Source: Rubrobacteraceae bacterium (GTDB taxonomy: Bacteria > Actinomycetota > Rubrobacteria > Rubrobacterales > Rubrobacteraceae). Taken from it: a DNA stretch of 64,000 bases. Under the pieces are notes generated by a model, which ran no database searches, was not told the DNA's origin, and worked only from the letters and a program-made list of their open reading frames with translations. Both the position numbers and the translations under genes were made by a program. Numbering within the stretch: position 1 is the stretch's first letter; the number at the start of each line of letters is the position of its first letter. Of this stretch, positions 1-64,000 are shown one piece after another. The DNA is taken from the NCBI GenBank assembly GCA_050331175.1, contig JBHJHC010000021.1:7206-71205 (forward strand). Reading direction: 5' to 3'.

Positions 1-1
1 C

Positions 2-841
2 TCCTGGCAGCTAAAGGGCAGCTATCCAAAGATCCTGGACGACCCGGAGAAAGGCGAAGAAGCCCGAAAGCTCTTCACGGAATCCCAGGCCCTGCTCGAC
101 CGGGTAATAGAAGAGAAGTGGCTCACGGCCCGCGCCGTCCTCGGCCTCTTCCCCGCGAGCCGGCTGCCGAACGATTCCGTCGAAGTCTATACAGACGAAT
201 CGCGCAAAGCGGTGCTCGCGCAACTCCACTTCCTCCGCCAGCAGAAGCAGAAGCCACCGGGCCGCCCGAACCAATCCCTCGCTGACTTCATCGCCCCGAA
301 GAGCACCGGATTGGAAGACCACATCGGTCTCTTCGCGGTTACCGCCGGCATCGGGGCGGACGAGATAGCGCGCCGCTTCGAGGAGGAGAACGACGTCTAC
401 AACGCGATTATGGTAAAGGCACTCGCCGACCGGCTCGCCGAAGCCTTCGCCGAGCTGCTGCACCAGCGGGTCCGCAAGGAGTTCTGGGGCTACGCGGCGG
501 ACGAAAGCCTCTCTAACGAGAGCCTGATCCGGGAGGAGTACCGGGGCATCCGTCCCGCCCCCGGCTACCCGGCCTGCCCGGAACATACAGAGAAGCGCAC
601 GATCTGGAACCTGCTCGAGGTGGAGAAAAACGCCGGCATCTCCCTTACCGAAAGCTGCGCCATGAACCCCGGCGCGGCGGTCAGCGGCTACTACTTCTCC
701 CACCCGGACTCCCGCTACTTCGGCGTCTCCGAGATCGGGCGCGACCAGGTAAGAGACTATGCGGAGCGCAAAGGTATGCCCCTGGAGAAAGCCGAGAAGT
801 GGCTCTCCCCAAACTTGAGCTACGACCCCGAACGCGATTAG
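2..841 (+). CDS. metH: Cobalamin-dependent methionine synthase MetH, C-terminal AdoMet-reactivation domain (5' end outside window)
   Basis: The frame is open from the window edge. The translation SWQLKGSYPKILDDPEKGEEARKLF..AVLGLFPA..LRQQ..GYPACPEHTEK..AVSGYYFSHPDSRYFGV matches conserved MetH activation-domain blocks. Confidence 0.9.
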   Translation, partial: SWQLKGSYPKILDDPEKGEEARKLFTESQALLDRVIEEKWLTARAVLGLFPASRLPNDSVEVYTDESRKAVLAQLHFLRQQKQKPPGRPNQSLADFIAPKSTGLEDHIGLFAVTAGIGADEIARRFEEENDVYNAIMVKALADRLAEAFAELLHQRVRKEFWGYAADESLSNESLIREEYRGIRPAPGYPACPEHTEKRTIWNLLEVEKNAGISLTESCAMNPGAAVSGYYFSHPDSRYFGVSEIGRDQVRDYAERKGMPLEKAEKWLSPNLSYDPERD

Positions 842-843
842 CA
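797..843. repeat. Left copy of a 47-bp direct repeat (last codons plus stop of metH)
   Basis: AAGTGGCTCTCCCCAAACTTGAGCTACGACCCCGAACGCGATTAGCA recurs at 1707-1753 with 2 mismatches. Confidence 0.9.
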
Positions 844-873
844 TTCACAGCCAAACATCTAATCCAGGGACGC

Positions 874-1203
874 CTACAGCGGCAGGAAGAGCTTCTGTCC
901 GGCCATATCTGGCGGATCGCCCACCATCGAGACGAATTCCAGATCGCGGACGCAATCGCCGATGGAAACGCGAAGTTGGTGGGCGTAGATCACGCCGGCA
1001 AACGACTGTCCTCGCCGCTGGCGGTGCGTCGCTTCGACAAGCAGATCATCATCTTGCGTAAAGAGCACCCGGTCCAGCTCGGTCGCACGCTCCAGCAACT
1101 CAGGATCCTGCAAGTGTCCGGCACCGTCCTCGGCAGCCGTAATCACGTCTACTCCGCGCAATTTCAGCCCGTTGGTGATCGCCCGCGGTACGTGGTGGTC
1201 CAT
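874..1203 (-). CDS. DUF5615-family PIN-like putative toxin
   Basis: 109 aa. The pattern D.HVPRAI..LK.RGVDV....DPELLE.A.ELDRVLFTQDDDLL is typical of DUF5615 (Mut7-C-like) proteins. It lies 17 nt downstream of a DUF433 gene. Confidence 0.6.
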   Translation of the reverse strand: MDHHVPRAITNGLKLRGVDVITAAEDGAGHLQDPELLERATELDRVLFTQDDDLLVEATHRQRRGQSFAGVIYAHQLRVSIGDCVRDLEFVSMVGDPPDMAGQKLFLPL

Positions 1204-1220
1204 GTAGAGCCGTAGCGGCG

Positions 1221-1529
1221 TTACCGCCCTCCCCTGGCTCTCATGCGCTCGGCGAGTGAAGAGCTGCGGACATCACCACTCAATTCGGTCAAGCGTTCAA
1301 GACGCCGCTGAATGTCGCGGTCGAACTCTTCACGATGGTCCCAGTAATAGGCGAGGGCGGAGTGGATCTGTCCGAGATCCAGATAAGGATGCTGGAAACG
1401 CAGTTCTTCGGGACTCCACCCGTAAGCCTGTTGCTCGACTACCAGTTCCACGACCTTCATCGTCGTTCCGGCAATGTTGGGCACGCGCTCCTCGTCCAAT
1501 ACGATGTGTTCGTAGCGCGTCTCCATCAT
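1221..1529 (-). CDS. DUF433-family putative antitoxin
   Basis: MMETRYEHIVLDEERVPNIAGTTMKVVELVVEQQAYGWSPEELRFQHPYLDLGQIHSALAYYWDHREE matches the DUF433 pattern. I chose the ATG at 1529 because it follows a GGAGG; the ORF track extends to 1613. Confidence 0.6.
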   Translation of the reverse strand: MMETRYEHIVLDEERVPNIAGTTMKVVELVVEQQAYGWSPEELRFQHPYLDLGQIHSALAYYWDHREEFDRDIQRRLERLTELSGDVRSSSLAERMRARGGR

Positions 1530-1610
1530 GCCTCCATCATACCGCAGCGACCACCCGAAGTAGTCAACTCCACAACCTCCGGTAGCTGATGGCCAAAGGC
1601 CTGATCGCAA

Positions 1611-1751
1611 CATACCCTGGTTTCCGCTACTTCGGCATCCCAGATCAGACGCGGCCAGGTCAAAGGCTACACCAGGCGCCAGGACACGGCGCTAGAAGAT
1701 ACCAAAAAGTGGCTCTCCCCGAACTTGAGCTACGACCCCGAACGAGATTAG
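1611..1751 (+). pseudogene. Displaced, frameshifted relic of a metH 3' end
   Basis: It translates as ..TYPGFRYFGI, then after a 1-nt frameshift as QIRRGQVKGYTRRQDTALEDTKKWLSPNLSYDPERD*. This aligns position for position with the intact MetH tail RYFGVSEIGRDQVRDYAERKGMPLEKAEKWLSPNLSYDPERD*. Confidence 0.6.
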
Positions 1752-1753
1752 CA
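1707..1753. repeat. Right copy of the 47-bp direct repeat
   Basis: 45 of 47 positions are identical to 797-843. Confidence 0.9.
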
Positions 1754-1811
1754 ACATCTTGATGTCCGAATTCCGCCAGTAATCTGCTGCAGCCGGTGGC
1801 ACAATTAGCTC

Positions 1812-3296
1812 ATGGTTGAAGACTTCGAGGGTTGTTATAGGGCGGCGAGCAGCCGCGACGCCCGCTTCGACGGGTGGTTTATCGTGGCGGTTACCACGGC
1901 GGGCATCTACTGCCGGCCGAGTTGTCCGGCGATCACGCCGAAGCGTCGGAACGTCCTTTTCTATCCGACGGCGGCCGCGGCCCAAGCGGCGGGGTTCCGG
2001 GCATGTTTGAGGTGCAGCCCGGATGCGGCGCCGGGATCTCCGGAGTGGGACCTGCGGGCGGACGCAGCGGGGCGGGCGATGCGCCTGATCAACGACGGCC
2101 TCGTGGATCGGGAAGGTGTGGCCGGCCTGGCCCGCAGGCTCTCCTACACCGAACGGCACCTGGGCCGGGTGCTGCTGGACGAGCTTGGAGCCGGGCCACT
2201 GGCGCTCGCCCGGGCCCGCAGGGCCCACACGGCCCGGCTGCTCGTCGAGACTACGGATATGCCCGCCGGTGAAATCGCTTTCGCCGCCGGCTTCTCCAGC
2301 ATCCGGCAGTTCAACGAGACGTTCCGCGAGGTCTTCGCCGCAACCCCCACGGAGCTGAGACGCAAAACCCGTCGCGGCGGGTCATCGGTTCCGGGATCTC
2401 TCACCCTGCGGTTGCCCTTCCGCGAGCCTTTCGACGCCGAGGGCCTGTTTCGTTTTCTCGGAGCCCGGGCCGTTCCGGGGATCGAGGGGTTCGACGGCGA
2501 ATGCTATCGTCGCACGCTCCGGCTGCCGAATGGCGCGGGCGTGGTCGGGCTGTCCGGAGAGGGCGGACACGTACGCTGCACCCTCCGGCTCGAGGACCTG
2601 CGGGATCTGGGTCCGGCGGTCGAGCGCTGCAGGAGGCTCCTGGATCTGGACGCGGATCCGGTGGCCATCCGGGAACAACTGGGCTCGGACCCGGTTCTGG
2701 GTTCGCTCGTACGCGAGACACCGGGACGGCGCGTCCCGAGGAGCGTGGCCGGTGACGAGCTGGCGATGCGGGCGATTCTCGGGCAGCAGGTCTCGGTAGC
2801 GGGGGCCCGAACCCTGGCCGAAAGGCTGGTACGCCGCTGCGGCCAGCCGCTACCCGACTCTCTGGTCGATACTGGCGGCAACCTGACACATCTCTTCCCG
2901 GACCCGTCAAGCGTCGCGGATACCAGCCTCGGAGACCTGGGCCTCCCGAGGAGCCGGCAAGAGGCGTTGAAAGGGCTGGCCCGGGAACTCGCCTCCGGGG
3001 AGTTGGTCCTGGACCCCGGCGTGGATCGCAGAGACGCTGAAACGCGCCTCCGGTCCATTCGGGGGATCGGCCCCTGGACAGCATCCTACGTGGCGATGCG
3101 AGCCCTGGGCGACCCTGACGCGTTCCCGGATACGGATCTCGGGGTCCGGCGCGCCGTCAGGCTCCTCGGTGGCGATGGTACCCCAGCCTCCACGTTCCGG
3201 CTCGCCCGGCAATGGAGGCCCTGGCGGTCCTACGCTACCCAGTATCTGTGGGCCAGCCTCGACAAACCTCGCAAACAGAAGGGAGAAGTAGCATGA
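1812..3296 (+). CDS. alkA: Ada-type Zn-finger/AraC HTH regulator fused to DNA-3-methyladenine glycosylase II (AlkA)
   Basis: The N-terminus has the Ada Zn-binding motif YCRPSCPA...CLRC. The middle has an AraC-type HTH (IRQFNETFREVF). The C-terminus has an HhH-GPD glycosylase region (IRGIGPWTASYVAMRALGDPDAFPDTDLGV). Confidence 0.85.
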   Translation: MVEDFEGCYRAASSRDARFDGWFIVAVTTAGIYCRPSCPAITPKRRNVLFYPTAAAAQAAGFRACLRCSPDAAPGSPEWDLRADAAGRAMRLINDGLVDREGVAGLARRLSYTERHLGRVLLDELGAGPLALARARRAHTARLLVETTDMPAGEIAFAAGFSSIRQFNETFREVFAATPTELRRKTRRGGSSVPGSLTLRLPFREPFDAEGLFRFLGARAVPGIEGFDGECYRRTLRLPNGAGVVGLSGEGGHVRCTLRLEDLRDLGPAVERCRRLLDLDADPVAIREQLGSDPVLGSLVRETPGRRVPRSVAGDELAMRAILGQQVSVAGARTLAERLVRRCGQPLPDSLVDTGGNLTHLFPDPSSVADTSLGDLGLPRSRQEALKGLARELASGELVLDPGVDRRDAETRLRSIRGIGPWTASYVAMRALGDPDAFPDTDLGVRRAVRLLGGDGTPASTFRLARQWRPWRSYATQYLWASLDKPRKQKGEVA

Positions 3297-3811
3297 AAGC
3301 CTACCTCGACACCGTAGAGACGCCCGCCGGGCCGTTAACGTTCGCGCTCAACGGAGAGGGAGCGCTGATACGCTCCCATTTCGAGGAATCCGACGACCAC
3401 TCGGACATCGAGGACGGGCTCCGCGCTGCCGGTTACGAGTGTTTCGTCCAGGACTCCGGCCGCACGGCACGGCTCAGGGGGGAGATCTCGGAGTATTGCG
3501 CGGGCGAGCGGCGCGAGTTCACCGTACCGCTGGCCGCCTCCGGCACGGAATGGCAGAAAGAAGTTTGGGCGGCGTTGACGCGCATCCCGTTCGGTGAAAC
3601 CCGCAGTTACGCCGAGATAGCAGACACGATCGGGCGTCCCGGCGCGGCGCGGGCCGTGGGCGGGGCGAACGCCCGCAACCAGTTGCCGCTGGTGGTGCCG
3701 TGTCACCGCGTGATCTCGGCGGACGGCTCGCTCGGCGGCTTCAACGGCGGCCTCCACCTCAAGCAGAGACTTCTGGAACACGAACGCCAGGCCACGCTCC
3801 AGGAACCCTAG
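3293..3811 (+). CDS. ogt: Methylated-DNA--protein-cysteine methyltransferase
   Basis: Contains the active-site PCHRV motif (VVPCHRVISADGSLGGF). The ATG overlaps the alkA stop (ATGA) and is preceded by GGGAGAAG. The ORF track start at 3212 is probably too long. Confidence 0.85.
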   Translation: MKAYLDTVETPAGPLTFALNGEGALIRSHFEESDDHSDIEDGLRAAGYECFVQDSGRTARLRGEISEYCAGERREFTVPLAASGTEWQKEVWAALTRIPFGETRSYAEIADTIGRPGAARAVGGANARNQLPLVVPCHRVISADGSLGGFNGGLHLKQRLLEHERQATLQEP

Positions 3812-3823
3812 AAACACCCTGCC

Positions 3824-4459
3824 TTATTCGAACCGTACTTCTTCGTAGCCGAGCGTGGTGAGGAAAGTTCGGACGGTATCTTGGGCGTTCAGGTCGGCGG
3901 TGGCGAGGATGTCGTTCCGGCGGGCGGCGGCCAGCAGCTCGTCCCGGGCGTCCCGGCGGGCCTCCTCGACGAGGGCGTCATCCGGGCGCAGGTTCAAGAG
4001 ACCCTGGTCCCGGTCGTAGAGGCGGGTCTTGTCTTCGTCGAGGCTGACGGAGGAGATCTGGGGCTCTGGAAGCCGGATCTCGACGCCCTCACCCTCGACC
4101 CGCACGTCGCTTTCGGAGATATCCGACAGGTCTACACCGGCTTCTACCTCGCCGACGGCCAGCAAAACCAGTTCCTCCCCCGTGAGCAGCCGCCGTAGTT
4201 CGGGGCCGTCGGTCTCCTTCGTGACGATGACCGATTCCGTCAGGCGCACGGTGTCGAGCCGGTCGAGCTTCTGGATGCCTTCCACCACGACCGGTCCGGT
4301 GGTCGTCTGCGACCGGCCCTCTCCGAAGAGCCACCCGACCACCGGCAGACTCCCCCCGTAGCGGGACAACCCGAGGCCGAGGCCAACAGACAGGACGACC
4401 ACCAGCAGCGCGAGCACCAGGGTGGTCCCCAACCCGCCGCTTCTCTTGCCTTTCTCCAA
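3824..4459 (-). CDS. DUF4230-like membrane-anchored protein
   Basis: One N-terminal TM segment, then VVEGIQKLDRLDTV...VGEVEAGVDLSDI...VEIRLPEPQI, which resembles DUF4230 (from memory). I prefer the TTG at 4459 (AGGAGG 5 nt upstream) over the ATG at 4501. Confidence 0.5.
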   Translation of the reverse strand: MEKGKRSGGLGTTLVLALLVVVLSVGLGLGLSRYGGSLPVVGWLFGEGRSQTTTGPVVVEGIQKLDRLDTVRLTESVIVTKETDGPELRRLLTGEELVLLAVGEVEAGVDLSDISESDVRVEGEGVEIRLPEPQISSVSLDEDKTRLYDRDQGLLNLRPDDALVEEARRDARDELLAAARRNDILATADLNAQDTVRTFLTTLGYEEVRFE

Positions 4460-4491
4460 CCTTGCCTCCTGAAGGACGTGCGTATGTAAAA

Positions 4492-4500
4492 ATTCTATCA
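4492..4500 (-). promoter_or_regulatory. Candidate extended -10 promoter element (TGATAGAAT)
   Basis: The minus-strand sequence TGaTAGAAT sits about 30 nt upstream of the TTG start of the DUF4230 gene. There is no good -35. Confidence 0.3.
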
Positions 4501-4552
4501 TCTGTCGAAATCGCGCTTTATACCTCGCCGCCGCTACAAACGTACCCGGCCC

Positions 4553-6085
4553 TTACCCGGCTCGCGAAACCCGGCCATCTATAAGAAAAGCCGCCAGCAG
4601 CCCGACCATGGAGACTACTACGCACAACAACATGGCCCCGTCGAACCCGTACAAGAACGCTTCCCGGACTATCCTCTCTACCTGTCCGGCTACCTCGGGA
4701 GCCAGGCGCGTAAGCTCGGCTTCGGCAGCCTCCGATCCAGATAGGAGTCCCCGAACCTCCTTACGATCCGGGTCGCTGAAGTTTGACCCGGCGCCGGTAA
4801 ACAAGCTCGCCAGCTTGTTGCTCTCCAGCGCCTTGAAGAACCCCCCGGCCATGGCGATACCGAAGACAGATCCTATATGACGGACCATAGACAACGTGCC
4901 CGAGGCTACACCCGCCTTGTCTTCCGGGATCACCGACATCCCCCCGGTCGTCGCGGCGGTAAAGGACAGGCTCCGGCCTACGCTCGCCAGGATGAGGGCG
5001 GCGATCACGAGGGCCAGGCCGCTAGTGGGGGTGAGGCGGGTCAGCATGAAGTACGACACCGCTCCCACCACCATACCGATAGCCAGCGGGATACGCGGTC
5101 CGATCACACCCTCCAACCAGCCCGCGAGCGGATTACCGACGACAAACAGGCCCGACAGCGCCAGAAACACGAGGCCGGTTTGCATCGGCGAGTAGCCGAG
5201 CACGTTCTGGAGGTAGAGCGTGAGCAGAAACATCATCGTATAAAGACCGAAGTTCTGGGAAAAAGAAGCCACGTTGGCCCCGAAATAGCTCCAGTTGCGA
5301 AAAAGACCCAGGTCTACCAGGGGTTCCCGCAACCGCGGCTCGACGACAACGAAGAGCCCGAGCAGAACCAACGCGACGACGGTACAGCCGACGATGACCG
5401 GCGAACCCCACCCCAGGGTGCCACCCTGCTGGACGGCCACCACCAGCGCCGTAAGCCCTCCGGTAAGGGTGAGCAGGCCGGCCAGATCCACGTGCCGCCC
5501 GACGGTCTCATCCCGGGACTCCCGCACCAGGATCAGGGTCAGGCACACGATCACCAGCGCAACGGGTATGTTGACGTAGAAAAACCAGCGCCAGGACAGA
5601 TAACTGGTGAGAAAACCTCCGATAAACGGCCCGACGGCGGCTCCCGCCCCGGTAGTACCGGCCCACACTCCTATTCCTTTGCTGCGTTCCACCGGGGGGA
5701 CTGCGTTGCTGACGATCGACAACGAAGCTGCGAAGAACGTGGCGCCCCCCAAACCCTGAACGGCGCGGGCACTTATCAGCCACCAGTCGGTCTGGGCCAT
5801 CCCGCAGATAGCTGAAGCCACGATGAAGATGACCATGCCGATCAACAGCACCCGGCGGCGCCCGAAGATGTCGGCCAGACGTCCGACGGCCACCAACGGG
5901 GTGGCGGAGGCCAGCAGGTAGGCGTTGATCGTCCACTGCAAACCCGTGGTCGAAGCACCCAGGTCCCGGCCAATAGTTGGTAGCGCAACCGTGAGCCCGT
6001 TAACGTCGACTATCACGAGGGTGGCGGCCAGCGACATAAGGACCACGGTCCACCACTTGCGGTTACGTTCACTCACCATCGACAC
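4553..6085 (-). CDS. MFS transporter, DHA2 (EmrB/QacA-like, 14-TMS) family, copy 1
   Basis: 510 aa and hydrophobic throughout. Contains the MFS motif GRLADIFGRRRVLL. It is a close paralogue of 6262-7785. Confidence 0.8.
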   Translation of the reverse strand: MSMVSERNRKWWTVVLMSLAATLVIVDVNGLTVALPTIGRDLGASTTGLQWTINAYLLASATPLVAVGRLADIFGRRRVLLIGMVIFIVASAICGMAQTDWWLISARAVQGLGGATFFAASLSIVSNAVPPVERSKGIGVWAGTTGAGAAVGPFIGGFLTSYLSWRWFFYVNIPVALVIVCLTLILVRESRDETVGRHVDLAGLLTLTGGLTALVVAVQQGGTLGWGSPVIVGCTVVALVLLGLFVVVEPRLREPLVDLGLFRNWSYFGANVASFSQNFGLYTMMFLLTLYLQNVLGYSPMQTGLVFLALSGLFVVGNPLAGWLEGVIGPRIPLAIGMVVGAVSYFMLTRLTPTSGLALVIAALILASVGRSLSFTAATTGGMSVIPEDKAGVASGTLSMVRHIGSVFGIAMAGGFFKALESNKLASLFTGAGSNFSDPDRKEVRGLLSGSEAAEAELTRLAPEVAGQVERIVREAFLYGFDGAMLLCVVVSMVGLLAAFLIDGRVSRAG

Positions 6086-6121
6086 CGGCCTGCCTCCCCA
6101 AACCTGGCAGCCATAGCGGTT

Positions 6122-6215
6122 CTAATGGCTGCCGGACGCCGGCAGGACCCGTTCGGGGCCGATGTCGGAGACCCGCTGTACGTCGGCCGGCTGCCTGGAG
6201 GCAAGGATTCTATCA
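6122..6215 (-). pseudogene. Relic of the 3' end of the FMN-dependent oxidase gene, carried along by the MFS duplication
   Basis: It translates as ..ILASRQPADVQRVSDIGPERVLPASGSH*, compared with the oxidase C-terminus LQLAGVKRVSDIDRSLVMPAPGSH*. The flanking DNA (AACCTGGCA.CC.TAGCGG.TCTA.TGGCTGCCGG) is also shared with 7808-7850. Confidence 0.55.
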
Positions 6216-6261
6216 TTCGCCGGAGTTGCGTTTCGCGTTTCGTTGGGCGCCAAGTGCGCCA

Positions 6262-7785
6262 CTAGGTTCGCGAAGTGGTTTCGGCTATCAGGAAGGCTGC
6301 CAGAAGCCCGACCAAGGAGACCGCTATACACAGCAGCATAGCTCCGTCAAAGGCGTAGTCGAACGCTGTCCGGACCATCCGCTCCACCTGCCCGGCCGTT
6401 TCCGGGGCCAGCCGTCTGAGCTCGACCTCGGCAGCCTCCGATCCAGATAGCAGCTCCCGAATCTCCCTGCGCTCCGGGTCACTAAAGCTGGCCCCGGCGG
6501 CGGCGAACAAGCTGGCGAGCTTGTTGTTCTCCAGCACCTGGAAAAATGTGCCGACCACGGCGATGCCGAAAACAGACCCCATCATACGGGCCGTAGACAA
6601 CACGCCCGAGCCTACGCCCGCCTTCTCCTGGGGTATCTCCGACATCCCTCCGGTTATCGTGGCGGTTAAAGACAGGCTCCGGCCGATGCTCGCCACGACG
6701 AGCGCGGCGATCACGATGGCGAGGCCGCTGGTGGGACTGAGGCGGGTTAGCAGGAGATAGGACACCGCTATCACCACCGTACCGATAATCAACGGGAGCC
6801 GCAGCCCGATCGCGCTCTCCACCCAGCCCGAGAGCGGGTTGCCGACAGCGAACAGGCTCGTAAACACCAGGAACACGAAGCCGGTCTGCAGCGGCGAGTA
6901 ACCGAGCACGTTCTGGAGGTAGAGCGTCAGCAGGAAGAGCATCGAAGTAAAACCGAAGTTCTGGAGAAAAACTACTATGTTGGCCCCGAGGTAGCTCCGG
7001 TTGCGGAAGAGACCCAGTTCTATCAAAGGCTCCCGCAACCGCGGCTCGACGACAACGAAGAGCCCGAGCAGAACCACCGCGGCGATGAAGCACCCGACAA
7101 CGACCGGAGACCCCCATCCCAGGGCGCTGCCCTGCTGGATGGCAAACACCATCGCCGTAAGCCCTCCGGTAAGGGTGAGCAGCCCGACCAGATCCACGTG
7201 CCGCCCGGCGCTCTCGTCCCTGGACTCCCGAACCACCACCAGGATCAGGAACACGGTCAGCAGCGCAATCGGTATGTTGACGTAGAAAAACCAGCGCCAG
7301 GACAGCGCGCTGGTGAGCAACCCCGCGACCAACGGTCCTACGGCGGTCCCCACCCCATTGACGCCAGCCCATAATCCTATGCCCTTGCTGCGTTCCGCCG
7401 GTGGAAAGGTGTTGCTGACGATCGATAAAGAGGCCGCGAACAACATGGCGCCTCCCAGGCCCTGGACGACGCGGGCGGAGATCAGCCACCAGTCGGTCTG
7501 GGCCAGCCCGCAGAGGGCGGAGGCCGACGCGAACACCGCAATGCCGATCAGCAGCACCCGGCGCCGCCCGAAGATGTCGGCCAGGCGCCCGACGGCGACC
7601 ATCGGGGCGGCGAAGGCCAGCAGGTAGGCGTTGATCGTCCACTGCAAAGCCGTGGTGGAGATGTCCAGCTCCCGGCCTATAGCGGGCAGCGCCACCATCA
7701 GGCCGCTGTAGTCGACCATTATGAGGGTGGAGGCGAACGACATGATGCCCGCGACCCACCACTTGCGGTTACGTTCACTGACCAT
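6262..7785 (-). CDS. MFS transporter, DHA2 family, copy 2
   Basis: 507 aa and collinear with copy 1. Compare MVSERNRKWW..LQWTINAYLLA..GRLADIFGRRRVLLIG in both copies. Confidence 0.8.
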   Translation of the reverse strand: MVSERNRKWWVAGIMSFASTLIMVDYSGLMVALPAIGRELDISTTALQWTINAYLLAFAAPMVAVGRLADIFGRRRVLLIGIAVFASASALCGLAQTDWWLISARVVQGLGGAMLFAASLSIVSNTFPPAERSKGIGLWAGVNGVGTAVGPLVAGLLTSALSWRWFFYVNIPIALLTVFLILVVVRESRDESAGRHVDLVGLLTLTGGLTAMVFAIQQGSALGWGSPVVVGCFIAAVVLLGLFVVVEPRLREPLIELGLFRNRSYLGANIVVFLQNFGFTSMLFLLTLYLQNVLGYSPLQTGFVFLVFTSLFAVGNPLSGWVESAIGLRLPLIIGTVVIAVSYLLLTRLSPTSGLAIVIAALVVASIGRSLSLTATITGGMSEIPQEKAGVGSGVLSTARMMGSVFGIAVVGTFFQVLENNKLASLFAAAGASFSDPERREIRELLSGSEAAEVELRRLAPETAGQVERMVRTAFDYAFDGAMLLCIAVSLVGLLAAFLIAETTSRT

Positions 7786-7827
7786 TTGCTTCCGCCTGAC
7801 TCTCCGAACCTGGCAACCGTAGCGGGT

Positions 7828-8919
7828 CTAGTGGCTGCCGGGCGCCGGCATGACCAGGCTCCGGTCGATATCGGAGACGCGCTTCACGCCGGCCAGCTGC
7901 AGGGAGTTCTCCAACCCCTCCCGGAAGATCTCCAGCATCTTGTGTACGCCCGGCTCTCCACCGGCCGCGAGCCCCCAGTAGATGGGCCGCCCCACCAGCA
8001 CCGCCCGCGCCCCGAGCGCCAGGGCTTTGAGCACGTGCGAGCCCTGGCGAATGCCCCCGTCCACGAACACCTCCACCTCCCCGTTTACCGCCTCGACGAC
8101 CTCGGGTAGAACGTCGAGCGTGGCAGGGTCCCCGTCCATCTGGCGTCCGCCCTGGTTGGACACGATAATGCCCGACACCCCGGCGTCCAGTGCCCGCCGC
8201 GCCTCCTCCCCCGTGAGCACCCCTTTGGCCACGATCGGCAGCGCTGTCTGCTCCGTTAGCCAGCGGGCGTCGTCCCACGTGCAGCTCTGCTCCATCTCGT
8301 CCCACATGTAAGCCATCAGGTCGTCGCCTTTGGCGTGGTGCGGCAGGGGTTTGTCCTTGAAGTTGGCGATCTCCACCCCTTTGGGCAGGTGGATGTGGTT
8401 CCGCTTGTCGGCGGGCCGTATCCCGTAGTTGGGAGCGTCCACCGTCAGGCACAGGGCGCGGTATCCGGCGGCCTCGGCCCTCTCTGCGAGGCTGGTGGTC
8501 AGCTCGCGGTCTTTGTGGATCTGGAGCTGGAACCAACAGTTGACGCCGGTGGCCGCCACGTCTTCGAGCGAGGTGCTCGCGAGCGTCGAGAGCACCATCA
8601 GGCTCCCCATCTCGCGGGCAGCCGTGGCCGAGGCGATCTCCCCGTCGGGGTGGGAGAGCTTGTGAAAGGCCGAGGGGGCCAGCATCACCGGAAAGCCCAA
8701 CTCCGTTCCGAGGGCGGTCGTCGAGAGGTCGGTGTCGGCCACGTCCACCATCAGCCGCTTGCGGAACACCCAGCGATCGTAGGCCCGGCGGTTCTCGTCG
8801 CGGGTCCAGTTGCCCATCGCCCCGGCGGCCAGGTGGTCGTAAGCCGCCTGAGGCAGGGTCTCGCGCGCGTGCTCCTCGAAGTCCGCGTACTCGGCGAGGC
8901 GGTCCAGGTCAACGGTCAT
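7828..8919 (-). CDS. FMN-dependent alpha-hydroxy-acid oxidase/dehydrogenase (lactate/glycolate/mandelate oxidase family)
   Basis: 363 aa. Family blocks are present: LGFPVMLAPSAFHKL, CWFQLQ, LCLTVDAP, VAKGV, IIVSNQGGRQMDG and VFVDGGIRQGSHVLKALALGA. Confidence 0.8.
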   Translation of the reverse strand: MTVDLDRLAEYADFEEHARETLPQAAYDHLAAGAMGNWTRDENRRAYDRWVFRKRLMVDVADTDLSTTALGTELGFPVMLAPSAFHKLSHPDGEIASATAAREMGSLMVLSTLASTSLEDVAATGVNCWFQLQIHKDRELTTSLAERAEAAGYRALCLTVDAPNYGIRPADKRNHIHLPKGVEIANFKDKPLPHHAKGDDLMAYMWDEMEQSCTWDDARWLTEQTALPIVAKGVLTGEEARRALDAGVSGIIVSNQGGRQMDGDPATLDVLPEVVEAVNGEVEVFVDGGIRQGSHVLKALALGARAVLVGRPIYWGLAAGGEPGVHKMLEIFREGLENSLQLAGVKRVSDIDRSLVMPAPGSH

Positions 8920-8979
8920 ATATGCTCCCTTCGGCCGTGATGCGACGTATCAGGGTACGGAGAACTACTTCGCCACTGT

Positions 8980-10314
8980 TCATGCCGGGGAAAGCAAGAA
9001 GGTCGGGGCCATGCTGCCACCCTGGGTGACGTTCGTAACTCCCCCGAGGCTCATCCGGGTGAGGATACCGACCATCTTGCCGCGGAACATAAACGGGTCG
9101 GTGTCGAGATAGAAGTCCTGTAGCGGAAATCCCGGTTTATCCAGCGCAAACTTCTCGTGGTGCGCCACGATCCTCTGCTGGACAACATGATCTTCGCCTA
9201 CAGCATCCGCGACGACCTTCTCCCACTCGCCAAGCTCCATCTCCCAACCGAGGTGGACATTGCTCCCGCCGTAATCGTGCGTGGGTTTAATCACGAGTGA
9301 AGTGCGGTGCTCTAGCACGTAGCCCTCCGGCACGGTGTCTGCGGCTCCGGGATCGCCGTCCCGGACCAACCTCTTGGTCCAGGGTACGTGATTGCGAACC
9401 GCGTTGCGCTCGGCGCTGCCCAGCCCGAAGTCGTGCTCCGGACTGGTGAGCAGGGCGAAGGCGGATTTATGACCTATAAGATCGCTGACAAAAGGGTTTA
9501 CCAGACACACTGCCCCGGCCCGGGCCGCGTCCACCAGGGTTTTCGTCGCATCCGGCCAGGCTAGGCAGTCCTGTATCATAAGCCGCCGGTAGACGAGGTC
9601 TATCGAGGTCGATTCGGCCACGAGCCGCTCTCCATCGAACGAGAGGCTCCGGGGATCGCAGATCATGGTCTGAATACCGGCCTCGACGAGGTGGTCCCGG
9701 ATGATCTCGAACTCCGGCATCAGCAGTCCATCCTTCCAATCCACAATGGCGATTACGGGGTCCCCTTTCCCTCCCCAGTCGCGCCAGGTGTCAAGAAAGG
9801 CTTCCATCAGCGAGTTCTTGACGAGCAGCGGTCGCGCATCATAGTCTTGGGTGAACCGCTCGTAGACGTGGGTCTGCGCAAACGCTTCCGCTGCTTCATC
9901 GTGGTACCCGATACCACCGGGAGCAGCACCTTGGACCTCGACGAAATCGAGCTTTTTACCGAAGAACGCGTCGTAGCGGTCAAGCACGTCGACATTCTCG
10001 AATCCCGGGTCGATCGTGACCAGTTCACGCTCGGCTTCGCCCACGCCAAGCCCCTCGAGCAGTGATGGGTCCGCGTGCAGGCCAGCCAGGACTTTCGCGA
10101 GCGCCGAGCCGACAAGCGAGGTGGCGAGGCGCTCGACCTCGTAGCGTACCGGGGTCACGAAGTGCGGCCGGGCAACCGTAAACACCCGCCGATCGCCGAA
10201 GGTCACAATGCCGCGCAGACGTTCGAGTCCGGGGTCCGATCCGGGGGTCTCGTGCAGCAGTTGGTGCCAGCGTGAAATAGCCTCCACGCGCAAAGCGGCA
10301 TCGTCACTCGGCAC
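8980..10314 (-). CDS. ATP-grasp-superfamily amide-ligase-like protein (glutathionylspermidine-synthase-like or circularly permuted ATP-grasp-like), function unknown
   Basis: 444 aa. The blocks VNPFVSDLIGHKSAFALLTSPE, LVIKPTHDYGGSNVHLGWE, HVVQQRI and GILTRMSLGGVTNVTQGG resemble that family. This assignment is from memory and has not been searched. Confidence 0.4.
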   Translation of the reverse strand: MPSDDAALRVEAISRWHQLLHETPGSDPGLERLRGIVTFGDRRVFTVARPHFVTPVRYEVERLATSLVGSALAKVLAGLHADPSLLEGLGVGEAERELVTIDPGFENVDVLDRYDAFFGKKLDFVEVQGAAPGGIGYHDEAAEAFAQTHVYERFTQDYDARPLLVKNSLMEAFLDTWRDWGGKGDPVIAIVDWKDGLLMPEFEIIRDHLVEAGIQTMICDPRSLSFDGERLVAESTSIDLVYRRLMIQDCLAWPDATKTLVDAARAGAVCLVNPFVSDLIGHKSAFALLTSPEHDFGLGSAERNAVRNHVPWTKRLVRDGDPGAADTVPEGYVLEHRTSLVIKPTHDYGGSNVHLGWEMELGEWEKVVADAVGEDHVVQQRIVAHHEKFALDKPGFPLQDFYLDTDPFMFRGKMVGILTRMSLGGVTNVTQGGSMAPTFLLSPA

Positions 10315-10360
10315 TAATGTCCTCCTTTACCTTTATACCGAACCCGCATAAGAAATAGAG

Positions 10361-10388
10361 CAGGATACTTAGAGCAGGATACTTGCAC
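10361..10388. repeat. Perfect 14-bp tandem duplication (AGAGCAGGATACTT x2) in an intergenic region
   Basis: Read directly from the sequence. It lies between the APC permease stop and the ATP-grasp-like gene start. Confidence 0.9.
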
Positions 10389-10425
10389 CTCAGGAGTCTA
10401 CCCTTCTAGGGCCCGTAGAATCCAC

Positions 10426-11853
10426 TCACGTTTTCCTGGACCTGGAGGCCCTACTGTAGCGGTAGATCGCGAACCCGGCCACAGAGAATACGAAGATGCC
10501 GGCGACGAGAAACGCCTCGTACGCCAGTGTGCTGCCGGTGTCTATCTGGGCGGGCGGAATGAAACCTGTGATGATCGCGAACACCGCCGCGAAGATCCCG
10601 GTTCCGGCAACTACCCAGATACCGCCCATACCGCCCGGGACCCGATATGCGCGTTCGACCTCCGGCGCTTTGTAGCGCAGCCGGACCGCAGCGGCCATCA
10701 TCAATATATACACGACGAGATATAGCTTGGTGGTCAGGGCGAGCAGTAGGTAGAACGAGGAGTTGACGGTCGGCTCCAGGAGGAAGACCAGCGAGACCAG
10801 GCTTACTATCACCGCCTGGGTAGCTAGCAGGTGGGTGGGAATTCGATGTTCGTTAACGCGCTGGAAGAAGGCGGGCATGTTACCGTCCTCCGCGGCGACG
10901 AGCAGCCCTTTGGACGGGCCGATGATCAGGGCGTTCAACATGCCGATCCCCCCGAAGACCAGGAGTAGGGCTACCGGCGGCACCAGCCAGGAAAGATCGT
11001 AGGCGGCGAAGAAAGCCGTGAACGCCTCCATCACGCCGGCGGCCAGGCTGATTTCCTTTTGGGGTACAACGGCGGCGATGGCGAGCGTGCCCGCCGCGTA
11101 CAACACGATAATGATGCTGCTCGATAAGAGTATGGCCCTGGGATAATGTCGACTCGGGTTACGCACCTCCCGCGCGTGGACCGCCGACATCTCGGTGCCG
11201 GCGAAAAAGAAGAAAACCGTGGACAAGAAAACCACGTTGCGGAGATCGCCCAGGTTGGGCAAAAAGTTGCCGGGATCAAACGAAACCCGGGACGGCTCGC
11301 CGATCAAGAGCCACAGGATTCCGAGAACGAAGATCAACCCGCCGGGCACGAGCGTTCCCACGACCACCCCGGCGCTGCTGATCCAACCCGAGATCTTCAT
11401 ACCCCGGAAGTTGGCGAGGGTAAAGGTCCAGGTCACCACCAGTATGACGCCGAGCGTATACAACTTGTTTGCCGCCAGCGAAGGATTCCACAAGTAGGCG
11501 AGCGAGGCGGCGACAAACGACAGGATGGTCGGGAAGAGTATCATGTAGCTGCACCAGAACAACCAGATACCCAGGAACCCCCACCCGGGCCCGAGCGCCG
11601 CCTTGATCCAATCGTAAAGCCCACCACCTCCGGTCCACCCCGTGGCAAGCTCGGCGGAGACCAGCGCCGCGGGCAGCAAGAAGACCACCGTCGCGACCAC
11701 CAAATAGAAGATCGCCTCCAGGCCGAGTTCCGCCAAAGTCGAGACGTTATTCAAACTAACGATGGCCGCCACGTTGAACATCGCGATGGTGAAAACGCCC
11801 AGGACGCGCCGGCTGGAGGCCGGTGCAGCCGACTCGCTGTCGGGGCCGTTCAA
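10426..11853 (-). CDS. APC-superfamily amino-acid permease (glutamate/GABA-antiporter-like)
   Basis: 475 aa with about 12 TM segments. The N-terminal block FTIAMFNVAAIVSL...AALVSAELATGW..GGGLYDWI is typical of this family. The TTG start overlaps the upstream stop (TTGA). Confidence 0.8.
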   Translation of the reverse strand: MNGPDSESAAPASSRRVLGVFTIAMFNVAAIVSLNNVSTLAELGLEAIFYLVVATVVFLLPAALVSAELATGWTGGGGLYDWIKAALGPGWGFLGIWLFWCSYMILFPTILSFVAASLAYLWNPSLAANKLYTLGVILVVTWTFTLANFRGMKISGWISSAGVVVGTLVPGGLIFVLGILWLLIGEPSRVSFDPGNFLPNLGDLRNVVFLSTVFFFFAGTEMSAVHAREVRNPSRHYPRAILLSSSIIIVLYAAGTLAIAAVVPQKEISLAAGVMEAFTAFFAAYDLSWLVPPVALLLVFGGIGMLNALIIGPSKGLLVAAEDGNMPAFFQRVNEHRIPTHLLATQAVIVSLVSLVFLLEPTVNSSFYLLLALTTKLYLVVYILMMAAAVRLRYKAPEVERAYRVPGGMGGIWVVAGTGIFAAVFAIITGFIPPAQIDTGSTLAYEAFLVAGIFVFSVAGFAIYRYSRASRSRKT

Positions 11854-13337
11854 GACCGGGCGTCTTTTTCGGCAAAGATGAACCCGAGGAGTTCCTGGCC
11901 GAAATCCGAGGCGGATTGCACATCTTCGGGCGATACCTCGACGTTGTTCAAATACTGGAGCCGCAGCACGTCGCCGTCGTCGCGGCCCTCGGGTACCACG
12001 CCGCCGAAGAAAAACCCCAGCTCCGAAAGCCGCTCCCCATCATCCTGCGTGGCGGGAAGGGAGAGCGGGAGGTCCGCGTACACGCAATCTACCCGGTGTA
12101 GCCGCAACTCCCGCAGTCGCCCCCGAACCAGCTCTTCCAGGTCCTCCCCCGGCTCGATGACCTTCAAGAAAGCTATGTTGTGATCCTGGCGCACCTGGAC
12201 GCTTACCCGCGAAGAAGGAGCCCTCTGGCTTTCCTGTACCTCGCCCATCGTGCGGCGCAGCCCGTTTAGCTCCACGATGCGCCCAACCACCCCCTGATAG
12301 CGGGCGGGCGGATAGACGGTACGTCCGGGCTCTTTGTTTGCCCGGGTGTAGAACAGGGCTACCGACCCGCGACTCCTGGCGCGGTCGTCGGCGATCTGCT
12401 TGTAGGAGACCGTAGGCGGGATGTAGCCCAGCAAGAACCCCGTCTCCCGGGCCCCGAGCTTCAGGTTACCCTTCTGGCTGTAGGGATGTATCGCGGTTGC
12501 CTCGCTGTAGAGACCGTAGATCCCGCCCTTGCGGGCCTCCTCTACCAAGAACGCTTTCATTCTCTCGAACAGGTGGTGTCCCCTGAAACGCGGGTTCACA
12601 ACCGCCTGGCCCGCCTCCGCGATAGGCGAATCGGGGTGTTCGAACCGCATCGCGAGATGGCCCACAAACTCATCTTCCGCGGTTACCGCCACACAGGAGC
12701 GCATCAGGCCGCTCTCCTGTAACTTCTGGATGCGGTCCGGGTAGTAGATGTCCTCCCAGTCGTAGCTGTAACCGTAGGAACGGTAGACGCAGCGCGAGAG
12801 AAAAACCGCCTCCTCCGGGCGCATCATCCGGATTTCTAGCGGGGTATCTTCCGCGGCCGCCGGCGCCCGGGCGGTCCGATGGTGCTCTTCTTCCGGGAGT
12901 TGGTCCCGCACGTCGGTCTGGGGAAGCTGCTTGATCAACTCCACCCGGTTACCCCCACGGCCCAGGTTTATGAATCGAACCTCATCGGCGAACCGGTGGA
13001 ACGGCAGGCTTTCCGAACCCGGGCCTCCTTCCTCGAACCGCGCGTAGTCGAGCGGGAGCCCCTGATCCTCGACCGCGACGACGACCTGCCCGGAACGGCG
13101 GAGGACGTGAACCTCGTAGCTTCCGCGTTCTTCCGGTCTGTAGGCGTTCTCGATAACGTTCCGGCAGACCGCTTCGACGGCGCGCACCAACTGTCCGGCC
13201 TCGGCGTCTCCCAACCCGATCTGGCGAATCGTCTGCTGCACGAAATCTACCGTGGATGGCAGAAAGCCACCGTCGGCCGCGATCGCAATGCGGACGAGCG
13301 GGTCTTCTAGTTCCGGCACGCGTTGCTGGCTCCCCAT
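11850..13337 (-). CDS. Three-part fusion: RsbW-like HATPase_c domain, GNAT acetyltransferase domain and a conserved C-terminal domain of unknown function
   Basis: The N-terminus VRAVEAVCRNVIENAY...YEVHVLRRSGQVVVAVEDQGLP is anti-sigma-kinase-like. The middle, VGHLAMRF...QAVVNPRFRGHHLFERM, is the acetyl-CoA-binding core of a GNAT. Confidence 0.6.
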   Translation of the reverse strand: MGSQQRVPELEDPLVRIAIAADGGFLPSTVDFVQQTIRQIGLGDAEAGQLVRAVEAVCRNVIENAYRPEERGSYEVHVLRRSGQVVVAVEDQGLPLDYARFEEGGPGSESLPFHRFADEVRFINLGRGGNRVELIKQLPQTDVRDQLPEEEHHRTARAPAAAEDTPLEIRMMRPEEAVFLSRCVYRSYGYSYDWEDIYYPDRIQKLQESGLMRSCVAVTAEDEFVGHLAMRFEHPDSPIAEAGQAVVNPRFRGHHLFERMKAFLVEEARKGGIYGLYSEATAIHPYSQKGNLKLGARETGFLLGYIPPTVSYKQIADDRARSRGSVALFYTRANKEPGRTVYPPARYQGVVGRIVELNGLRRTMGEVQESQRAPSSRVSVQVRQDHNIAFLKVIEPGEDLEELVRGRLRELRLHRVDCVYADLPLSLPATQDDGERLSELGFFFGGVVPEGRDDGDVLRLQYLNNVEVSPEDVQSASDFGQELLGFIFAEKDARS

Positions 13338-13394
13338 AAGTCGCCAAAAAGAATATTACATTTTCCGCGAGACTTCCCGCCAGCGATACCAGTC

Positions 13395-14366
13395 TCAGCC
13401 GGGTATTGCGACGGATTGTGGATGCAACGCTCTCTTTAGGGCTGCGTTCCGGTCCGCGATAAGCCTCTGGGAACTGGCTGCCCCGGGCAAGAAGGTGTCG
13501 GAGCCGTGGATGAGGCCCGGGTAGACGTGCAGCTCGGTGGGAACCCCAGCTTCTATAAGCCTTCTCGCATACCCGACGTTCTCGTCCAGGAAGATATCGA
13601 GGGTGCCCACGGCGAGGTAGGCTGGTGGCAGGCCGGAGAGATCCGTGGCCCTGGCGGCCGCGGCGTAGGGTGAGACACCCGCTTTGCCCGCCCCATTGCC
13701 CAGATAGGCGTTCCACCCGTTCTCGTTGTCCTGACGACTCCAGATACGGGAGGTGCCGTTCGCGTGGGCTGAGGGCGTTTCGTTGCGGTCGTCTATCATG
13801 GCGTAAATGGGGGCCTGGAAGGCTACGGCGACCTCGCCCCGGTCGCGGACCAGGAGTGCGAGCCCCGCGGTGAGGCCGCCTCCGGCGCTGGGGCCGGTTA
13901 TGGCTATCCTTGCCGGGTCTACGCCGAGGTCCCCGGCGTTGGATGCCATCCACTTGAGGGCGGCATAGCAGTCCTCGAGCGGCGCCGGGAAAGGATGCTC
14001 GGGGGCGAGCCGGTAGTCTACGGAGACCACGACGCATTCTACGGCTTCGGTTACGTTCTGGGATACGAGGTCTTCCTGGTCCACGCTGCCCACGATGTAG
14101 CCACCGCCGTGGATCCAGAGCACCCCCGGCAAGATACCGGAGCTTTCTACGGGCCGGTAGACTCGTACCGGGACCTCAGGGGCTCCTTCGGGGCCGGGTA
14201 CCGTCCGGTCTTCTTTTGTAACGTTCTCAGAGTCTGGAATATCGGCTGTCATCTGCTCGAAAAATACCCGGGTCTCGGGCAGGTCTTCCCAGTCGACAAA
14301 CCCTTTGGGCGGAACCTCTCGATAGGCGGCGACCAGTTCCGGGTCCATTCTCTGGGTAAGGTCCAT
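13395..14366 (-). CDS. Alpha/beta-hydrolase, hormone-sensitive-lipase-type esterase
   Basis: Contains the HGGG oxyanion motif (WIHGGGY), the nucleophile elbow GPSAGG, and a C-terminal DIFLDE...H catalytic region. Confidence 0.8.
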   Translation of the reverse strand: MDLTQRMDPELVAAYREVPPKGFVDWEDLPETRVFFEQMTADIPDSENVTKEDRTVPGPEGAPEVPVRVYRPVESSGILPGVLWIHGGGYIVGSVDQEDLVSQNVTEAVECVVVSVDYRLAPEHPFPAPLEDCYAALKWMASNAGDLGVDPARIAITGPSAGGGLTAGLALLVRDRGEVAVAFQAPIYAMIDDRNETPSAHANGTSRIWSRQDNENGWNAYLGNGAGKAGVSPYAAAARATDLSGLPPAYLAVGTLDIFLDENVGYARRLIEAGVPTELHVYPGLIHGSDTFLPGAASSQRLIADRNAALKRALHPQSVAIPG

Positions 14367-14414
14367 GAGTACGTTCCTCCTTATCGTCCGTAGCCACTAC
14401 CACTTGATTCCCGA

Positions 14415-14700
14415 TTGCTCGGCGTTCCAGCCTTTTCCCCGGGGCAGTCGCTCCTTATGGAGTTACGATCACGCCCCAGCAGGAAACCCATGGCAATCTC
14501 AAACGACGGCTTCTCCAACGGGTTTCAGTGTAGTAGACCCGCGCGCCCAAGGGAAAATGCCACTATCCCTCGGCTGTTCGTCTGCACCCGTACACATTGA
14601 GTGCAACTCAGCCTCGACTCGGCAGACCGGGACGAATCGCAGTTCGAGGATCCGAACCGCTTCGACAGCTTCGGCCCCGGCCCTCACTGTTGGACTATCT
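14415..14700 (+). pseudogene. Possible cytochrome P450 C-terminal relic
   Basis: The plus-frame translation ..ADRDESQFEDPNRFDSFGPGPHCW resembles the P450 NRD..F.dPdrFD...FG.G.H.C.G heme-loop region. It is shortened, interrupted by a stop at 14598-14600, and truncated by the alpha-galactosidase gene end. Confidence 0.35.
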
Positions 14701-16789
14701 CGACCAGAACGCTCGATAGCTCGTCGTCCAGTCGCACCTTGACGCCCCGCCACATGAGGGCTTTGCCGCTCACCGGCTCCTCTTCCAGGGTCGTAAGGTA
14801 CAAGGCTTCAGGGTTGAGGCCGCGGAGGAAAATCGTGGGTGCGGGGTCCGGGAACTGGTGGGTGCTCCGGAATACGAACAGGATGGATCTGGAACTATCC
14901 CGGCTAACATACTGGACGGCGGTGGTGTCACCCTCTCTCGGAGAGAGCAGCCGGTACTGGTCGCCGCCCTGAACCACGTCCCGGATCTCCTTATACTTCT
15001 CGACCAGCCCGCGGGCTTCTTCCATCTCCTCCGTGGACCATTCGATCAGATTTCCGCCGACGCCCAGAGAGCCCATCATGGCCGAGTGGAAACGATATGC
15101 AACAGAAGTCTCCCGGCCTTTCACCCACTTCCCCGAGTCGGCAACCCAGCACATCATTACCCGCGCCGGATAAGCCATCGAGAAGCCTTCCTGGATACGA
15201 AGCCGGTCGTAGGGGTCGGTGTTGTCGGAGACCCAGGCCTGATCCGCGTAGCGGAACATCCCGAGATCTACCCGTCCCCCGCCCCCCGCACAGGTCTCGA
15301 AGTACACGCCGGGATGCCTCCGGCGCAGCCGGTGGAGGATCTCGTAGATCCCCCACACGTGCCGAACCCAGGCCTCGCGCTGTTTTTCTAGCGGGGCTTC
15401 CGGCCAGCCGGGCTCCGAGAAGGGGCGGTTCATGTCCCACTTGACGAACGAGATGTCGTGCTCGGCGAGCAGGCCGTCCAGTACGCCGAACAGGTGTTCC
15501 CGAACTTCTACTTTCGCCAGGTTCAAGACTAGCTGGTTGCGGCTCTCGGTAAGCTCCCGGTTCGGAAAGCGGTAGACCCAGTCGGGATGCTCCCGGTAGA
15601 GGTCGCTGTCTTTGTTGACCATCTCGGGTTCCACCCACAGGCCAAATTCCATGCCTAAAGCGTGGACCTTCTCGATCAGGGGGTGCAGGCCGTTCGGGAA
15701 CTTCTCCGGGTTCACCCACCAGTCCCCGAGACCCCGGCCGTCGTCGTGCCGCTCTCCGAACCAGCCGTCGTCCACGACGAACAGCTCGACGCCCAATGAT
15801 GCGGCCTTCTCGGCCAGCTCCCCTTGCCCCTTCTCGTTGACGTCGAAGTAGGTCGCCTCCCAGGAGTTGTAGAGCACGGGCAGCGGACCTTTCGTGGGCA
15901 GCAAGTGGTCCAGCGTGTAGCGGTGAAGGTTGCGGCTCATCCCGCCGAAACCCTCCCGCGTATATCCCCCGATAAAGGATGGGGTTTGAAGTTCTTCTCC
16001 GGCGGCGAGATGCCAGGAGAAGTCGAAATCGTTGATGCCGCCGGAGACTTGCAAGAAGCCGTGGGCGTCGTGATCCACCGCAATCTTCCAGTTTCCACTC
16101 CATCCTAGAGCCCCGAACCAGACCTCCCCCGAGTCCTCGATGGCGTTGCCCCGGTCCAGGGCGAAAAAGGGGTTGGCGTGGTGGCTGGTGTGGCCCCTCC
16201 GGCTCTCAAAGACTTTCTTTCCCGGTGAGATCCCCTCCCGGTAAACCTGGGTCTCGCCGGCAAACTGTCCCGCCAGATGGGTCAGCCGGTAGTCGTATCC
16301 CCGCGGTACGTGCCACGTCGCGGAGAGTACTTCCTCCAGGGTAACCGGTTCTTCGCCTTCGTTCTCCAGAACGGCGAAACGTTCTACCAGATCTTGCTCC
16401 TCGAACAGCCGGTAATGGAGGCCGACCCGCAGAGGATAGTGGGCGTCGCGCAACACGACCACGAGCTCTGGAACACCGTCGTTCGCTATTCGATGGTCGT
16501 GGTATACGAGGCGCGTATCCCGGACGCCGTCCGCGAAGGTGGCTCTGAGACACGGCTCCCGATAGTACAGGCTTCCCCAAGCCGGAAACTCGTACCTCAG
16601 CCCCGGGCCGTGGGGGCTCTCGAACGGGAAATAGTACCCCTTGACGTCCGGCAAGTCCTCGATCCGGGGCAGCGCGCCGCCAAAGTATACGTGGCGCAAA
16701 CGGTTCTCTGTATCCAGTTCCAGGCCGTAGGTTACGTTGGCTCCTTGAAGCGCCCAGCGGCGGCGTTTCTCGTCGTACAGAATTGGCAT
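14684..16789 (-). CDS. Alpha-galactosidase, GH36
   Basis: 701 aa. Contains the GH36 blocks FVVDDGWF, FGLWVEPEMV, ISFVKWDMNR and ETCAGGGGRVD. Confidence 0.9.
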   Translation of the reverse strand: MPILYDEKRRRWALQGANVTYGLELDTENRLRHVYFGGALPRIEDLPDVKGYYFPFESPHGPGLRYEFPAWGSLYYREPCLRATFADGVRDTRLVYHDHRIANDGVPELVVVLRDAHYPLRVGLHYRLFEEQDLVERFAVLENEGEEPVTLEEVLSATWHVPRGYDYRLTHLAGQFAGETQVYREGISPGKKVFESRRGHTSHHANPFFALDRGNAIEDSGEVWFGALGWSGNWKIAVDHDAHGFLQVSGGINDFDFSWHLAAGEELQTPSFIGGYTREGFGGMSRNLHRYTLDHLLPTKGPLPVLYNSWEATYFDVNEKGQGELAEKAASLGVELFVVDDGWFGERHDDGRGLGDWWVNPEKFPNGLHPLIEKVHALGMEFGLWVEPEMVNKDSDLYREHPDWVYRFPNRELTESRNQLVLNLAKVEVREHLFGVLDGLLAEHDISFVKWDMNRPFSEPGWPEAPLEKQREAWVRHVWGIYEILHRLRRRHPGVYFETCAGGGGRVDLGMFRYADQAWVSDNTDPYDRLRIQEGFSMAYPARVMMCWVADSGKWVKGRETSVAYRFHSAMMGSLGVGGNLIEWSTEEMEEARGLVEKYKEIRDVVQGGDQYRLLSPREGDTTAVQYVSRDSSRSILFVFRSTHQFPDPAPTIFLRGLNPEALYLTTLEEEPVSGKALMWRGVKVRLDDELSSVLVEIVQQ

Positions 16790-17905
16790 CTAAAGGATTA
16801 CCTCCGCACCCGCTACCGGTAAGAACTCGTAGAAGACCGGAGCCTCGAACCCCCGCCCGGTGAAAGCGCCCTGGATCTTCTCTCGCAAGCCTCCGGCCTC
16901 CCTGGCCCGCGCGAGGACTATGGCACAACCCCCGAAACCGCCGCCGGTGAGCCGGGCGCCCAGGGCCCCTGAGTCCTCGGACACCTCCACGACGGTATCT
17001 ATCTCCGGGGTGGACATCTCAAAGTCATCGCGCATCGAACGGTGTGACTCGTACATCAAACGTCCGAATGCTCCGAAGTCCTCTTCTCCCAAAGCTTCTA
17101 CCGCCGCCAGCGTCCGGGCGTTCTCGGTGACGACGTGCCGGGCGCGTTGCCGCTCTTTCCCGTCGAGCATTTCCAGGTCCTCTTCGCGGGCGTCGCGCAG
17201 CTTCTCTACGCCGAGGTTTTTGGCGGCCCGTTCGCACTCCTCCCGGCGTTCGTTGTATCCGGTCTCAGCCGGTCCGTGCTGCACGCGGGTGTCGCACACC
17301 AGCAATGCCAGTCCGGGAGGTTCCAGGTCCAGGGGGACGCGCTCCGACACCAGAGAGCGGCAGTCTATAAACAGCGCGGCGCCTGCTTCACAGAGCAGCG
17401 AGGCGTACTGATCCATGATGCCGCTTTGTAGGCCTACAAACTCGTTTTCGGCCTTCATACAAAGCGCCGCCATCTCTTTCCGGTCCATGCCGAGTCCAAA
17501 GAGCGCGTCCAGGGCCAGCGCCGTAGACGCCTCTATCGCCGCCGAGGAAGAGAGCCCGGAGCCGAGCGGCACGTTTCCGGCAATAGCCGCCCGAAAACTC
17601 TCCAACTCGTAGCCCGCGCCCCTTAGGGCCCAGGCCACGCCCCGCGGGTAGTCCGACCAGGAACCTTCTCTTTTTTCATTTACCGGCTTCTTCTCGCCGA
17701 AGTCCGCGGAGTAAAGCCCGTCGCCGCCGCGGCCGATGGCGACCGCCACGCGGCGCTCCACGGCGCAGGGCAAAACGTAGCCATCATTGTAGTCGGTGTG
17801 CTCCCCGATGAGGTTTACCCGGCCCGGCGCGCTCGCGACCTTCTCCGGGTCTTCTCCGAAGTTCTCTTTGTAGGCTTCAACGGCCCGCTGCTCTATCTCT
17901 CGCAA
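16790..17905 (-). CDS. galK: Galactokinase
   Basis: Contains the GHMP kinase signature APGRVNLIGEHTDYNDG and GLSSSAA. I prefer the TTG at 17905 (GAAGGA 6 nt upstream, downstream of the galE stop). The GTG at 17953 would overlap galE by 37 nt. Confidence 0.9.
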   Translation of the reverse strand: MREIEQRAVEAYKENFGEDPEKVASAPGRVNLIGEHTDYNDGYVLPCAVERRVAVAIGRGGDGLYSADFGEKKPVNEKREGSWSDYPRGVAWALRGAGYELESFRAAIAGNVPLGSGLSSSAAIEASTALALDALFGLGMDRKEMAALCMKAENEFVGLQSGIMDQYASLLCEAGAALFIDCRSLVSERVPLDLEPPGLALLVCDTRVQHGPAETGYNERREECERAAKNLGVEKLRDAREEDLEMLDGKERQRARHVVTENARTLAAVEALGEEDFGAFGRLMYESHRSMRDDFEMSTPEIDTVVEVSEDSGALGARLTGGGFGGCAIVLARAREAGGLREKIQGAFTGRGFEAPVFYEFLPVAGAEVIL

Positions 17906-17916
17906 ACCGTTTCCTT

Positions 17917-18894
17917 CTAGCTTCCGTAGCCGAGAGGATGCTGCTGCTTCCACTCCCAGGCGTCAGAGATCATAGTTGCCAGACCGGGTTTCTCCGGCTC
18001 CCAACCGAGCTCCCGCCGGATCTTCTCGCTGGAAGCCACGAGCACGGGCGGATCCCCGGCTCGCCGGGGGGCCTCGACCGCCTCTATGTCCGCGCCCGTG
18101 ACTTCGCGGGCGGCCTCTATGACCTGCCGGACGGAGAAACCCTCACCGTTGCCGAGGTTGTAGATCCTGTGCTCTCCTTTATCCGCGGCGTCGAGCGCCA
18201 GCAGGTGCGCCCGTCCCAGGTCCTCGACGTGGATGTAGTCCCGGATGGCGCTGCCATCCCGGGTGTCGTAGTCGGTGCCGTAGATGTCTACGTGGTCCCA
18301 CTCGCCGGATGCAGCCCGGAGAACGAGCGGTATGAGGTGGGTCTCCGGTTCGTGGTCCTCCCCGAACCCATCTCTCGCCCCCGCAACGTTAAAGTATCGG
18401 AGGCTCGTAGCCGCCAGCCCCCGGGCCTCGGCGACCGCCCCGATCATGCGGTCCACCGCCAGCTTCGATCCGCCGTAAGGATTGGTCGGGAGAGTGGCGT
18501 CCGTTTCTGTTATCGGGACCTCTTCCGGCTCGCCGTAGACGGCGGCGGTCGAGGAAAACACGAGCCGGGAGGCGCCGTGATCTACCATCGACTCCAGCAG
18601 GTTCAGCGTTCCACAGACGTTGTTGCGGTAGTAGTTCTCCGGCTCTTCGACCGACTCGCCCACGAGCGAGAGGGCCGCGAAGTGTAGCACGCCGTCGAAA
18701 CCTTCGGACAGCGCCGCGCTTATCTGCTCCCGGTCCAGCAAGTCGCCCCTGACGAACCCGGCGCCGTCCGGCACGGCCTGCTCGTGCCCCTTCGAAAGGT
18801 CGTCGAAGACCACCACTTCGTGTTCCTCTTCCAGAAGCTGCGAGGTTACGACGCTCCCGATGTAACCCGCGCCGCCCGTTACCAGGAGCTTCAA
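17917..18894 (-). CDS. galE: UDP-glucose 4-epimerase
   Basis: MKLLVTGGAGYIGS Rossmann motif, the YGGSK catalytic motif, and full-length similarity to GalE. Confidence 0.9.
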   Translation of the reverse strand: MKLLVTGGAGYIGSVVTSQLLEEEHEVVVFDDLSKGHEQAVPDGAGFVRGDLLDREQISAALSEGFDGVLHFAALSLVGESVEEPENYYRNNVCGTLNLLESMVDHGASRLVFSSTAAVYGEPEEVPITETDATLPTNPYGGSKLAVDRMIGAVAEARGLAATSLRYFNVAGARDGFGEDHEPETHLIPLVLRAASGEWDHVDIYGTDYDTRDGSAIRDYIHVEDLGRAHLLALDAADKGEHRIYNLGNGEGFSVRQVIEAAREVTGADIEAVEAPRRAGDPPVLVASSEKIRRELGWEPEKPGLATMISDAWEWKQQHPLGYGS

Positions 18895-19880
18895 GACGCG
18901 GCCCCCTCGATCTTCTCCCGCAGTTCGGCCGCGGTGTCCTCAGGTTTTACATCCATCACGAACACCCCGGCCCCCGTTTCGCTGCCAGCCAGGTACTTCA
19001 GCTTTTCCGACGTCCGGTTCGGCGGGTAGAACTCTACGTGGAAGTGCGCTACCCCTTCGTAACTTCCCCCATCCGTCGGCGCCTGGTGCATGGCCATCAT
19101 GTACGGCAGCGAAAAGCCAAACAGCTCGTCGTAGCCGCTGAGCAGCCCCTTCAGAACGCCCGCCAGGTCCCACCGCTCTTCCTCACTCAACTCCGCTATG
19201 GACGGTACACACCTGTGGGCGTAGAGATGCGCCTCGTATGGAAAGCGGGCGTAGAACGGGATGAACGCGCTGAAGTGTTGCCCCTCGATCAAGACCCTCC
19301 GGCCGTCCTCGTGCTCCTCTGAGAGCAACTCACAGTGGAGGCAGCTTCCTTTCTCGCGGTGGTGCTCGCCGGCAGCTTCGAGCTCCCTGGCCGGGCGGGG
19401 CGGAACGAACGGGTAGGCGTAGATCTGTCCGTGGGGGTGGCTGAGCGTTACGCCGATGACCTCACCCTTGTTCTCGAAGATGAAGACGTAGTCGACGAAC
19501 TCCCGGGACCCGAGGTCGAGGTAGCGGTCGGCCCACACGTCAACGAGGTTCTTTATGTGCCTTTTGTCCATCTCGGCCAGGGTGGCGTAGTGGTCGTCGG
19601 TGTACAAGACTACCTCGCACACACCCTGCCCCGGCGCGGTTGGAGTAAGGCCGTTTCCGGCCTCTTGGGGATCTTCTGGTTTGGGGACGAACGAGGGGAA
19701 CTTGTTCTCGAAGACTACGATCTGGTAGGAGGGTTTGGGGACCTCGGTAGGGAAATCGTCTTCGTTTTTCGTGGGACAAAGGGGACAGTACTCGGGAGGC
19801 GGATGGAAGGTTCGGTCCTGGCGGTGGGTGGCGTAGGAGATCCACTCTTTCGCTGTGGGGTTCCAGCGAAGTTCGTTCAC
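18891..19880 (-). CDS. galT: Galactose-1-phosphate uridylyltransferase (HIT-type)
   Basis: Contains the Zn-site CPLCP and the active site HPHGQIYAY. The stop overlaps the galE start by 4 nt. Confidence 0.9.
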   Translation of the reverse strand: MNELRWNPTAKEWISYATHRQDRTFHPPPEYCPLCPTKNEDDFPTEVPKPSYQIVVFENKFPSFVPKPEDPQEAGNGLTPTAPGQGVCEVVLYTDDHYATLAEMDKRHIKNLVDVWADRYLDLGSREFVDYVFIFENKGEVIGVTLSHPHGQIYAYPFVPPRPARELEAAGEHHREKGSCLHCELLSEEHEDGRRVLIEGQHFSAFIPFYARFPYEAHLYAHRCVPSIAELSEEERWDLAGVLKGLLSGYDELFGFSLPYMMAMHQAPTDGGSYEGVAHFHVEFYPPNRTSEKLKYLAGSETGAGVFVMDVKPEDTAAELREKIEGAAS

Positions 19881-19988
19881 TGTTCCTCTTTCTGCTCAGC
19901 CGGCTCGTCGTCGAAAGTGTAGAAGATGATGTAGCGTCCGTCCTCTTTCGTCTGGCATTCTTTCTGCAAGCCACTCCTCTCAGGTAAA

Positions 19989-20014
19989 GCGCCCGCCCCC
20001 GCGCGGACGGGCGC
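19989..20014 (-). terminator. Candidate GC-rich hairpin terminator after the symporter gene
   Basis: On the minus strand, GCGCCCGTCCGCGCGGGGGCGGGCGC is followed by TTTAC. The U-tract is short, so this is weak. Confidence 0.35.
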
Positions 20015-20023
20015 CCAGACAGT

Positions 20024-21619
20024 TTAGAAGTAGTAGATCACGATTGCGGCCGTCACGACAAGTAGCGCTACAGACCAGTAGCGGTAGTTCCAGTACCAGG
20101 GCTTTCCGCGAAGCTCCCGGGAGTCTTCCCGCAGCAACTCTACCGACCAGGTGTACCTTTCCATCTGCTCTCTCGACGGAGCCGCGGTAGCCAGGCTCGC
20201 CACAACTAGGACGGCGACGTTGAAGATGGTGAGCGCGGTGGCCGCGTACAGGAACTGTATCTCGAAGAGCTGTAGCGACGGTACCTGGGTCAGGAAGAAC
20301 CCGACTATTCCGATGGGCAGGCCTATGATCAGGGTGATAAAGGCTCCTGCGGGACTGGAGCGTTTCCAGAATAGACCGACCAGCGAGATAGCCAGGGCCG
20401 GTGGAACGGTAAACGAGACGATGGCCTGCAGGTAGGTCCACAGGGTCTCGAAGCGTGAGATCTGGGGTGCCCAAACCATCGCCACCACCAACAAGACCAC
20501 CGTCGCTATGCGACCCGCCACTACCAGCGTCCGTTGCTCGGCATCAGGATTAATGGTGCTCACGAAATCCATCGTAATGATCGTCGAAGCCGAGTTGAGG
20601 ATCGAGTCCACGGACGACATGATGGCCGCCACTAATGCGGCCAGCACCAGACCCCGGAATCCTATCGGCAACAGGTCGAAGGCGAGCGTCGGCCACACCG
20701 CGTCCGGGTTTTCAAGGTCGGGATACAGAACGTTCGCCGCGACCGCGGGCAGGATGATGATGAATAGCAGAGACAGCTTGAGCGCACCCCCGGCCAGAGA
20801 TCCCATGCGACCGTGATCCAGGTTCTTCGAACCTAGCGTACGCTGCACGACGTACTGGTTTATGCAGAAGTACCAGATAGAGAGCAACATCACCCCCGTT
20901 ATGAGCCCCGGCCAGGGGATGACGGGGTCAGACGCAGGTTGTATGAGGCTGAACGCCCTGTCGGGCGCCGCCGCCTCGACCTGCTCCCAGGAGTCTATCC
21001 TCCCGAACACGAAGAACGTGATTATGGTGGAGCCTATGATGAGAACCACGGCCTGGATGGCGTCGGTGATCACCACAGCGGCGAGACCTCCCAGAACCGT
21101 ATATACACCCGCTACTATCGCCAGCACCGCGATAGCCTGCCACAGTTGCACGCTAGGATAGAGTACCTGGATTACCAGGGAACCAGCGTAAAGCGCGGCT
21201 GCCAGGTCGATAAATACGTTGGCGAAAATCAAGAACACCGAGAAAACGTATCGGGAACGGCGATCATACCGCCGCTCAAGATACTCCGGCGTCGTATACA
21301 CGCCAGAACGTAGATAGAACGGCAGGAAAAACACGAGAAAGAACATCAAGGCTATCGCGCCGGTCCACTCGTAGTTGTAGCCCTGCGCGATGCCCGTGTC
21401 ATAGCCCGCACCCGACAACCCGACGATCGAAGCGCCAGACTGATTGGAGGCGAAGAGCGAAAGTCCCACCAGAGGCCAGATGAAGTTGCGCCCGCCGAGG
21501 AAGTACCCTTCCGCGGTGTCGTTGCCCTTCGAACCGAGCCATATACCGATCGCTATGGTAATGGCCAGGTACGCGATTACGATGAATATGTCTATAAAGG
21601 TTATCTGAAAATCAGGCAC
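20024..21619 (-). CDS. Sodium:solute symporter (SSS/SGLT family), copy 1
   Basis: Polytopic membrane protein and a paralogue of 36662-38245. I chose the GTG at 21619 (GGAGGG 7 nt upstream) because the paralogue also starts V-P-D. The ORF track start is the TTG at 21649. Confidence 0.85.
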   Translation of the reverse strand: MPDFQITFIDIFIVIAYLAITIAIGIWLGSKGNDTAEGYFLGGRNFIWPLVGLSLFASNQSGASIVGLSGAGYDTGIAQGYNYEWTGAIALMFFLVFFLPFYLRSGVYTTPEYLERRYDRRSRYVFSVFLIFANVFIDLAAALYAGSLVIQVLYPSVQLWQAIAVLAIVAGVYTVLGGLAAVVITDAIQAVVLIIGSTIITFFVFGRIDSWEQVEAAAPDRAFSLIQPASDPVIPWPGLITGVMLLSIWYFCINQYVVQRTLGSKNLDHGRMGSLAGGALKLSLLFIIILPAVAANVLYPDLENPDAVWPTLAFDLLPIGFRGLVLAALVAAIMSSVDSILNSASTIITMDFVSTINPDAEQRTLVVAGRIATVVLLVVAMVWAPQISRFETLWTYLQAIVSFTVPPALAISLVGLFWKRSSPAGAFITLIIGLPIGIVGFFLTQVPSLQLFEIQFLYAATALTIFNVAVLVVASLATAAPSREQMERYTWSVELLREDSRELRGKPWYWNYRYWSVALLVVTAAIVIYYF

Positions 21620-21680
21620 GGCTTTGCCCTCCTGCCCGAGGGACAACAACCTCCGGAACAGTCGTTACTCCAAGCTTCAC
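21612..21680 (-). other. Candidate 22-codon upstream ORF ending inside the symporter start region
   Basis: AAAGGAGGG-5 nt-GTG AAG CTT ... CGT GCC TGA. The TGA overlaps codons 2-3 of the symporter. Expression is untested. Confidence 0.25.
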
Positions 21681-21743
21681 GATCGCCCTCCTTTCTCGGC
21701 GGCCTTCACCCCTGAAAGCCTGCTACATGTTGCAAGTTGAACA

Positions 21744-21772
21744 ATACTAACAATGATTCAAACTTAAATCAA
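21744..21772 (-). promoter_or_regulatory. Candidate sigma-70-type promoter TTGATT-17-TAGTAT in an AT-rich island
   Basis: Minus-strand hexamers at 21772-21767 and 21749-21744 with a 17-nt spacer. It sits immediately after the GH42 stop and about 125 nt upstream of the symporter start. Confidence 0.4.
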
Positions 21773-23832
21773 CAGATTTTATTGTTGTATTGTGGATTTT
21801 TAGGTGATACTGGTTTATCTTCGGGGATCGTTTCTTCGAGGACCGCTACGCCCCGTGGCTCGAGGGTTAGCCGCCCGGCGTGCGAATCACCGGTCAGCAG
21901 GTCTTTAGAGGCGACATCCAGGGGCAGCTGGACCTCTTCGTGGTTGTGGTTGAGCAGGAAGAGGAAGGATCTCCCGCCGGCTTTGCGTCGCACGGCCTCT
22001 ATACCAGGGGGTGTTTTTGGCGGGGTTCTCACGCCGGCTGCGTCGCACGCCTCCGAGACGAGTTGAGCCGTGTACGCCTCTTCCGGGCGGGTTCCGAGAT
22101 AGTAAGCGTAGCCCGCGCCGAACTCGTGGCGGGTTGCGGCTGGTATTCCGGCGCGAAAGTCGTTCTCGTAAGTGGCGAGAGGCTCGGCGCCTTCGAGGTG
22201 GATCAAATCCCCCCACAGGCTGCAGTCGTAAACGCCACCCTCGTTGGTGACCACCCGGTTTGCCTCACCGGCGGCGAGGGGTGAAAAATCTTCTACGCGA
22301 AGTCCCAACATCTCTCGAAACGGCGCCGGGTAGCCACCGAGCCGTACGTGATCTCTCTCGTCCACGATGCCGGAGAAGAAAGACATGAGTAAGTATCCTC
22401 CCTCAGATACGAACCTCCTCAGGTTCTCCGCGACCGCGTCCGAAACGAGGTAGAGGTGCGGCGCGAGGACGAGCTTGTATTTTGAAAGCTCCGAGCCCGG
22501 ATGCGCGAAGTCCACCGGCACGTTCGATTCGAAGAGCGGCTTGTAAAAAGAGTAGAGGCCGTCGAGCATCCTCACGGCGGCGGAGGGTTTGGAGTCGAGC
22601 TCCAGCGCCCACCAGTTCTCCCAGTCGAGCAGTATGGCGACCTCGGCTTCTCCGCCGGCGCCGGGTAGCGCGTCCAACCGGGCCAACTCCGCGCCGAGCC
22701 GTTTCACCTCTTGCCAGCTCCGGGACTGTTCCGGTTCTCCGTGGGGAACCATCGCGCTGTGGAACTTCTCCGCCCCGGCCTTTGAGGCGCGCCACTGGAA
22801 GAACATGATGCCGTCGGCGCCCCGGGCCACCGCCTGGTGGCTCCAGAGCCGCATCTGGCCGGGTTTCTTGGGCGCGTTGCGCTCGCGCCAGTTTACCCGG
22901 ACGGTGGTCTGCTCCATAAGCACCCAGGGCTTTCCTCCCCCGAGGGACCGCATCAAATCCCGGTTCATGGCGGCCCCGATGTGCGCCTCCGGATCCGAGG
23001 GGTCCGGGTAAGAGTCGTCTGATACGACGTCCTCGTGGGCGGCCCACCTCCAGTAATCCAGCGGCTTGAAAAACCCCATGAAGTTCGTCGTAATCGGGAC
23101 TTCCGGCGTCGCCTCGCGCAGGATTCCCTTCTCCATCAGAAAGCACTCCAACAGGGCGTCGGACGAGAAGCGGCGGAAATCCAGCTGCTGGGTCGGGTTG
23201 GCGAAGGTCGGGGCCGGGCGAGGGGGAAAGACCTCCGCCCACTCGGAATACTGCTGGCTCCAGAAAGCCGTGCCCCAGGCCTCGTTGAGCCCAGCGAGGT
23301 CCCCGTAGCGGTCCTTCAGCCACCCACGAAAGTGGGCTGCCGATGCGTCGCAGTAGCACTCGGAGACGTGGCAGCCGTACTCGTTGTTTACGTGCCACAT
23401 GGCGAGCGCCGGGTGCTCGCCGTAGCGGCCTGCAATGCGCCGAACCAGCTCCGCCGCCCGGTCCCGGTAGCCCGCGCTGCTCGGGCAGTAGTGTTGGCGG
23501 GCGCCGGGGTACAGGGTTACGCCCTCCCGCGTAACCGGCAGGCTTTCGGGATGGATGCGGGCGAGCCAGGGCGGCGGAGAAGCGGTGGCGGTCGCCAGAT
23601 CCACCATCACACCGTTCCCGTAGAGCAGGTCTATGATCCGGTCGAGCCAGCCGAAGTCGTACTCACCGGGCCGGGGCTCCAGCTTCGCCCACGAGAAGAT
23701 CCCCAAAGACACCAGGTTCACCCCGGCATCTCGCATGAGCCGCACGTCCTCCCGCCAGACCTCCTCCGGCCATTGCTCGGGGTTGTAATCCCCCCCGTAA
23801 AGAACGTGCGGAACCTTTTCGAGAAGCCTCAT
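21769..23832 (-). CDS. Beta-galactosidase, GH42
   Basis: 687 aa. The N-terminus YGGDYNPEQWPEEVWREDVRLMRDAGVNLVSLGIFSWAKLEP and the block HVNNEYG are typical GH42 sequences. Confidence 0.9.
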   Translation of the reverse strand: MRLLEKVPHVLYGGDYNPEQWPEEVWREDVRLMRDAGVNLVSLGIFSWAKLEPRPGEYDFGWLDRIIDLLYGNGVMVDLATATASPPPWLARIHPESLPVTREGVTLYPGARQHYCPSSAGYRDRAAELVRRIAGRYGEHPALAMWHVNNEYGCHVSECYCDASAAHFRGWLKDRYGDLAGLNEAWGTAFWSQQYSEWAEVFPPRPAPTFANPTQQLDFRRFSSDALLECFLMEKGILREATPEVPITTNFMGFFKPLDYWRWAAHEDVVSDDSYPDPSDPEAHIGAAMNRDLMRSLGGGKPWVLMEQTTVRVNWRERNAPKKPGQMRLWSHQAVARGADGIMFFQWRASKAGAEKFHSAMVPHGEPEQSRSWQEVKRLGAELARLDALPGAGGEAEVAILLDWENWWALELDSKPSAAVRMLDGLYSFYKPLFESNVPVDFAHPGSELSKYKLVLAPHLYLVSDAVAENLRRFVSEGGYLLMSFFSGIVDERDHVRLGGYPAPFREMLGLRVEDFSPLAAGEANRVVTNEGGVYDCSLWGDLIHLEGAEPLATYENDFRAGIPAATRHEFGAGYAYYLGTRPEEAYTAQLVSEACDAAGVRTPPKTPPGIEAVRRKAGGRSFLFLLNHNHEEVQLPLDVASKDLLTGDSHAGRLTLEPRGVAVLEETIPEDKPVSPKNPQYNNKIC

Positions 23833-23955
23833 ATACCTCTACCCCCTCGTCTTGTACCAGAGCGCGAACTCACCCCACCGGAGGTTAGCAAACCCTCAAA
23901 CACCAGGCAACAGCTATTTTGTTTATTTTAGTTGGACCGCGCCGTATGGTAACTT

Positions 23956-24750
23956 ATGGCCGTGGCCGAGAAGCAAAAAATGTTTGCCGAGGAGCGGCGG
24001 CGGCTCATCCTCAACGAGGTGAACCGGTTGGGAAGCGTAACGGTAACCGAGCTCGTGGACCGGCTCGGGGTTTCGGACATGACGGTTCGGCGGGATCTGG
24101 AGGTGCTCTCCGCCCACAAGCTGCTGCAGAAGGTTCATGGCGGGGCGGTGCCGTTGCCCAAGACGGCTGCGGAGCCGCACTTCACCCAGAAACAGCGGCT
24201 GAACCGGGAAGAGAAGAAAGCCATATCGCGGGTAGCATTGCCGCTGGTCGAGGACGGCCACACCATCGCCCTCTCCGCCGGCACCACCACCTGGAACGTG
24301 GCGAACGGCCTGCACCAGGGAAGAGAAGACCTTACCTTTATCACCAATTCCACCAACATCGCGCTAACGCTGCAGGAGAGGGGGTGGGAGCAGATCGTGC
24401 TCTCCGGCGGGATCTTCCGCACGCCGTCCGACGCCCTCGTGGGTCCCTTCGCCGAGCGCACCCTGAAGACGCTCAACGCCGACGTGTTGTTTCTTGGGGT
24501 TCACGGGGTTCATCCGACCGCCGGGCTGACCACGCCGAACGTGGCCGAGGCCGAGACGAACCGCTGCCTGGTAGAAGCGGCGCAGAAGATCGTGGTGGTC
24601 GCGGACCATACCAAGCTCGGCGTGATCGCCCTGGCGAAGATAGTCCCGATCTCCAGGATAGACGTCTTCGTCACCGACGACAAAGCGAACCCGGAATTGC
24701 TCCAGGAGATAACGCTCTCCGGCGTCCAGGTGATAGTCGCCGAAACCTAG
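23956..24750 (+). CDS. DeoR-family transcriptional regulator
   Basis: Contains the HTH ERRRLILNEVNRLGSVTVTELVDRLGVSDMTVRRDLEVL and a DeoR C-terminal sugar-phosphate sensor domain. It is divergent from the GH42 gene. Confidence 0.85.
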   Translation: MAVAEKQKMFAEERRRLILNEVNRLGSVTVTELVDRLGVSDMTVRRDLEVLSAHKLLQKVHGGAVPLPKTAAEPHFTQKQRLNREEKKAISRVALPLVEDGHTIALSAGTTTWNVANGLHQGREDLTFITNSTNIALTLQERGWEQIVLSGGIFRTPSDALVGPFAERTLKTLNADVLFLGVHGVHPTAGLTTPNVAEAETNRCLVEAAQKIVVVADHTKLGVIALAKIVPISRIDVFVTDDKANPELLQEITLSGVQVIVAET

Positions 24751-24770
24751 CGGTTGCGCTAGCGGTTGCG
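24747..24770. repeat. Perfect 12-bp tandem duplication (CTAGCGGTTGCG x2) spanning the DeoR stop codon
   Basis: Read directly from the sequence. It creates a second in-frame TAG 12 nt downstream. Confidence 0.9.
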
Positions 24771-24836
24771 CCGGACCCGGCTGCCGAAGGATAATTCACC
24801 CGTAACGCCCACAGATATTCGAGGAGGGGAAGCCAC

Positions 24837-25514
24837 ATGCCGCGAGTGTGTGTATTCGACGTAAACGAGACGCTGCTGGACCTGAAGGCCCTGGACCCGC
24901 ACTTCGAACGCGTCTTCGGAGATGGTGCTGTGCGGCAAGAATGGTTCGCGCAGATGATACAGTCGGCCCTCGTCTCGACGGTTACCGGAGCATACTCGGA
25001 CTTCGGCTCCATAGGCGGCGCGGCGCTCCAGATGACCGCGGAGCGTCACGGGATACGGATTTCAGACGACGACCGCGACAGCATTTTGACCACCGTTCCG
25101 CAACTCCCGCCCCACCCGGAAGTGCGGGAGGCCCTGGACCGGCTCCGCCACGCCGGTTTGCGGCTAGCCACCCTTACCAACTCGACGCAGCAGGTGGCGG
25201 ACAGCCAGATGGAGAACTCGGGGCTCGGCGGGTACTTCGAGCAAAAGATGTCGGCGGACACGGTACAGCGGCTGAAGCCTGCCCCCGAGCCCTACCGGAT
25301 GGCGGCGGAGAAGCTTGGCGTGGAGATCGGGGACGTCCGGCTCGTGGCGGCCCACGCCTGGGACGTGGGGGGCGCTTTGAGGGCCGGTTGCGCGGCCGCT
25401 TTCGTGGGACGTCCGGGGAAAGTGCCGGACCCGCTGGTCGGGACGCCGGATGTAGTGGGAGACGACCTTCTGGAAGTCGCGGACGGTATCATAGCAGCTG
25501 AGCTCCAAAACTAG
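24837..25514 (+). CDS. Haloacid dehalogenase type II (HAD superfamily)
   Basis: Contains the nucleophile motif VFDVNETLLDL, TNS, a conserved Lys region, and AAHAWDVGGA. Confidence 0.75.
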   Translation: MPRVCVFDVNETLLDLKALDPHFERVFGDGAVRQEWFAQMIQSALVSTVTGAYSDFGSIGGAALQMTAERHGIRISDDDRDSILTTVPQLPPHPEVREALDRLRHAGLRLATLTNSTQQVADSQMENSGLGGYFEQKMSADTVQRLKPAPEPYRMAAEKLGVEIGDVRLVAAHAWDVGGALRAGCAAAFVGRPGKVPDPLVGTPDVVGDDLLEVADGIIAAELQN

Positions 25515-25536
25515 ACAGCAGACAGAGGAGGCTGGA

Positions 25537-26283
25537 ATGGCAAGGGTAGTGGAGGGTGCGGAACCTTTTCGCATGGAGGGCGAAGAGGAAGTCGGGGTGC
25601 TGGTGTGTCACGGTTTCGCCGGGACTCCCCAAAGCGTGCGTCCCCTGGGGGAAGGACTGGCGAGGGCCGGGTTCACGGTAGCCGGGCCGAGACTCGCCGG
25701 ACACGGCACCACCGTCAGGGATTTGGCAAAGAGCACCGCGTCGGACTGGATCTCCTCGATCGAGGAGGACATTGACTGGTTGCAAGAGCGGGCGGACGAG
25801 ATCTTCTTCGTCGGTCAATCGGTGGGCGGCACGTTCGCGTTGTACTTCGCCGCCATGCGCCCCGAGCTGCTCCGCGGCATAGTGACCATAAACGCCTGCG
25901 TGTTCCTGGAGGCCCCGGAACTCTCCCGCCTCGTGTTCGACGAGAACGCCCCGGAAACCGCGCCCGGTTTCGGCTCGGACATCAAGGCATCCGGAGCGGA
26001 GGAACTGGCATATCCGGAAATACCCCTACCGGCGGTCAAGGAGCTAATGGCGCTCCTGCGCGTAACCGACGACCTGCTACCCACGATCGAGACCCCGGCC
26101 CTCATGTTTCAATCCGTGGAAGATCACGTCGTACCGCCCGAAAACGGGTCGTACATCCAGAGCCATCTGGCGAGCCGGTATCGGCAGCTCGCCCGGCTCG
26201 AAAACTCTTACCACGTAGCCACCCTGGACAACGACGCGAACTACATCGCGGAGCAGACCATCCGCTTTATCGTGGAGACCTAG
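25537..26283 (+). CDS. Alpha/beta-hydrolase, carboxylesterase/lysophospholipase-like
   Basis: Contains VLVCHGFAGTPQSVRPL, the nucleophile elbow GQSVGG, and a C-terminal SYH region. Confidence 0.75.
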   Translation: MARVVEGAEPFRMEGEEEVGVLVCHGFAGTPQSVRPLGEGLARAGFTVAGPRLAGHGTTVRDLAKSTASDWISSIEEDIDWLQERADEIFFVGQSVGGTFALYFAAMRPELLRGIVTINACVFLEAPELSRLVFDENAPETAPGFGSDIKASGAEELAYPEIPLPAVKELMALLRVTDDLLPTIETPALMFQSVEDHVVPPENGSYIQSHLASRYRQLARLENSYHVATLDNDANYIAEQTIRFIVET

Positions 26284-26302
26284 CGCCCGGGAGCCCGGCG
26301 GC

Positions 26303-26518
26303 CTAACCCTGAATATTGGTCTGGGTCCAGCGGGTGTGTTCGCCCAGGCCCTCGACTTCCGGAAACTCCTCGCCCCGGGCGAGTTGGACCCGGACCGGGG
26401 GCTGCATGGTCCCCCGGTCGCAGATGTAGGTACCGGAGTTCGGCGCTTCGTCTCCCGGTTTGTAGATCATGCCGTAGGGCCGGTAGCGGGCGAGTATCTC
26501 TTCGACGTTTTCGCTCAA
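26303..26518 (-). CDS. Small conserved-looking protein, possibly YjzC-like
   Basis: YKPGDEAPNSGTYICDRG...VQLARGEEFPE...RW resembles the YjzC-like small-protein pattern (from memory). The TTG start overlaps the serA stop (TTGA). An ATG 16 codons downstream is an alternative start. Confidence 0.35.
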   Translation of the reverse strand: MSENVEEILARYRPYGMIYKPGDEAPNSGTYICDRGTMQPPVRVQLARGEEFPEVEGLGEHTRWTQTNIQG

Positions 26519-28107
26519 GGCATCTCCTCCAGGGTAACGGCGCGGGCGTCGATGAAACCGGGGAGGCCCAACAGCCGGTCTATAACTTCTTGCGTGACGG
26601 GCTCATCCACGGTAACGGCCATCGCGGCCCGGGATCCGGGCTCTCCGCGGCCCACGGCCATGTTGCCGATATTTATACCGTATTCTCCCAGAGTGGTTCC
26701 GACTTTTCCGATCATACCGGGCACGTCTTCGTTTCGGACGAAGAGCATTTGCCTTTCGGGCGTCACGTCCATATCGAAGCCCATCGCCCCGATAAGCCGG
26801 GGCTGGTACCGGGGCCCGTAGAGCGTGCCGCTAACCACGCTCTCTCCTTCCCCGCTTTCCAGGCTCAGCACTACCAGGTTTGTAAAGTCCGAGCTCTCCG
26901 AGGTCTTCGCCGTTTCGACCCTCATGCCCCGGTCCCGGGCGAGCGCCGGGGTGTTGACGAAGTTGAGCGGCTCGTGAACCATCGGGGACAGGAGACCCAT
27001 GAGGGCCGAGACGTCCAGCAGCCGGGTGTCGAAGCCGGCGATCTCACCGTGGTACTCGATGCGCAGGTGGTTGCCCGGGTTGTCGGTGAGCTGGTAGAGC
27101 AGGTTCCCGAGCGCGTGGCACAACCCCGAGAACCGGGACACGAACTCGGCCCCCTCGCCCATAGGGACCGGCGCGTTTATGGCGTGTATCGGCACCGCGC
27201 CCCGTAACACCGTGGCCACCTGCTCCGCGGCCGTGACCCCCGCCCGGTCCTGCGCCTCGGCCGTGCTCGCCCCCAGATGTGGCGTGACCACGACGTTCGG
27301 CAGGCCGAATATCGGGGAGTCGGTGACCGGCTCCTCGGCGTAAACGTCGAGGGCTGCGCCGGCGATCCGGCCTTCCTTGAGCGCGACGTAGAGGTCGGTC
27401 TCGTCCACGATGCCGCCCCGGGCGACGTTTACGAGGTACGCGGTAGACTTCATCTTCTCTAGCGCCTCGGTCCCGATCATACCGGCCGTCTGCGGCGTGC
27501 GCGGGACGTGCAGCGAGATGAAGTCCGCGTTCTCCAATACCTCGTCCACGTCTTCGGCCTTCTCGACGTTCATGGAGCGAATTCGATCTTCGGCGACGTA
27601 GGGATCGTAGGCGATAACCCGCATTCCCATACCTAATGCCCCGCGGGCGACGATCGCGCCGACGTGCCCCAGGCCGATGAGGCCGAGCGTCTTGCCCGAC
27701 ACCTCGACGCCCTTGAAATCGCCCCGCTTCCATTCGCCGCTCCGCAACGACTGGTCCGCCGCCGGTATGTGCCGGGCCGCCGCGAGCATCAACCCTAGGG
27801 TGTGTTCCGCGGCGGCTACCGTGTTGCTCTCGGGGGCGTTGGCGACCAGGATGCCGCGTTTCGTGGCAGCTTCGATGTCTATGTTGTCCACGCCGATACC
27901 GGCCCGCCCGATGGCCTTGAGCCTGGTCGCGGCCTCTATAACCTCGCCGGTAACCTTGGTGGCGCTGCGGATTATCAGGCCGTCGTAGTCTTTGATCTTC
28001 TCTAGAAGCTCTTCCGGCGAGAGCCCGAGCAGCACATCTACCTCGAAATCCTGCTCCAGAAACTCTACGCCGCGATCAGCCAACTTCTCGCTTACGAGAA
28101 TTTTCAC
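26515..28107 (-). CDS. serA: D-3-phosphoglycerate dehydrogenase (long form with ASB/ACT domains)
   Basis: VKILVSEKL..., the NAD site GLIGLGHVGAIVA, and the catalytic RGGIVDE...HLGAST. The GTG at 28107 overlaps the upstream stop (GTGA). The 616-aa ORF in the track is an artefactual N-terminal extension. Confidence 0.9.
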   Translation of the reverse strand: MKILVSEKLADRGVEFLEQDFEVDVLLGLSPEELLEKIKDYDGLIIRSATKVTGEVIEAATRLKAIGRAGIGVDNIDIEAATKRGILVANAPESNTVAAAEHTLGLMLAAARHIPAADQSLRSGEWKRGDFKGVEVSGKTLGLIGLGHVGAIVARGALGMGMRVIAYDPYVAEDRIRSMNVEKAEDVDEVLENADFISLHVPRTPQTAGMIGTEALEKMKSTAYLVNVARGGIVDETDLYVALKEGRIAGAALDVYAEEPVTDSPIFGLPNVVVTPHLGASTAEAQDRAGVTAAEQVATVLRGAVPIHAINAPVPMGEGAEFVSRFSGLCHALGNLLYQLTDNPGNHLRIEYHGEIAGFDTRLLDVSALMGLLSPMVHEPLNFVNTPALARDRGMRVETAKTSESSDFTNLVVLSLESGEGESVVSGTLYGPRYQPRLIGAMGFDMDVTPERQMLFVRNEDVPGMIGKVGTTLGEYGINIGNMAVGRGEPGSRAAMAVTVDEPVTQEVIDRLLGLPGFIDARAVTLEEMP

Positions 28108-29261
28108 GCTACCACACCACTCTTGGCGAAGACCTTCTGGGCAGCCCCGACACCCTGGCCAAGCTCGACCGGGTGATCCAGGGCCTCCAACGCCAGCTCC
28201 GCGGCGGCGACGGTGGCGATGATGTCGTAGGCGTCGAAGTATCCGCAATGTCCCATGCGCCAGATCCTGCCGGCCATCTCTCCCTGGCCGCCGGTGACCT
28301 GTATCCCGTGCTCCCGGAACATGCGGCGAACCAGTTCTTTGCCGTCCACGCCGTCCGGCACCCACGAAGCGGTGACCGCCGCGTTGAGATCCTCGTCCGG
28401 CCCAAACAGCCGGAGCCCCATGCCTTTTACGCCTTCCCGGGCCGCCCGCCCGAGCAAGACGTGGCGCTCGAAAACGTTCTCGACGCCCTCATCCAGTATC
28501 TGCCGCAGCGCCAGGTCTAGCTGGACGATGAGGCTGACCGCGGGGGTCCACGCCGTCTGAGGCGGATTCTTCTCGAAGGCTTTCCTCGCCGCCGTCCAGT
28601 CGAAGTAGAAGCGCGGCATCCGGCTCTCCTCGTGCGCCTTCCACGCCCGCTCGCTGATGCTCGCGAAACCCAGTCCCGGCGGGATCATCAAGGCCTTCTG
28701 GCTTCCCGCCACCACCACGTCCACACCCCAATCGTCGGTCCGCAGCTCGCAGGCCCCGAGCCCGCTTACCGCGTCTACGATGGACACCACGTTCTCGGTG
28801 GCCTTCGCGAAGCCCTCGATGTCGTTGACCGTTCCGGTCGAAGTCTCGGAGAGCACGCACATGGCGCCCTTGATCTCCGGGTCCCCGGCGAGCTTCTCGG
28901 CTATCTCCTCGTTGTCGGCCTTGACTCCCCAGTCGTACTTGATCTCGGTGACTTCGAGCCCGAATGCCTGGCTCATTTTGACCCATCGATTCCCGAAGTT
29001 GCCGCTGTTCACAACGAGCACCCTGTCTCCCGGCGTGAAAAGGTTCTGGATGGCGCCCTCGAATACACCCGTTCCGCTGGCGGCGTAGGTGAAGACGTCG
29101 TTCTCGGTCAAGAACACTTGTTTGAGACCGTCGTTCACCCGCGAAAATATCTCGCCGAACTCCGGCGTCCGGTGGTGGATAACGGGTAATGCCCCGGCAG
29201 CCGAAACCTCCGGCGGTACGGGGGTCGGGCCGGGCGACATAAGACGGTACTTGTTCATCAT
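28104..29261 (-). CDS. Class V PLP aminotransferase (serine-glyoxylate / phosphoserine aminotransferase-like)
   Basis: MMNKYRLMSPGPTPVPPEV..., and the PLP-lysine block GSQKALMIPPGLGF. It is translationally coupled to serA. The start is at the ATG ATG at 29261; the track ORF to 29630 is over-extended. Confidence 0.8.
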   Translation of the reverse strand: MMNKYRLMSPGPTPVPPEVSAAGALPVIHHRTPEFGEIFSRVNDGLKQVFLTENDVFTYAASGTGVFEGAIQNLFTPGDRVLVVNSGNFGNRWVKMSQAFGLEVTEIKYDWGVKADNEEIAEKLAGDPEIKGAMCVLSETSTGTVNDIEGFAKATENVVSIVDAVSGLGACELRTDDWGVDVVVAGSQKALMIPPGLGFASISERAWKAHEESRMPRFYFDWTAARKAFEKNPPQTAWTPAVSLIVQLDLALRQILDEGVENVFERHVLLGRAAREGVKGMGLRLFGPDEDLNAAVTASWVPDGVDGKELVRRMFREHGIQVTGGQGEMAGRIWRMGHCGYFDAYDIIATVAAAELALEALDHPVELGQGVGAAQKVFAKSGVVA

Positions 29262-29517
29262 GGGCTGGTAGTTCCTCTCGTTTTTGTCGAATAGCCGCTC
29301 TCTGCAACCTTTACAGTCTACCCACAATAGTTCGTATTGCCTACAAATCAGATCTATCTCTAACAAACTATGGCATTCGATTTCGAGACTCCACGGTCCG
29401 ATAGCACCGCTGGTCCCGGCTATGTAGCCTGAGGACCTCCACGATATCCACCAACCCGAATTCAGGCATAATTGGAGGCGTGAGAACAATATACCCGCAA
29501 AGAGAAAGGAAGTGGCG

Positions 29518-30081
29518 ATGAACCAGATGTCTACCCTGCCGACCTTTACCACCAGCTGGTGGGCGATCTCTCTCAGGGGACTGCTCGCCGCGATCTTCGG
29601 GTTCCTCGCCCTCATCTGGCCCGGAATCACGATCCTGGCGCTCGTCGTTCTCTTCGGGGCCTACGCCCTGGTAGACGGCATCTTCGCCATAGTGGCCGCC
29701 GCCCGCGGGGCTGGCAGCCGGTGGTGGCTGGTGCTCGAAGGAGTGGTAGGGGTGCTGGCCGGCATTATCGCCTTTGCCTGGCCGGGTATCACGGCGCTGG
29801 CTTTATTGTACGTGATCGCCTTCTGGGCCATAATCACCGGGGTCCTGAAGGTGATCATGGCGATCTTCTTGAGACGCGAGATAGAGCGGGAATGGCTGAT
29901 GATCGCCAGCGGGGGGCTGTCGGTCATATTCGGTGTGATCCTCGCCGTGTTGCCAGCGGTAGGGCTCTTGTCTCTGGTATGGCTCGTAGGTTTGTACGCT
30001 ATCTTGCTCGGAGTAGCGTTAATGGTGTTTGGTTTCTGGGTGAGAGGCCAGCAGCATTCCGGGCGGAGCCGGGTTAGGTAG
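29518..30081 (+). CDS. HdeD-family (DUF308) acid-resistance membrane protein
   Basis: Repeated WW/GI-rich TM helices: WWAISLRGLLAAIFGFLALIWPGITILALVVLFGAYALVDGIF. The ATG at 29518 has AAGGAAG 5 nt upstream. Confidence 0.75.
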   Translation: MNQMSTLPTFTTSWWAISLRGLLAAIFGFLALIWPGITILALVVLFGAYALVDGIFAIVAAARGAGSRWWLVLEGVVGVLAGIIAFAWPGITALALLYVIAFWAIITGVLKVIMAIFLRREIEREWLMIASGGLSVIFGVILAVLPAVGLLSLVWLVGLYAILLGVALMVFGFWVRGQQHSGRSRVR

Positions 30082-30169
30082 CGGAGGCGGCCGTTGGTTG
30101 TCCAGCCACCCGCTGGACGGTCGAAGGCTACAGCCGGATAAGGCAAGCTCCCTGCGCGAGGCATAGGTT

Positions 30170-31354
30170 ATGACGGACGAAAACCGGGAGGCCGGCGAGC
30201 AGCCCCAAGAAGGCCCGGAGACCAACGGGAATGGGATGGACGGTGAACGGTCCGATCCCCCGGATCGCCCGCCGTCGTGGTGGCGGCAGCTGGCAGAACG
30301 TACGGTAAGCACCACCGACGAGCGCCGGCGGGAGGTCATGGAAGAGCTCCTCCCGGAGGGCGCAGCGTTGAGGAGCTACGTTTTCCGTTTCATCATCCTG
30401 CAATCTCTGGCCGTGCTTATAGCACTCTTCGGGCTGCTCACCGACTCGGCCGCGGTGGTTATCGGGGCGATGCTCGTGGCGCCGCTCATGCGTCCGGTGC
30501 TCGGTATCGCCGCGTCGCTCGTTACGGGCCGTCCGATACGGCGGGGAGCTTCGTATCTGATAGTTCTGGGTGCCAGCGTTGGGTCCGTATTTCTAGCCTG
30601 GGCAGTAACGAAGCTGTTGCCGATCCAGTTCGCCACCTCTCTACCGGGGGAGATACTGGCCCGCACGGGACCGGGGTTGCTGGACCTCGGCATAGCCCTC
30701 GCCGCGGGGGCCGCAGGGGCTTACGCGCTGGTGAGGCGGGAGGTAAGCGACGCTTTGCCCGGCGTGGCCGTGGCCGTGGCGCTGGTGCCGCCGCTCGCTA
30801 CCGTGGGATCTACCTTCGCGCTCGGCAGGCCGGACCTCGCGGCGGGAGCCCTGCTGCTCTATCTCACCAACCTCACGGCCATAGTGCTGGTCGGAGCCGT
30901 CGTGTTCGTCCTCACGGGCTTCGCCCCCAGAAGCCACGTCGTCCGGACGCAGCGTCAGGTCCGGCGCAGGATGATCTACGCCGTTATCCTCGTGGGAGCC
31001 ATCTCGATACCGCTTCTGTTGCACACCATAGTGGAAACGGCCGAGCAATGGGACACCGGACAGGCAACGGAAGAGGTGGATCAGTGGCTCCAGGGTACCA
31101 ACCTCCGCGCCACCCGAATAAACGCCTCTTTCGAGGCTGCCAGGCTTGATGCGTTCTTCGACGGAGAAGACTCTGGGACCGGCGTGGCAAACATCTCGGT
31201 CATCAACCGGGTGGTGGTAGACGTGACCGGACCCGACCCACCACCGCCCGTGGAGAACCTGGCGGCAGCGCTGGCAAAGCGGCATGGAGATAGAGTGAAG
31301 GTCGAGGTCCGTTGGACAAAGAGCCGGGAGATTTCCGCAGAAGCGACCCCTTGA
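30170..31354 (+). CDS. DUF389-family membrane protein
   Basis: LLTDSAAVVIGAMLVAPLMRPVLGIA and ALPGVAVAVALVPPLATVG match the DUF389 hydrophobic repeats. Confidence 0.7.
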   Translation: MTDENREAGEQPQEGPETNGNGMDGERSDPPDRPPSWWRQLAERTVSTTDERRREVMEELLPEGAALRSYVFRFIILQSLAVLIALFGLLTDSAAVVIGAMLVAPLMRPVLGIAASLVTGRPIRRGASYLIVLGASVGSVFLAWAVTKLLPIQFATSLPGEILARTGPGLLDLGIALAAGAAGAYALVRREVSDALPGVAVAVALVPPLATVGSTFALGRPDLAAGALLLYLTNLTAIVLVGAVVFVLTGFAPRSHVVRTQRQVRRRMIYAVILVGAISIPLLLHTIVETAEQWDTGQATEEVDQWLQGTNLRATRINASFEAARLDAFFDGEDSGTGVANISVINRVVVDVTGPDPPPPVENLAAALAKRHGDRVKVEVRWTKSREISAEATP

Positions 31355-31424
31355 CCGGCCCTCCCACCCAAGATGGCGCTGCTCGACGGATGTTACTGAT
31401 TCAGGGCACCGTCATGCCGGAACG

Positions 31425-32636
31425 CTAGCCGAAACCGGCTCCCGCTAGCGCGGGCAGGGCCGAACGCGCGTAGCGGGCGGCATATCCGGCGGTGGAGTCG
31501 TTTGGGATCTCGTACGGGTCCCGGCTGCGGATCTCCGCCGGTTTCGTTCCCGCCCGGATGCGTTCCTCCTGCAAGTCCATGCGGAGAAAGTCTCCATCAC
31601 GCAGGCGGCCCACAATGCCTTTCTTCGCGGCTTCGGGGGCCACCAGAGAGATCCAGCTCCCCTTCGCCTCGTCCGGCGGCAGCCCGTCGGTGAGAACCGG
31701 TGTGCTCTCTGCGAGTTTCGCGCCATCCAGTACGCGGCCGAGCGCGTCAAGCTTCAGCAGCCCCGGCCCGCCCCGGGGTCCGCAGCCGCTCACGACGATC
31801 AGGTCGCCGGGCTCGATCTCTTCGTCCCGGACAGCCTGCACAGCTTCTTCTTCGGAGTAGAAAACCCGGCACTCACCGGCGATCTCCTCAGTCCCCGGTG
31901 GAACCTGGCAGATCGCCTTCGTCCCGGAAGCCTGGCCCTCCACGAACACCAGCCACGACCTTTCCTCCGGGATCGGGGGCGCAGAGGGTAAGGAATTCTT
32001 GATCCAACCCGTAACCGTTGGTACGTCATGCAGGTCCTCTCCCAGGTGAGAAAGCAGTTTTTCCGTTCCCTGTTCCTGAAACCACCCGGAGTGGGGAGGC
32101 GAGATCACCGGGGTCTCGGGGACGAGCACGCGCAGCATCCGGGAGAAACCCGAAACGTCACCTTCGCGGGCTATGGCGGAGAGATGGACTGCGAGCTCCG
32201 GGCCTCCTCCCATCGAAAGCCCGACCCGGAGGGCGTTGGCCAGGGAAAAATTTCCGACCAGTTCACCGAGACGGGGCTCCCCCTTCGCAGAAAGCTCGAC
32301 TATGACCTCCGCAACATCCTCTCTCGCCGGCACGACCCCGAGGGCCGTAAATGCGCCGCCGTAAGCGTCGCTCCTGCGGGCCACTACCGAAGGAAGGTCC
32401 AACCTCAAAGCCGCCAGGAACAACCCGACCAGTTCCTCGGGACGCCCGGCATCGATCAGCAGGGCGTCGAGCTCCGCGGAGCCCAGGTAGACTTCTACGG
32501 TATCCGAGATCCATTCGCGGGTGAGCATCACACCGCCGGCGGGGCACACCTCGGGCAAGCCGATCTCCACGGGCTCGCTACCGGCATCCCGGACCCTGTC
32601 CGCGTGGTTCGCGGTACAAACACCGATACGGGTCAC
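31425..32636 (-). CDS. Short, degenerate IlvD/Edd-dehydratase-fold protein (probable pseudoenzyme)
   Basis: 403 aa. It is collinear with IlvD blocks (LAALRLDLPSVV ~ LMAALRLNIPVIFV; GLSMGGGPELAVHL ~ AMGGSTNTVLHL; VVSGCGPRGGPGLLKL ~ VIRYEGPKGGPGMQEM; LVAPEAAKKGIVGRLRDGD ~ HVSPEAASGGSIGLIEDGD). It lacks the CDK, CPTCGSC and DGRFSG motifs. The GTG start is 3 nt after the gatB stop. Confidence 0.55.
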   Translation of the reverse strand: MTRIGVCTANHADRVRDAGSEPVEIGLPEVCPAGGVMLTREWISDTVEVYLGSAELDALLIDAGRPEELVGLFLAALRLDLPSVVARRSDAYGGAFTALGVVPAREDVAEVIVELSAKGEPRLGELVGNFSLANALRVGLSMGGGPELAVHLSAIAREGDVSGFSRMLRVLVPETPVISPPHSGWFQEQGTEKLLSHLGEDLHDVPTVTGWIKNSLPSAPPIPEERSWLVFVEGQASGTKAICQVPPGTEEIAGECRVFYSEEEAVQAVRDEEIEPGDLIVVSGCGPRGGPGLLKLDALGRVLDGAKLAESTPVLTDGLPPDEAKGSWISLVAPEAAKKGIVGRLRDGDFLRMDLQEERIRAGTKPAEIRSRDPYEIPNDSTAGYAARYARSALPALAGAGFG

Positions 32637-32639
32637 GGG

Positions 32640-34103
32640 TTAAGAGCCCAGTTTCTCCAGGATGAGCTGGCGCGCCCGGCCGCCATCGGCCCCGCCGCGG
32701 GTCGCCTTCATAACCTGGCCGATGAGGAAGCCGATCACCTTCTGGTCCCCACCCCGGACACGGTCCGCCTCCTCGGGGTTGGCCACGAGAACCTGATCCA
32801 CGACCGCCGATAGCTCGTCGCCTTTCATCTGCGCCAACCCTTCGCGCTCGACCACGGCGGCCGGAGACTCACCGCTGGTAAAGATCCGGTCCAGAACATC
32901 CTTCGCGGTAGCCCGCGAGATGGTCCCGTCGCCAACGAGCCCGAGCAACTCCGCCATCTGTTCCGGGGCGACCCGGGACTCGGAGACCTCCATTCCGGCC
33001 TCGTTTAGCCGGGCCTGGAGCTCGACCGTAATCCAGTTGGCGGCCTGCTTCGAGTCCACCCCGGAACCGCCGGCAACCGCTTCGTAGTAAGCGGCGAGGT
33101 CGCGATCCGCCGTCAGCACGCCGGCGTCGTACCCGGAGAGGCCGTACTGCTCCACGAAGCGGGCCCGCATCTCCTCCGGCAACTCGGGCAAACGGTTCTT
33201 AATCTCGCGAACCCACGCTTCGGTAAGCTCCAGCGGCAGCAGGTCCGGCTCCGGGAAGTACCGGTAGTCGTGGGCGTACTCCTTGCTGCGAAGCTCGTGA
33301 ACCTCGTCGGTCTCCGGGTCATAGTGGAGCGTGGTCTGCGTTACGCGCCCGCCGCCTTCCAGAATGTCCCGCTGGCGCTCCAGCTCCCTCGTGAGCCCCC
33401 GCTCGACAAAACGGAAAGAGTTCATGTTCTTCAACTCGGTCTTGGTGCCGAAAGAGCCGTCGGGGTTGCGGAGGCTGACGTTGGCGTCGCAGCGGAGCTG
33501 GCCCTTCTCCATGTCCGCCTCGGAAACGCCGATGGCCCGCAGGATCTCTTTGAGGTGGTTGGCCGTGGCGCGGGCGGCCTCCGGCGAGGTAATGTCCGGC
33601 TCGGTGACGATCTCCATCAGGGGCGTACCGCCCCGGTTATAGTCCACGAGCGAGCCGACCGAACCGTGCATCCGGCCCGATTCTCCGACGTGGACGTTCT
33701 TGGCGGCGTCCTCTTCGAGGTGCAGCCGGGTAATGCCGACCCGGACAGTCTCATCCCCGAGCGGCACGTCCAGGTGGCCGCCGGTACAAATCGGCAGGTC
33801 GAACTGGGAGATCTGGTACCCCTTCGGGAGGTCGGGGTAGAAGTAGTTCTTGCGCGCGAAAACCGCCCGGGGAGCTACGTCGCAGTTGAGCGCGAGACCC
33901 GCCATGACGCCGAGCTCCACGGCCTTCTCGTTGGCGACCGGCAGCGCGCCGGGGTGTCCGAGGCAGACCGGGCAAGTGTGCGTATTCGGCTCCTCACCAT
34001 AGGCTACCCGGCAACCACAGAACATCTTGGTCGTCGTCGCCAGGTGGACGTGAAACTCCAGCCCGATAACCGCCCGGTAGGTTCGTTTCTCTTGAACTTC
34101 CAA
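32640..34103 (-). CDS. gatB: Asp-tRNA(Asn)/Glu-tRNA(Gln) amidotransferase subunit B
   Basis: YRAVIGLEFHVHLATTTKMFCGC...NYFYPDLPKGYQISQ, plus a C-terminal YqeY-like tail. I prefer the TTG at 34103 (GAGGTG upstream). The ATG at 34145 lies inside a promoter-like palindrome and the track start at 34367 is over-extended. Confidence 0.9.
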   Translation of the reverse strand: MEVQEKRTYRAVIGLEFHVHLATTTKMFCGCRVAYGEEPNTHTCPVCLGHPGALPVANEKAVELGVMAGLALNCDVAPRAVFARKNYFYPDLPKGYQISQFDLPICTGGHLDVPLGDETVRVGITRLHLEEDAAKNVHVGESGRMHGSVGSLVDYNRGGTPLMEIVTEPDITSPEAARATANHLKEILRAIGVSEADMEKGQLRCDANVSLRNPDGSFGTKTELKNMNSFRFVERGLTRELERQRDILEGGGRVTQTTLHYDPETDEVHELRSKEYAHDYRYFPEPDLLPLELTEAWVREIKNRLPELPEEMRARFVEQYGLSGYDAGVLTADRDLAAYYEAVAGGSGVDSKQAANWITVELQARLNEAGMEVSESRVAPEQMAELLGLVGDGTISRATAKDVLDRIFTSGESPAAVVEREGLAQMKGDELSAVVDQVLVANPEEADRVRGGDQKVIGFLIGQVMKATRGGADGGRARQLILEKLGS

Positions 34104-34142
34104 GTAAGTGCACCTCGCGTTTTCACCTGCTGTGACAGAGTT

Positions 34143-34173
34143 CATTCTAGCATTGTGGGTGAATGCTAGAATG
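34143..34173. promoter_or_regulatory. Perfect 12-bp inverted repeat carrying two back-to-back extended -10-like elements (TGCTAGAAT on each strand)
   Basis: CATTCTAGCATT-gtgggtg-AATGCTAGAATG. It lies in the divergent gatB / FHA-GGDEF intergenic region. Confidence 0.4.
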
Positions 34174-34238
34174 GGTCTCATCATCCTGGAAAGGTAGCAA
34201 AGGAGGAGGACATCTCGGAGGGTGGGCAGCCGCACCTG

Positions 34239-35048
34239 GTGGTGCTGCAAGGGCCGAGCTTCGGTGACATCTACTATCTTGAGGGCGAGCCGCTCGTTCT
34301 CGGCAGCAATCCTTTCCAGGCAGACATCGTGGTTCGGGACGTGGAGGTCGAACCGGAACACGTTCAACTCTACAGTGGCGGACCAGGCTACGTCGTTAAG
34401 GATCTCAGTACCGGGAAGCCAACTTTCATAAACGGAGATCGTGTGGCAGAGCCTCTCCCCGTGCGCTCTGGAGACCGTATTTTCGTCGGAAATAGCATTC
34501 TGGAGTTTGTGGACCAGGACCCCCTAAAAGAGCAGTTCCACAAGAAAATACAACGGATGATCAACCAGGACTACCTGACAGGCCTGCTCGCCAAAAACCG
34601 CTTTGATGAGAGGTTCGAGCAAACCCTGGAAATCTGTCAGGAGAACGAGAGTATATTGAGCGTCTTGATGGCCGACATAGACAACCTCAAGAAGATAAAC
34701 GACTCCTACGGACACCTGCTGGGCGAGTTCGTGGTGGGCGAGATCGGGCGCATCATCCACGATTGTCTGGAATCCGAAGAGTTCTTCGCGAGCCGCTTTG
34801 GAGGCGATGAGTACCAGGCGATCCTGCCCGGCCTTACCAAAGACGAAGCCACCGAAATCGCCGAGGAGATCCGCCACAGCATCGAAGAGTTTACGTTCGA
34901 GCACGAAGGCGCTTACGCGAACCCGACTCTTTCCCTGGGCGTCGCCTCCTATCCCGAGGACGGGGACAACCGGGACAAGCTCACCCATTCCGCCGACAAA
35001 GCTCTCTACCGGGCGAAGCACGCCGGCGGCAACTCGGTTTCTCAATAG
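34239..35048 (+). CDS. FHA-domain diguanylate cyclase (GGDEF domain with a GGDEY variant)
   Basis: The N-terminus is an FHA domain (LVLGSNP.ADIVV.D..V...H..L....GYVVKDLSTGKPTFING). The C-terminus is a GGDEF domain (DYLTGL..R, ADIDNLKKINDSYGH, RFGGDEYQAIL). The exact start is uncertain: a strong AGGAGGAGG lies at 34201-34209. Confidence 0.8.
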   Translation: MVLQGPSFGDIYYLEGEPLVLGSNPFQADIVVRDVEVEPEHVQLYSGGPGYVVKDLSTGKPTFINGDRVAEPLPVRSGDRIFVGNSILEFVDQDPLKEQFHKKIQRMINQDYLTGLLAKNRFDERFEQTLEICQENESILSVLMADIDNLKKINDSYGHLLGEFVVGEIGRIIHDCLESEEFFASRFGGDEYQAILPGLTKDEATEIAEEIRHSIEEFTFEHEGAYANPTLSLGVASYPEDGDNRDKLTHSADKALYRAKHAGGNSVSQ

Positions 35049-35091
35049 CCCGCCGCGCCAGGATGAGGTCCGGCCGGTAGAACGCCGGCGG

Positions 35092-36561
35092 TTATCCGGA
35101 GTCCGGTCCAGTTGCCGCAGACCATATCGGGCGCATCTCCCACGAGTCAAGGGATTTCAGCTTCGCGCCCCCGCCGGACGGCAGCAGACCCAGGCCGAGG
35201 CTGCCGGGCAGGGAGGGGTAGATCCTGCCCGAGATGCACGCCCGGTCGTTGGCGAACACCTCGATCACGGAGCGGTCGAGGAAGATATGAAGCCTCAGCA
35301 GCTCGCCGGGATGGAGCTCTAGTTCTCCCCACCGGAGATCCCGCCGGACGTTGGGAGCCAGGCTGGACCGCGTGGTATCCAGGATCAAACGCCCGCGCCC
35401 GCTGTCGTACGCCACGATCGTCTCCTCTTCACCCCCCGGCGAAAGCCGCACTTTCAGGCCGAGGCTGGCAGCATCCCCCACCTCGAACACCGCCAGGATC
35501 TCCAAACTGTCTCCCCGAACGCCTTCGAGCATCCCGGAGGATGCGGGGGTGAGATCCAGATCCCCGAACCGGTGATGTTTGCCCCGGAGCCCTTGGAGCT
35601 CCGGGACGGGCTCTAAGCCGAGCTTACCGTCGGATCTCATAGACAATACCCGGGGCAAGGACAATACCCCAGCCCATCCGGCTTCCAGGGCCGCCCGCGC
35701 GTCCCGGCCTTCCCACAACCAGCCCCACATGATCCGGCGTCCCTCTTTATCCAGGAGCGTTTGCGGGGCGTAGAAGTATCCGCCAGGATCGATAATCCTC
35801 AGCATCTCCGGGATGAACTTGTGGTCGGCATACGCCCCGGCGAAGTACACGGTGTAGTGGGGGTCTTCACCGTCGAATACCGAGGCTAGGAGCACGTGTT
35901 TGTCTTCCAGCGCGAAGAAATCCGGACACTCCCACATCGAACCGGTCCAGGCCGGTTCGGTGCGGGTTTCGTCTCCAACGTATAGAGGGTGCACGTATTC
36001 CCAACGGATGAGATCCCCGGACCTGTAGAGCAAGGCGGCACCGCCTACGCCCTCGAGGCCGGATCCGACGATCTGGTACCAGGTATCGCCCTCCTTCCAC
36101 ACGCAATGGTCCCGGAAGCCGGTGGTGTTCAGTTCTTCGGGAGGCGAAGGGATTACCGGGTTTCCACCGTACTTCTTCCAGGCAACCAGCTCGTCGTCGA
36201 GGCTCGTCGCCAAACATGGCAGCTGGGCCTCGCCTCGCACGCCGGTGTAGATCAGGGTCGGCGTGCCACGGTCGTCAACCGCGCAACCGGAGTAGCAGCC
36301 GTCTTCGTCCGGCCCCCCGGGTGTCGGCGTCAGCGCAACCGGTAAGTCCTCCCAGTGCACCAGGTCCTCGCTCGCGGCGTGGCCCCACCGGATAGCGTCG
36401 TGGACCGGACTGTTAGGGTTGTACTGGTAGAAAAGATGGTACCGTCCCCGCCACTCCATAAGGCCGTTAGGGTCGTTGATCCAATTCGCCGGCGGCAAGA
36501 AGTGGTAAAGAGGACGATGCGGATCATTCGCCCAACTCCGCCGGTACATTATCTCACCCAT
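35092..36561 (-). CDS. GH32 beta-fructofuranosidase (sucrose-6-phosphate hydrolase/invertase/levanase family)
   Basis: Contains WINDPNG, FRD and WECPDFF catalytic blocks. I prefer the ATG at 36561 (GGGAGG 8 nt upstream); the track start is 36621. Confidence 0.85.
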   Translation of the reverse strand: MGEIMYRRSWANDPHRPLYHFLPPANWINDPNGLMEWRGRYHLFYQYNPNSPVHDAIRWGHAASEDLVHWEDLPVALTPTPGGPDEDGCYSGCAVDDRGTPTLIYTGVRGEAQLPCLATSLDDELVAWKKYGGNPVIPSPPEELNTTGFRDHCVWKEGDTWYQIVGSGLEGVGGAALLYRSGDLIRWEYVHPLYVGDETRTEPAWTGSMWECPDFFALEDKHVLLASVFDGEDPHYTVYFAGAYADHKFIPEMLRIIDPGGYFYAPQTLLDKEGRRIMWGWLWEGRDARAALEAGWAGVLSLPRVLSMRSDGKLGLEPVPELQGLRGKHHRFGDLDLTPASSGMLEGVRGDSLEILAVFEVGDAASLGLKVRLSPGGEEETIVAYDSGRGRLILDTTRSSLAPNVRRDLRWGELELHPGELLRLHIFLDRSVIEVFANDRACISGRIYPSLPGSLGLGLLPSGGGAKLKSLDSWEMRPIWSAATGPDSG

Positions 36562-36661
36562 CCTTACATCCTCCCACTTCTCCGCTATCATCCCCCGCCC
36601 AGGAAACTGCGGCAGACCCAAGTGTCCTAGAAGCCTGTGGAAGGGTAGCGTATCCTGTCTC

Positions 36662-38245
36662 TTACCACCACCAGATTACGACGGCGGCCGTTACCAGAAA
36701 GAGCACGATGGAAAGGTATCGGTAGTTGTAGTACCAGGGTATCTCTTCGAGTTCCCGAGATTCCTCCCGCCACAGTTCACGATGCCACGTCAACCCTTCA
36801 ATCTTCTCGTCCGGTGGCGGGTCCGTAGCCAGACTCACGCCGGCCAGGATCAGGAAACTAACGACCAACGAGATGCCGGAAGCATAGAGAAATTGGATCT
36901 TGAAGACCCCGAGTATCTCGTTCAGGACGAACCCAAACACGCCTAGAGGAACGCCTATGACCAGCGTGGCGAAACCGCCGTGCCGATTAGCCCGAGCCCA
37001 GAAAATACCGCCGAGAAACACTACTACTACCGGGGGTGTGATATACGCGAGCACTGACTGCAAGTATTGCCAGAGCGTGGGAAAGCGGGTTATTTGTGGC
37101 GCCCATATTATCGCGACGATCATGGCGACCACCGTGGCTATACGCCCGATGTACACCAGGGAGGCCTGACTGGTGTCGGGCCGGATCGTCTTGACGAAGT
37201 CCATTGTGACCATTGTGGCAGCCGAGTTGAGTACCGAGTCGACGCTGGAAGTGATGGCCGCAACCAGCGCCGCCAGAATTACGCCCCGCAGACCGACTGG
37301 CAAAAGGTCGAACGCCAGCGTAGGCCACACGAGGTCGGGGTTCTGAAGGTTTGGATAGAGTGCGAGAGCCATAGTTCCCGGGAGAACCATTATGAACAGC
37401 GGCGGTATCTTGAGAAATCCTGCGAACAACGAGCCCCACCTGCCATGGTTGAGGCTTCTCGCCCCCAACGTACGCTGCACGATGAGTTGGTTCGAGGTCC
37501 AGAAATATATCCCTATTATGAGTACACCGGTGAATAAGCCGGGCCAGGGTAATGCTTCGTCTCCGATAGGTTGGACGATGTGCAAAGCGCCTTCGGGAGC
37601 GGCCTCTTCAACCGCGCCCCAAGAAGGTATCGCCCGGTAAGTCAGAATAGAGATTACCATAGCCCCGATGATCAGTACGACGGCTTGTATTGAGTCGCTG
37701 ATCACCACGGCCCCGAGTCCGCCAAATACGGTATATATTCCCGCGAGCACGGCCAGCGCGAGGATATCTATCCACAGGGGGATCTCCGGGTACAGCGTCC
37801 GGATCACGATACCCCCCGCATATAGAGCAGCGGCCATGTCTATGAACATGTTCGCAAACAGGTTGAAACCGGAGAACGCCAATCGCGAGCGCACATCGTA
37901 GCGTTTTTCGAGGAACTCGGGCATCGTAAAGACCCTGGAGCGCAGGTAGAATGGCAGGATAAAGAAGATGAAAATTATCAGTATTATGGCCGCCATCCAC
38001 TCGTAGGAATAGACGGAGATACCAGAATTGTATCCGGCGCCCGCAAGCCCTACAAAGGAGCTACCGCTCATGTTGGTAGCAAAGAGCGAGAACCCGATCA
38101 GGGGCCACACAAAGTTGCGGCCGCCGAGGAAGTAGTCGTCCGAATCCTCGTTCTTACCGGCTAGTAACAAAGGTATTATTCTACTCGCGATAAGATACAC
38201 TACAAGAACAGTAATATCTATGGCGCCAACGCTTAGATCAGGCAC
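36662..38245 (-). CDS. Sodium:solute symporter (SSS family), copy 2
   Basis: 527 aa and collinear with 20024-21619. The GTG start has GGGAGG 5 nt upstream and an in-frame stop 15 nt upstream. Confidence 0.85.
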   Translation of the reverse strand: MPDLSVGAIDITVLVVYLIASRIIPLLLAGKNEDSDDYFLGGRNFVWPLIGFSLFATNMSGSSFVGLAGAGYNSGISVYSYEWMAAIILIIFIFFILPFYLRSRVFTMPEFLEKRYDVRSRLAFSGFNLFANMFIDMAAALYAGGIVIRTLYPEIPLWIDILALAVLAGIYTVFGGLGAVVISDSIQAVVLIIGAMVISILTYRAIPSWGAVEEAAPEGALHIVQPIGDEALPWPGLFTGVLIIGIYFWTSNQLIVQRTLGARSLNHGRWGSLFAGFLKIPPLFIMVLPGTMALALYPNLQNPDLVWPTLAFDLLPVGLRGVILAALVAAITSSVDSVLNSAATMVTMDFVKTIRPDTSQASLVYIGRIATVVAMIVAIIWAPQITRFPTLWQYLQSVLAYITPPVVVVFLGGIFWARANRHGGFATLVIGVPLGVFGFVLNEILGVFKIQFLYASGISLVVSFLILAGVSLATDPPPDEKIEGLTWHRELWREESRELEEIPWYYNYRYLSIVLFLVTAAVVIWWW

Positions 38246-38247
38246 AG

Positions 38248-38340
38248 TTACCTCCCTCTAGAACGGCTCTTCGCTACAAATCCCGGCCGCGTAAGCCATC
38301 GCTCGCCACGATAGCCAACCGCGTACCGCACGGGGTCCAT
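38248..38340 (-). other. Candidate 30-codon upstream ORF in the symporter leader
   Basis: GGAGGTG-ATG GAC CCC ... AGG TAA, with the stop 2 nt before the symporter GTG. The SD spacing is short (2 nt), so translation is doubtful. Confidence 0.2.
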
Positions 38341-38449
38341 CACCTCCGAAAAACCCAGGTATAGCCTCCGAAACCAGCCACTATCTGCCATGCCTCAGAC
38401 CGTCCACACTTGTTCTTCCAAGCACTTTTCCATCCCGCTGTTTCATTTA

Positions 38450-38463
38450 CTAACACGTTTTAG
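38450..38463. promoter_or_regulatory. LacI-type operator candidate 1 (CTAACACGTTTTAG; flanks extend to TTTACTAA-N6-TTAGTAAA)
   Basis: A 14-bp near-palindrome with a central CG. It lies 8-21 nt downstream of the predicted TSS of the symporter/GH32 promoter. Confidence 0.45.
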
Positions 38464-38477
38464 TAAATGGTTTTAGC

Positions 38478-38506
38478 ACTGTAACAGCCTTGTTGATTGC
38501 TGTCAA
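38478..38506 (-). promoter_or_regulatory. Candidate promoter TTGACA-17-TACAGT for the symporter-GH32 operon
   Basis: Minus-strand hexamers at 38506-38501 and 38483-38478 with an exact 17-nt spacer. Confidence 0.45.
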
Positions 38507-38580
38507 CGTTATGTGCTTGTACGCCTCGACGAGGTTTATTCGGCAGCCTGGGCGTAGACACCGGCTTGGTGTAAGATTTC

Positions 38581-38594
38581 CTAATACGTTTTAG
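38581..38594. promoter_or_regulatory. LacI-type operator candidate 2 (CTAATACGTTTTAG)
   Basis: Same 14-mer as site 1 except for one base. It ends 27 nt upstream of the LacI-family gene start. Confidence 0.45.
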
Positions 38595-38621
38595 TTCTAC
38601 AAACATGGAAGCCAGGAGGCT

Positions 38622-39638
38622 GTGACGCAAAGAAAGCGGGCACCAACGATCAGCGATATTGCACGGTTGGCGGGGGTTTCCCCGACCACGGTGTCGTTCG
38701 TGTTGAACGAAGTAAGCGGCAGCGGCATATCCGAGGAGACCCAGAGCAGGGTAAAGAGCTTTGCCCACGAGCTTGGCTACCGGCCAAACGCCACGGCGAA
38801 GCTGCTCAGGACGAATCGGTCTCACACCATAGGTTTCGTTACAGATGAGATAGCGTCCACTCCGTTTGCGGGAAATGTCATCAAGGGCGCCCAGGATGCA
38901 GCCTGGGACAACGAGAAGATCCTGATGATAGTAAACACGGACCGCAACCAGGAAATCAAAGAGTCTGCCGTGGAGATGATTCTGGAGCGTCGGGTAGAGG
39001 GGATCATCTACGCCGCCATGTACCATCAGGCCGTCGAGCCGCCAACCCGCTCTCACGAAGTGCCGCTGGTACTGCTCGATTGTTTCTCGGAAGACCTGGC
39101 CTTCACCTCCGTGGTTCCTGATGAGGTCTCGGGCGGCCACACGGCGACGGAGGTTCTGCTAGCCAAAGGGCACCGGAAGATCGGCTTCATCAACCTCACA
39201 CCCGGCCTGCCGGCGGCGGTTGGCCGCCTTGAAGGCTACAAACAAGCCCTGGCAGAGTATGGCGTCGGCTTTGACGCATCGTTGGTCAAGTACAGCGACG
39301 GCACGGCAAACGGCGGATACCTTTGCGCTTTGGAGATGTTGCGGCGCGAGGAACTCCCGACAGCAATCTTCTGTGGCACGGACCATGTAGCGATGGGCAC
39401 CTACGAGGCGCTGAAAGAGCGCGGCCTGAACATTCCCGAAGACGTGGCGATCGTCGGATTCGATAACCAGGAACTCATTGCTCCCCACCTTCGGCCCCCG
39501 CTCTCAACGGTTGCGCTACCACATTACGAAATGGGCCAACGGGCGGTAGAGCATCTCATCCGGCAGGCAGCGCACGCGCAGAGCACACCGGTGCAGCACA
39601 CCATTGCCTGTCCTTACGTCGAGCGTGAATCAGTTTGA
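38622..39638 (+). CDS. LacI-family transcriptional regulator
   Basis: Contains the HTH TISDIARLAGVSPTTVSFVLN and a periplasmic-binding-protein-like sugar-binding core. Confidence 0.85.
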   Translation: MTQRKRAPTISDIARLAGVSPTTVSFVLNEVSGSGISEETQSRVKSFAHELGYRPNATAKLLRTNRSHTIGFVTDEIASTPFAGNVIKGAQDAAWDNEKILMIVNTDRNQEIKESAVEMILERRVEGIIYAAMYHQAVEPPTRSHEVPLVLLDCFSEDLAFTSVVPDEVSGGHTATEVLLAKGHRKIGFINLTPGLPAAVGRLEGYKQALAEYGVGFDASLVKYSDGTANGGYLCALEMLRREELPTAIFCGTDHVAMGTYEALKERGLNIPEDVAIVGFDNQELIAPHLRPPLSTVALPHYEMGQRAVEHLIRQAAHAQSTPVQHTIACPYVERESV

Positions 39639-39642
39639 GGGA

Positions 39643-41085
39643 TCACGGCTTCATCGTGAACTCGAAGTCCGCGACCTCCTCTACGCCGCGGGCGGCGCGC
39701 AGGAGCAGGGGTTCGGTGAAGTGGTCGCTCATGAGCTGGACGCCCACGGGCAGGCCTTGCGAAAGGCCACCGGGGACGCTGATCGCCGGTATTCCGGCCA
39801 GGTTGGCCGGGATGGAGCAGATGTCCTGGTAGTACATGGCGAGCGGGTCGTCGACCTTGTCCCCGATCTCGAACGCCACCGTGGGCGAAATTGGGGAGAG
39901 CAGCACGTCGTAGCGGCTAAAGGCCGAACGGAAGTCCTCGACGATCCGGGTGCGGACCTTCTGAGCCTGGGCGTAGTAGGCCTCGTAGTAACCGCTGGAG
40001 AGGGCGTAGGTGCCGAGCATGATCCTGCGTTTCGCCTCGTCCCCAAAACCCTCTTCCCGCGTCTTTCGGTACATCTCGTGTACCCCGTCCGCCGGAACCC
40101 GCAGCCCGTAGCGCACGCCGTCGAAGCGGGCCAGGTTGGAGGAAACTTCTGCCGGGGCGATGATGTAGTAGGCTGGCAGCGCGTACTCCTGGTGTGGAAG
40201 CTGTGCCTCTCCTACCTCGGCCCCCGCACGCTCCAGTTCCCGGGCGACCTTCTCGACCACCGCGCGTACCCCCGGCTCGATCCCCTCTTTCATCAGCTCG
40301 CCAACCACCCCCACGCGGAGGCCGGCGACGCCGTCTTCGAGCCCTGACAGATAGTCCGGCACCTCGACGTTGGCGCTGGTGGAGTCCTGGGGATCATGGC
40401 CGGCGATCGCCTGCAATAACAGCGCCGCGTCGCGCACGTCGCGGGTCATGGGGCCGACCTGATCGAGGGAAGACGCGAAGGCGATCAGGCCGTGCCGCGA
40501 AACCCGTCCGTAGGTTGGCTTGAGCCCGACGATACCGCACAACGCCGCCGGCTGGCGCACCGAACCGCCGGTGTCCGTGCCCAGCGACCACCAGCCCTCC
40601 CCGGCGGCCACCGCGGCCGCCGAACCGCCGGAAGAGCCACCCGGCACCCGATCCAGATCCCAGGGGTTCCTCGCCGGGCCGTAAGCCGAGTTCTCCGTCG
40701 AGGAACCCATCGCGAACTCGTCGCAGTTGGCTTTGCCAACCATGATGATGTCTTCCCCGAAGTTCTGGAGCGCCGAAGCGTCGTAGAGTGGCTCGAACCC
40801 TTCCAGAATCTTTGAGCCGCACGTAGTCCGCACGCCGCGGGTAGAAAGAACGTCCTTTACGGCCAGCGGTACGCACTCCCAGAGCTTCACACCTCCGTTT
40901 CGCAGCCGGGCATCTACCTTCTCCGCCCGCCGGACGGCGATCTCGGGCGTCGTCGTGACGAAGGCGTTGACTTCACTTTCAACCGCTTCGACCCGCTCGT
41001 TGGCGGCCCCGGCGGCCTCGCGGGCGGAGATCTCCCCGGCCTCTATGCGCTGCGCCAGCTCGTAGGCTGTGAGGTCCAGCATCAA
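39643..41085 (-). CDS. gatA: Glu-tRNA(Gln)/Asp-tRNA(Asn) amidotransferase subunit A
   Basis: Contains the amidase signature GGSSGGSAAAVAAG and has full-length GatA similarity. Confidence 0.9.
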   Translation of the reverse strand: MMLDLTAYELAQRIEAGEISAREAAGAANERVEAVESEVNAFVTTTPEIAVRRAEKVDARLRNGGVKLWECVPLAVKDVLSTRGVRTTCGSKILEGFEPLYDASALQNFGEDIIMVGKANCDEFAMGSSTENSAYGPARNPWDLDRVPGGSSGGSAAAVAAGEGWWSLGTDTGGSVRQPAALCGIVGLKPTYGRVSRHGLIAFASSLDQVGPMTRDVRDAALLLQAIAGHDPQDSTSANVEVPDYLSGLEDGVAGLRVGVVGELMKEGIEPGVRAVVEKVARELERAGAEVGEAQLPHQEYALPAYYIIAPAEVSSNLARFDGVRYGLRVPADGVHEMYRKTREEGFGDEAKRRIMLGTYALSSGYYEAYYAQAQKVRTRIVEDFRSAFSRYDVLLSPISPTVAFEIGDKVDDPLAMYYQDICSIPANLAGIPAISVPGGLSQGLPVGVQLMSDHFTEPLLLRAARGVEEVADFEFTMKP

Positions 41086-41363
41086 TCTATCCTCGGCACG
41101 GCGAATAGGTCGTCCGCGGGCTCCGGGGCCACGGATAATGCTTCTTCCCGGGGCAATTCCTCGCGCGGCTCATCCGGGCGCAGCACGTTCGTCAGGCTGA
41201 GCGGGTTTGCCGTCGGCGGCACCCCGGCGAGGTCCAGCTCCCCGATCTTATCTATGCTCTCCAGAATGGCGCCCAGCTGCTCCCCCATTCTCGCGACCTC
41301 CTCGTCCGTCAAACCCAGCCGCGCCAGGTTTGCGACGTGGCGCACCTGCTCTTCGGATATCAT
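41082..41363 (-). CDS. gatC: Amidotransferase subunit C
   Basis: 93 aa, MISEEQVRHVANLARLGLTDEE... The stop overlaps the gatA start by 4 nt. Confidence 0.85.
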   Translation of the reverse strand: MISEEQVRHVANLARLGLTDEEVARMGEQLGAILESIDKIGELDLAGVPPTANPLSLTNVLRPDEPREELPREEALSVAPEPADDLFAVPRID

Positions 41364-41464
41364 CTATATGCCTCCATGCTCCGGATACTAACTTCCCTAT
41401 CTTAGCGTACCGTTAGCCGGTGGACCGCTGGTGGACCGGGCCAGCATCTACTCCGGGGCAGAGG

Positions 41465-42622
41465 CTATGAGCCGTTTAGCGCCTCCTCGGCGAGGCGGGC
41501 GCCTTCGACCATGTTGACGAGCTTCTCGTAGGAGACTTCCCAACTGCGGGTCCGAAGGCCGCAGTCGGTGTTTACCTCGATTCGCTCCGGGCCCAGCACC
41601 GCCGCCGCATAGAGGATACGGTCGCGCACCAGCTCCGGTGGTTCGACGAAATCCGTGTGGATGTCTATAACCCCGAGCCCGATCTTCCCCTCCCACGGGC
41701 TCTCCCGGAAGTTGCCGAGTATAGAGTAGCCGGGCCGATCCTCGCCCTTCGTACCGGTCTCCAGCGAGTCGCGGTTGGAAAACTCCAGCTGCAACTCATA
41801 GCAATTTTCAAGCTCTTCGATGTGGGGAAAGAGACAACCATAATCCGAAAAGCACACGTGCATGGAGCAGCGGGCCTCTATCCCCTCCCGGGTTGCGTTG
41901 AAGGTCTCGACGAGGAGCGGTACTTCGTTGGGGCGGGTGGTGGCGGCAGGCTCGTCGATCTGGACCCACCCGGCCCCGGCCTCGACTATCCCGGTCACGT
42001 TAGGTCTCACCAAGTCGCGGGCCGCATCCACCCCGAATTGCCGGCGCGCCGCTATCCGGCGCCCCGTCGAAGCTCCGAGTAAACTTTCCTCCCCAACGTA
42101 GTATTCGTCGTAGGACCAATCCATGATGGTATACGCTCCGGTGAAAGGAACCTTTATTGCCCGGTCGGTGTGCCCGCTGACGAACTGGTACTCTTCCAGA
42201 TCGTAGGCCGTTTCGACGAGTGGTCTCCCGACCACGGCGGCCTTGGTGTAGTACTTGTTGTCCCAGGAGCGGACCGTGCCCCGGGCCTCGAAACCCTTTG
42301 CATGCTTTACGGCATGGTCGTACATCTCGCTCCGGCGCTGCTCTCCATCGTAGACTACGTCGAGGCCGCTGCTCTCCAGGAGCCGGAGTCCGTAGAGGGC
42401 GGCGTAGTCCTGAATCCTCGCCTTTTCTGAGTCCGAGAACCCCGTGCCCTTCGAGAGCGTCTGTGCAAGCTCCTCCACGCCGGCTATTCCGAGCCGAGAG
42501 CCCCACTTGCGGGCGTACTCGACATCGGACTCGTCCACGGGCCGGCCAACGATGGGCTTCACGCGCCACCCGGGCTTGGCGAGGCTCCCGATCTCACGAG
42601 TAACGAACCTGACTTCAACCAT
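41465..42622 (-). CDS. Cobalamin-independent methionine synthase, catalytic (MetE C-terminal-like, Meth_synt_2) subunit
   Basis: Zn-site motifs are conserved: MHVCFSD (His-x-Cys), LQLEFSNRD (Glu) and VNTDCGLRTRSWE (Cys). Also contains the substrate block IDEPAA. Confidence 0.75.
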   Translation of the reverse strand: MVEVRFVTREIGSLAKPGWRVKPIVGRPVDESDVEYARKWGSRLGIAGVEELAQTLSKGTGFSDSEKARIQDYAALYGLRLLESSGLDVVYDGEQRRSEMYDHAVKHAKGFEARGTVRSWDNKYYTKAAVVGRPLVETAYDLEEYQFVSGHTDRAIKVPFTGAYTIMDWSYDEYYVGEESLLGASTGRRIAARRQFGVDAARDLVRPNVTGIVEAGAGWVQIDEPAATTRPNEVPLLVETFNATREGIEARCSMHVCFSDYGCLFPHIEELENCYELQLEFSNRDSLETGTKGEDRPGYSILGNFRESPWEGKIGLGVIDIHTDFVEPPELVRDRILYAAAVLGPERIEVNTDCGLRTRSWEVSYEKLVNMVEGARLAEEALNGS

Positions 42623-42623
42623 G

Positions 42624-43553
42624 CTACTGCTCCTCCTTCAGGATGCGGGCCGCCGCGCCGAGCCGCAGAACCTTCTCCCGGGCGATCCTCTCCGGTACGA
42701 ACTGCAGATCCCCGTTCGGCGCCAGATGCAAATCCCCCTCTAGTTCTTCCAGAAGTTGTCGGCCAAACTCCGCAACTATTTCGGGCTCCTCCAGCAAGGA
42801 GTTGCGGGCATCCACCACTCCCGCGAGCAGGATCTTTGGAAACGGGCGCGGCAAGGAAGCTATGTCCGTCGCGTAGAAATCCACCCCGATGGCCGCCACG
42901 TTCAGCCCCACTAACTCCCCGAGCAACCCTCCCGCATCACCGAATGGGAGCTGGAGCGCGAGTGGCACGGGGCTGTTCAACGAGCCCAGCGCCTCGCCGA
43001 GCCCGAAGATGTCGCCAGCCTCGCCATAGAGGGCGGTCTCCTGTAAGACGACCATAGCGCAACCGTTGCCGGCGAGCCATCTTATCTGGGGTCCGATCAC
43101 CGTTTCGGCCACGACGCGCGGCTCGAGTTTGTCTGTCGCAACCTGTGCCAGGGTGTACGGTGAAGGCAGCGTCGCAACCCATCTTTCGCGGGGCAAGTCG
43201 CCAATTCGGAAAAGAGGTTCTCCCACAGGCTCGACCAACCTCGGTGTCTCCGTTTCGGCCGCTGGCGCCCGGAAAAACGTATTCGTGTTCAGATAGCGCG
43301 TCAAAGGACCAGGATGCAGGCCCTGCGTCCCCGTAGAAAAGGGACGGAAGAGGTCCTGCCAGTTCAAGAGGCCGTCGGAGAGGTAGTCGAAACCCGCCTC
43401 ACGCTGAACTTCGAGGAAACCGTGCAGGTCTTCATCCCGCTGCTTCTCTACCACTTGCCCGGCGGCGCGCCCCCGATCCAGGTCGCGGGTGGCCTGCACC
43501 AACTCCTCCGTGCGGGCGTAAATGCCGGGCGCATAGGTTCTTATCTCCGGCAA
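42624..43553 (-). CDS. MetE N-terminal-like (Meth_synt_1) subunit
   Basis: AGFDYLSDG, RYLNTNTFFRAP (compare WFDTNYHYIVPE) and VVLQETAL (compare IQIDEPAL). It has no Zn ligands. Its stop is 1 nt before the catalytic-subunit start. Confidence 0.65.
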   Translation of the reverse strand: MPEIRTYAPGIYARTEELVQATRDLDRGRAAGQVVEKQRDEDLHGFLEVQREAGFDYLSDGLLNWQDLFRPFSTGTQGLHPGPLTRYLNTNTFFRAPAAETETPRLVEPVGEPLFRIGDLPRERWVATLPSPYTLAQVATDKLEPRVVAETVIGPQIRWLAGNGCAMVVLQETALYGEAGDIFGLGEALGSLNSPVPLALQLPFGDAGGLLGELVGLNVAAIGVDFYATDIASLPRPFPKILLAGVVDARNSLLEEPEIVAEFGRQLLEELEGDLHLAPNGDLQFVPERIAREKVLRLGAAARILKEEQ

Positions 43554-43596
43554 CCTCTTCTCCTCTCTCCGATTCGGAAATCAGCTATCGTGCTCC

Positions 43597-44658
43597 TCAA
43601 TCCCAGACCAGGGTACCGGCGTTCTGGTACTCGGTGACGCGGGTCTCGAAGAAGTTCTTCTCCTTGGCGAGGTCCATCGTCTCGCTCATCCAGGGGAACG
43701 GGTTGCGGGAGCCGTACTGGGCCGGGAGCCCGATGCGGCCGAGCCGCCGGTCGGCGATGAACTGGACGTACTCGCGAAACAGCCCGGCGTTGAGGCCGAG
43801 GACGCCGTCGGGCAGGCAATCGCTGGCGTAGGCGACCTCGTACTCGACGGATTGCCGGATCATCGCCACGATCTCGTCCTTGAGTTCCGGGGTCCAGGCT
43901 TCGGGGTTCTCTTCCTTGATGGAGTTGATGAGGTCTATCCCGAAGTTCAGGTGAACCGTCTCGTCGCGCAGGATGTACTGGAACTGCTCCCCGATGCCGG
44001 TCATCCGGTTCTGGCGGTGGAAGGAGAGGATCATGACGAACCCGGAGTAGAAGAAGATGCCCTCCATGATCACGTAGAACCCTACCAGGTTCTTGATGAA
44101 CTCCTGGATGCCCTCCGTGGTCCGGGTTGAGAAATCCGGCCGCAGGACAGACGCCGTTAGCGACATTACGAACTCGTCTTTGCCCCGGATGGAGTCGACC
44201 TCGTTGTACATGTTGAAGACCTCCCGGCCGTCGAGGCCGAGCGACTCCACTATGTAGTGAAAGGTGTGGGTGTGGATGGCTTCCTCGAAGGCCTGGCGCA
44301 AGAGGTACTGCCGGGCTTCGGGGTTGGTGATGTGCTCGAAGATGGAGAGCACGATGTTGTTGCCTACGAGGCTCTCGCCGGTCGAGAAGAACCCCAGGTT
44401 CCGCATTATGACGAGCCGCTCCCCCTCGGTAAGCCGGTCGGAATGCCAGAGCGAGATGTCGCCCTGCATCGGGACCTCGGAGGGCATCCAGTTGTTGGCG
44501 CAGCCGTTGAGGTAGTGCTCCCAGGCCCACTCGTACTTCAGGGGCCAGAGCTGGTTCACGTCCACGGCCCGGCAGTTGAGCAGGCGCTTGTCCTCGGCGT
44601 TGATCCGCTTCGCCAGGTCGTAGGGTTGTTCGCTACCGGTCGTGCAGCATTGGGACAT
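43597..44658 (-). CDS. nrdB: Ribonucleotide reductase small subunit, class Ic (Chlamydia-type R2c)
   Basis: 353 aa. It is nearly collinear with my recollection of C. trachomatis R2: [92 protein letters not shown]. Phe133 (TTT, 44262-44260) occupies the radical-Tyr position and Glu95 replaces the usual Asp ligand. Confidence 0.9.
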
Positions 44659-44672
44659 GGATGGATTCCTTT

Positions 44673-47480
44673 CTACTGGCAGGCTTCGCACTCGGGCTCG
44701 TCGGGGGAACACGTCTCCCCCCGAACCGCTTCTTTGGCAACGACCGGCATCTCCCCGGTGTCCACCCGGCCGGAGGCGGAACGGCTCTTCATCCAGCGGG
44801 GCTGGATGCCGCGCTTGTTTACGTCCATGCTGGACTTCTCGACGTTCGTGGCGCCGCGGGACCGCAGGTAGTAGGTGGTCTTGAGGCCCTTGCGCCAGGC
44901 GTTCAGGTACATCTCGGAGAGGAGCTTGCCGCTCGGTTGGGCGAGGTAGAGGTTCAGAGACTGGCCCATGTCGATCCACTTCTGCCGCCGCCCGGCGCAG
45001 TCTATGAGCCAGCCGGGGTCTATCTCGAACGCCGTCAGGTAGAGCTTCTTGAGGTCTTCGGGGACCCGCCCTATCTCCTGCACCGAGCCGTCGAAGTGCT
45101 TGAGGTCCTCGATCATTTCCTCGTCCCAAAGCCCGCGCTTTTTGAGGTTCCGCACCAGATAGGGGTTGACGACCGTGAACTCCCCGGAGAGGTTGGATTT
45201 GACGAACAGGTTGGAGTACGCCGGCTCGATGGACTGGTAGGATCCCGCGATGTTGGAGATGGTGGCCGTCGGCGCTATCGCCATAACGTTGCTGTTCCTC
45301 ATACCATGCTCGGCCAGGACCTCCCGGACCGGCTGCCAGTCGAGCGTCGTTGAGCTGTCCATCTCGACCTCGACCCCGCGCTCTGCTTCGAGTAGCGCCA
45401 CCGTGTCTATCGGTAGAAGGCCGCGGCTCCACTTGGAACCCTCGTAGCTCGAATAGGCACCCCGGGTGGCGGCGAGGTTCGCCGAGGCCATTATGGCGTG
45501 GTAGGAGATCAGCTCCATCGAATAGTCGGCGAACCGGACGGCCTCTTCGCTCGCGTAGCTGATGCGCTGCTCGAAAAGGGCGTCCTGAAAACCCATGATC
45601 CCGAGCCCGACCGGCCGGTGCCGCAGGTTTGCTTCCCGGGCCTCGGGTGTGGGATAGAAGTTGATGTCTACGACGTTGTCCAGCATCCGCACCGCGGTCT
45701 TTATGGTCCCGGAAAGCAACTCCTCGTCCAGTCCGTAGGCGTCGGTGTGGGCGGCGAGGTTTATGGAGGCCAGGTTGCAGACGGCGGTCTCTTCGGGGCT
45801 GGTGTTGAGGAGAATTTCGGTGCAGAGGTTCGAGCTGTGGACGACGCCGGCGTGGTCTTGCGGAGACCGGACGTTGGAAGGGTCCTTGAAGGTGATCCAG
45901 GGGTGCCCCGTTTCGAAGAGCATGGAGAGCATCTTGCGCCACAGCTGCCCGGCCTCGACGCGCTTGTGCTGGCGCAGCCCGCCCTCATCAGCCATCCGCT
46001 CGTACGCAACGTAGCGCTCCTCGAACTTCTTGCCGGAGAGGTCGTGCAGGTCGGGGACTTCGTTTGGTGAGAAGAGCGTCCACTGTCCGTTTTCGATCAC
46101 GCGCTTGATAAAGAGGTCCGGGATCCAGTTGGCCGTGTTCATGTCGGGCGTCCGGCGCCGCTCGTCGCCGGTGTTCTTCCTGAGCTCCAGGAAGTCCTCC
46201 ACGTCCAGATGCCAGGTCTCCACGTAAGAGCACGCCGCGCCCTGTCTCTTTCCCCCCTGATTGACCGCCACCGCCGTATCGTTGACGATCTTGAGGAACG
46301 GAACGACGCCCTGGCTCTCGCCGCCGGTGCCTTTGATGAGGGAGCCCGTCGCCCGGATGTTGGTCCAGTCGTTCCCCAATCCCCCTGCCCACTTGGACAG
46401 CCTGGCGTTGTCCGAGATGGCCTTGAAGATGCCCTCGATGTCGTCGCTAACGGTGGTGAGGTAGCAAGAGGAGAGCTGGGGATGTAGCGTGCCGCTGTTG
46501 AAGAGCGTGGGTGTGGCGGAGACGACCCGAAAGTACGAAAGCGCCTCGTAAAACTCTATGGCGCGCGCCTCCCGGTCATCCTCGTTCAGGGCCAGGCCCA
46601 TCGCGACCCGCATCCAGAAGTATTGAGGGCACTCGATCCGGCGTCCACCGGCCTCGATGAGGTAGCGGTCGTAGATGGTCTGGAGGCCGAGATAGGTGAA
46701 GTCCTCGTCCCGCCCCGGTCGCAACGCGGCAGAGAGCTGGTCGAGGTCGAACGCCAGCAGGTCCGGGGAAACTCGTCCGGCCTCTACTCCGGCTCGCAGG
46801 TAGCCGGCGAAGTTTTCGCGGTAGGTCCGGTCGAAGTCTTCTTCGGTTGGCGAACCGTTCCAGGCTTCCCGGTAGATCACCCCGAGCAGCAGCCGGGCGG
46901 CCGCGGTGCCGTAGGCGGGATCCACCTCGATGTGAGACCGGGCGGCCAGGATGGTGGCGCGCCGGATCTGCTGCGGCGTGATGCCGTCGTAGAGCGAGCC
47001 CAGAGCTTCGTCCAGGATGCGCCCCGGGTCCACGGGCTCCAGGTTCCGGCAGGCGGCCTCGATCCTCCGCCGGACGCGCCACGGCTCGAAGACGCTCTCG
47101 CGGCCATCCTCGTGGCGCACGTTTATGGCCGGCCGGGCACCGTCGGCGGGTTCCCCGCGGAACATGCGGGCTTTGTTGTGTTCCTCGCGGTAGACGATAT
47201 ACCTGCGGGCGACCCGGTAGTTGCCGTCCCGCATCAACTGCTCCTCGACGAGGTCCTGGATCTTCTCCACGTCCACCGCGCCACCCGACTCCGGGAGCCG
47301 ATCAACCACCGCGGTCGTGGTGCGTTGTATCTCCTCACCAAGCTCCGGACCCAACCCGGCGCCCTTTGGCAGGCCTTGCTCCGCCCGGAACGCGTTGGCG
47401 ACGGCCGTGGAGATTCTGGCCGTCTCGAAGGCCACGACCCGCCCGTCCCGTTTCCTGACCGATGTTTCTTGTGGGATCAC
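44673..47480 (-). CDS. nrdA: Ribonucleotide reductase large subunit, class I, with tandem N-terminal ATP-cone-like segments
   Basis: [17 protein letters not shown].. and ..[23 protein letters not shown].. are ATP-cone-like. Catalytic blocks are SSCYL, NLCTEI and LMPTA-like, and the C-terminus has the CEAC pair. The GTG at 47480 follows AAAGGGG; the track ORF to 47783 runs into the riboswitch. Confidence 0.9.
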
Positions 47481-47674
47481 CGCTCTACCCCTTTCGCGCC
47501 GCTTTTCTACTGCGGACGGCCGCGGAGACCGGCGAGAAAGATAGGTAGCGCAAAAGAGATTCCGTGCCGGCAGGGTAAACGTCAAGGTGCTGCCACTACC
47601 GGCGACGCTCTTTTGGCGACCAGCCTCTCCCTCGAAGGCTCGAGCCACCCTCCCGCACACCCGTGCGGGCCACC

Positions 47675-47840
47675 GGCAGGTCTTCGGACTCGCAGGCCCT
47701 TCGATCGGAGATCGAACCCTACTCACCGCCGCTTCCCAACCTCGAAAGGCCAGTGCTCCATGGCGGTTTTCGTTCCTGCTCACCGCTGCGGGGCAGTTCC
47801 GGATTTACACCGGATTCCCTCTTGCGACACCGGAACCTGC
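47675..47840 (-). promoter_or_regulatory. Cobalamin (B12) riboswitch aptamer
   Basis: The minus strand reads GCAGGTTCCGGTGTCGCAAGAGGGAATCCGGTGTAAATCCGGAACTGCCCCGCAGCGGTGAGC...GAGCACTGGCC...TTGGGAAGCGGCGG...AGTCCGAAGACCTGCC. The conserved core and the 3' B12-box are present, and P1 closes by GCAGGT/ACCTGC. Confidence 0.85.
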
Positions 47841-47879
47841 GATACTCCCTAGGCTCCGGTGAACCGGCAGATGGTGGAG

Positions 47880-47908
47880 ATTATGTTGCCTGACCGCGGC
47901 GCTGTCAA
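47880..47908 (-). promoter_or_regulatory. Candidate promoter TTGACA-17-CATAAT driving the riboswitch-nrdAB leader
   Basis: Minus-strand -35 at 47908-47903 and -10 at 47885-47880, with a 17-nt spacer. It lies about 35 nt upstream of the aptamer. Confidence 0.5.
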
Positions 47909-47948
47909 CACCGGTCCGGAGAAAAGTCCTGGTAAACGGCGGTCTTTT

Positions 47949-48623
47949 TCAGTCCCCCAGCACCCGGGCGATCGAGATGCCGTCCACGCCCTCCCGGAGC
48001 ACCGGCAGGATCGTGGCGGAGAGCCGGGGATGCCGCGCCAGCCGCTCGTTGAATTCGCGGGTGGCGCGGGCGGATTCGTCTTCGCCGTTCAAAACGGTCC
48101 CGCCCCGGATGGTATTGTCGGCCAGTATCAGGGAGCCGGGCCGGGAGAGTTGCAGGGCGAGATCCAGGTATCGGGGATAGCCGTCTTTCTCCGCGTCGAT
48201 AAAGATGAGGTCGAAGGATTCGGTACCGCCCTCTACCAGCTCCCCGAGCAGGCCGTGGGCGTCCCCGACGAGCACCTCCACGCTGTCTTCCAACCCGGCG
48301 CGTTCGACGTTTGCCCGGGCCACCTCGGCGTGCCGCCCGTCTACTTCGAGGGAGATCAGGCATCCCCCGTCCGGCAGGGCGCGGGCGAGGTGGATGGCGC
48401 TGTAGCCTCCGAGAGTCCCGATCTCCAGGATGCGGCGGGCTCCGGCTATTTCGGCGAGCAGTTGCAGGAGCCTGCCCTGGGTCGGGGAGATGTGGATCTC
48501 CGGCAACCCCGCTTCCCGGGAAGCGCGCAGCGCCGCTTTCAAAGCTTCATCACCCGGCGCGTACAGCTCCTCGACGTACCGGTTAACCTCTCCGACCAGC
48601 TCTTTGAAACTATCCACGGCCAC
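47949..48623 (-). CDS. Class I SAM-dependent O-methyltransferase (caffeoyl-CoA OMT-like, Methyltransf_3)
   Basis: RILEIGTLGGYSAIHLA SAM motif, FDLIFIDAEK and ADN blocks. The GTG at 48617 is an alternative start with better SD spacing. Confidence 0.8.
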   Translation of the reverse strand: MAVDSFKELVGEVNRYVEELYAPGDEALKAALRASREAGLPEIHISPTQGRLLQLLAEIAGARRILEIGTLGGYSAIHLARALPDGGCLISLEVDGRHAEVARANVERAGLEDSVEVLVGDAHGLLGELVEGGTESFDLIFIDAEKDGYPRYLDLALQLSRPGSLILADNTIRGGTVLNGEDESARATREFNERLARHPRLSATILPVLREGVDGISIARVLGD

Positions 48624-49374
48624 TTCCTCCCCACAGGTCTAGTTCGTATTCGACGTTTGTTAGTGTAAGGCCCCGCGCCGGTACGGCGGGACCGGCCTCC
48701 GTTCGTCCGCCACCGGAGAGCAACTGCTCGAAGCTCGACCACGCGCGTTTGCCCTGGGCCAGCTCCAGCATCGTCCCGACCAGCGTGCGGACCATGCCGT
48801 AGAGAAAGGAGTTGGCCGTTATGTAGTAGGTCAGCAACTCGCCCTCCTCTTTCCAGCGCGACTCCGAGATGGTGCGTTCGAACCGGACGTGGTAGCTTTT
48901 CGAGGGTGTAAAGCCTCGAAAGTTGTGCAGGCCCTTCACCGACTCCGCCGCTTTTTGCAACGCACCGTAGTCTAGCTCTCTTGCAACGTACATGGTGTGC
49001 TGCCAGAGCAGCGCCGAGCGGACGGGCGTGTTGACAACCCGGTATTCGTAGCTCCGGCTCCGGGCATCCCGGCGGGCATCGAAGCCCTCCGGCACCGCGA
49101 CGCAGCGCCGGAGCGCCACGTCTTTCGGGAGTAAGGCGGTAGTTTTGTAGGCGACCAGGCTCGGTGATAGGCCGGTATCCGCGTTGAACGAGATGACCTG
49201 TCCACTCGCGTGTACCCCCGCGTCGGTGCGGCCGGCGACGGCCAGCTTCACCGGCTCTCGCAACACCGTCTCCAGGGCCTCCGCCAGGACGCCTTCCACC
49301 GTCCGCTGGTCCGGCTGGGCGGCCCAGCCGGCGAAGCTGGTGCCGTCATACTCTACGAACCCGGCCAGGTTCAT
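48610..49374 (-). CDS. truA: tRNA pseudouridine(38-40) synthase
   Basis: Contains the GRTDAGVHASGQV catalytic-Asp motif and YDGTSFAGW. Confidence 0.9.
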   Translation of the reverse strand: MNLAGFVEYDGTSFAGWAAQPDQRTVEGVLAEALETVLREPVKLAVAGRTDAGVHASGQVISFNADTGLSPSLVAYKTTALLPKDVALRRCVAVPEGFDARRDARSRSYEYRVVNTPVRSALLWQHTMYVARELDYGALQKAAESVKGLHNFRGFTPSKSYHVRFERTISESRWKEEGELLTYYITANSFLYGMVRTLVGTMLELAQGKRAWSSFEQLLSGGGRTEAGPAVPARGLTLTNVEYELDLWGGSGRG

Positions 49375-50156
49375 AGCAGAATGCCCGTCAGGAGAATGAG
49401 CCCCGTCGCGGCGAGGGCCAGGGCATCCCGGGGGCGGAAGCGCAGCTCCCGGTAGCGGGTGCGGCCTTCGCCGCCCCGGTAGCCCCGGCTTTCCATGGCT
49501 TCGGCCAGCTCGTCGGCCCGCCGAAAAGCCCCGATGGTCAGCGGGATCAGGACGGGCACCATCGCCCGGACGCGCCGCCCGGGGCCGCCGTCGGCGGCAT
49601 CCGAGCCGCGGGCGGCCTGGGCCTTCATGATCTTCTGGGCCTCGTCGTAGAGCGTCGGAATGAAGCGGAGGGCTATGGTCATCATCATCGCCACCTCATG
49701 CGCCGGGAAGCGGAGCCTCTTGAGCGGGGAGAGCAGGTCCTCGATGCCGTCGGCCAGGGCCACCGGGGCCGTTGTAGCCGTTAGCAAACCCGCCGCCGAC
49801 ACGAGCAGCAAAATCCTGAGCGCGAGCAGCAAGCCCATCCTGATCCCACCCTCGTGAACCTCTATGACGCCCCACTTGAATAGAAGCTCGCCTTCTCTGG
49901 AGAAGAGAACCTGGAAGAGCGCCGTGAGCGCCACGATCAACAAGACCGGCCGCAGCACCCGCAGGAACGTACCCGGCGGGATGTGCGCGACCATCACCAG
50001 CGCCCCGAGGGCCGCCGCTACCGCCAACAAACCGGCTATGGAGTTTACGAGGAACAACCCGACGACCAGGATCCCGACGGCCACGATCTTGGCCCGCGGG
50101 TCCAACTCGTGGAGCGGCGACGCTACGGGATAGAATTGTCCGAGAGTCCGGTTCAT
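49371..50156 (-). CDS. ecfT: Energy-coupling-factor transporter transmembrane subunit
   Basis: A CbiQ-like membrane protein with the ARG coupling motif (KAQAARG). It is positioned after two ecfA genes. Confidence 0.85.
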   Translation of the reverse strand: MNRTLGQFYPVASPLHELDPRAKIVAVGILVVGLFLVNSIAGLLAVAAALGALVMVAHIPPGTFLRVLRPVLLIVALTALFQVLFSREGELLFKWGVIEVHEGGIRMGLLLALRILLLVSAAGLLTATTAPVALADGIEDLLSPLKRLRFPAHEVAMMMTIALRFIPTLYDEAQKIMKAQAARGSDAADGGPGRRVRAMVPVLIPLTIGAFRRADELAEAMESRGYRGGEGRTRYRELRFRPRDALALAATGLILLTGILL

Positions 50157-50974
50157 CGCGGTTCTTCCAACAGCTCCTTCAAGGCCGCAAGCGTTTCTTC
50201 GAACCGCACCGGCGTTCCGAATGCCGGGCAGGCCGCCCTCAACGCCTCGCCAACCCTCACGGTTGCCGGGGCTATCCCGGGGTTTCCGTAGAAGACTTCA
50301 GCCGGCCTCCCGATAGCGCGCACTTCGCCACCGGCCATCACGCAAATCCGGTCGGCGATCTCGGCCACCTCGTCGAGGTCGTGGGAAACCAGGACTACCG
50401 AGGTTCCACGGTGCCGGAGATCCCGCACCACACCGAGGAGTTCTTCCCTCGTCGCCGGGTCGAGCCCGGCGGTCGGCTCGTCGAGGACGAGGACTTCCGG
50501 CTCCATCGCCAGCACACCCGCGATGGCTACCCGGCGCTTCTCGCCGCCGGAGAGCGAGTGCGGCGAACGATCGGCCAGGTGTCCGATGCCGAGGAGGTCC
50601 AGCACCTCCCGAACTCTTTCTCGAACCTGGTCTTCGTGCAACCCCAGCTGCCGGGGGGCGAAGCCTACGTCCTCTTCGACGCTCGGGGCGAACAGGCTCT
50701 GCTCCGGGAACTGGAACACGAGCCCGATCCGGCGCCGGAGCTCGCTCTTTTTTAGCGTCGCGGCGCCTACCCCGTCCACGAACACTTCTCCGCCGGTGGG
50801 TTCCAGCAGAAGGTTCATGTGCTGCACCAGGGTACTCTTCCCGGAGCCGGTTCCGCCGACGATCCCGAGCACCTCACCTTCCTCTACGGACAGCGAGACG
50901 CCCCGCAAAGCGGCGACCTCGAAGTCCGTGCCGGGCGAGTAGACGTGCCGCACGTCCCGCAGCTCCAGCTTCAC
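50153..50974 (-). CDS. ecfA2: ECF transporter ATPase A2
   Basis: Walker A GGTGSGKST, the signature LSGGEKRRV, and Walker B LVLDEPT. Confidence 0.85.
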   Translation of the reverse strand: MKLELRDVRHVYSPGTDFEVAALRGVSLSVEEGEVLGIVGGTGSGKSTLVQHMNLLLEPTGGEVFVDGVGAATLKKSELRRRIGLVFQFPEQSLFAPSVEEDVGFAPRQLGLHEDQVRERVREVLDLLGIGHLADRSPHSLSGGEKRRVAIAGVLAMEPEVLVLDEPTAGLDPATREELLGVVRDLRHRGTSVVLVSHDLDEVAEIADRICVMAGGEVRAIGRPAEVFYGNPGIAPATVRVGEALRAACPAFGTPVRFEETLAALKELLEEPR

Positions 50975-51837
50975 GGCACCTCCGCGTTCCGGCCGGTAGC
51001 CTCCAGCACCAGCGCCGCCAGCTCCTCCGGGGTCCGGCGCGGCGGGAGCCCGAGCTCTGCGGCGAGCCGCAACACCGGCGGCAGGAGAAGCCGGTTGTCC
51101 CGTAGCAGCTCGGTGTCCGAGACCAGGCGTTCGGGCTCTACGTCCGCCACGAGGGCGCCGTCGTTCAGGACCAGCACCCGGTCGGCTTCGAGAAGCTCTT
51201 CCAGGTGGTGGGTGACGTGCAGAATAGTCTTCCTGCCCCGGAGTTTGGTGATCCGATCCAGCACCTCCCGGCGGCCGGCGGCGTCGAGCATCGAGGTCGG
51301 CTCGTCCAGGATCAGGACCTCCGGCTCCACCGCCAGAATCCCGGCGAGCGCCACCCGCTGCTTCTCTCCTCCGGAGAGCGTGTGGGGCTCGCGGCGCTCG
51401 TGGCCCTCCAGCCCGACGCCCTTTATCGCCTCAGCGACCCTCGCGCGCATCTCGGGGCGCGGAACCCCGAGGTTCTCCAGGCCAAATGCCACGTCGTCTT
51501 CGACGAACGGCGCGACGAGCCCGTTGTCCGGGTTCTGGAAGAGCATCCCTACCTTTTCGCGAACCCCGAAGGGTTCCGTAGCCGGGTCCAGCCCCCCCAC
51601 CCGGACCTTACCGGAGTCCGGTTTGAGCAGGCCGTTGAGCAATCGGACGAGGGTAGACTTGCCACCACCGTTCGGGCCGACGACGCCGATGTACTCCCCG
51701 GCAAAGACCTCGAAGCTCGCGCCCCGGAGTACCGGGCGGTCGCTTCCGGGATACGAGAAGGTCAGGTTCTCACAACAGACAACGAGAGGCCCCACCGTGG
51801 CGGGGCCTCCTCGTGGAGTCTGGTGTTTGTCCGGCAT
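50971..51837 (-). CDS. ecfA1: ECF transporter ATPase A1
   Basis: Walker A GPNGGGKST, the signature LSGGEKQRV, and Walker B LILDEPT. Confidence 0.85.
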   Translation of the reverse strand: MPDKHQTPRGGPATVGPLVVCCENLTFSYPGSDRPVLRGASFEVFAGEYIGVVGPNGGGKSTLVRLLNGLLKPDSGKVRVGGLDPATEPFGVREKVGMLFQNPDNGLVAPFVEDDVAFGLENLGVPRPEMRARVAEAIKGVGLEGHERREPHTLSGGEKQRVALAGILAVEPEVLILDEPTSMLDAAGRREVLDRITKLRGRKTILHVTHHLEELLEADRVLVLNDGALVADVEPERLVSDTELLRDNRLLLPPVLRLAAELGLPPRRTPEELAALVLEATGRNAEVP

Positions 51838-52202
51838 TACTCCGCTTCGTAGTTGACCAGCTCCAGGTAGACTTGCTCGGCACCGTCACCGAGCCGAGGT
51901 CCCAGCTTGAGAATCCTGGTGTAACCCGAGTTCCGGTCGTCGAGGTCGGGGGCCACGTCCTCAAAGAGCTTGCGAACGACGGTCTTGTCCTTCAGGACCT
52001 TTACCGCCTGCCGGCGGGCGTGAAGGTCGTCTTTCTTGGCGGTGTTTACGAGCTTGTCTACCACGCCGCGGACTTCCTTGGCCTTCGGGGCGGTGGTCTT
52101 TATGCGGCCGTGCTGTATCACCTGCCCGGCCATCGTGCCGAGCATCAGGTTCCGGTGCTGGGCCTCGCGGCCGAGCTTGCGCCCCCGTTTAGCGTGCCTC
52201 AT
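51837..52202 (-). CDS. rplQ: 50S ribosomal protein L17
   Basis: MRHAKRGRKLGREAQHRNLM... The ATG at 52202 gives the canonical MRH N-terminus. Confidence 0.9.
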   Translation of the reverse strand: MRHAKRGRKLGREAQHRNLMLGTMAGQVIQHGRIKTTAPKAKEVRGVVDKLVNTAKKDDLHARRQAVKVLKDKTVVRKLFEDVAPDLDDRNSGYTRILKLGPRLGDGAEQVYLELVNYEAE

Positions 52203-53139
52203 AGCCCTCACTCTCCAACTCGTATCCGTACTCGGTGAGCTTCGAGCGGATCTCGTCCACGCTTTTCATGCCGAGGTTGCGGATGTTCATCAACTCTTCC
52301 TCGGTCATCGTGGCGAGCTGGCCGATGGTGTCTACGCCCTCGCGCTTGAGGCAGTTGTAGGAGCGAACCGTCAGCTCCAGCTCCTCCACCGGACGCTCGT
52401 CGGTTATGACCGGGCGGCCCGCCGGACGCCGCGGATCGGCCGTCCGGGAGCTCTCGTAGCCGTCGGTAAAGAGGCCGAGGATGTCTATGAGCTGCTTCGA
52501 AGCGTCCTGGAGGGCTTCGCGGGGTTCGATCCTCCCGTCGGTAAACACCTCCAGCGTGAGCGAATCCAGATCGGTGCGGGCGCCCGCGCGGGCCTCGCTA
52601 ACCGAATAGTTCACCCGCTGCACCGGCGAGAACAACGAGTCGATCGCTATGACCCCGATCGGGTCGGCGTCGCTCTTGTTCTGCTCGGCCCGGACGTAGC
52701 CCTGGCCCCCCTCGACCGTCAGGCGCATGTCCAGGTGGCCGTTCTCGGAGACGCTCGCTATGTACGCCTCGGGGTCTACGATCTCGACGTCGGCCTTTAG
52801 CTCGATATCCTCCGCCCGCACCTCGCCGGGGCCGTCTTTGGTGATCTCCAGCTCCATCGGCTCGTCGCGCTCCAGCTTGAACTTCAGCTCTTTTACGTTG
52901 AGGATAATGTCCACCACGTCTTCCCGGACACCGGGGATCGTGGAGAACTCGTGCTGGACACCCTCTATGCGGATCTTGGTGATCGCGGCCCCAGAGAGCC
53001 CGCTGAGCATCACCCGCCGGAGCGAGTTGCCTAGTGTGTGTCCCAGCCCGCGGGGGAGCGGCTCGGCCACGAAGATCGCCCGGCGCTCGTCTTCTTCTTC
53101 CACCCTGAAACGGGGTGGCGCTATGTCTAACATCGTCAA
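52189..53139 (-). CDS. rpoA: DNA-directed RNA polymerase alpha subunit
   Basis: Full-length RpoA similarity, with the N-terminal assembly domain and C-terminal domain (VRSYNCLKREGVDTIGQL). Confidence 0.95.
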   Translation of the reverse strand: MTMLDIAPPRFRVEEEDERRAIFVAEPLPRGLGHTLGNSLRRVMLSGLSGAAITKIRIEGVQHEFSTIPGVREDVVDIILNVKELKFKLERDEPMELEITKDGPGEVRAEDIELKADVEIVDPEAYIASVSENGHLDMRLTVEGGQGYVRAEQNKSDADPIGVIAIDSLFSPVQRVNYSVSEARAGARTDLDSLTLEVFTDGRIEPREALQDASKQLIDILGLFTDGYESSRTADPRRPAGRPVITDERPVEELELTVRSYNCLKREGVDTIGQLATMTEEELMNIRNLGMKSVDEIRSKLTEYGYELESEGYEAR

Positions 53140-53170
53140 ACTACCACCTGCTTGAATAAATAGATCTTTA

Positions 53171-53773
53171 CTACCGGCTGTAGAACTCGATAATGAGCTG
53201 TTCTTCGACCGGGGTGTCTATCTCGTCCCGGCTCGGCGAGTGCAGCACCCGGCCGGTGAAGTTCTCGTGGTCGGCTTCGAGCCAGGCCGGCACGGCCACG
53301 ACGTTCTCGACGGCGTTGATTATGGGCACCAGCTGGCGGCTCTTCTCCCGGACCATGAGCACGTCTCCAGGCCGCATGACCGCCGAGGGGACGTCGTGCT
53401 TCTTGCCGTTGAGCAGGAAGTGTCCGTGAACCACGAGCTGCCGGGCCTGCGGCCGGCTGGTCGCGAACCCGAGCCGGTAGACCACGTTGTCGACCCGGAG
53501 CTCCATGAGCCGGAGGAGATTCTCGCCCGTAACGCCTGACATCCGGCTCGCCGTTTCGTAAGCGCGGCTGAACTGCTTCTCCGAAACCCCGTAATACCAG
53601 CGGGCCTTCTGTTTCTCCAGAAGCCGGATGCCGAACTCCGTCTGTTTCTGCCGTCCCCGGCCGTGTTCGCCGGGCGGGTAAGGCTTCTTCTCCAGCGGGT
53701 TCTTCCGCATCGAGGAGAGCATTACCCCGGCCCGCCGGTCCCGCCGGCCCCTGGGTCCTGTATAACGTGCCAC
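53171..53773 (-). CDS. rpsD: 30S ribosomal protein S4
   Basis: MARYTGP... and the S4 RNA-binding domain. Confidence 0.95.
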   Translation of the reverse strand: MARYTGPRGRRDRRAGVMLSSMRKNPLEKKPYPPGEHGRGRQKQTEFGIRLLEKQKARWYYGVSEKQFSRAYETASRMSGVTGENLLRLMELRVDNVVYRLGFATSRPQARQLVVHGHFLLNGKKHDVPSAVMRPGDVLMVREKSRQLVPIINAVENVVAVPAWLEADHENFTGRVLHSPSRDEIDTPVEEQLIIEFYSR

Positions 53774-53809
53774 TGCTCTTTGCTACCTCCTGATCTCTTC
53801 TGGCCCCGG

Positions 53810-54229
53810 CTAGCCCCGGCGCCGCTTGGGCGGCCGGCAGCCGTTGTGCGGCTGGCCCGTGACGTCTTTTATGGAGAGGACTTCGATACCCATCGCCTGG
53901 AAGGTCCTGGCGGCCATGTCCCGGCCGGAGCCGTGGCCTTTGACCTCTATGTCTACCCGCCGGACGCCCTGCTCCATGGCTTTGTTCGCGCAACTCTCCG
54001 CCGTCATCTGGGCGGCGTAGGGCGTGCTCTTGCGGCTGCCCTTGAAGCCCAACGCGCCGGCCGATTCCCAGGCTATCGTGTTGCCCTCCTGGTCGGAGAC
54101 GCTGACGATGGTGTTGTTGAACGAGCTCTTGATGTGCACCACGCCGGTCGAGATGTTCTTGCGGACCCGCCGGCGGGAGCGACTGGCCCCACGCCCGCGC
54201 TGGCCCCGCTGTTGCCTTTGACGCCCCAT
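53810..54229 (-). CDS. rpsK: 30S ribosomal protein S11
   Basis: [32 protein letters not shown]. Confidence 0.95.
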
Positions 54230-54601
54230 TTAACCCTTCTTTCTTCCGCCGATGGACGGCTTCGGACCCTTGCGCTGGCGCGCGTTGGTCTTGGTCCGTT
54301 GGCCGCGCACCGGGAGGCCCCGGCGATGCCGGATACCCCGGTAGCAGCCAATGTCTATCAGCCGCCGGATGTTCTGATTCGTCTCGCGCCGGAGGTCGCC
54401 CTCGACCTCCAGGTTCTCGTCGATGTAGGTCCGGATCTTGCTGACCTCCCCCTCGGCCAGGTCGCGGACTTTCGTGTCCCGATCCACCTCGGAGGCGTCA
54501 CAGATCTTCTTCGCCGTCGACCGGCCAACCCCGTAGATGTAGGTTAGCCCGACCTCGATCCTCTTCTCTCTCGGAAGGTCTACTCCCGCTATCCGCGCCA
54601 T
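54230..54601 (-). CDS. rpsM: 30S ribosomal protein S13
   Basis: [26 protein letters not shown]. Confidence 0.95.
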
Positions 54602-54602
54602 G

Positions 54603-54716
54603 CTATCCCTGCCTCTGCTTGTGTCGGGGGTTCGAGCAGATCACCCGCACCACGCCGCCGCGGCGGATGACCTTGCACCGCTCGCAGATCGGTTTCACGC
54701 TCGCTCGCACTTTCAC
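54603..54716 (-). CDS. rpmJ: 50S ribosomal protein L36 (Zn-ribbon form)
   Basis: Not in the ORF track because it is only 37 aa. Hand translation of the minus strand gives [37 protein letters not shown]. The GTG start follows AAGGAGAA. Confidence 0.9.
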
Positions 54717-54735
54717 AACTTTCTCCTTCTTCCTA

Positions 54736-54957
54736 CTAGTTACGGAACCTGTAAGTGATCCGTCCCCGGCTCAAGTCATAGGGACTGAGCTCGACCTTGA
54801 CGCGATCTCCCGGCAGGATCCTGATGTAGTTCATCCGCATCTTGCCCGAGATGTGCGCCAAAACCTCGTGCCCGTTGTCCAACTCCACCCGGAACTGGGT
54901 GTTGGGCAACGCCTCGTTTACAATGCCCTCTACCTCTATGACGTCTTCTTTAGCCAA
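54736..54957 (-). CDS. infA: Translation initiation factor IF-1
   Basis: [36 protein letters not shown] start after GAGGAGG. Confidence 0.95.
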
Positions 54958-55029
54958 GGACCTCCTCAGTCTTCTTCGGGAACGTTACAAGGTGGCTGAA
55001 GCCATGGCTGAAGCCAAACGAATATCTTA

Positions 55030-55827
55030 TCACGCAACGCCCGTTTCTCCCAGCGCCGGCTCGCCTTCCGTGAGGATCCACGGGCCGCCTTCGGTAACGG
55101 CCACGGTATGTTCGTAGTGGGCGGCGAGGGAGTAATCCGCAGTGAAGATGGACCAGCTGTCCCACTCGCTAATGCGGATGTCGTAGCTTCCTAGCGTGAT
55201 CATTGGCTCTATCGCGAAGACCATTCCCGGTTGCAACCGGACCCCGGTGCGGGGCTCGCCGTAGTTGGGGATCTGGGGGTCTTCGTGCATCTTGCGCCCC
55301 ACACCGTGGGATACGAGATCCCGGACCACCCCGTACCCCGCGGGTTCGGCGACGGATTGAATCGCGTGTCCCACGTCTCCGAGCCGCTTGCCGGGCCGCA
55401 TCTGGTCCGTGGCCGCGGCCAGGCACCGCTTTGTGGTGGCGAGCAGCTTCCGGGTATCTTCCGGTATCTCCCCAACGGGAACGGTTACGGCGCTGTCGGT
55501 AACGAAGCCTTCGTAGCGGACGCCCACGTCCAGAGAGATGATGTCTCCCTCCTTCAGACGGTAGGCGCCGGGGATACCGTGCACGATCATGGCGTTCGGC
55601 GAGGCGCAGATGGAGCCGGGAAAGTCCGGCGCGCCGGGAGACCCGGGATATCCTTTGAACTCCGGCGTACCGCCCCGGCCCCGGATAAACTCTTCGGCCA
55701 GGAGATCCAGCTCCCGCGTCGTAACACCGGGCCGGGCGTTCTCGGAGAGCAGGCCCAGGCAGGCGGCGGTTATGCGGCCACCCTCGCGCATCGCTTCCAG
55801 CTCGCCGCGGCTCTTGCGGACGATCAC
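55030..55827 (-). CDS. map: Type I methionine aminopeptidase
   Basis: Metal-ligand blocks are present: ISLDVGV, HGVGRKMHE, FAIEPM and EHTV. Confidence 0.9.
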   Translation of the reverse strand: MIVRKSRGELEAMREGGRITAACLGLLSENARPGVTTRELDLLAEEFIRGRGGTPEFKGYPGSPGAPDFPGSICASPNAMIVHGIPGAYRLKEGDIISLDVGVRYEGFVTDSAVTVPVGEIPEDTRKLLATTKRCLAAATDQMRPGKRLGDVGHAIQSVAEPAGYGVVRDLVSHGVGRKMHEDPQIPNYGEPRTGVRLQPGMVFAIEPMITLGSYDIRISEWDSWSIFTADYSLAAHYEHTVAVTEGGPWILTEGEPALGETGVA

Positions 55828-55830
55828 TTT

Positions 55831-56469
55831 CTAAGAAGCCTTTCCACTCAGGGCCGCCATGGCATCTTCCGTTACCTCCGGGATGTCCTGGGTGGCGTCG
55901 ACACCCACCAGGATGTTCCTCTCGGAGTAGTAGTCCTTCAGAGGCTCGGTCTGTTCGTGGTAGATCTCCAACCGGCGCCGGATAGATTCTTCCTGGTCGT
56001 CTTCCCGCTGGACGAACGGGCCGGGGTCTTCCTCGCTATCTTCCGGCGGCGGATCGTGCTCGACGTGGTAGATGTTGCCGGTAGCTTCGCTCTGCCGGCG
56101 CCCCGAGAGGCGCTTTACGAGCTCCTCGTCCGGCGCTTCGAGCACGATAGCGGCATCCAGTTCCATGCCGGATTCGCCGAGGGCCTCGTCGAGGGCTTCG
56201 GCCTGGGCCTCGTTGCGCGGAAAACCATCCAGAAGCCAGGAGTCGTTTTGCTCCAGGTAAGGCATCGTCATCTCGATAATTATCTCGTCGGGGACCAACT
56301 CCCCGCGGTCGTTGTAGTCCTTGATCCGCTCGCCAAGCTCGGAGCCGGACTTGATCTCCGCCCGCACCAAATCGCCGGTGGCGATGTGTTCCGCGCCGGT
56401 TTCCTCCGAGATCCTCTGTGCCTGGGTTCCCTTTCCCGCCCCCTGGGGGCCGAGTATTACCACTCTCAT
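55831..56469 (-). CDS. adk: Adenylate kinase
   Basis: P-loop GPQGAGKGTQ and GDLVR; short-lid form. Confidence 0.95.
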   Translation of the reverse strand: MRVVILGPQGAGKGTQAQRISEETGAEHIATGDLVRAEIKSGSELGERIKDYNDRGELVPDEIIIEMTMPYLEQNDSWLLDGFPRNEAQAEALDEALGESGMELDAAIVLEAPDEELVKRLSGRRQSEATGNIYHVEHDPPPEDSEEDPGPFVQREDDQEESIRRRLEIYHEQTEPLKDYYSERNILVGVDATQDIPEVTEDAMAALSGKAS

Positions 56470-56474
56470 ACCCT

Positions 56475-57761
56475 TTATCTCCCTTTCCTCAGGAATCCTT
56501 CGTAATTGCGCATCATCAGCTGGCTTTCCAGCTGGCGCACCGTATCCAACGAAACACCGACCACGATCAGGATCGAAGTACCACCGATGTAGATGGTGGA
56601 AGGCAGCCCGAGAGCCGGCGTTATGAGATACGGCACCACCGCCACCGCCGCCAGGAAGATCGCGCCGAACAACGTGATCCTGGTCAACACCAGGTTCAGG
56701 TACTCCGCCGTCGGCCGCCCCGGACGGTAGCCCGGCACGTAGCCGCCGCTCTTTTTCAGGTTCTCCGCGTGATCCACGGGATTAAACTGCACGGCGGTGT
56801 AGAAGTACGTGAACATCACGATCAGCAGCGCGTACGGAACTATGTACGCCAGGCTCCCCGGCTGGAAAAACGACGCCGTCTGGGCCAGAAACGAATCTGG
56901 GTTTCCGCCGGCCATCTGCCCCAGAACCACCGGGAAGATCATGAGCGAAGAGGCGAAGATGATCGGGATGACGCCCGCCATATTCACCTTGAGCGGCAGG
57001 TACGTCGAGCCGCCCTGGCTCATCTTGCGGCCGACCTGGCGGCGGGCGTAGGTGATCGGGATGCGCCGCTGGCCCTCGTTCACGAAGACGATGGCCGCCA
57101 CGATACCCAGCGTGAGGATACCGAGCACCACGAGAACCAGGATGTCGGCATTCCGCCACAGTAGCTGCAATGCAGCCGGAGCCTGCGAGATGATCGAGGC
57201 CGTAATAATGAGCGAGATACCGTTGCCCAGGCCCCGCTGGGAGATCTGCTCCCCCATCCACATGATAAGCATTACCCCGGTCGTTAGGGTGATGATGATG
57301 AGAAACAGGTCTATCGCCGTCGCGCCGGAGAGTGCCGCGCCAAACGCGTCCGACCTGGTAAAGAAGAGGGCCATCGCGATGGACTGGATGAACGCCAGCA
57401 CCAGGGTGAAGTACCGGGTGTACTGCGTTATCTTCGCCTGGCCGGTTTCTCCTTCGCGGGCCAGCTGCTGCAGGCGCGGTATCGCCACCGTCATGAGGTT
57501 CATGACGATGGCCGCCGTGATGTACGGCATGATGCCCAGCGAGAAGACCGCGAGGTTGTTGAACGCCCCGCCGGTAAACACCCCGAACAGCTGGGTTACG
57601 GAGCTTTCGGTGTTCACCCCGCCCTGGGCCAGAATCTCGGCGTTGACGCCCGGCAGGGGTACGAAAGCCCCGAGCCGGTACAGCGCGATGATCGCCGCCG
57701 TAAACAGCAGCTTCTGGCGCAGGTCCGGTACGCGCCAGGCATTTGCGAGGGCTTCTAACAT
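56475..57761 (-). CDS. secY: Preprotein translocase subunit SecY
   Basis: 10-TM protein with SecY signatures, located in the spc operon. Confidence 0.95.
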   Translation of the reverse strand: MLEALANAWRVPDLRQKLLFTAAIIALYRLGAFVPLPGVNAEILAQGGVNTESSVTQLFGVFTGGAFNNLAVFSLGIMPYITAAIVMNLMTVAIPRLQQLAREGETGQAKITQYTRYFTLVLAFIQSIAMALFFTRSDAFGAALSGATAIDLFLIIITLTTGVMLIMWMGEQISQRGLGNGISLIITASIISQAPAALQLLWRNADILVLVVLGILTLGIVAAIVFVNEGQRRIPITYARRQVGRKMSQGGSTYLPLKVNMAGVIPIIFASSLMIFPVVLGQMAGGNPDSFLAQTASFFQPGSLAYIVPYALLIVMFTYFYTAVQFNPVDHAENLKKSGGYVPGYRPGRPTAEYLNLVLTRITLFGAIFLAAVAVVPYLITPALGLPSTIYIGGTSILIVVGVSLDTVRQLESQLMMRNYEGFLRKGR

Positions 57762-57764
57762 TAC

Positions 57765-58226
57765 CTATCGCTCCAGTATCTCGATGCTCCCGCCGGCAGC
57801 TTCTATCTTGTCCTTCGCCGTCCGGCTAAAAGCGTGGGCTTTGGCCGTTAGGGGACGTCCGATCTCCCCGTCGCCGAGGATCTTGATCAGCCCCGCTTTC
57901 TTCCTCACCAAACCCGCGCCCCGCAACTCTTCCGGCCCTATGGTATCACCGGAAACTCTTTCGAGGTCGCTCAGGTTTACCGGGGCGTACACGGTCGGCC
58001 GGGCCACCGTGTGCCGGCCCCGGGCCTCGCCTTTAAGGCGCGGCAGCCGCCGCTGGAGCGGCATCTGCCCACCCTCGTAGCCCATGAAAGCCGAGGCTCC
58101 CGAGCGGGACTTGGCCCCCTTGTGGCCGCGCCCGCTGGTCTTGCCCTGTCCCGAACCCGTACCGCGTCCGACGCGCTTGCGCGCCTTTTTCGAGCCGGGA
58201 ACCGGGGAAAGCTCGTTAAGTCTCAC
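57765..58226 (-). CDS. rplO: 50S ribosomal protein L15
   Basis: MRLNELSP.PGSKK..KRVGRG.GSG.GKTSGRGHKG. Confidence 0.9.
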   Translation of the reverse strand: MRLNELSPVPGSKKARKRVGRGTGSGQGKTSGRGHKGAKSRSGASAFMGYEGGQMPLQRRLPRLKGEARGRHTVARPTVYAPVNLSDLERVSGDTIGPEELRGAGLVRKKAGLIKILGDGEIGRPLTAKAHAFSRTAKDKIEAAGGSIEILER

Positions 58227-58417
58227 TACTCTTCAACCTCCTCGACGCGGACCAGGTGGCGCACGTTCTGGACCATGCCCCGGATCTGGGGCGTATCCTG
58301 GTGGACCCGCGAATCCCGGATGCGCTTCAGACCCAACGCCCGCACCGTCTTCTTGTGGTTCCCGAGGGAACCGATAACGCTCTTGACCTGCGTGACCTTC
58401 AGTTTCGCCGGGCTCAT
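58226..58417 (-). CDS. rpmD: 50S ribosomal protein L30
   Basis: [11 protein letters not shown]....K.TVRALGL..I. Confidence 0.9.
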
Positions 58418-58950
58418 GAGGTGATCTTCACCCCCCGCAACTGTTCGATGTCGGCCTTCGACCGGAGCTGCTTGAGGCCCTGCTCGGTAGCCTTCACCAG
58501 GTTTACCGAGGTGGTAGAACCCAGCGCTTTCGTCAAGACGTCCTTGATACCGGCCAGCTCCAGCACCGCCCGGACGCCACCGCCGGCGATAACCCCCGTA
58601 CCTTCGGACGCGGGCTTGAGCATTACCTCGGAGCTCTCGAACTTGCCCACTACGGCGTGCGGGATGGTGGTGTTCCGCATCGGCACCTGAAACATCGCGT
58701 GCCGGGCCTTTTCCTGGCCCTTGGCTATCGCCGCCGGCACCCCGTTGGCTTTGCCCAGGCCCACGCCGACGCGGCCTTTGCCGTCACCGACGACTACCAG
58801 GGCGCTGAAGTTAAAGCGCCGGCCGCCCTTGACGACCTTCGAGACCCGCCGGATCTCTACTACCCGGTCCTGGAACTCCGAGTCCCGCTCGCGCTGGCGG
58901 CGTCCACCACGCCCGCCGCCTCCTCTGTTATCGCTCCTTGGACGACCCAA
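58414..58950 (-). CDS. rpsE: 30S ribosomal protein S5
   Basis: [32 protein letters not shown], with an Arg/Gly-rich N-terminal tail. Confidence 0.95.
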
Positions 58951-58968
58951 GATCTGACCTCCTAATCC

Positions 58969-59319
58969 TTAAAACTCTAATCCGCCGGAGCGCGCGCCCT
59001 CGGCGAGCGCGGCCACCCGGCCGTGATACCGGTTGCCGCCCCGGTCAAAGACGATTTCCTCTACGCCGGCCTCCTTCGCCCGCTCGGCGACGAGCTCGCC
59101 AACCCGCCGGGCGGCTTCGACCCGGTTCTCCGCGCCGCCAGCCTCCCGGGAGTCGACGGCGGCCAGCGTGTGGCCCTCGTCATCATCTATAAGCTGGGCG
59201 TAGATGTGTACGTTCGAGCGGTACACCGAGAGCCGGGGACGCTCCGCCGTGCCGTAGATCCGGCGCCGGACCCGCTTCCGCCGCTTCTCGCGGTGCGCTC
59301 TTTTCTGCAAAAGTGCCAT
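58969..59319 (-). CDS. rplR: 50S ribosomal protein L18
   Basis: [19 protein letters not shown]...FDRGG..YHGRV.ALAEGAR..GL.F. Confidence 0.9.
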
Positions 59320-59348
59320 TTACAAACCTTCCTGAGTTCTCTGGTCCG

Positions 59349-59882
59349 CTAGCCGGCCTTGCCGACCTTGCGCCGTATCTGCTCGTCCGCGTAGCGGATA
59401 CCCTTGCCCTTGTACGGCTCCGGCGGACGAACTTTCCGGATCTCCGCCGCCGTCTGGCCGACCCGCTGCTTGTCTATTCCCCGCACGATGATCGTCGTCG
59501 GGGCCGGGACCTCGAACTCTATCCCTTCCCGCGGCGAGATCGAGACCGGGTGCGAGTAACCGACCTGCAGGTTTATGTCCTGCCCCTGCAGGGCCGCCCG
59601 GTAGCCGACGCCCGCTATCTGGAGCGTCCGGCTGAAGCCATCCTTTACGCCCGTAACGGCGTTCTGCACGAGAGAGCGGGTAAGCCCGTGCATGGACTTG
59701 TGCTCCGGGGATTCCGAAGCCCGTTCCAGCACGATAGTCCCGTCTTCCTGCTTTACCTCGACGCCTTTGCCGACGGGAACTTCCAGCTCGCCCTTCGGAC
59801 CGCTCACCTTTACGGTGCGGCCCGTGATCTCTACCTGTACGCCACCCGGTACTTCGACCGGAGCTTTACCAATTCTCGACAT
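59349..59882 (-). CDS. rplF: 50S ribosomal protein L6
   Basis: MSRIGK.P...P.GV.V......V.V.GPKGEL. Confidence 0.95.
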   Translation of the reverse strand: MSRIGKAPVEVPGGVQVEITGRTVKVSGPKGELEVPVGKGVEVKQEDGTIVLERASESPEHKSMHGLTRSLVQNAVTGVKDGFSRTLQIAGVGYRAALQGQDINLQVGYSHPVSISPREGIEFEVPAPTTIIVRGIDKQRVGQTAAEIRKVRPPEPYKGKGIRYADEQIRRKVGKAG

Positions 59883-59898
59883 AGTGCCTCAATCCTCC

Positions 59899-60297
59899 CT
59901 AATACACGAAGCAGAGGACTTCGCCGCCGACGCCCTGTCTGCGGGCCGTGTGGTCGGTGAGTATCCCCCGCGAGGTCGAGAGTATCGCCACGCCGAGCCC
60001 GTCGAGCACCCGGGGAATGTCCGACTGCTTGCGGTAGACCCGCCGGCCGGGGCGGCTCATGCGCCGCATGCCGGTGATGGCGCGCTGTCCATCGGGGCCG
60101 TACTTCAGCTCTATGATGAGCTTCGCCTCTGCCCCGGAGCCCCGCTCGGTGTAGTCCTCGATGTAGCCTTCCTCCTTCAGGATGCGGGCCAGGTTGGCCT
60201 TCATCCGGGAGTTGGGAATCTCGACCGTCTTGTGCTTGGCCATGCCCGCGTTGCGGATGCGGGTCAGGAAATCTGCTATAGGATCGTTTACCGACAT
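59899..60297 (-). CDS. rpsH: 30S ribosomal protein S8
   Basis: [13 protein letters not shown]......V.IP.S..K..LA.IL..EGYI. Confidence 0.95.
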
Positions 60298-60304
60298 GCT
60301 ATAC

Positions 60305-60490
60305 CTACCAACTCGCTTTCGTTACGCCGGGGATCTTGCCTTCGTGAGCCAGCTCCCGCAGGCAGATCCGGCACAGGCCGAACTTCCTGTAATAGCCGTG
60401 CGCCCGTCCACACTTCTGGCAGCGGTTGTACTCTCGGGTGGAATACTTCTGCTTCTTTTTCTGCTTCTCCAGCAGCGCTTTCCTGCTCAT
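60305..60490 (-). CDS. rpsZ: 30S ribosomal protein S14 type Z (Zn-binding)
   Basis: 61 aa: [61 protein letters not shown], with a CxxC...CxxC motif. The longer track ORF is an upstream extension. Confidence 0.9.
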
Positions 60491-60501
60491 CTCAAACTCT
60501 C

Positions 60502-61044
60502 CTAGTTCTGGCGGAAGGGCATCCCGAGCTGCCGCAGCAGCTCCCGGGCCTCGTCGTCGGTCTCCGCGGTGGTCACGATCGCGACGTCCAGACCCCGCGT
60601 GGCGTCGATGGAATCGTAAGAAACCTCCGGGAAGATCAGCTGCTCCCGGACGCCGAGCGCGAAGTTGCCCCGGCCGTCGAAGGAGCGGGGGCTTATGCCC
60701 CGGAAGTCCCTCACCCGTGGGAGGGCCACGGAGATCAGGCGATCCAAGAACTCCCACATCCGCTCCCCGCGCAGGGTAACCCGCGCGCCGACCGGCATGC
60801 CGTCCCGGATCTTGAACCCCGCGATGCTCTTGCGGGCCCGCCGCACCTGGGCTTTCTGGCCGGTGATTTTGGCGAGGTCTTCCAGGGCCCCGTCGAGGGC
60901 CTTGCTGTTCTGCACGGCCTCCCCGACGCCCATGTTTACCACGATCTTCTCGATTTTGGGCACCCGCATGGAGTTCTCTATCCCGAACTGGTCCTTGATC
61001 GCCGGGGCGACCTCCGCGAGATACCGCTCTTTTAGTCTAGCCAT
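60502..61044 (-). CDS. rplE: 50S ribosomal protein L5
   Basis: MARLKERY...[13 protein letters not shown]. Confidence 0.95.
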
Positions 61045-61354
61045 CTATGTCCTCCCCGGTCTTCTTGCTTACCCGGAGCTTCTCGCCCGATTCCGTAAAG
61101 CGGTGCCCCACGCGGGTCGGCTCGCCGGAGGTCGGGTCCACGACCATCAGGTTCGAGGCGTGCATCGGGGCCTCGAACGTGTAGAGTCCCTGCTGGTTGT
61201 TCTGGCTCGGCCGGGCGTGCTTGGTCCGGACGTTAACGCCGCCCACGACTACCCGGTTCTCCCTCGGCAGTACCCGCTCGACCTCGCCGCGCTTGCCTTT
61301 CTCCTTGCCGGAGATCACCTGCACGGTATCGCCGCGCTTTATCTTCAAACCCAT
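61037..61354 (-). CDS. rplX: 50S ribosomal protein L24
   Basis: [24 protein letters not shown] motif. Confidence 0.9.
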
Positions 61355-61723
61355 CTACAACACCTCCGGGGCCAGCGATATGATCCTGGTGTAACCCTTG
61401 TCCCGGAGCTCCCGCGCGACGGGACCGAAAATCCGGGTCCCGCGCGGGGCGCCGTCCTGGTTGATCACCACGCCCGCGTTCTCGCCAAACCGTATGTACG
61501 AACCATCGTTCCGGCGGGTTTCCTTGGCCGTGCGCACCACTACGGCCCGGACGACCTCGCCCTTGCGAACGCCGCCGCCCGGCGTCGCCTCCTTGACGGA
61601 GGCCACGACCACGTCTCCGACACCGGCGCTGCGCCGCTTGCTGCCACCGAGAACCCGGATGGTCAGCAGGCTCCGGGCGCCGGAGTTATCCGCTACCCTT
61701 AGTTTCGTCTCCTGCTGGATCAC
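61355..61723 (-). CDS. rplN: 50S ribosomal protein L14
   Basis: [17 protein letters not shown]....IRVLGGS. Confidence 0.95.
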
Positions 61724-62160
61724 TACTCGGCCCTCGATATGACGTTCGCCAGCCGCCAGTGCTTGCGGCGCGAGATCGGTCGGGTCTCGATTATCCGCAC
61801 GGTGTCGCCCAAGCGGGCGTCGTTCTGCTCGTCGTGAACGAGGAACTTCTTTGAGCTCCGCACGCGCTTCTTGTAGAGCGGATGGCGCACCAACGTCTCT
61901 ACCGAGACGGTTACCGTCTTCTCCGGCGCGTCCGAGACGACCATCCCGACCCGCTCCTTGCGCGTACCGCGGGTGGAGTCGGTCTGGACCCGGCCCTCGT
62001 CGAGGTCTACCCTCGTCGCCTGGCTCGCTACGGGCTCTTCGGCAACCTCCGCTTCGAGGACTTCCTCCAAAGGTTCTTCTTCGGTAGGCTCCCCGGCGGG
62101 GCCTTCAGTAGGCTCTTGCTCTTCCGGGAGCCCCTGGTTCTCTGTTTTTTCCTCCGCCAT
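61723..62160 (-). CDS. rpsQ: 30S ribosomal protein S17 with an acidic N-terminal extension of about 60 aa
   Basis: The C-terminal 80 aa are canonical S17 ([44 protein letters not shown]). The ATG at 62160 abuts the L29 stop and follows AGGAGAGG. Confidence 0.85.
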
Positions 62161-62355
62161 TTACCTCTCCTGCTGTTTCTGGTTCATCACGGTCAGGATG
62201 CGGGCGATGTTCTTCCGCACCTCTTTTAGCTGCCCCGTGTTATCCAACTGTCCGGTGGCGTGCTGGAAGCGCAGGTTGAAGAGCTCCCGCCGCGTTTCGG
62301 CGAGGCGCCGCTCCAACTCCTCCACGTCCAACTCGCGAACCTCGGCCGCCTTCAC
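62161..62355 (-). CDS. rpmC: 50S ribosomal protein L29
   Basis: MKAAEVRELDVEELERRLAETRRELFNLRFQ. Confidence 0.9.
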   Translation of the reverse strand: MKAAEVRELDVEELERRLAETRRELFNLRFQHATGQLDNTGQLKEVRKNIARILTVMNQKQQER

Positions 62356-62771
62356 TACTGAACACCTCCCCGAACGATAATGCGCGTCTGGATGGGGAGC
62401 TTCTGGGCGGCGAGCCGCATGGCCTCGCGCGCCAGCTCCTCGTTTACGCCGCTCATCTCGAACATCACGCGTCCCGGCTTTACCACGGCCACGTAGTCCT
62501 CGGGGGTGCCTTTGCCGCTGCCCATCCGGGTCTCGGCGGGCTTCTTGGTCACGGGCTTGTGGGGAAAGATGTTGATCCAGACCTTTCCTCCGCGCTTGAT
62601 CTTCCGGGTCATCGCGATCCGGGCCGCCTCTATCTGGCGGTTGGTGATCCAGGCCGGCTCCAACGCTTGCAAGCCGTACTCCCCGAAGTGGACGTCGGTG
62701 CCGCCTTTGGCCTGGCCCCGCATCCGGCCCCGGTGGGGCTTGCGGTACTTGAGTTTCTTGGGTACGAGCAT
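62355..62771 (-). CDS. rplP: 50S ribosomal protein L16
   Basis: [22 protein letters not shown]. The ATG at 62771 lies just after the S3 stop; the track start at 62801 overlaps rpsC. Confidence 0.9.
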
Positions 62772-62772
62772 C

Positions 62773-63441
62773 TTAAACCTTGCCCTCCAGGTCTTCGTCA
62801 CTGTGGATCCCGTGGTTGATCCAGACCTTGACCCCGATCTGGCCCATCTGGGTCTTCGCCTCCCGGAAGCCGTAGTCTATGTCAGCGTCCAGGGTGTGCA
62901 GCGGAACCCGGCCCTCGGAGATGGTCTCTTCCCGGCTCATCTCGATACCACCGAGCCGGCCCCCGCACCGGATCCGGCATCCCTCGGCCCCGCTCCTCAT
63001 GGCGCTGGTCATCGCCCGCCGCATGGTGCGGCGGAACGCGGCCCGGCCTTCGAGTTGCTCGGCGATGGACTCGGCCACCAGCGCGGCGTTGAGCTCCGGC
63101 CGCGATACCTCGCGCACGTTGACCTGCACTTTCTTGCCGGTCAGGCGCTCCAGATCGCCGCGGAGCGCGTCGACCTCGCTGCCGCCCTTGCCGATCACGA
63201 TGCCGGGACGGGCGGTGTGGATGTCCACGACGACTTCGCCCTGCTCGGCGGCCTTGCGAATCTCGATGTTCGCTATGCCGGCCCGGTTGCTCTTCTTCTC
63301 GATGTGCTCCCGGATCTTGAGATCCTCGCCGAGCAATTCGGCGTAGTCCCTCTCGGAATACCAACTGCTCTTGAAATCTACTTTCTCGCCCTTGCGCCGT
63401 ACGCCGAGGCGGAAGCCTTCCGGGTGTACTTTCTGGCCCAT
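62773..63441 (-). CDS. rpsC: 30S ribosomal protein S3
   Basis: [14 protein letters not shown]...KH domain...[10 protein letters not shown]. Confidence 0.95.
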
Positions 63442-63442
63442 G

Positions 63443-63832
63443 CTACTCCTCTTCCTCCTCGTCTCCGGGCGTGTCTACGTTAGCGGTAATCGCCGCCAGG
63501 CTCTCCGGGACCGCGCCCAGCTCGACCGTTATGTGGCTGGTCCGCTTCCGGATCATGGTCGCCCGGCCCATGGCCCGCGCCCGGTAGCGCTTGATGGTCG
63601 GGCCGTCGTCCACCCGGATCTCCCGGACGAACAGGTCTTCCGGGGAGATGTCGAAGTTGTTCTCCGCGTTCGAGGCGGCGCTGTTTATAACGTCTCCGAC
63701 CAGCCCGGCGGCCCGCTTGTTGGTGAACTGGAGCGTGCTCAAGGCGTCGGCGTAGTCCTTACCGCGAACCTCGTCGGCCACGAGCCGCGCCTTGCGCGGC
63801 GCGATGCGGATGTACTTTGCCACGGCTCGCAT
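63443..63832 (-). CDS. rplV: 50S ribosomal protein L22
   Basis: [22 protein letters not shown]....A...L.FT.K, with an acidic C-terminal tail. Confidence 0.9.
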
Positions 63833-64000
63833 TAGCGCCTCCTCGCGGTCCGGTCGTCCTTCCGGTGGGTCCGGAAGGTCCTGGTCGGGGCAAACTCGCC
63901 GAGCTTGTGGCCCACCATGCTCTCCGTACAGAACACCGGCACGTGCTTGCGCCCGTCGTGAACGGCGATGGTGTGGCCCACGAACTCCGGATATATAACC
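63832..64000 (-). CDS. rpsS: 30S ribosomal protein S19, C-terminal part (5' end outside window)
   Basis: Hand translation of the minus strand gives ..[53 protein letters not shown]. The stop overlaps the rplV ATG (TAATG). Confidence 0.85.

Follow-up and report, generated by a model that had tools for sequence, protein, structure and literature searches.

The window analysed here, a stretch of 64,000 nucleotides (64 kb) from a Rubrobacter-like actinobacterium, contains two adjacent genes on the minus strand that encode the subunits of a class I ribonucleotide reductase (RNR). The nrdB gene (43597..44658, minus strand) starts with the ATG at 44658, just before which lies AAAGGA, and encodes a 353-aa beta subunit whose assignment to class Ic (R2c-type) is based on its translation, a residue check and profile searches. 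It follows nrdA (44676..47480, minus strand) after a gap of 17 nt, so that a cognate full-length alpha subunit of 935 aa is encoded next to NrdB. The mechanically called open reading frame of nrdA begins at 47783 and overlaps a riboswitch. The alignment with four related leaders, termed A1, places the likely start at the GTG at 47480, which lies behind a conserved GAAAGGGG and is replaced by ATG in three of the relatives. The 935-aa product that results from this start agrees with the 927-936 aa called for NrdA in related genomes. Further upstream are a leader, a cobalamin (B12) riboswitch aptamer and a promoter-like site, and behind nrdB lie two genes for MetE-like proteins. No other RNR (nrdJ, nrdEF or nrdDG) was detected in the 64-kb window by tblastn searches with NrdA and NrdB.

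The alpha subunit was identified by Pfam, the NCBIfam model NF005544 and the PDB entry 5IM3. Pfam recovers two N-terminal ATP-cone stretches, the all-alpha domain Ribonuc_red_lgN and the barrel domain lgC, and the C-terminal tail carries the Cys pair of a redox tail. NF005544, which describes two-ATP-cone proteins similar to the one of Pseudomonas aeruginosa, gives 1415 bits at a cutoff of 965. For NF009029, a model of 1046 residues, NrdA scores just under the cutoff, and its alignment to this profile starts only at position 118. Its best match in the PDB is the P. aeruginosa NrdA (5IM3, E = 0), a protein of the Acinetobacter/Pseudomonas-type class Ia systems, which belong to the same broad lineage. 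The two proteins align end to end, including the double ATP cone and the C-terminal Cys pair.

A previous sequence-only reading of this DNA had described NrdB as a Chlamydia-type class Ic R2, in which Glu95 instead of Asp is the first metal ligand and Phe133 (TTT at 44262-44260) occupies the position where the radical-bearing Tyr is expected. A scripted check of residues and codons bears out both substitutions. E95 (GAG, 44376-44374) is found within FSTGESLVG and F133 within EEAIHTHTF, four residues past H129 (CAC, 44274-44272), which is the first His ligand. All six metal ligands (E95, E126, H129, E199, E233 and H236) are kept, as are the residues of electron and radical transfer, namely W57, the Trp near site 1, Y228 and the C-terminal Y344. 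The constant offset of +6 to the chlamydial protein, which had been proposed as well, is also seen: residues 16-352 align without a gap to residues 10-346 of 1SYY, and F133 pairs with F127 of that structure, so that the radical position holds a Phe and no Tyr. In this gapless alignment NrdB is 72% (242/337) identical to the R2c of Chlamydia trachomatis (1SYY, 4D8F, 4M1I). The chlamydial protein shares its ligands (E, E, H, E, E, H) and its C-terminal tail with the window NrdB and likewise has Phe at the radical site, and its W51, Y222 and Y338 are the equivalents of W57, Y228 and Y344.

Class Ic is defined by the missing radical Tyr, the N-terminal Glu ligand and the Mn/Fe cofactor (PMC4118035; PMC8463856). 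The substitutions that serve as criteria of this subclass, which is found in halobacteria and other bacteria, are also described in PMC3019208. When all PDB chains were searched with phmmer, the C. trachomatis R2 was recovered on top (4D8F, 1SYY and 2ANI, E ~1e-172), followed in fourth place by 6Y2N, the R2c of Saccharopolyspora erythraea (E 1.5e-139). The top four matches are thus all R2c proteins, and the next structure is reached only at ~1e-40. One of them, 2ANI, is the F127Y mutant of the C. trachomatis protein, and it departs from 1SYY exactly at the Phe column of the window NrdB. In a MAFFT alignment, the nearest Tyr-bearing relative that was retrieved, an Acinetobacter-type NrdB with 58% identity whose source record is filed as phage but appears to be chromosomal, has Asp and Tyr where the window NrdB has Glu95 and Phe133. 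The same is true for two phage class Ia NrdBs, whereas the NrdB of S. erythraea has Glu and Phe in these columns. Taken together, the E95/F133 signature, the R2c proteins at the top of the PDB ranking and the Asp/Tyr pair of the Tyr-type relatives make the assignment of NrdB as a class Ic (R2c) beta subunit well supported.

The record from which the Acinetobacter-type protein was retrieved (locus L092, CAKLQH020000007.1) is filed as 'Acinetobacter phage MD-2021a'. It carries rstAB and genes of the LysR, TetR and PhzF families near nrdAB and therefore resembles a bacterial chromosome. Its NrdB has 427 aa, a long N-terminal extension, 58% identity to the window NrdB, and the Asp and Tyr mentioned above.

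Profile searches also bear on whether NrdB could be an R2lox-type protein instead of an RNR subunit. R2lox proteins share the E/F-type signature and the Mn/Fe site with R2c (PMC9314684; PMC4118035), and NCBIfam R2lox models do give weak matches to NrdB. However, these reach 25-53 bits at cutoffs of 194-346, whereas NF005550, the model of the RNR beta subunit, is passed with 607.8 bits (608 rounded) at a cutoff of 309. The Pfam match is PF00268, and the NrdF and class Ia models of NCBIfam, like those of R2lox, remain far under their cutoffs. Moreover, a gap of 17 nt separates nrdB from a complete nrdA upstream, NrdB has kept the C-terminal tail that binds NrdA, Y344 included, and the 72% identity is to a protein, CtR2c, that has been characterised catalytically. 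The probability that NrdB is an R2lox protein is, in our estimate, practically nil, and we rejected this identity on the basis of the model scores and the adjacent nrdA. The clustering that the previous reading had proposed as a check gives the same picture, since in the PDB matches, the models and a neighbour-joining (NJ) tree NrdB groups with characterised R2c proteins and not with class Ia, Ib, Id or Ie proteins or R2lox.

The class Ic signature is widespread. A search of ~5.8 billion proteins with the window NrdB returned at least 8000 matches under 1e-30, of which the best 120 are 78-95% identical to it. Named sources include Rubrobacter calidifluminis (87%), Thermobaculum terrenum (84%), Chloroflexota, Hydrogenedentota, Bdellovibrionales and Oligoflexia, and a genome scan added, among the matches listed, Latescibacterota, Verrucomicrobiota, Planctomycetota, Lentisphaerales and many Chlamydiota. 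All of the best 120 homologues keep E95, F133 and every other residue that was checked. An analogous search seeded with the S. erythraea protein recovered a separate, equally large R2c clade from Pseudonocardiales, Nocardiopsis, Kribbella, Kineococcus, Micrococcales and others, and here too the Glu and the Phe are present in 120 of the best 120 homologues. The metal ligands and the radical-transfer residues are invariant across both sets. Since the E/F pair is found in each of these 240 homologues, and the nearest Tyr-bearing R2s have Asp and Tyr in the same columns, it is not a chance feature of this gene. Class Ic has been recorded among extremophiles, pathogens and halophilic archaea (PMC3019208; PMC4118035). 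With thousands of homologues across phyla, all inspected members of which have Glu and Phe, and with an R2c from S. erythraea already crystallised, class Ic is a commonplace, mainstream enzyme of free-living bacteria.

The similarity to the chlamydial R2 had been called striking in the previous reading, which had asked for a phylogeny because of a possible lateral transfer. The 72% ungapped identity confirms the similarity itself, but it does not reflect a special link, since Chlamydiota (72-74% identity) are the members of the clade that are farthest from the window NrdB. In the NJ tree, calculated from 336 columns, the window NrdB is found with Rubrobacter-like sequences, then with Thermobaculum and a Chloroflexota MAG, and then with Hydrogenedentota and others. 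The corresponding identities, within a stated range of 79-85%, are 85% for Thermobaculum and Chloroflexota, 83% for Hydrogenedentota and 80-81% for Bdellovibrionota and Latescibacterota. The actinomycete R2c clade forms a separate branch with ~60% identity. As far as these comparisons indicate, the likeness to the Chlamydia protein is an effect of slow evolution of the whole clade.

The composition and the surroundings of the genes agree with the tree. The GC3 of nrdB is 0.915, equal to or slightly higher than the highest values of neighbouring genes (0.78-0.90). The region is collinear over 11 kb, with ~77% nucleotide identity, with three Rubrobacter-like genomes and with R. calidifluminis. 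Rubrobacter-like genomes have the gene order rpoA-rplQ-ecfA-ecfA'-ecfT-truA-methyltransferase-riboswitch-nrdA-nrdB in common. Because of this fit in codon composition, the collinearity and the conserved gene order, nrdAB appears to be a long-time resident of these genomes. A recent lateral acquisition of nrdAB from Chlamydiae or another PVC bacterium could explain the 72% identity to C. trachomatis R2, as well as the fact that the R2c of other Actinomycetota (~60%) is less similar to the window NrdB than the Chlamydia-type clade is. It does not agree, however, with the greater distance of Chlamydiota than of Thermobaculum, Chloroflexota, Hydrogenedentota, Bdellovibrionota and Latescibacterota, with a GC3 that fits the host genes, or with the order truA-methyltransferase-riboswitch-nrdA-nrdB, which is conserved in Rubrobacter-like genomes including R. 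calidifluminis. We consider such a transfer very improbable and rejected it in view of the identity ranking, the NJ tree, the codon composition and the synteny; with Rubrobacter, Thermobaculum and Chloroflexota as the nearest sequences, nothing indicates a transfer from Chlamydia. What is possible, since the Rubrobacter NrdB does not group with that of other Actinomycetota, is that Rubrobacteria and a Thermobaculum/Chloroflexota-like lineage exchanged the genes long ago, an event that may have included the riboswitch and would not have involved Chlamydia.

Elsewhere in the window, at ~35034-39642, there is a 4.6-kb block of low GC content (52-58% compared with 63% for the window) that is absent from the collinear loci L081, L086 and L087. 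The block, with genes for a Na+:solute symporter, a GH32 (sucrose/fructan) hydrolase and, on the plus strand, a LacI-family regulator, sits between gatA and the next conserved gene and resembles a strain-specific insertion for sugar utilisation.

The previous reading had also placed nrdAB under the control of a B12 riboswitch, and this context is confirmed by Rfam. The cobalamin riboswitch aptamer (RF00174) in the leader of nrdA (47658..47883, minus strand) scores 99.9 bits at a gathering score of 31.5, covers the model in full length (1-189/189) and represents the sole family for which Rfam reaches its gathering threshold anywhere in the window. On the operon strand, it lies between nrdA and a putative sigma-70-like promoter (47880..47908, minus strand) that adjoins it upstream. 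This site, TTGACA-17-CATAAT at 47908-47880, was defined solely by its match to the consensus (11/12), and it is the only promoter-like site between 39000 and 49500. The leader between aptamer and nrdA (47481..47657, minus strand) is the presumed expression platform. Alignment A1, which comprises five Rubrobacter-like leaders, shows in it a hairpin (CCCGCAC-GGGT-GTGCGGG), the ribosome-binding site GAAAGGGG and a conserved block of 23 nt, GCCTTCGAGGGAGAGGCTGGTCG. This block comes after the short GC hairpin immediately 3' to the aptamer, is kept in five out of five leaders and may belong to the expression platform. The terminator scan detected no canonical terminator in the nrdA leader, the minimum free energy fold of the leader is unremarkable (z -0.71), and alignment A1 revealed conserved blocks but neither a clear alternative pairing nor a convincing anti-RBS element.

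All four of the Rubrobacter-like loci that were compared (L081, L082, L086 and L087), as well as Thermobaculum (L084), have the riboswitch in this position, with 93-121 bits. Outside Rubrobacter and Thermobaculum, 33 loci of the Chlamydia-type R2c clade, all from other phyla, have enough upstream sequence for the comparison, and a riboswitch was detected in one of them only. This locus (L023, CBHTTJ010000006.1), from the MAG of an uncultured bacterium, has the cobalamin riboswitch at 2575-2760, ~390 nt ahead of nrdA. That it is the single such case among the 33 suggests that the riboswitch has been recruited repeatedly and sporadically. No upstream riboswitch was found at the sampled chlamydial loci. 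In the actinomycete R2c clade, a cobalamin riboswitch of 95 bits lies directly upstream of nrdA-nrdB in S. erythraea NRRL 2338 (L088, AM420293.1, 3139-3342); in Actinopolymorpha it is absent.

These systems allow a comparison of the window operon with its relatives. In contrast to Chlamydia, the host is a free-living, Rubrobacter-like actinobacterium with 63% GC, and in contrast to the sampled chlamydial loci its operon has a B12 riboswitch in front. Chlamydial NrdA probably has three ATP cones, and the window NrdA is of the two-ATP-cone NF005544 type. The R2c of S. erythraea resembles that of the window in its class Ic signature, in its origin from a free-living, GC-rich actinomycete and in the riboswitch directly upstream of nrdA. 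The structure 6Y2N is identical to the S. erythraea NrdB (P0121) and carries FFATAES and HTHTF. However, this protein belongs to the separate actinomycete clade, with ~60% identity, and the S. erythraea NrdA has 814 aa and is without a listed ATP-cone match, unlike the window NrdA. The Acinetobacter-type systems differ from the window in the Asp and Tyr of their NrdB. In Streptomyces, finally, the class I operon nrdABS is preceded by a cobalamin riboswitch, as in the window, and its control by B12 has been demonstrated experimentally (Borovok 2006, cited in PMC12528414). The rationale given is that the class II enzyme NrdJ uses B12, so that the B12-independent RNR is repressed once B12 can serve NrdJ. 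The literature assigns the Streptomyces enzyme to class Ia, whereas that of the window is class Ic. Moreover, the window is without an evident nrdS-like gene and has the MetE-like genes after nrdB instead.

The expectation that a class Ic RNR under a B12 riboswitch would be unusual for a free-living, GC-rich bacterium does not hold in light of how common the class is and of the precedents in Streptomyces and S. erythraea. The nrdB gene is an ordinary, routine case of a known class with a known style of regulation, and the combination of class Ic and riboswitch is not new in kind. It nevertheless seems that it has not been remarked on explicitly before. A full-text search, as far as its matches were opened, yielded no paper that links a class Ic RNR with B12-riboswitch control, and literature searches found nothing specific to the RNR or the B12 of Rubrobacter.

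The two genes behind nrdB are possible members of the same operon. The first (42624..43553, minus strand) encodes a 309-aa protein similar to the MetE N-domain, with a weak match to Pfam Meth_synt_1 and matches under cutoff to NCBIfam models of the PRK06438/PRK04326 type. The second (41465..42622, minus strand) encodes a 385-aa protein that corresponds to a short (archaeal-type) MetE catalytic domain, with a match to Pfam Meth_synt_2 (E 2e-28) and 240 bits, under cutoff, for the NCBIfam 'methionine synthase' models PRK04326/PRK01207. When read from the sequence, it retains the zinc motifs H-x-C, E and C. The 309-aa gene is found 43 nt behind nrdB on the same strand, and the terminator scan detected no minus-strand terminator between the two. 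Given these short gaps and the lack of a detected terminator, the MetE-like pair may be co-transcribed with nrdAB and share its cobalamin riboswitch. L081 and L087 have the pair, whereas it is cleanly missing from L086, in which gatC comes after nrdB, and from L082/R. calidifluminis. This distribution points to a lineage-specific insertion behind a riboswitch-controlled operon.

The MetE-like genes raise the question of what the riboswitch controls. It might mainly regulate the MetE-like genes, with nrdAB as a bystander, or be an ON or non-standard switch, and in either case there would be no switch between RNR isozymes. Such a reading would fit with metE as a classic target of B12 riboswitches (PMC8123684), with the position of the pair only 43 nt behind nrdB without a detected terminator, and with the finding that no nrdJ is present in the 64-kb window. 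On the other hand, the riboswitch is found upstream of nrdA also in relatives that lack the MetE-like pair (L086, L082, L084, L088 and L023), which indicates that nrdAB is its conserved target and the pair a later addition. We therefore regard regulation aimed mainly at the MetE-like genes, or an ON or non-standard switch, as unlikely.

The explanation that we prefer, and consider highly probable overall, is a native Rubrobacter-like nrdA-nrdB operon for an oxygen-dependent class Ic RNR with a Mn(IV)/Fe(III) cofactor, which would be shut off by B12 through the riboswitch. The operon would be transcribed from the promoter at ~47908-47880 through the cobalamin riboswitch. By homology, and in view of Phe133 in place of the radical Tyr and Glu95 as the first ligand, NrdB most likely stores its oxidising equivalent in a Mn(IV)/Fe(III) cluster, which takes over the role of the tyrosyl radical. 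From there the equivalent would reach NrdA by way of W57 and the C-terminal Y344, the route also followed in the R2c of C. trachomatis. With B12 available, expression of the operon is most likely lowered by the riboswitch, an OFF polarity that is assumed from precedent. A B12-dependent class II RNR, whose gene (nrdJ) would be encoded elsewhere in the genome, would then take over, following the logic of the Streptomyces nrdABS. In the sub-lineage that has it, the split MetE-like pair behind nrdB is perhaps repressed by the same riboswitch.

A more far-reaching scenario, which we put forward tentatively and do not favour, is that one Rubrobacter sub-lineage has placed a single cobalamin riboswitch over a 'B12-sparing' operon that combines two unrelated B12-independent back-ups, namely a class Ic RNR with Mn/Fe and an archaeal-type MetE in split form, and that the riboswitch-nrdAB module was perhaps exchanged whole with a Thermobaculum/Chloroflexota-like lineage. 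Co-transcription of the pair would mean that a single riboswitch shuts off two back-up enzymes that are independent of B12. However, the use of methyl-corrinoid donors has been reported for short MetE homologues of the archaeal type, which would complicate a reading of the pair as a B12-independent back-up. A riboswitch that is possibly common to RNR and MetE-like genes would be a tidy compaction of a regulon, not a new principle.

The practical consequences of these results are small, although an R2c from a thermophile or extremophile, together with a two-ATP-cone NrdA, could be a convenient and stable system for studies of Mn/Fe cofactor assembly. For the enzyme family, the locus provides further evidence that class Ic is mainstream in free-living bacteria and not an adaptation of intracellular pathogens. 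B12 riboswitches seem to have become joined to class Ic nrdAB operons on repeated occasions, with cases in Rubrobacter and Thermobaculum, in Saccharopolyspora and in a single MAG.
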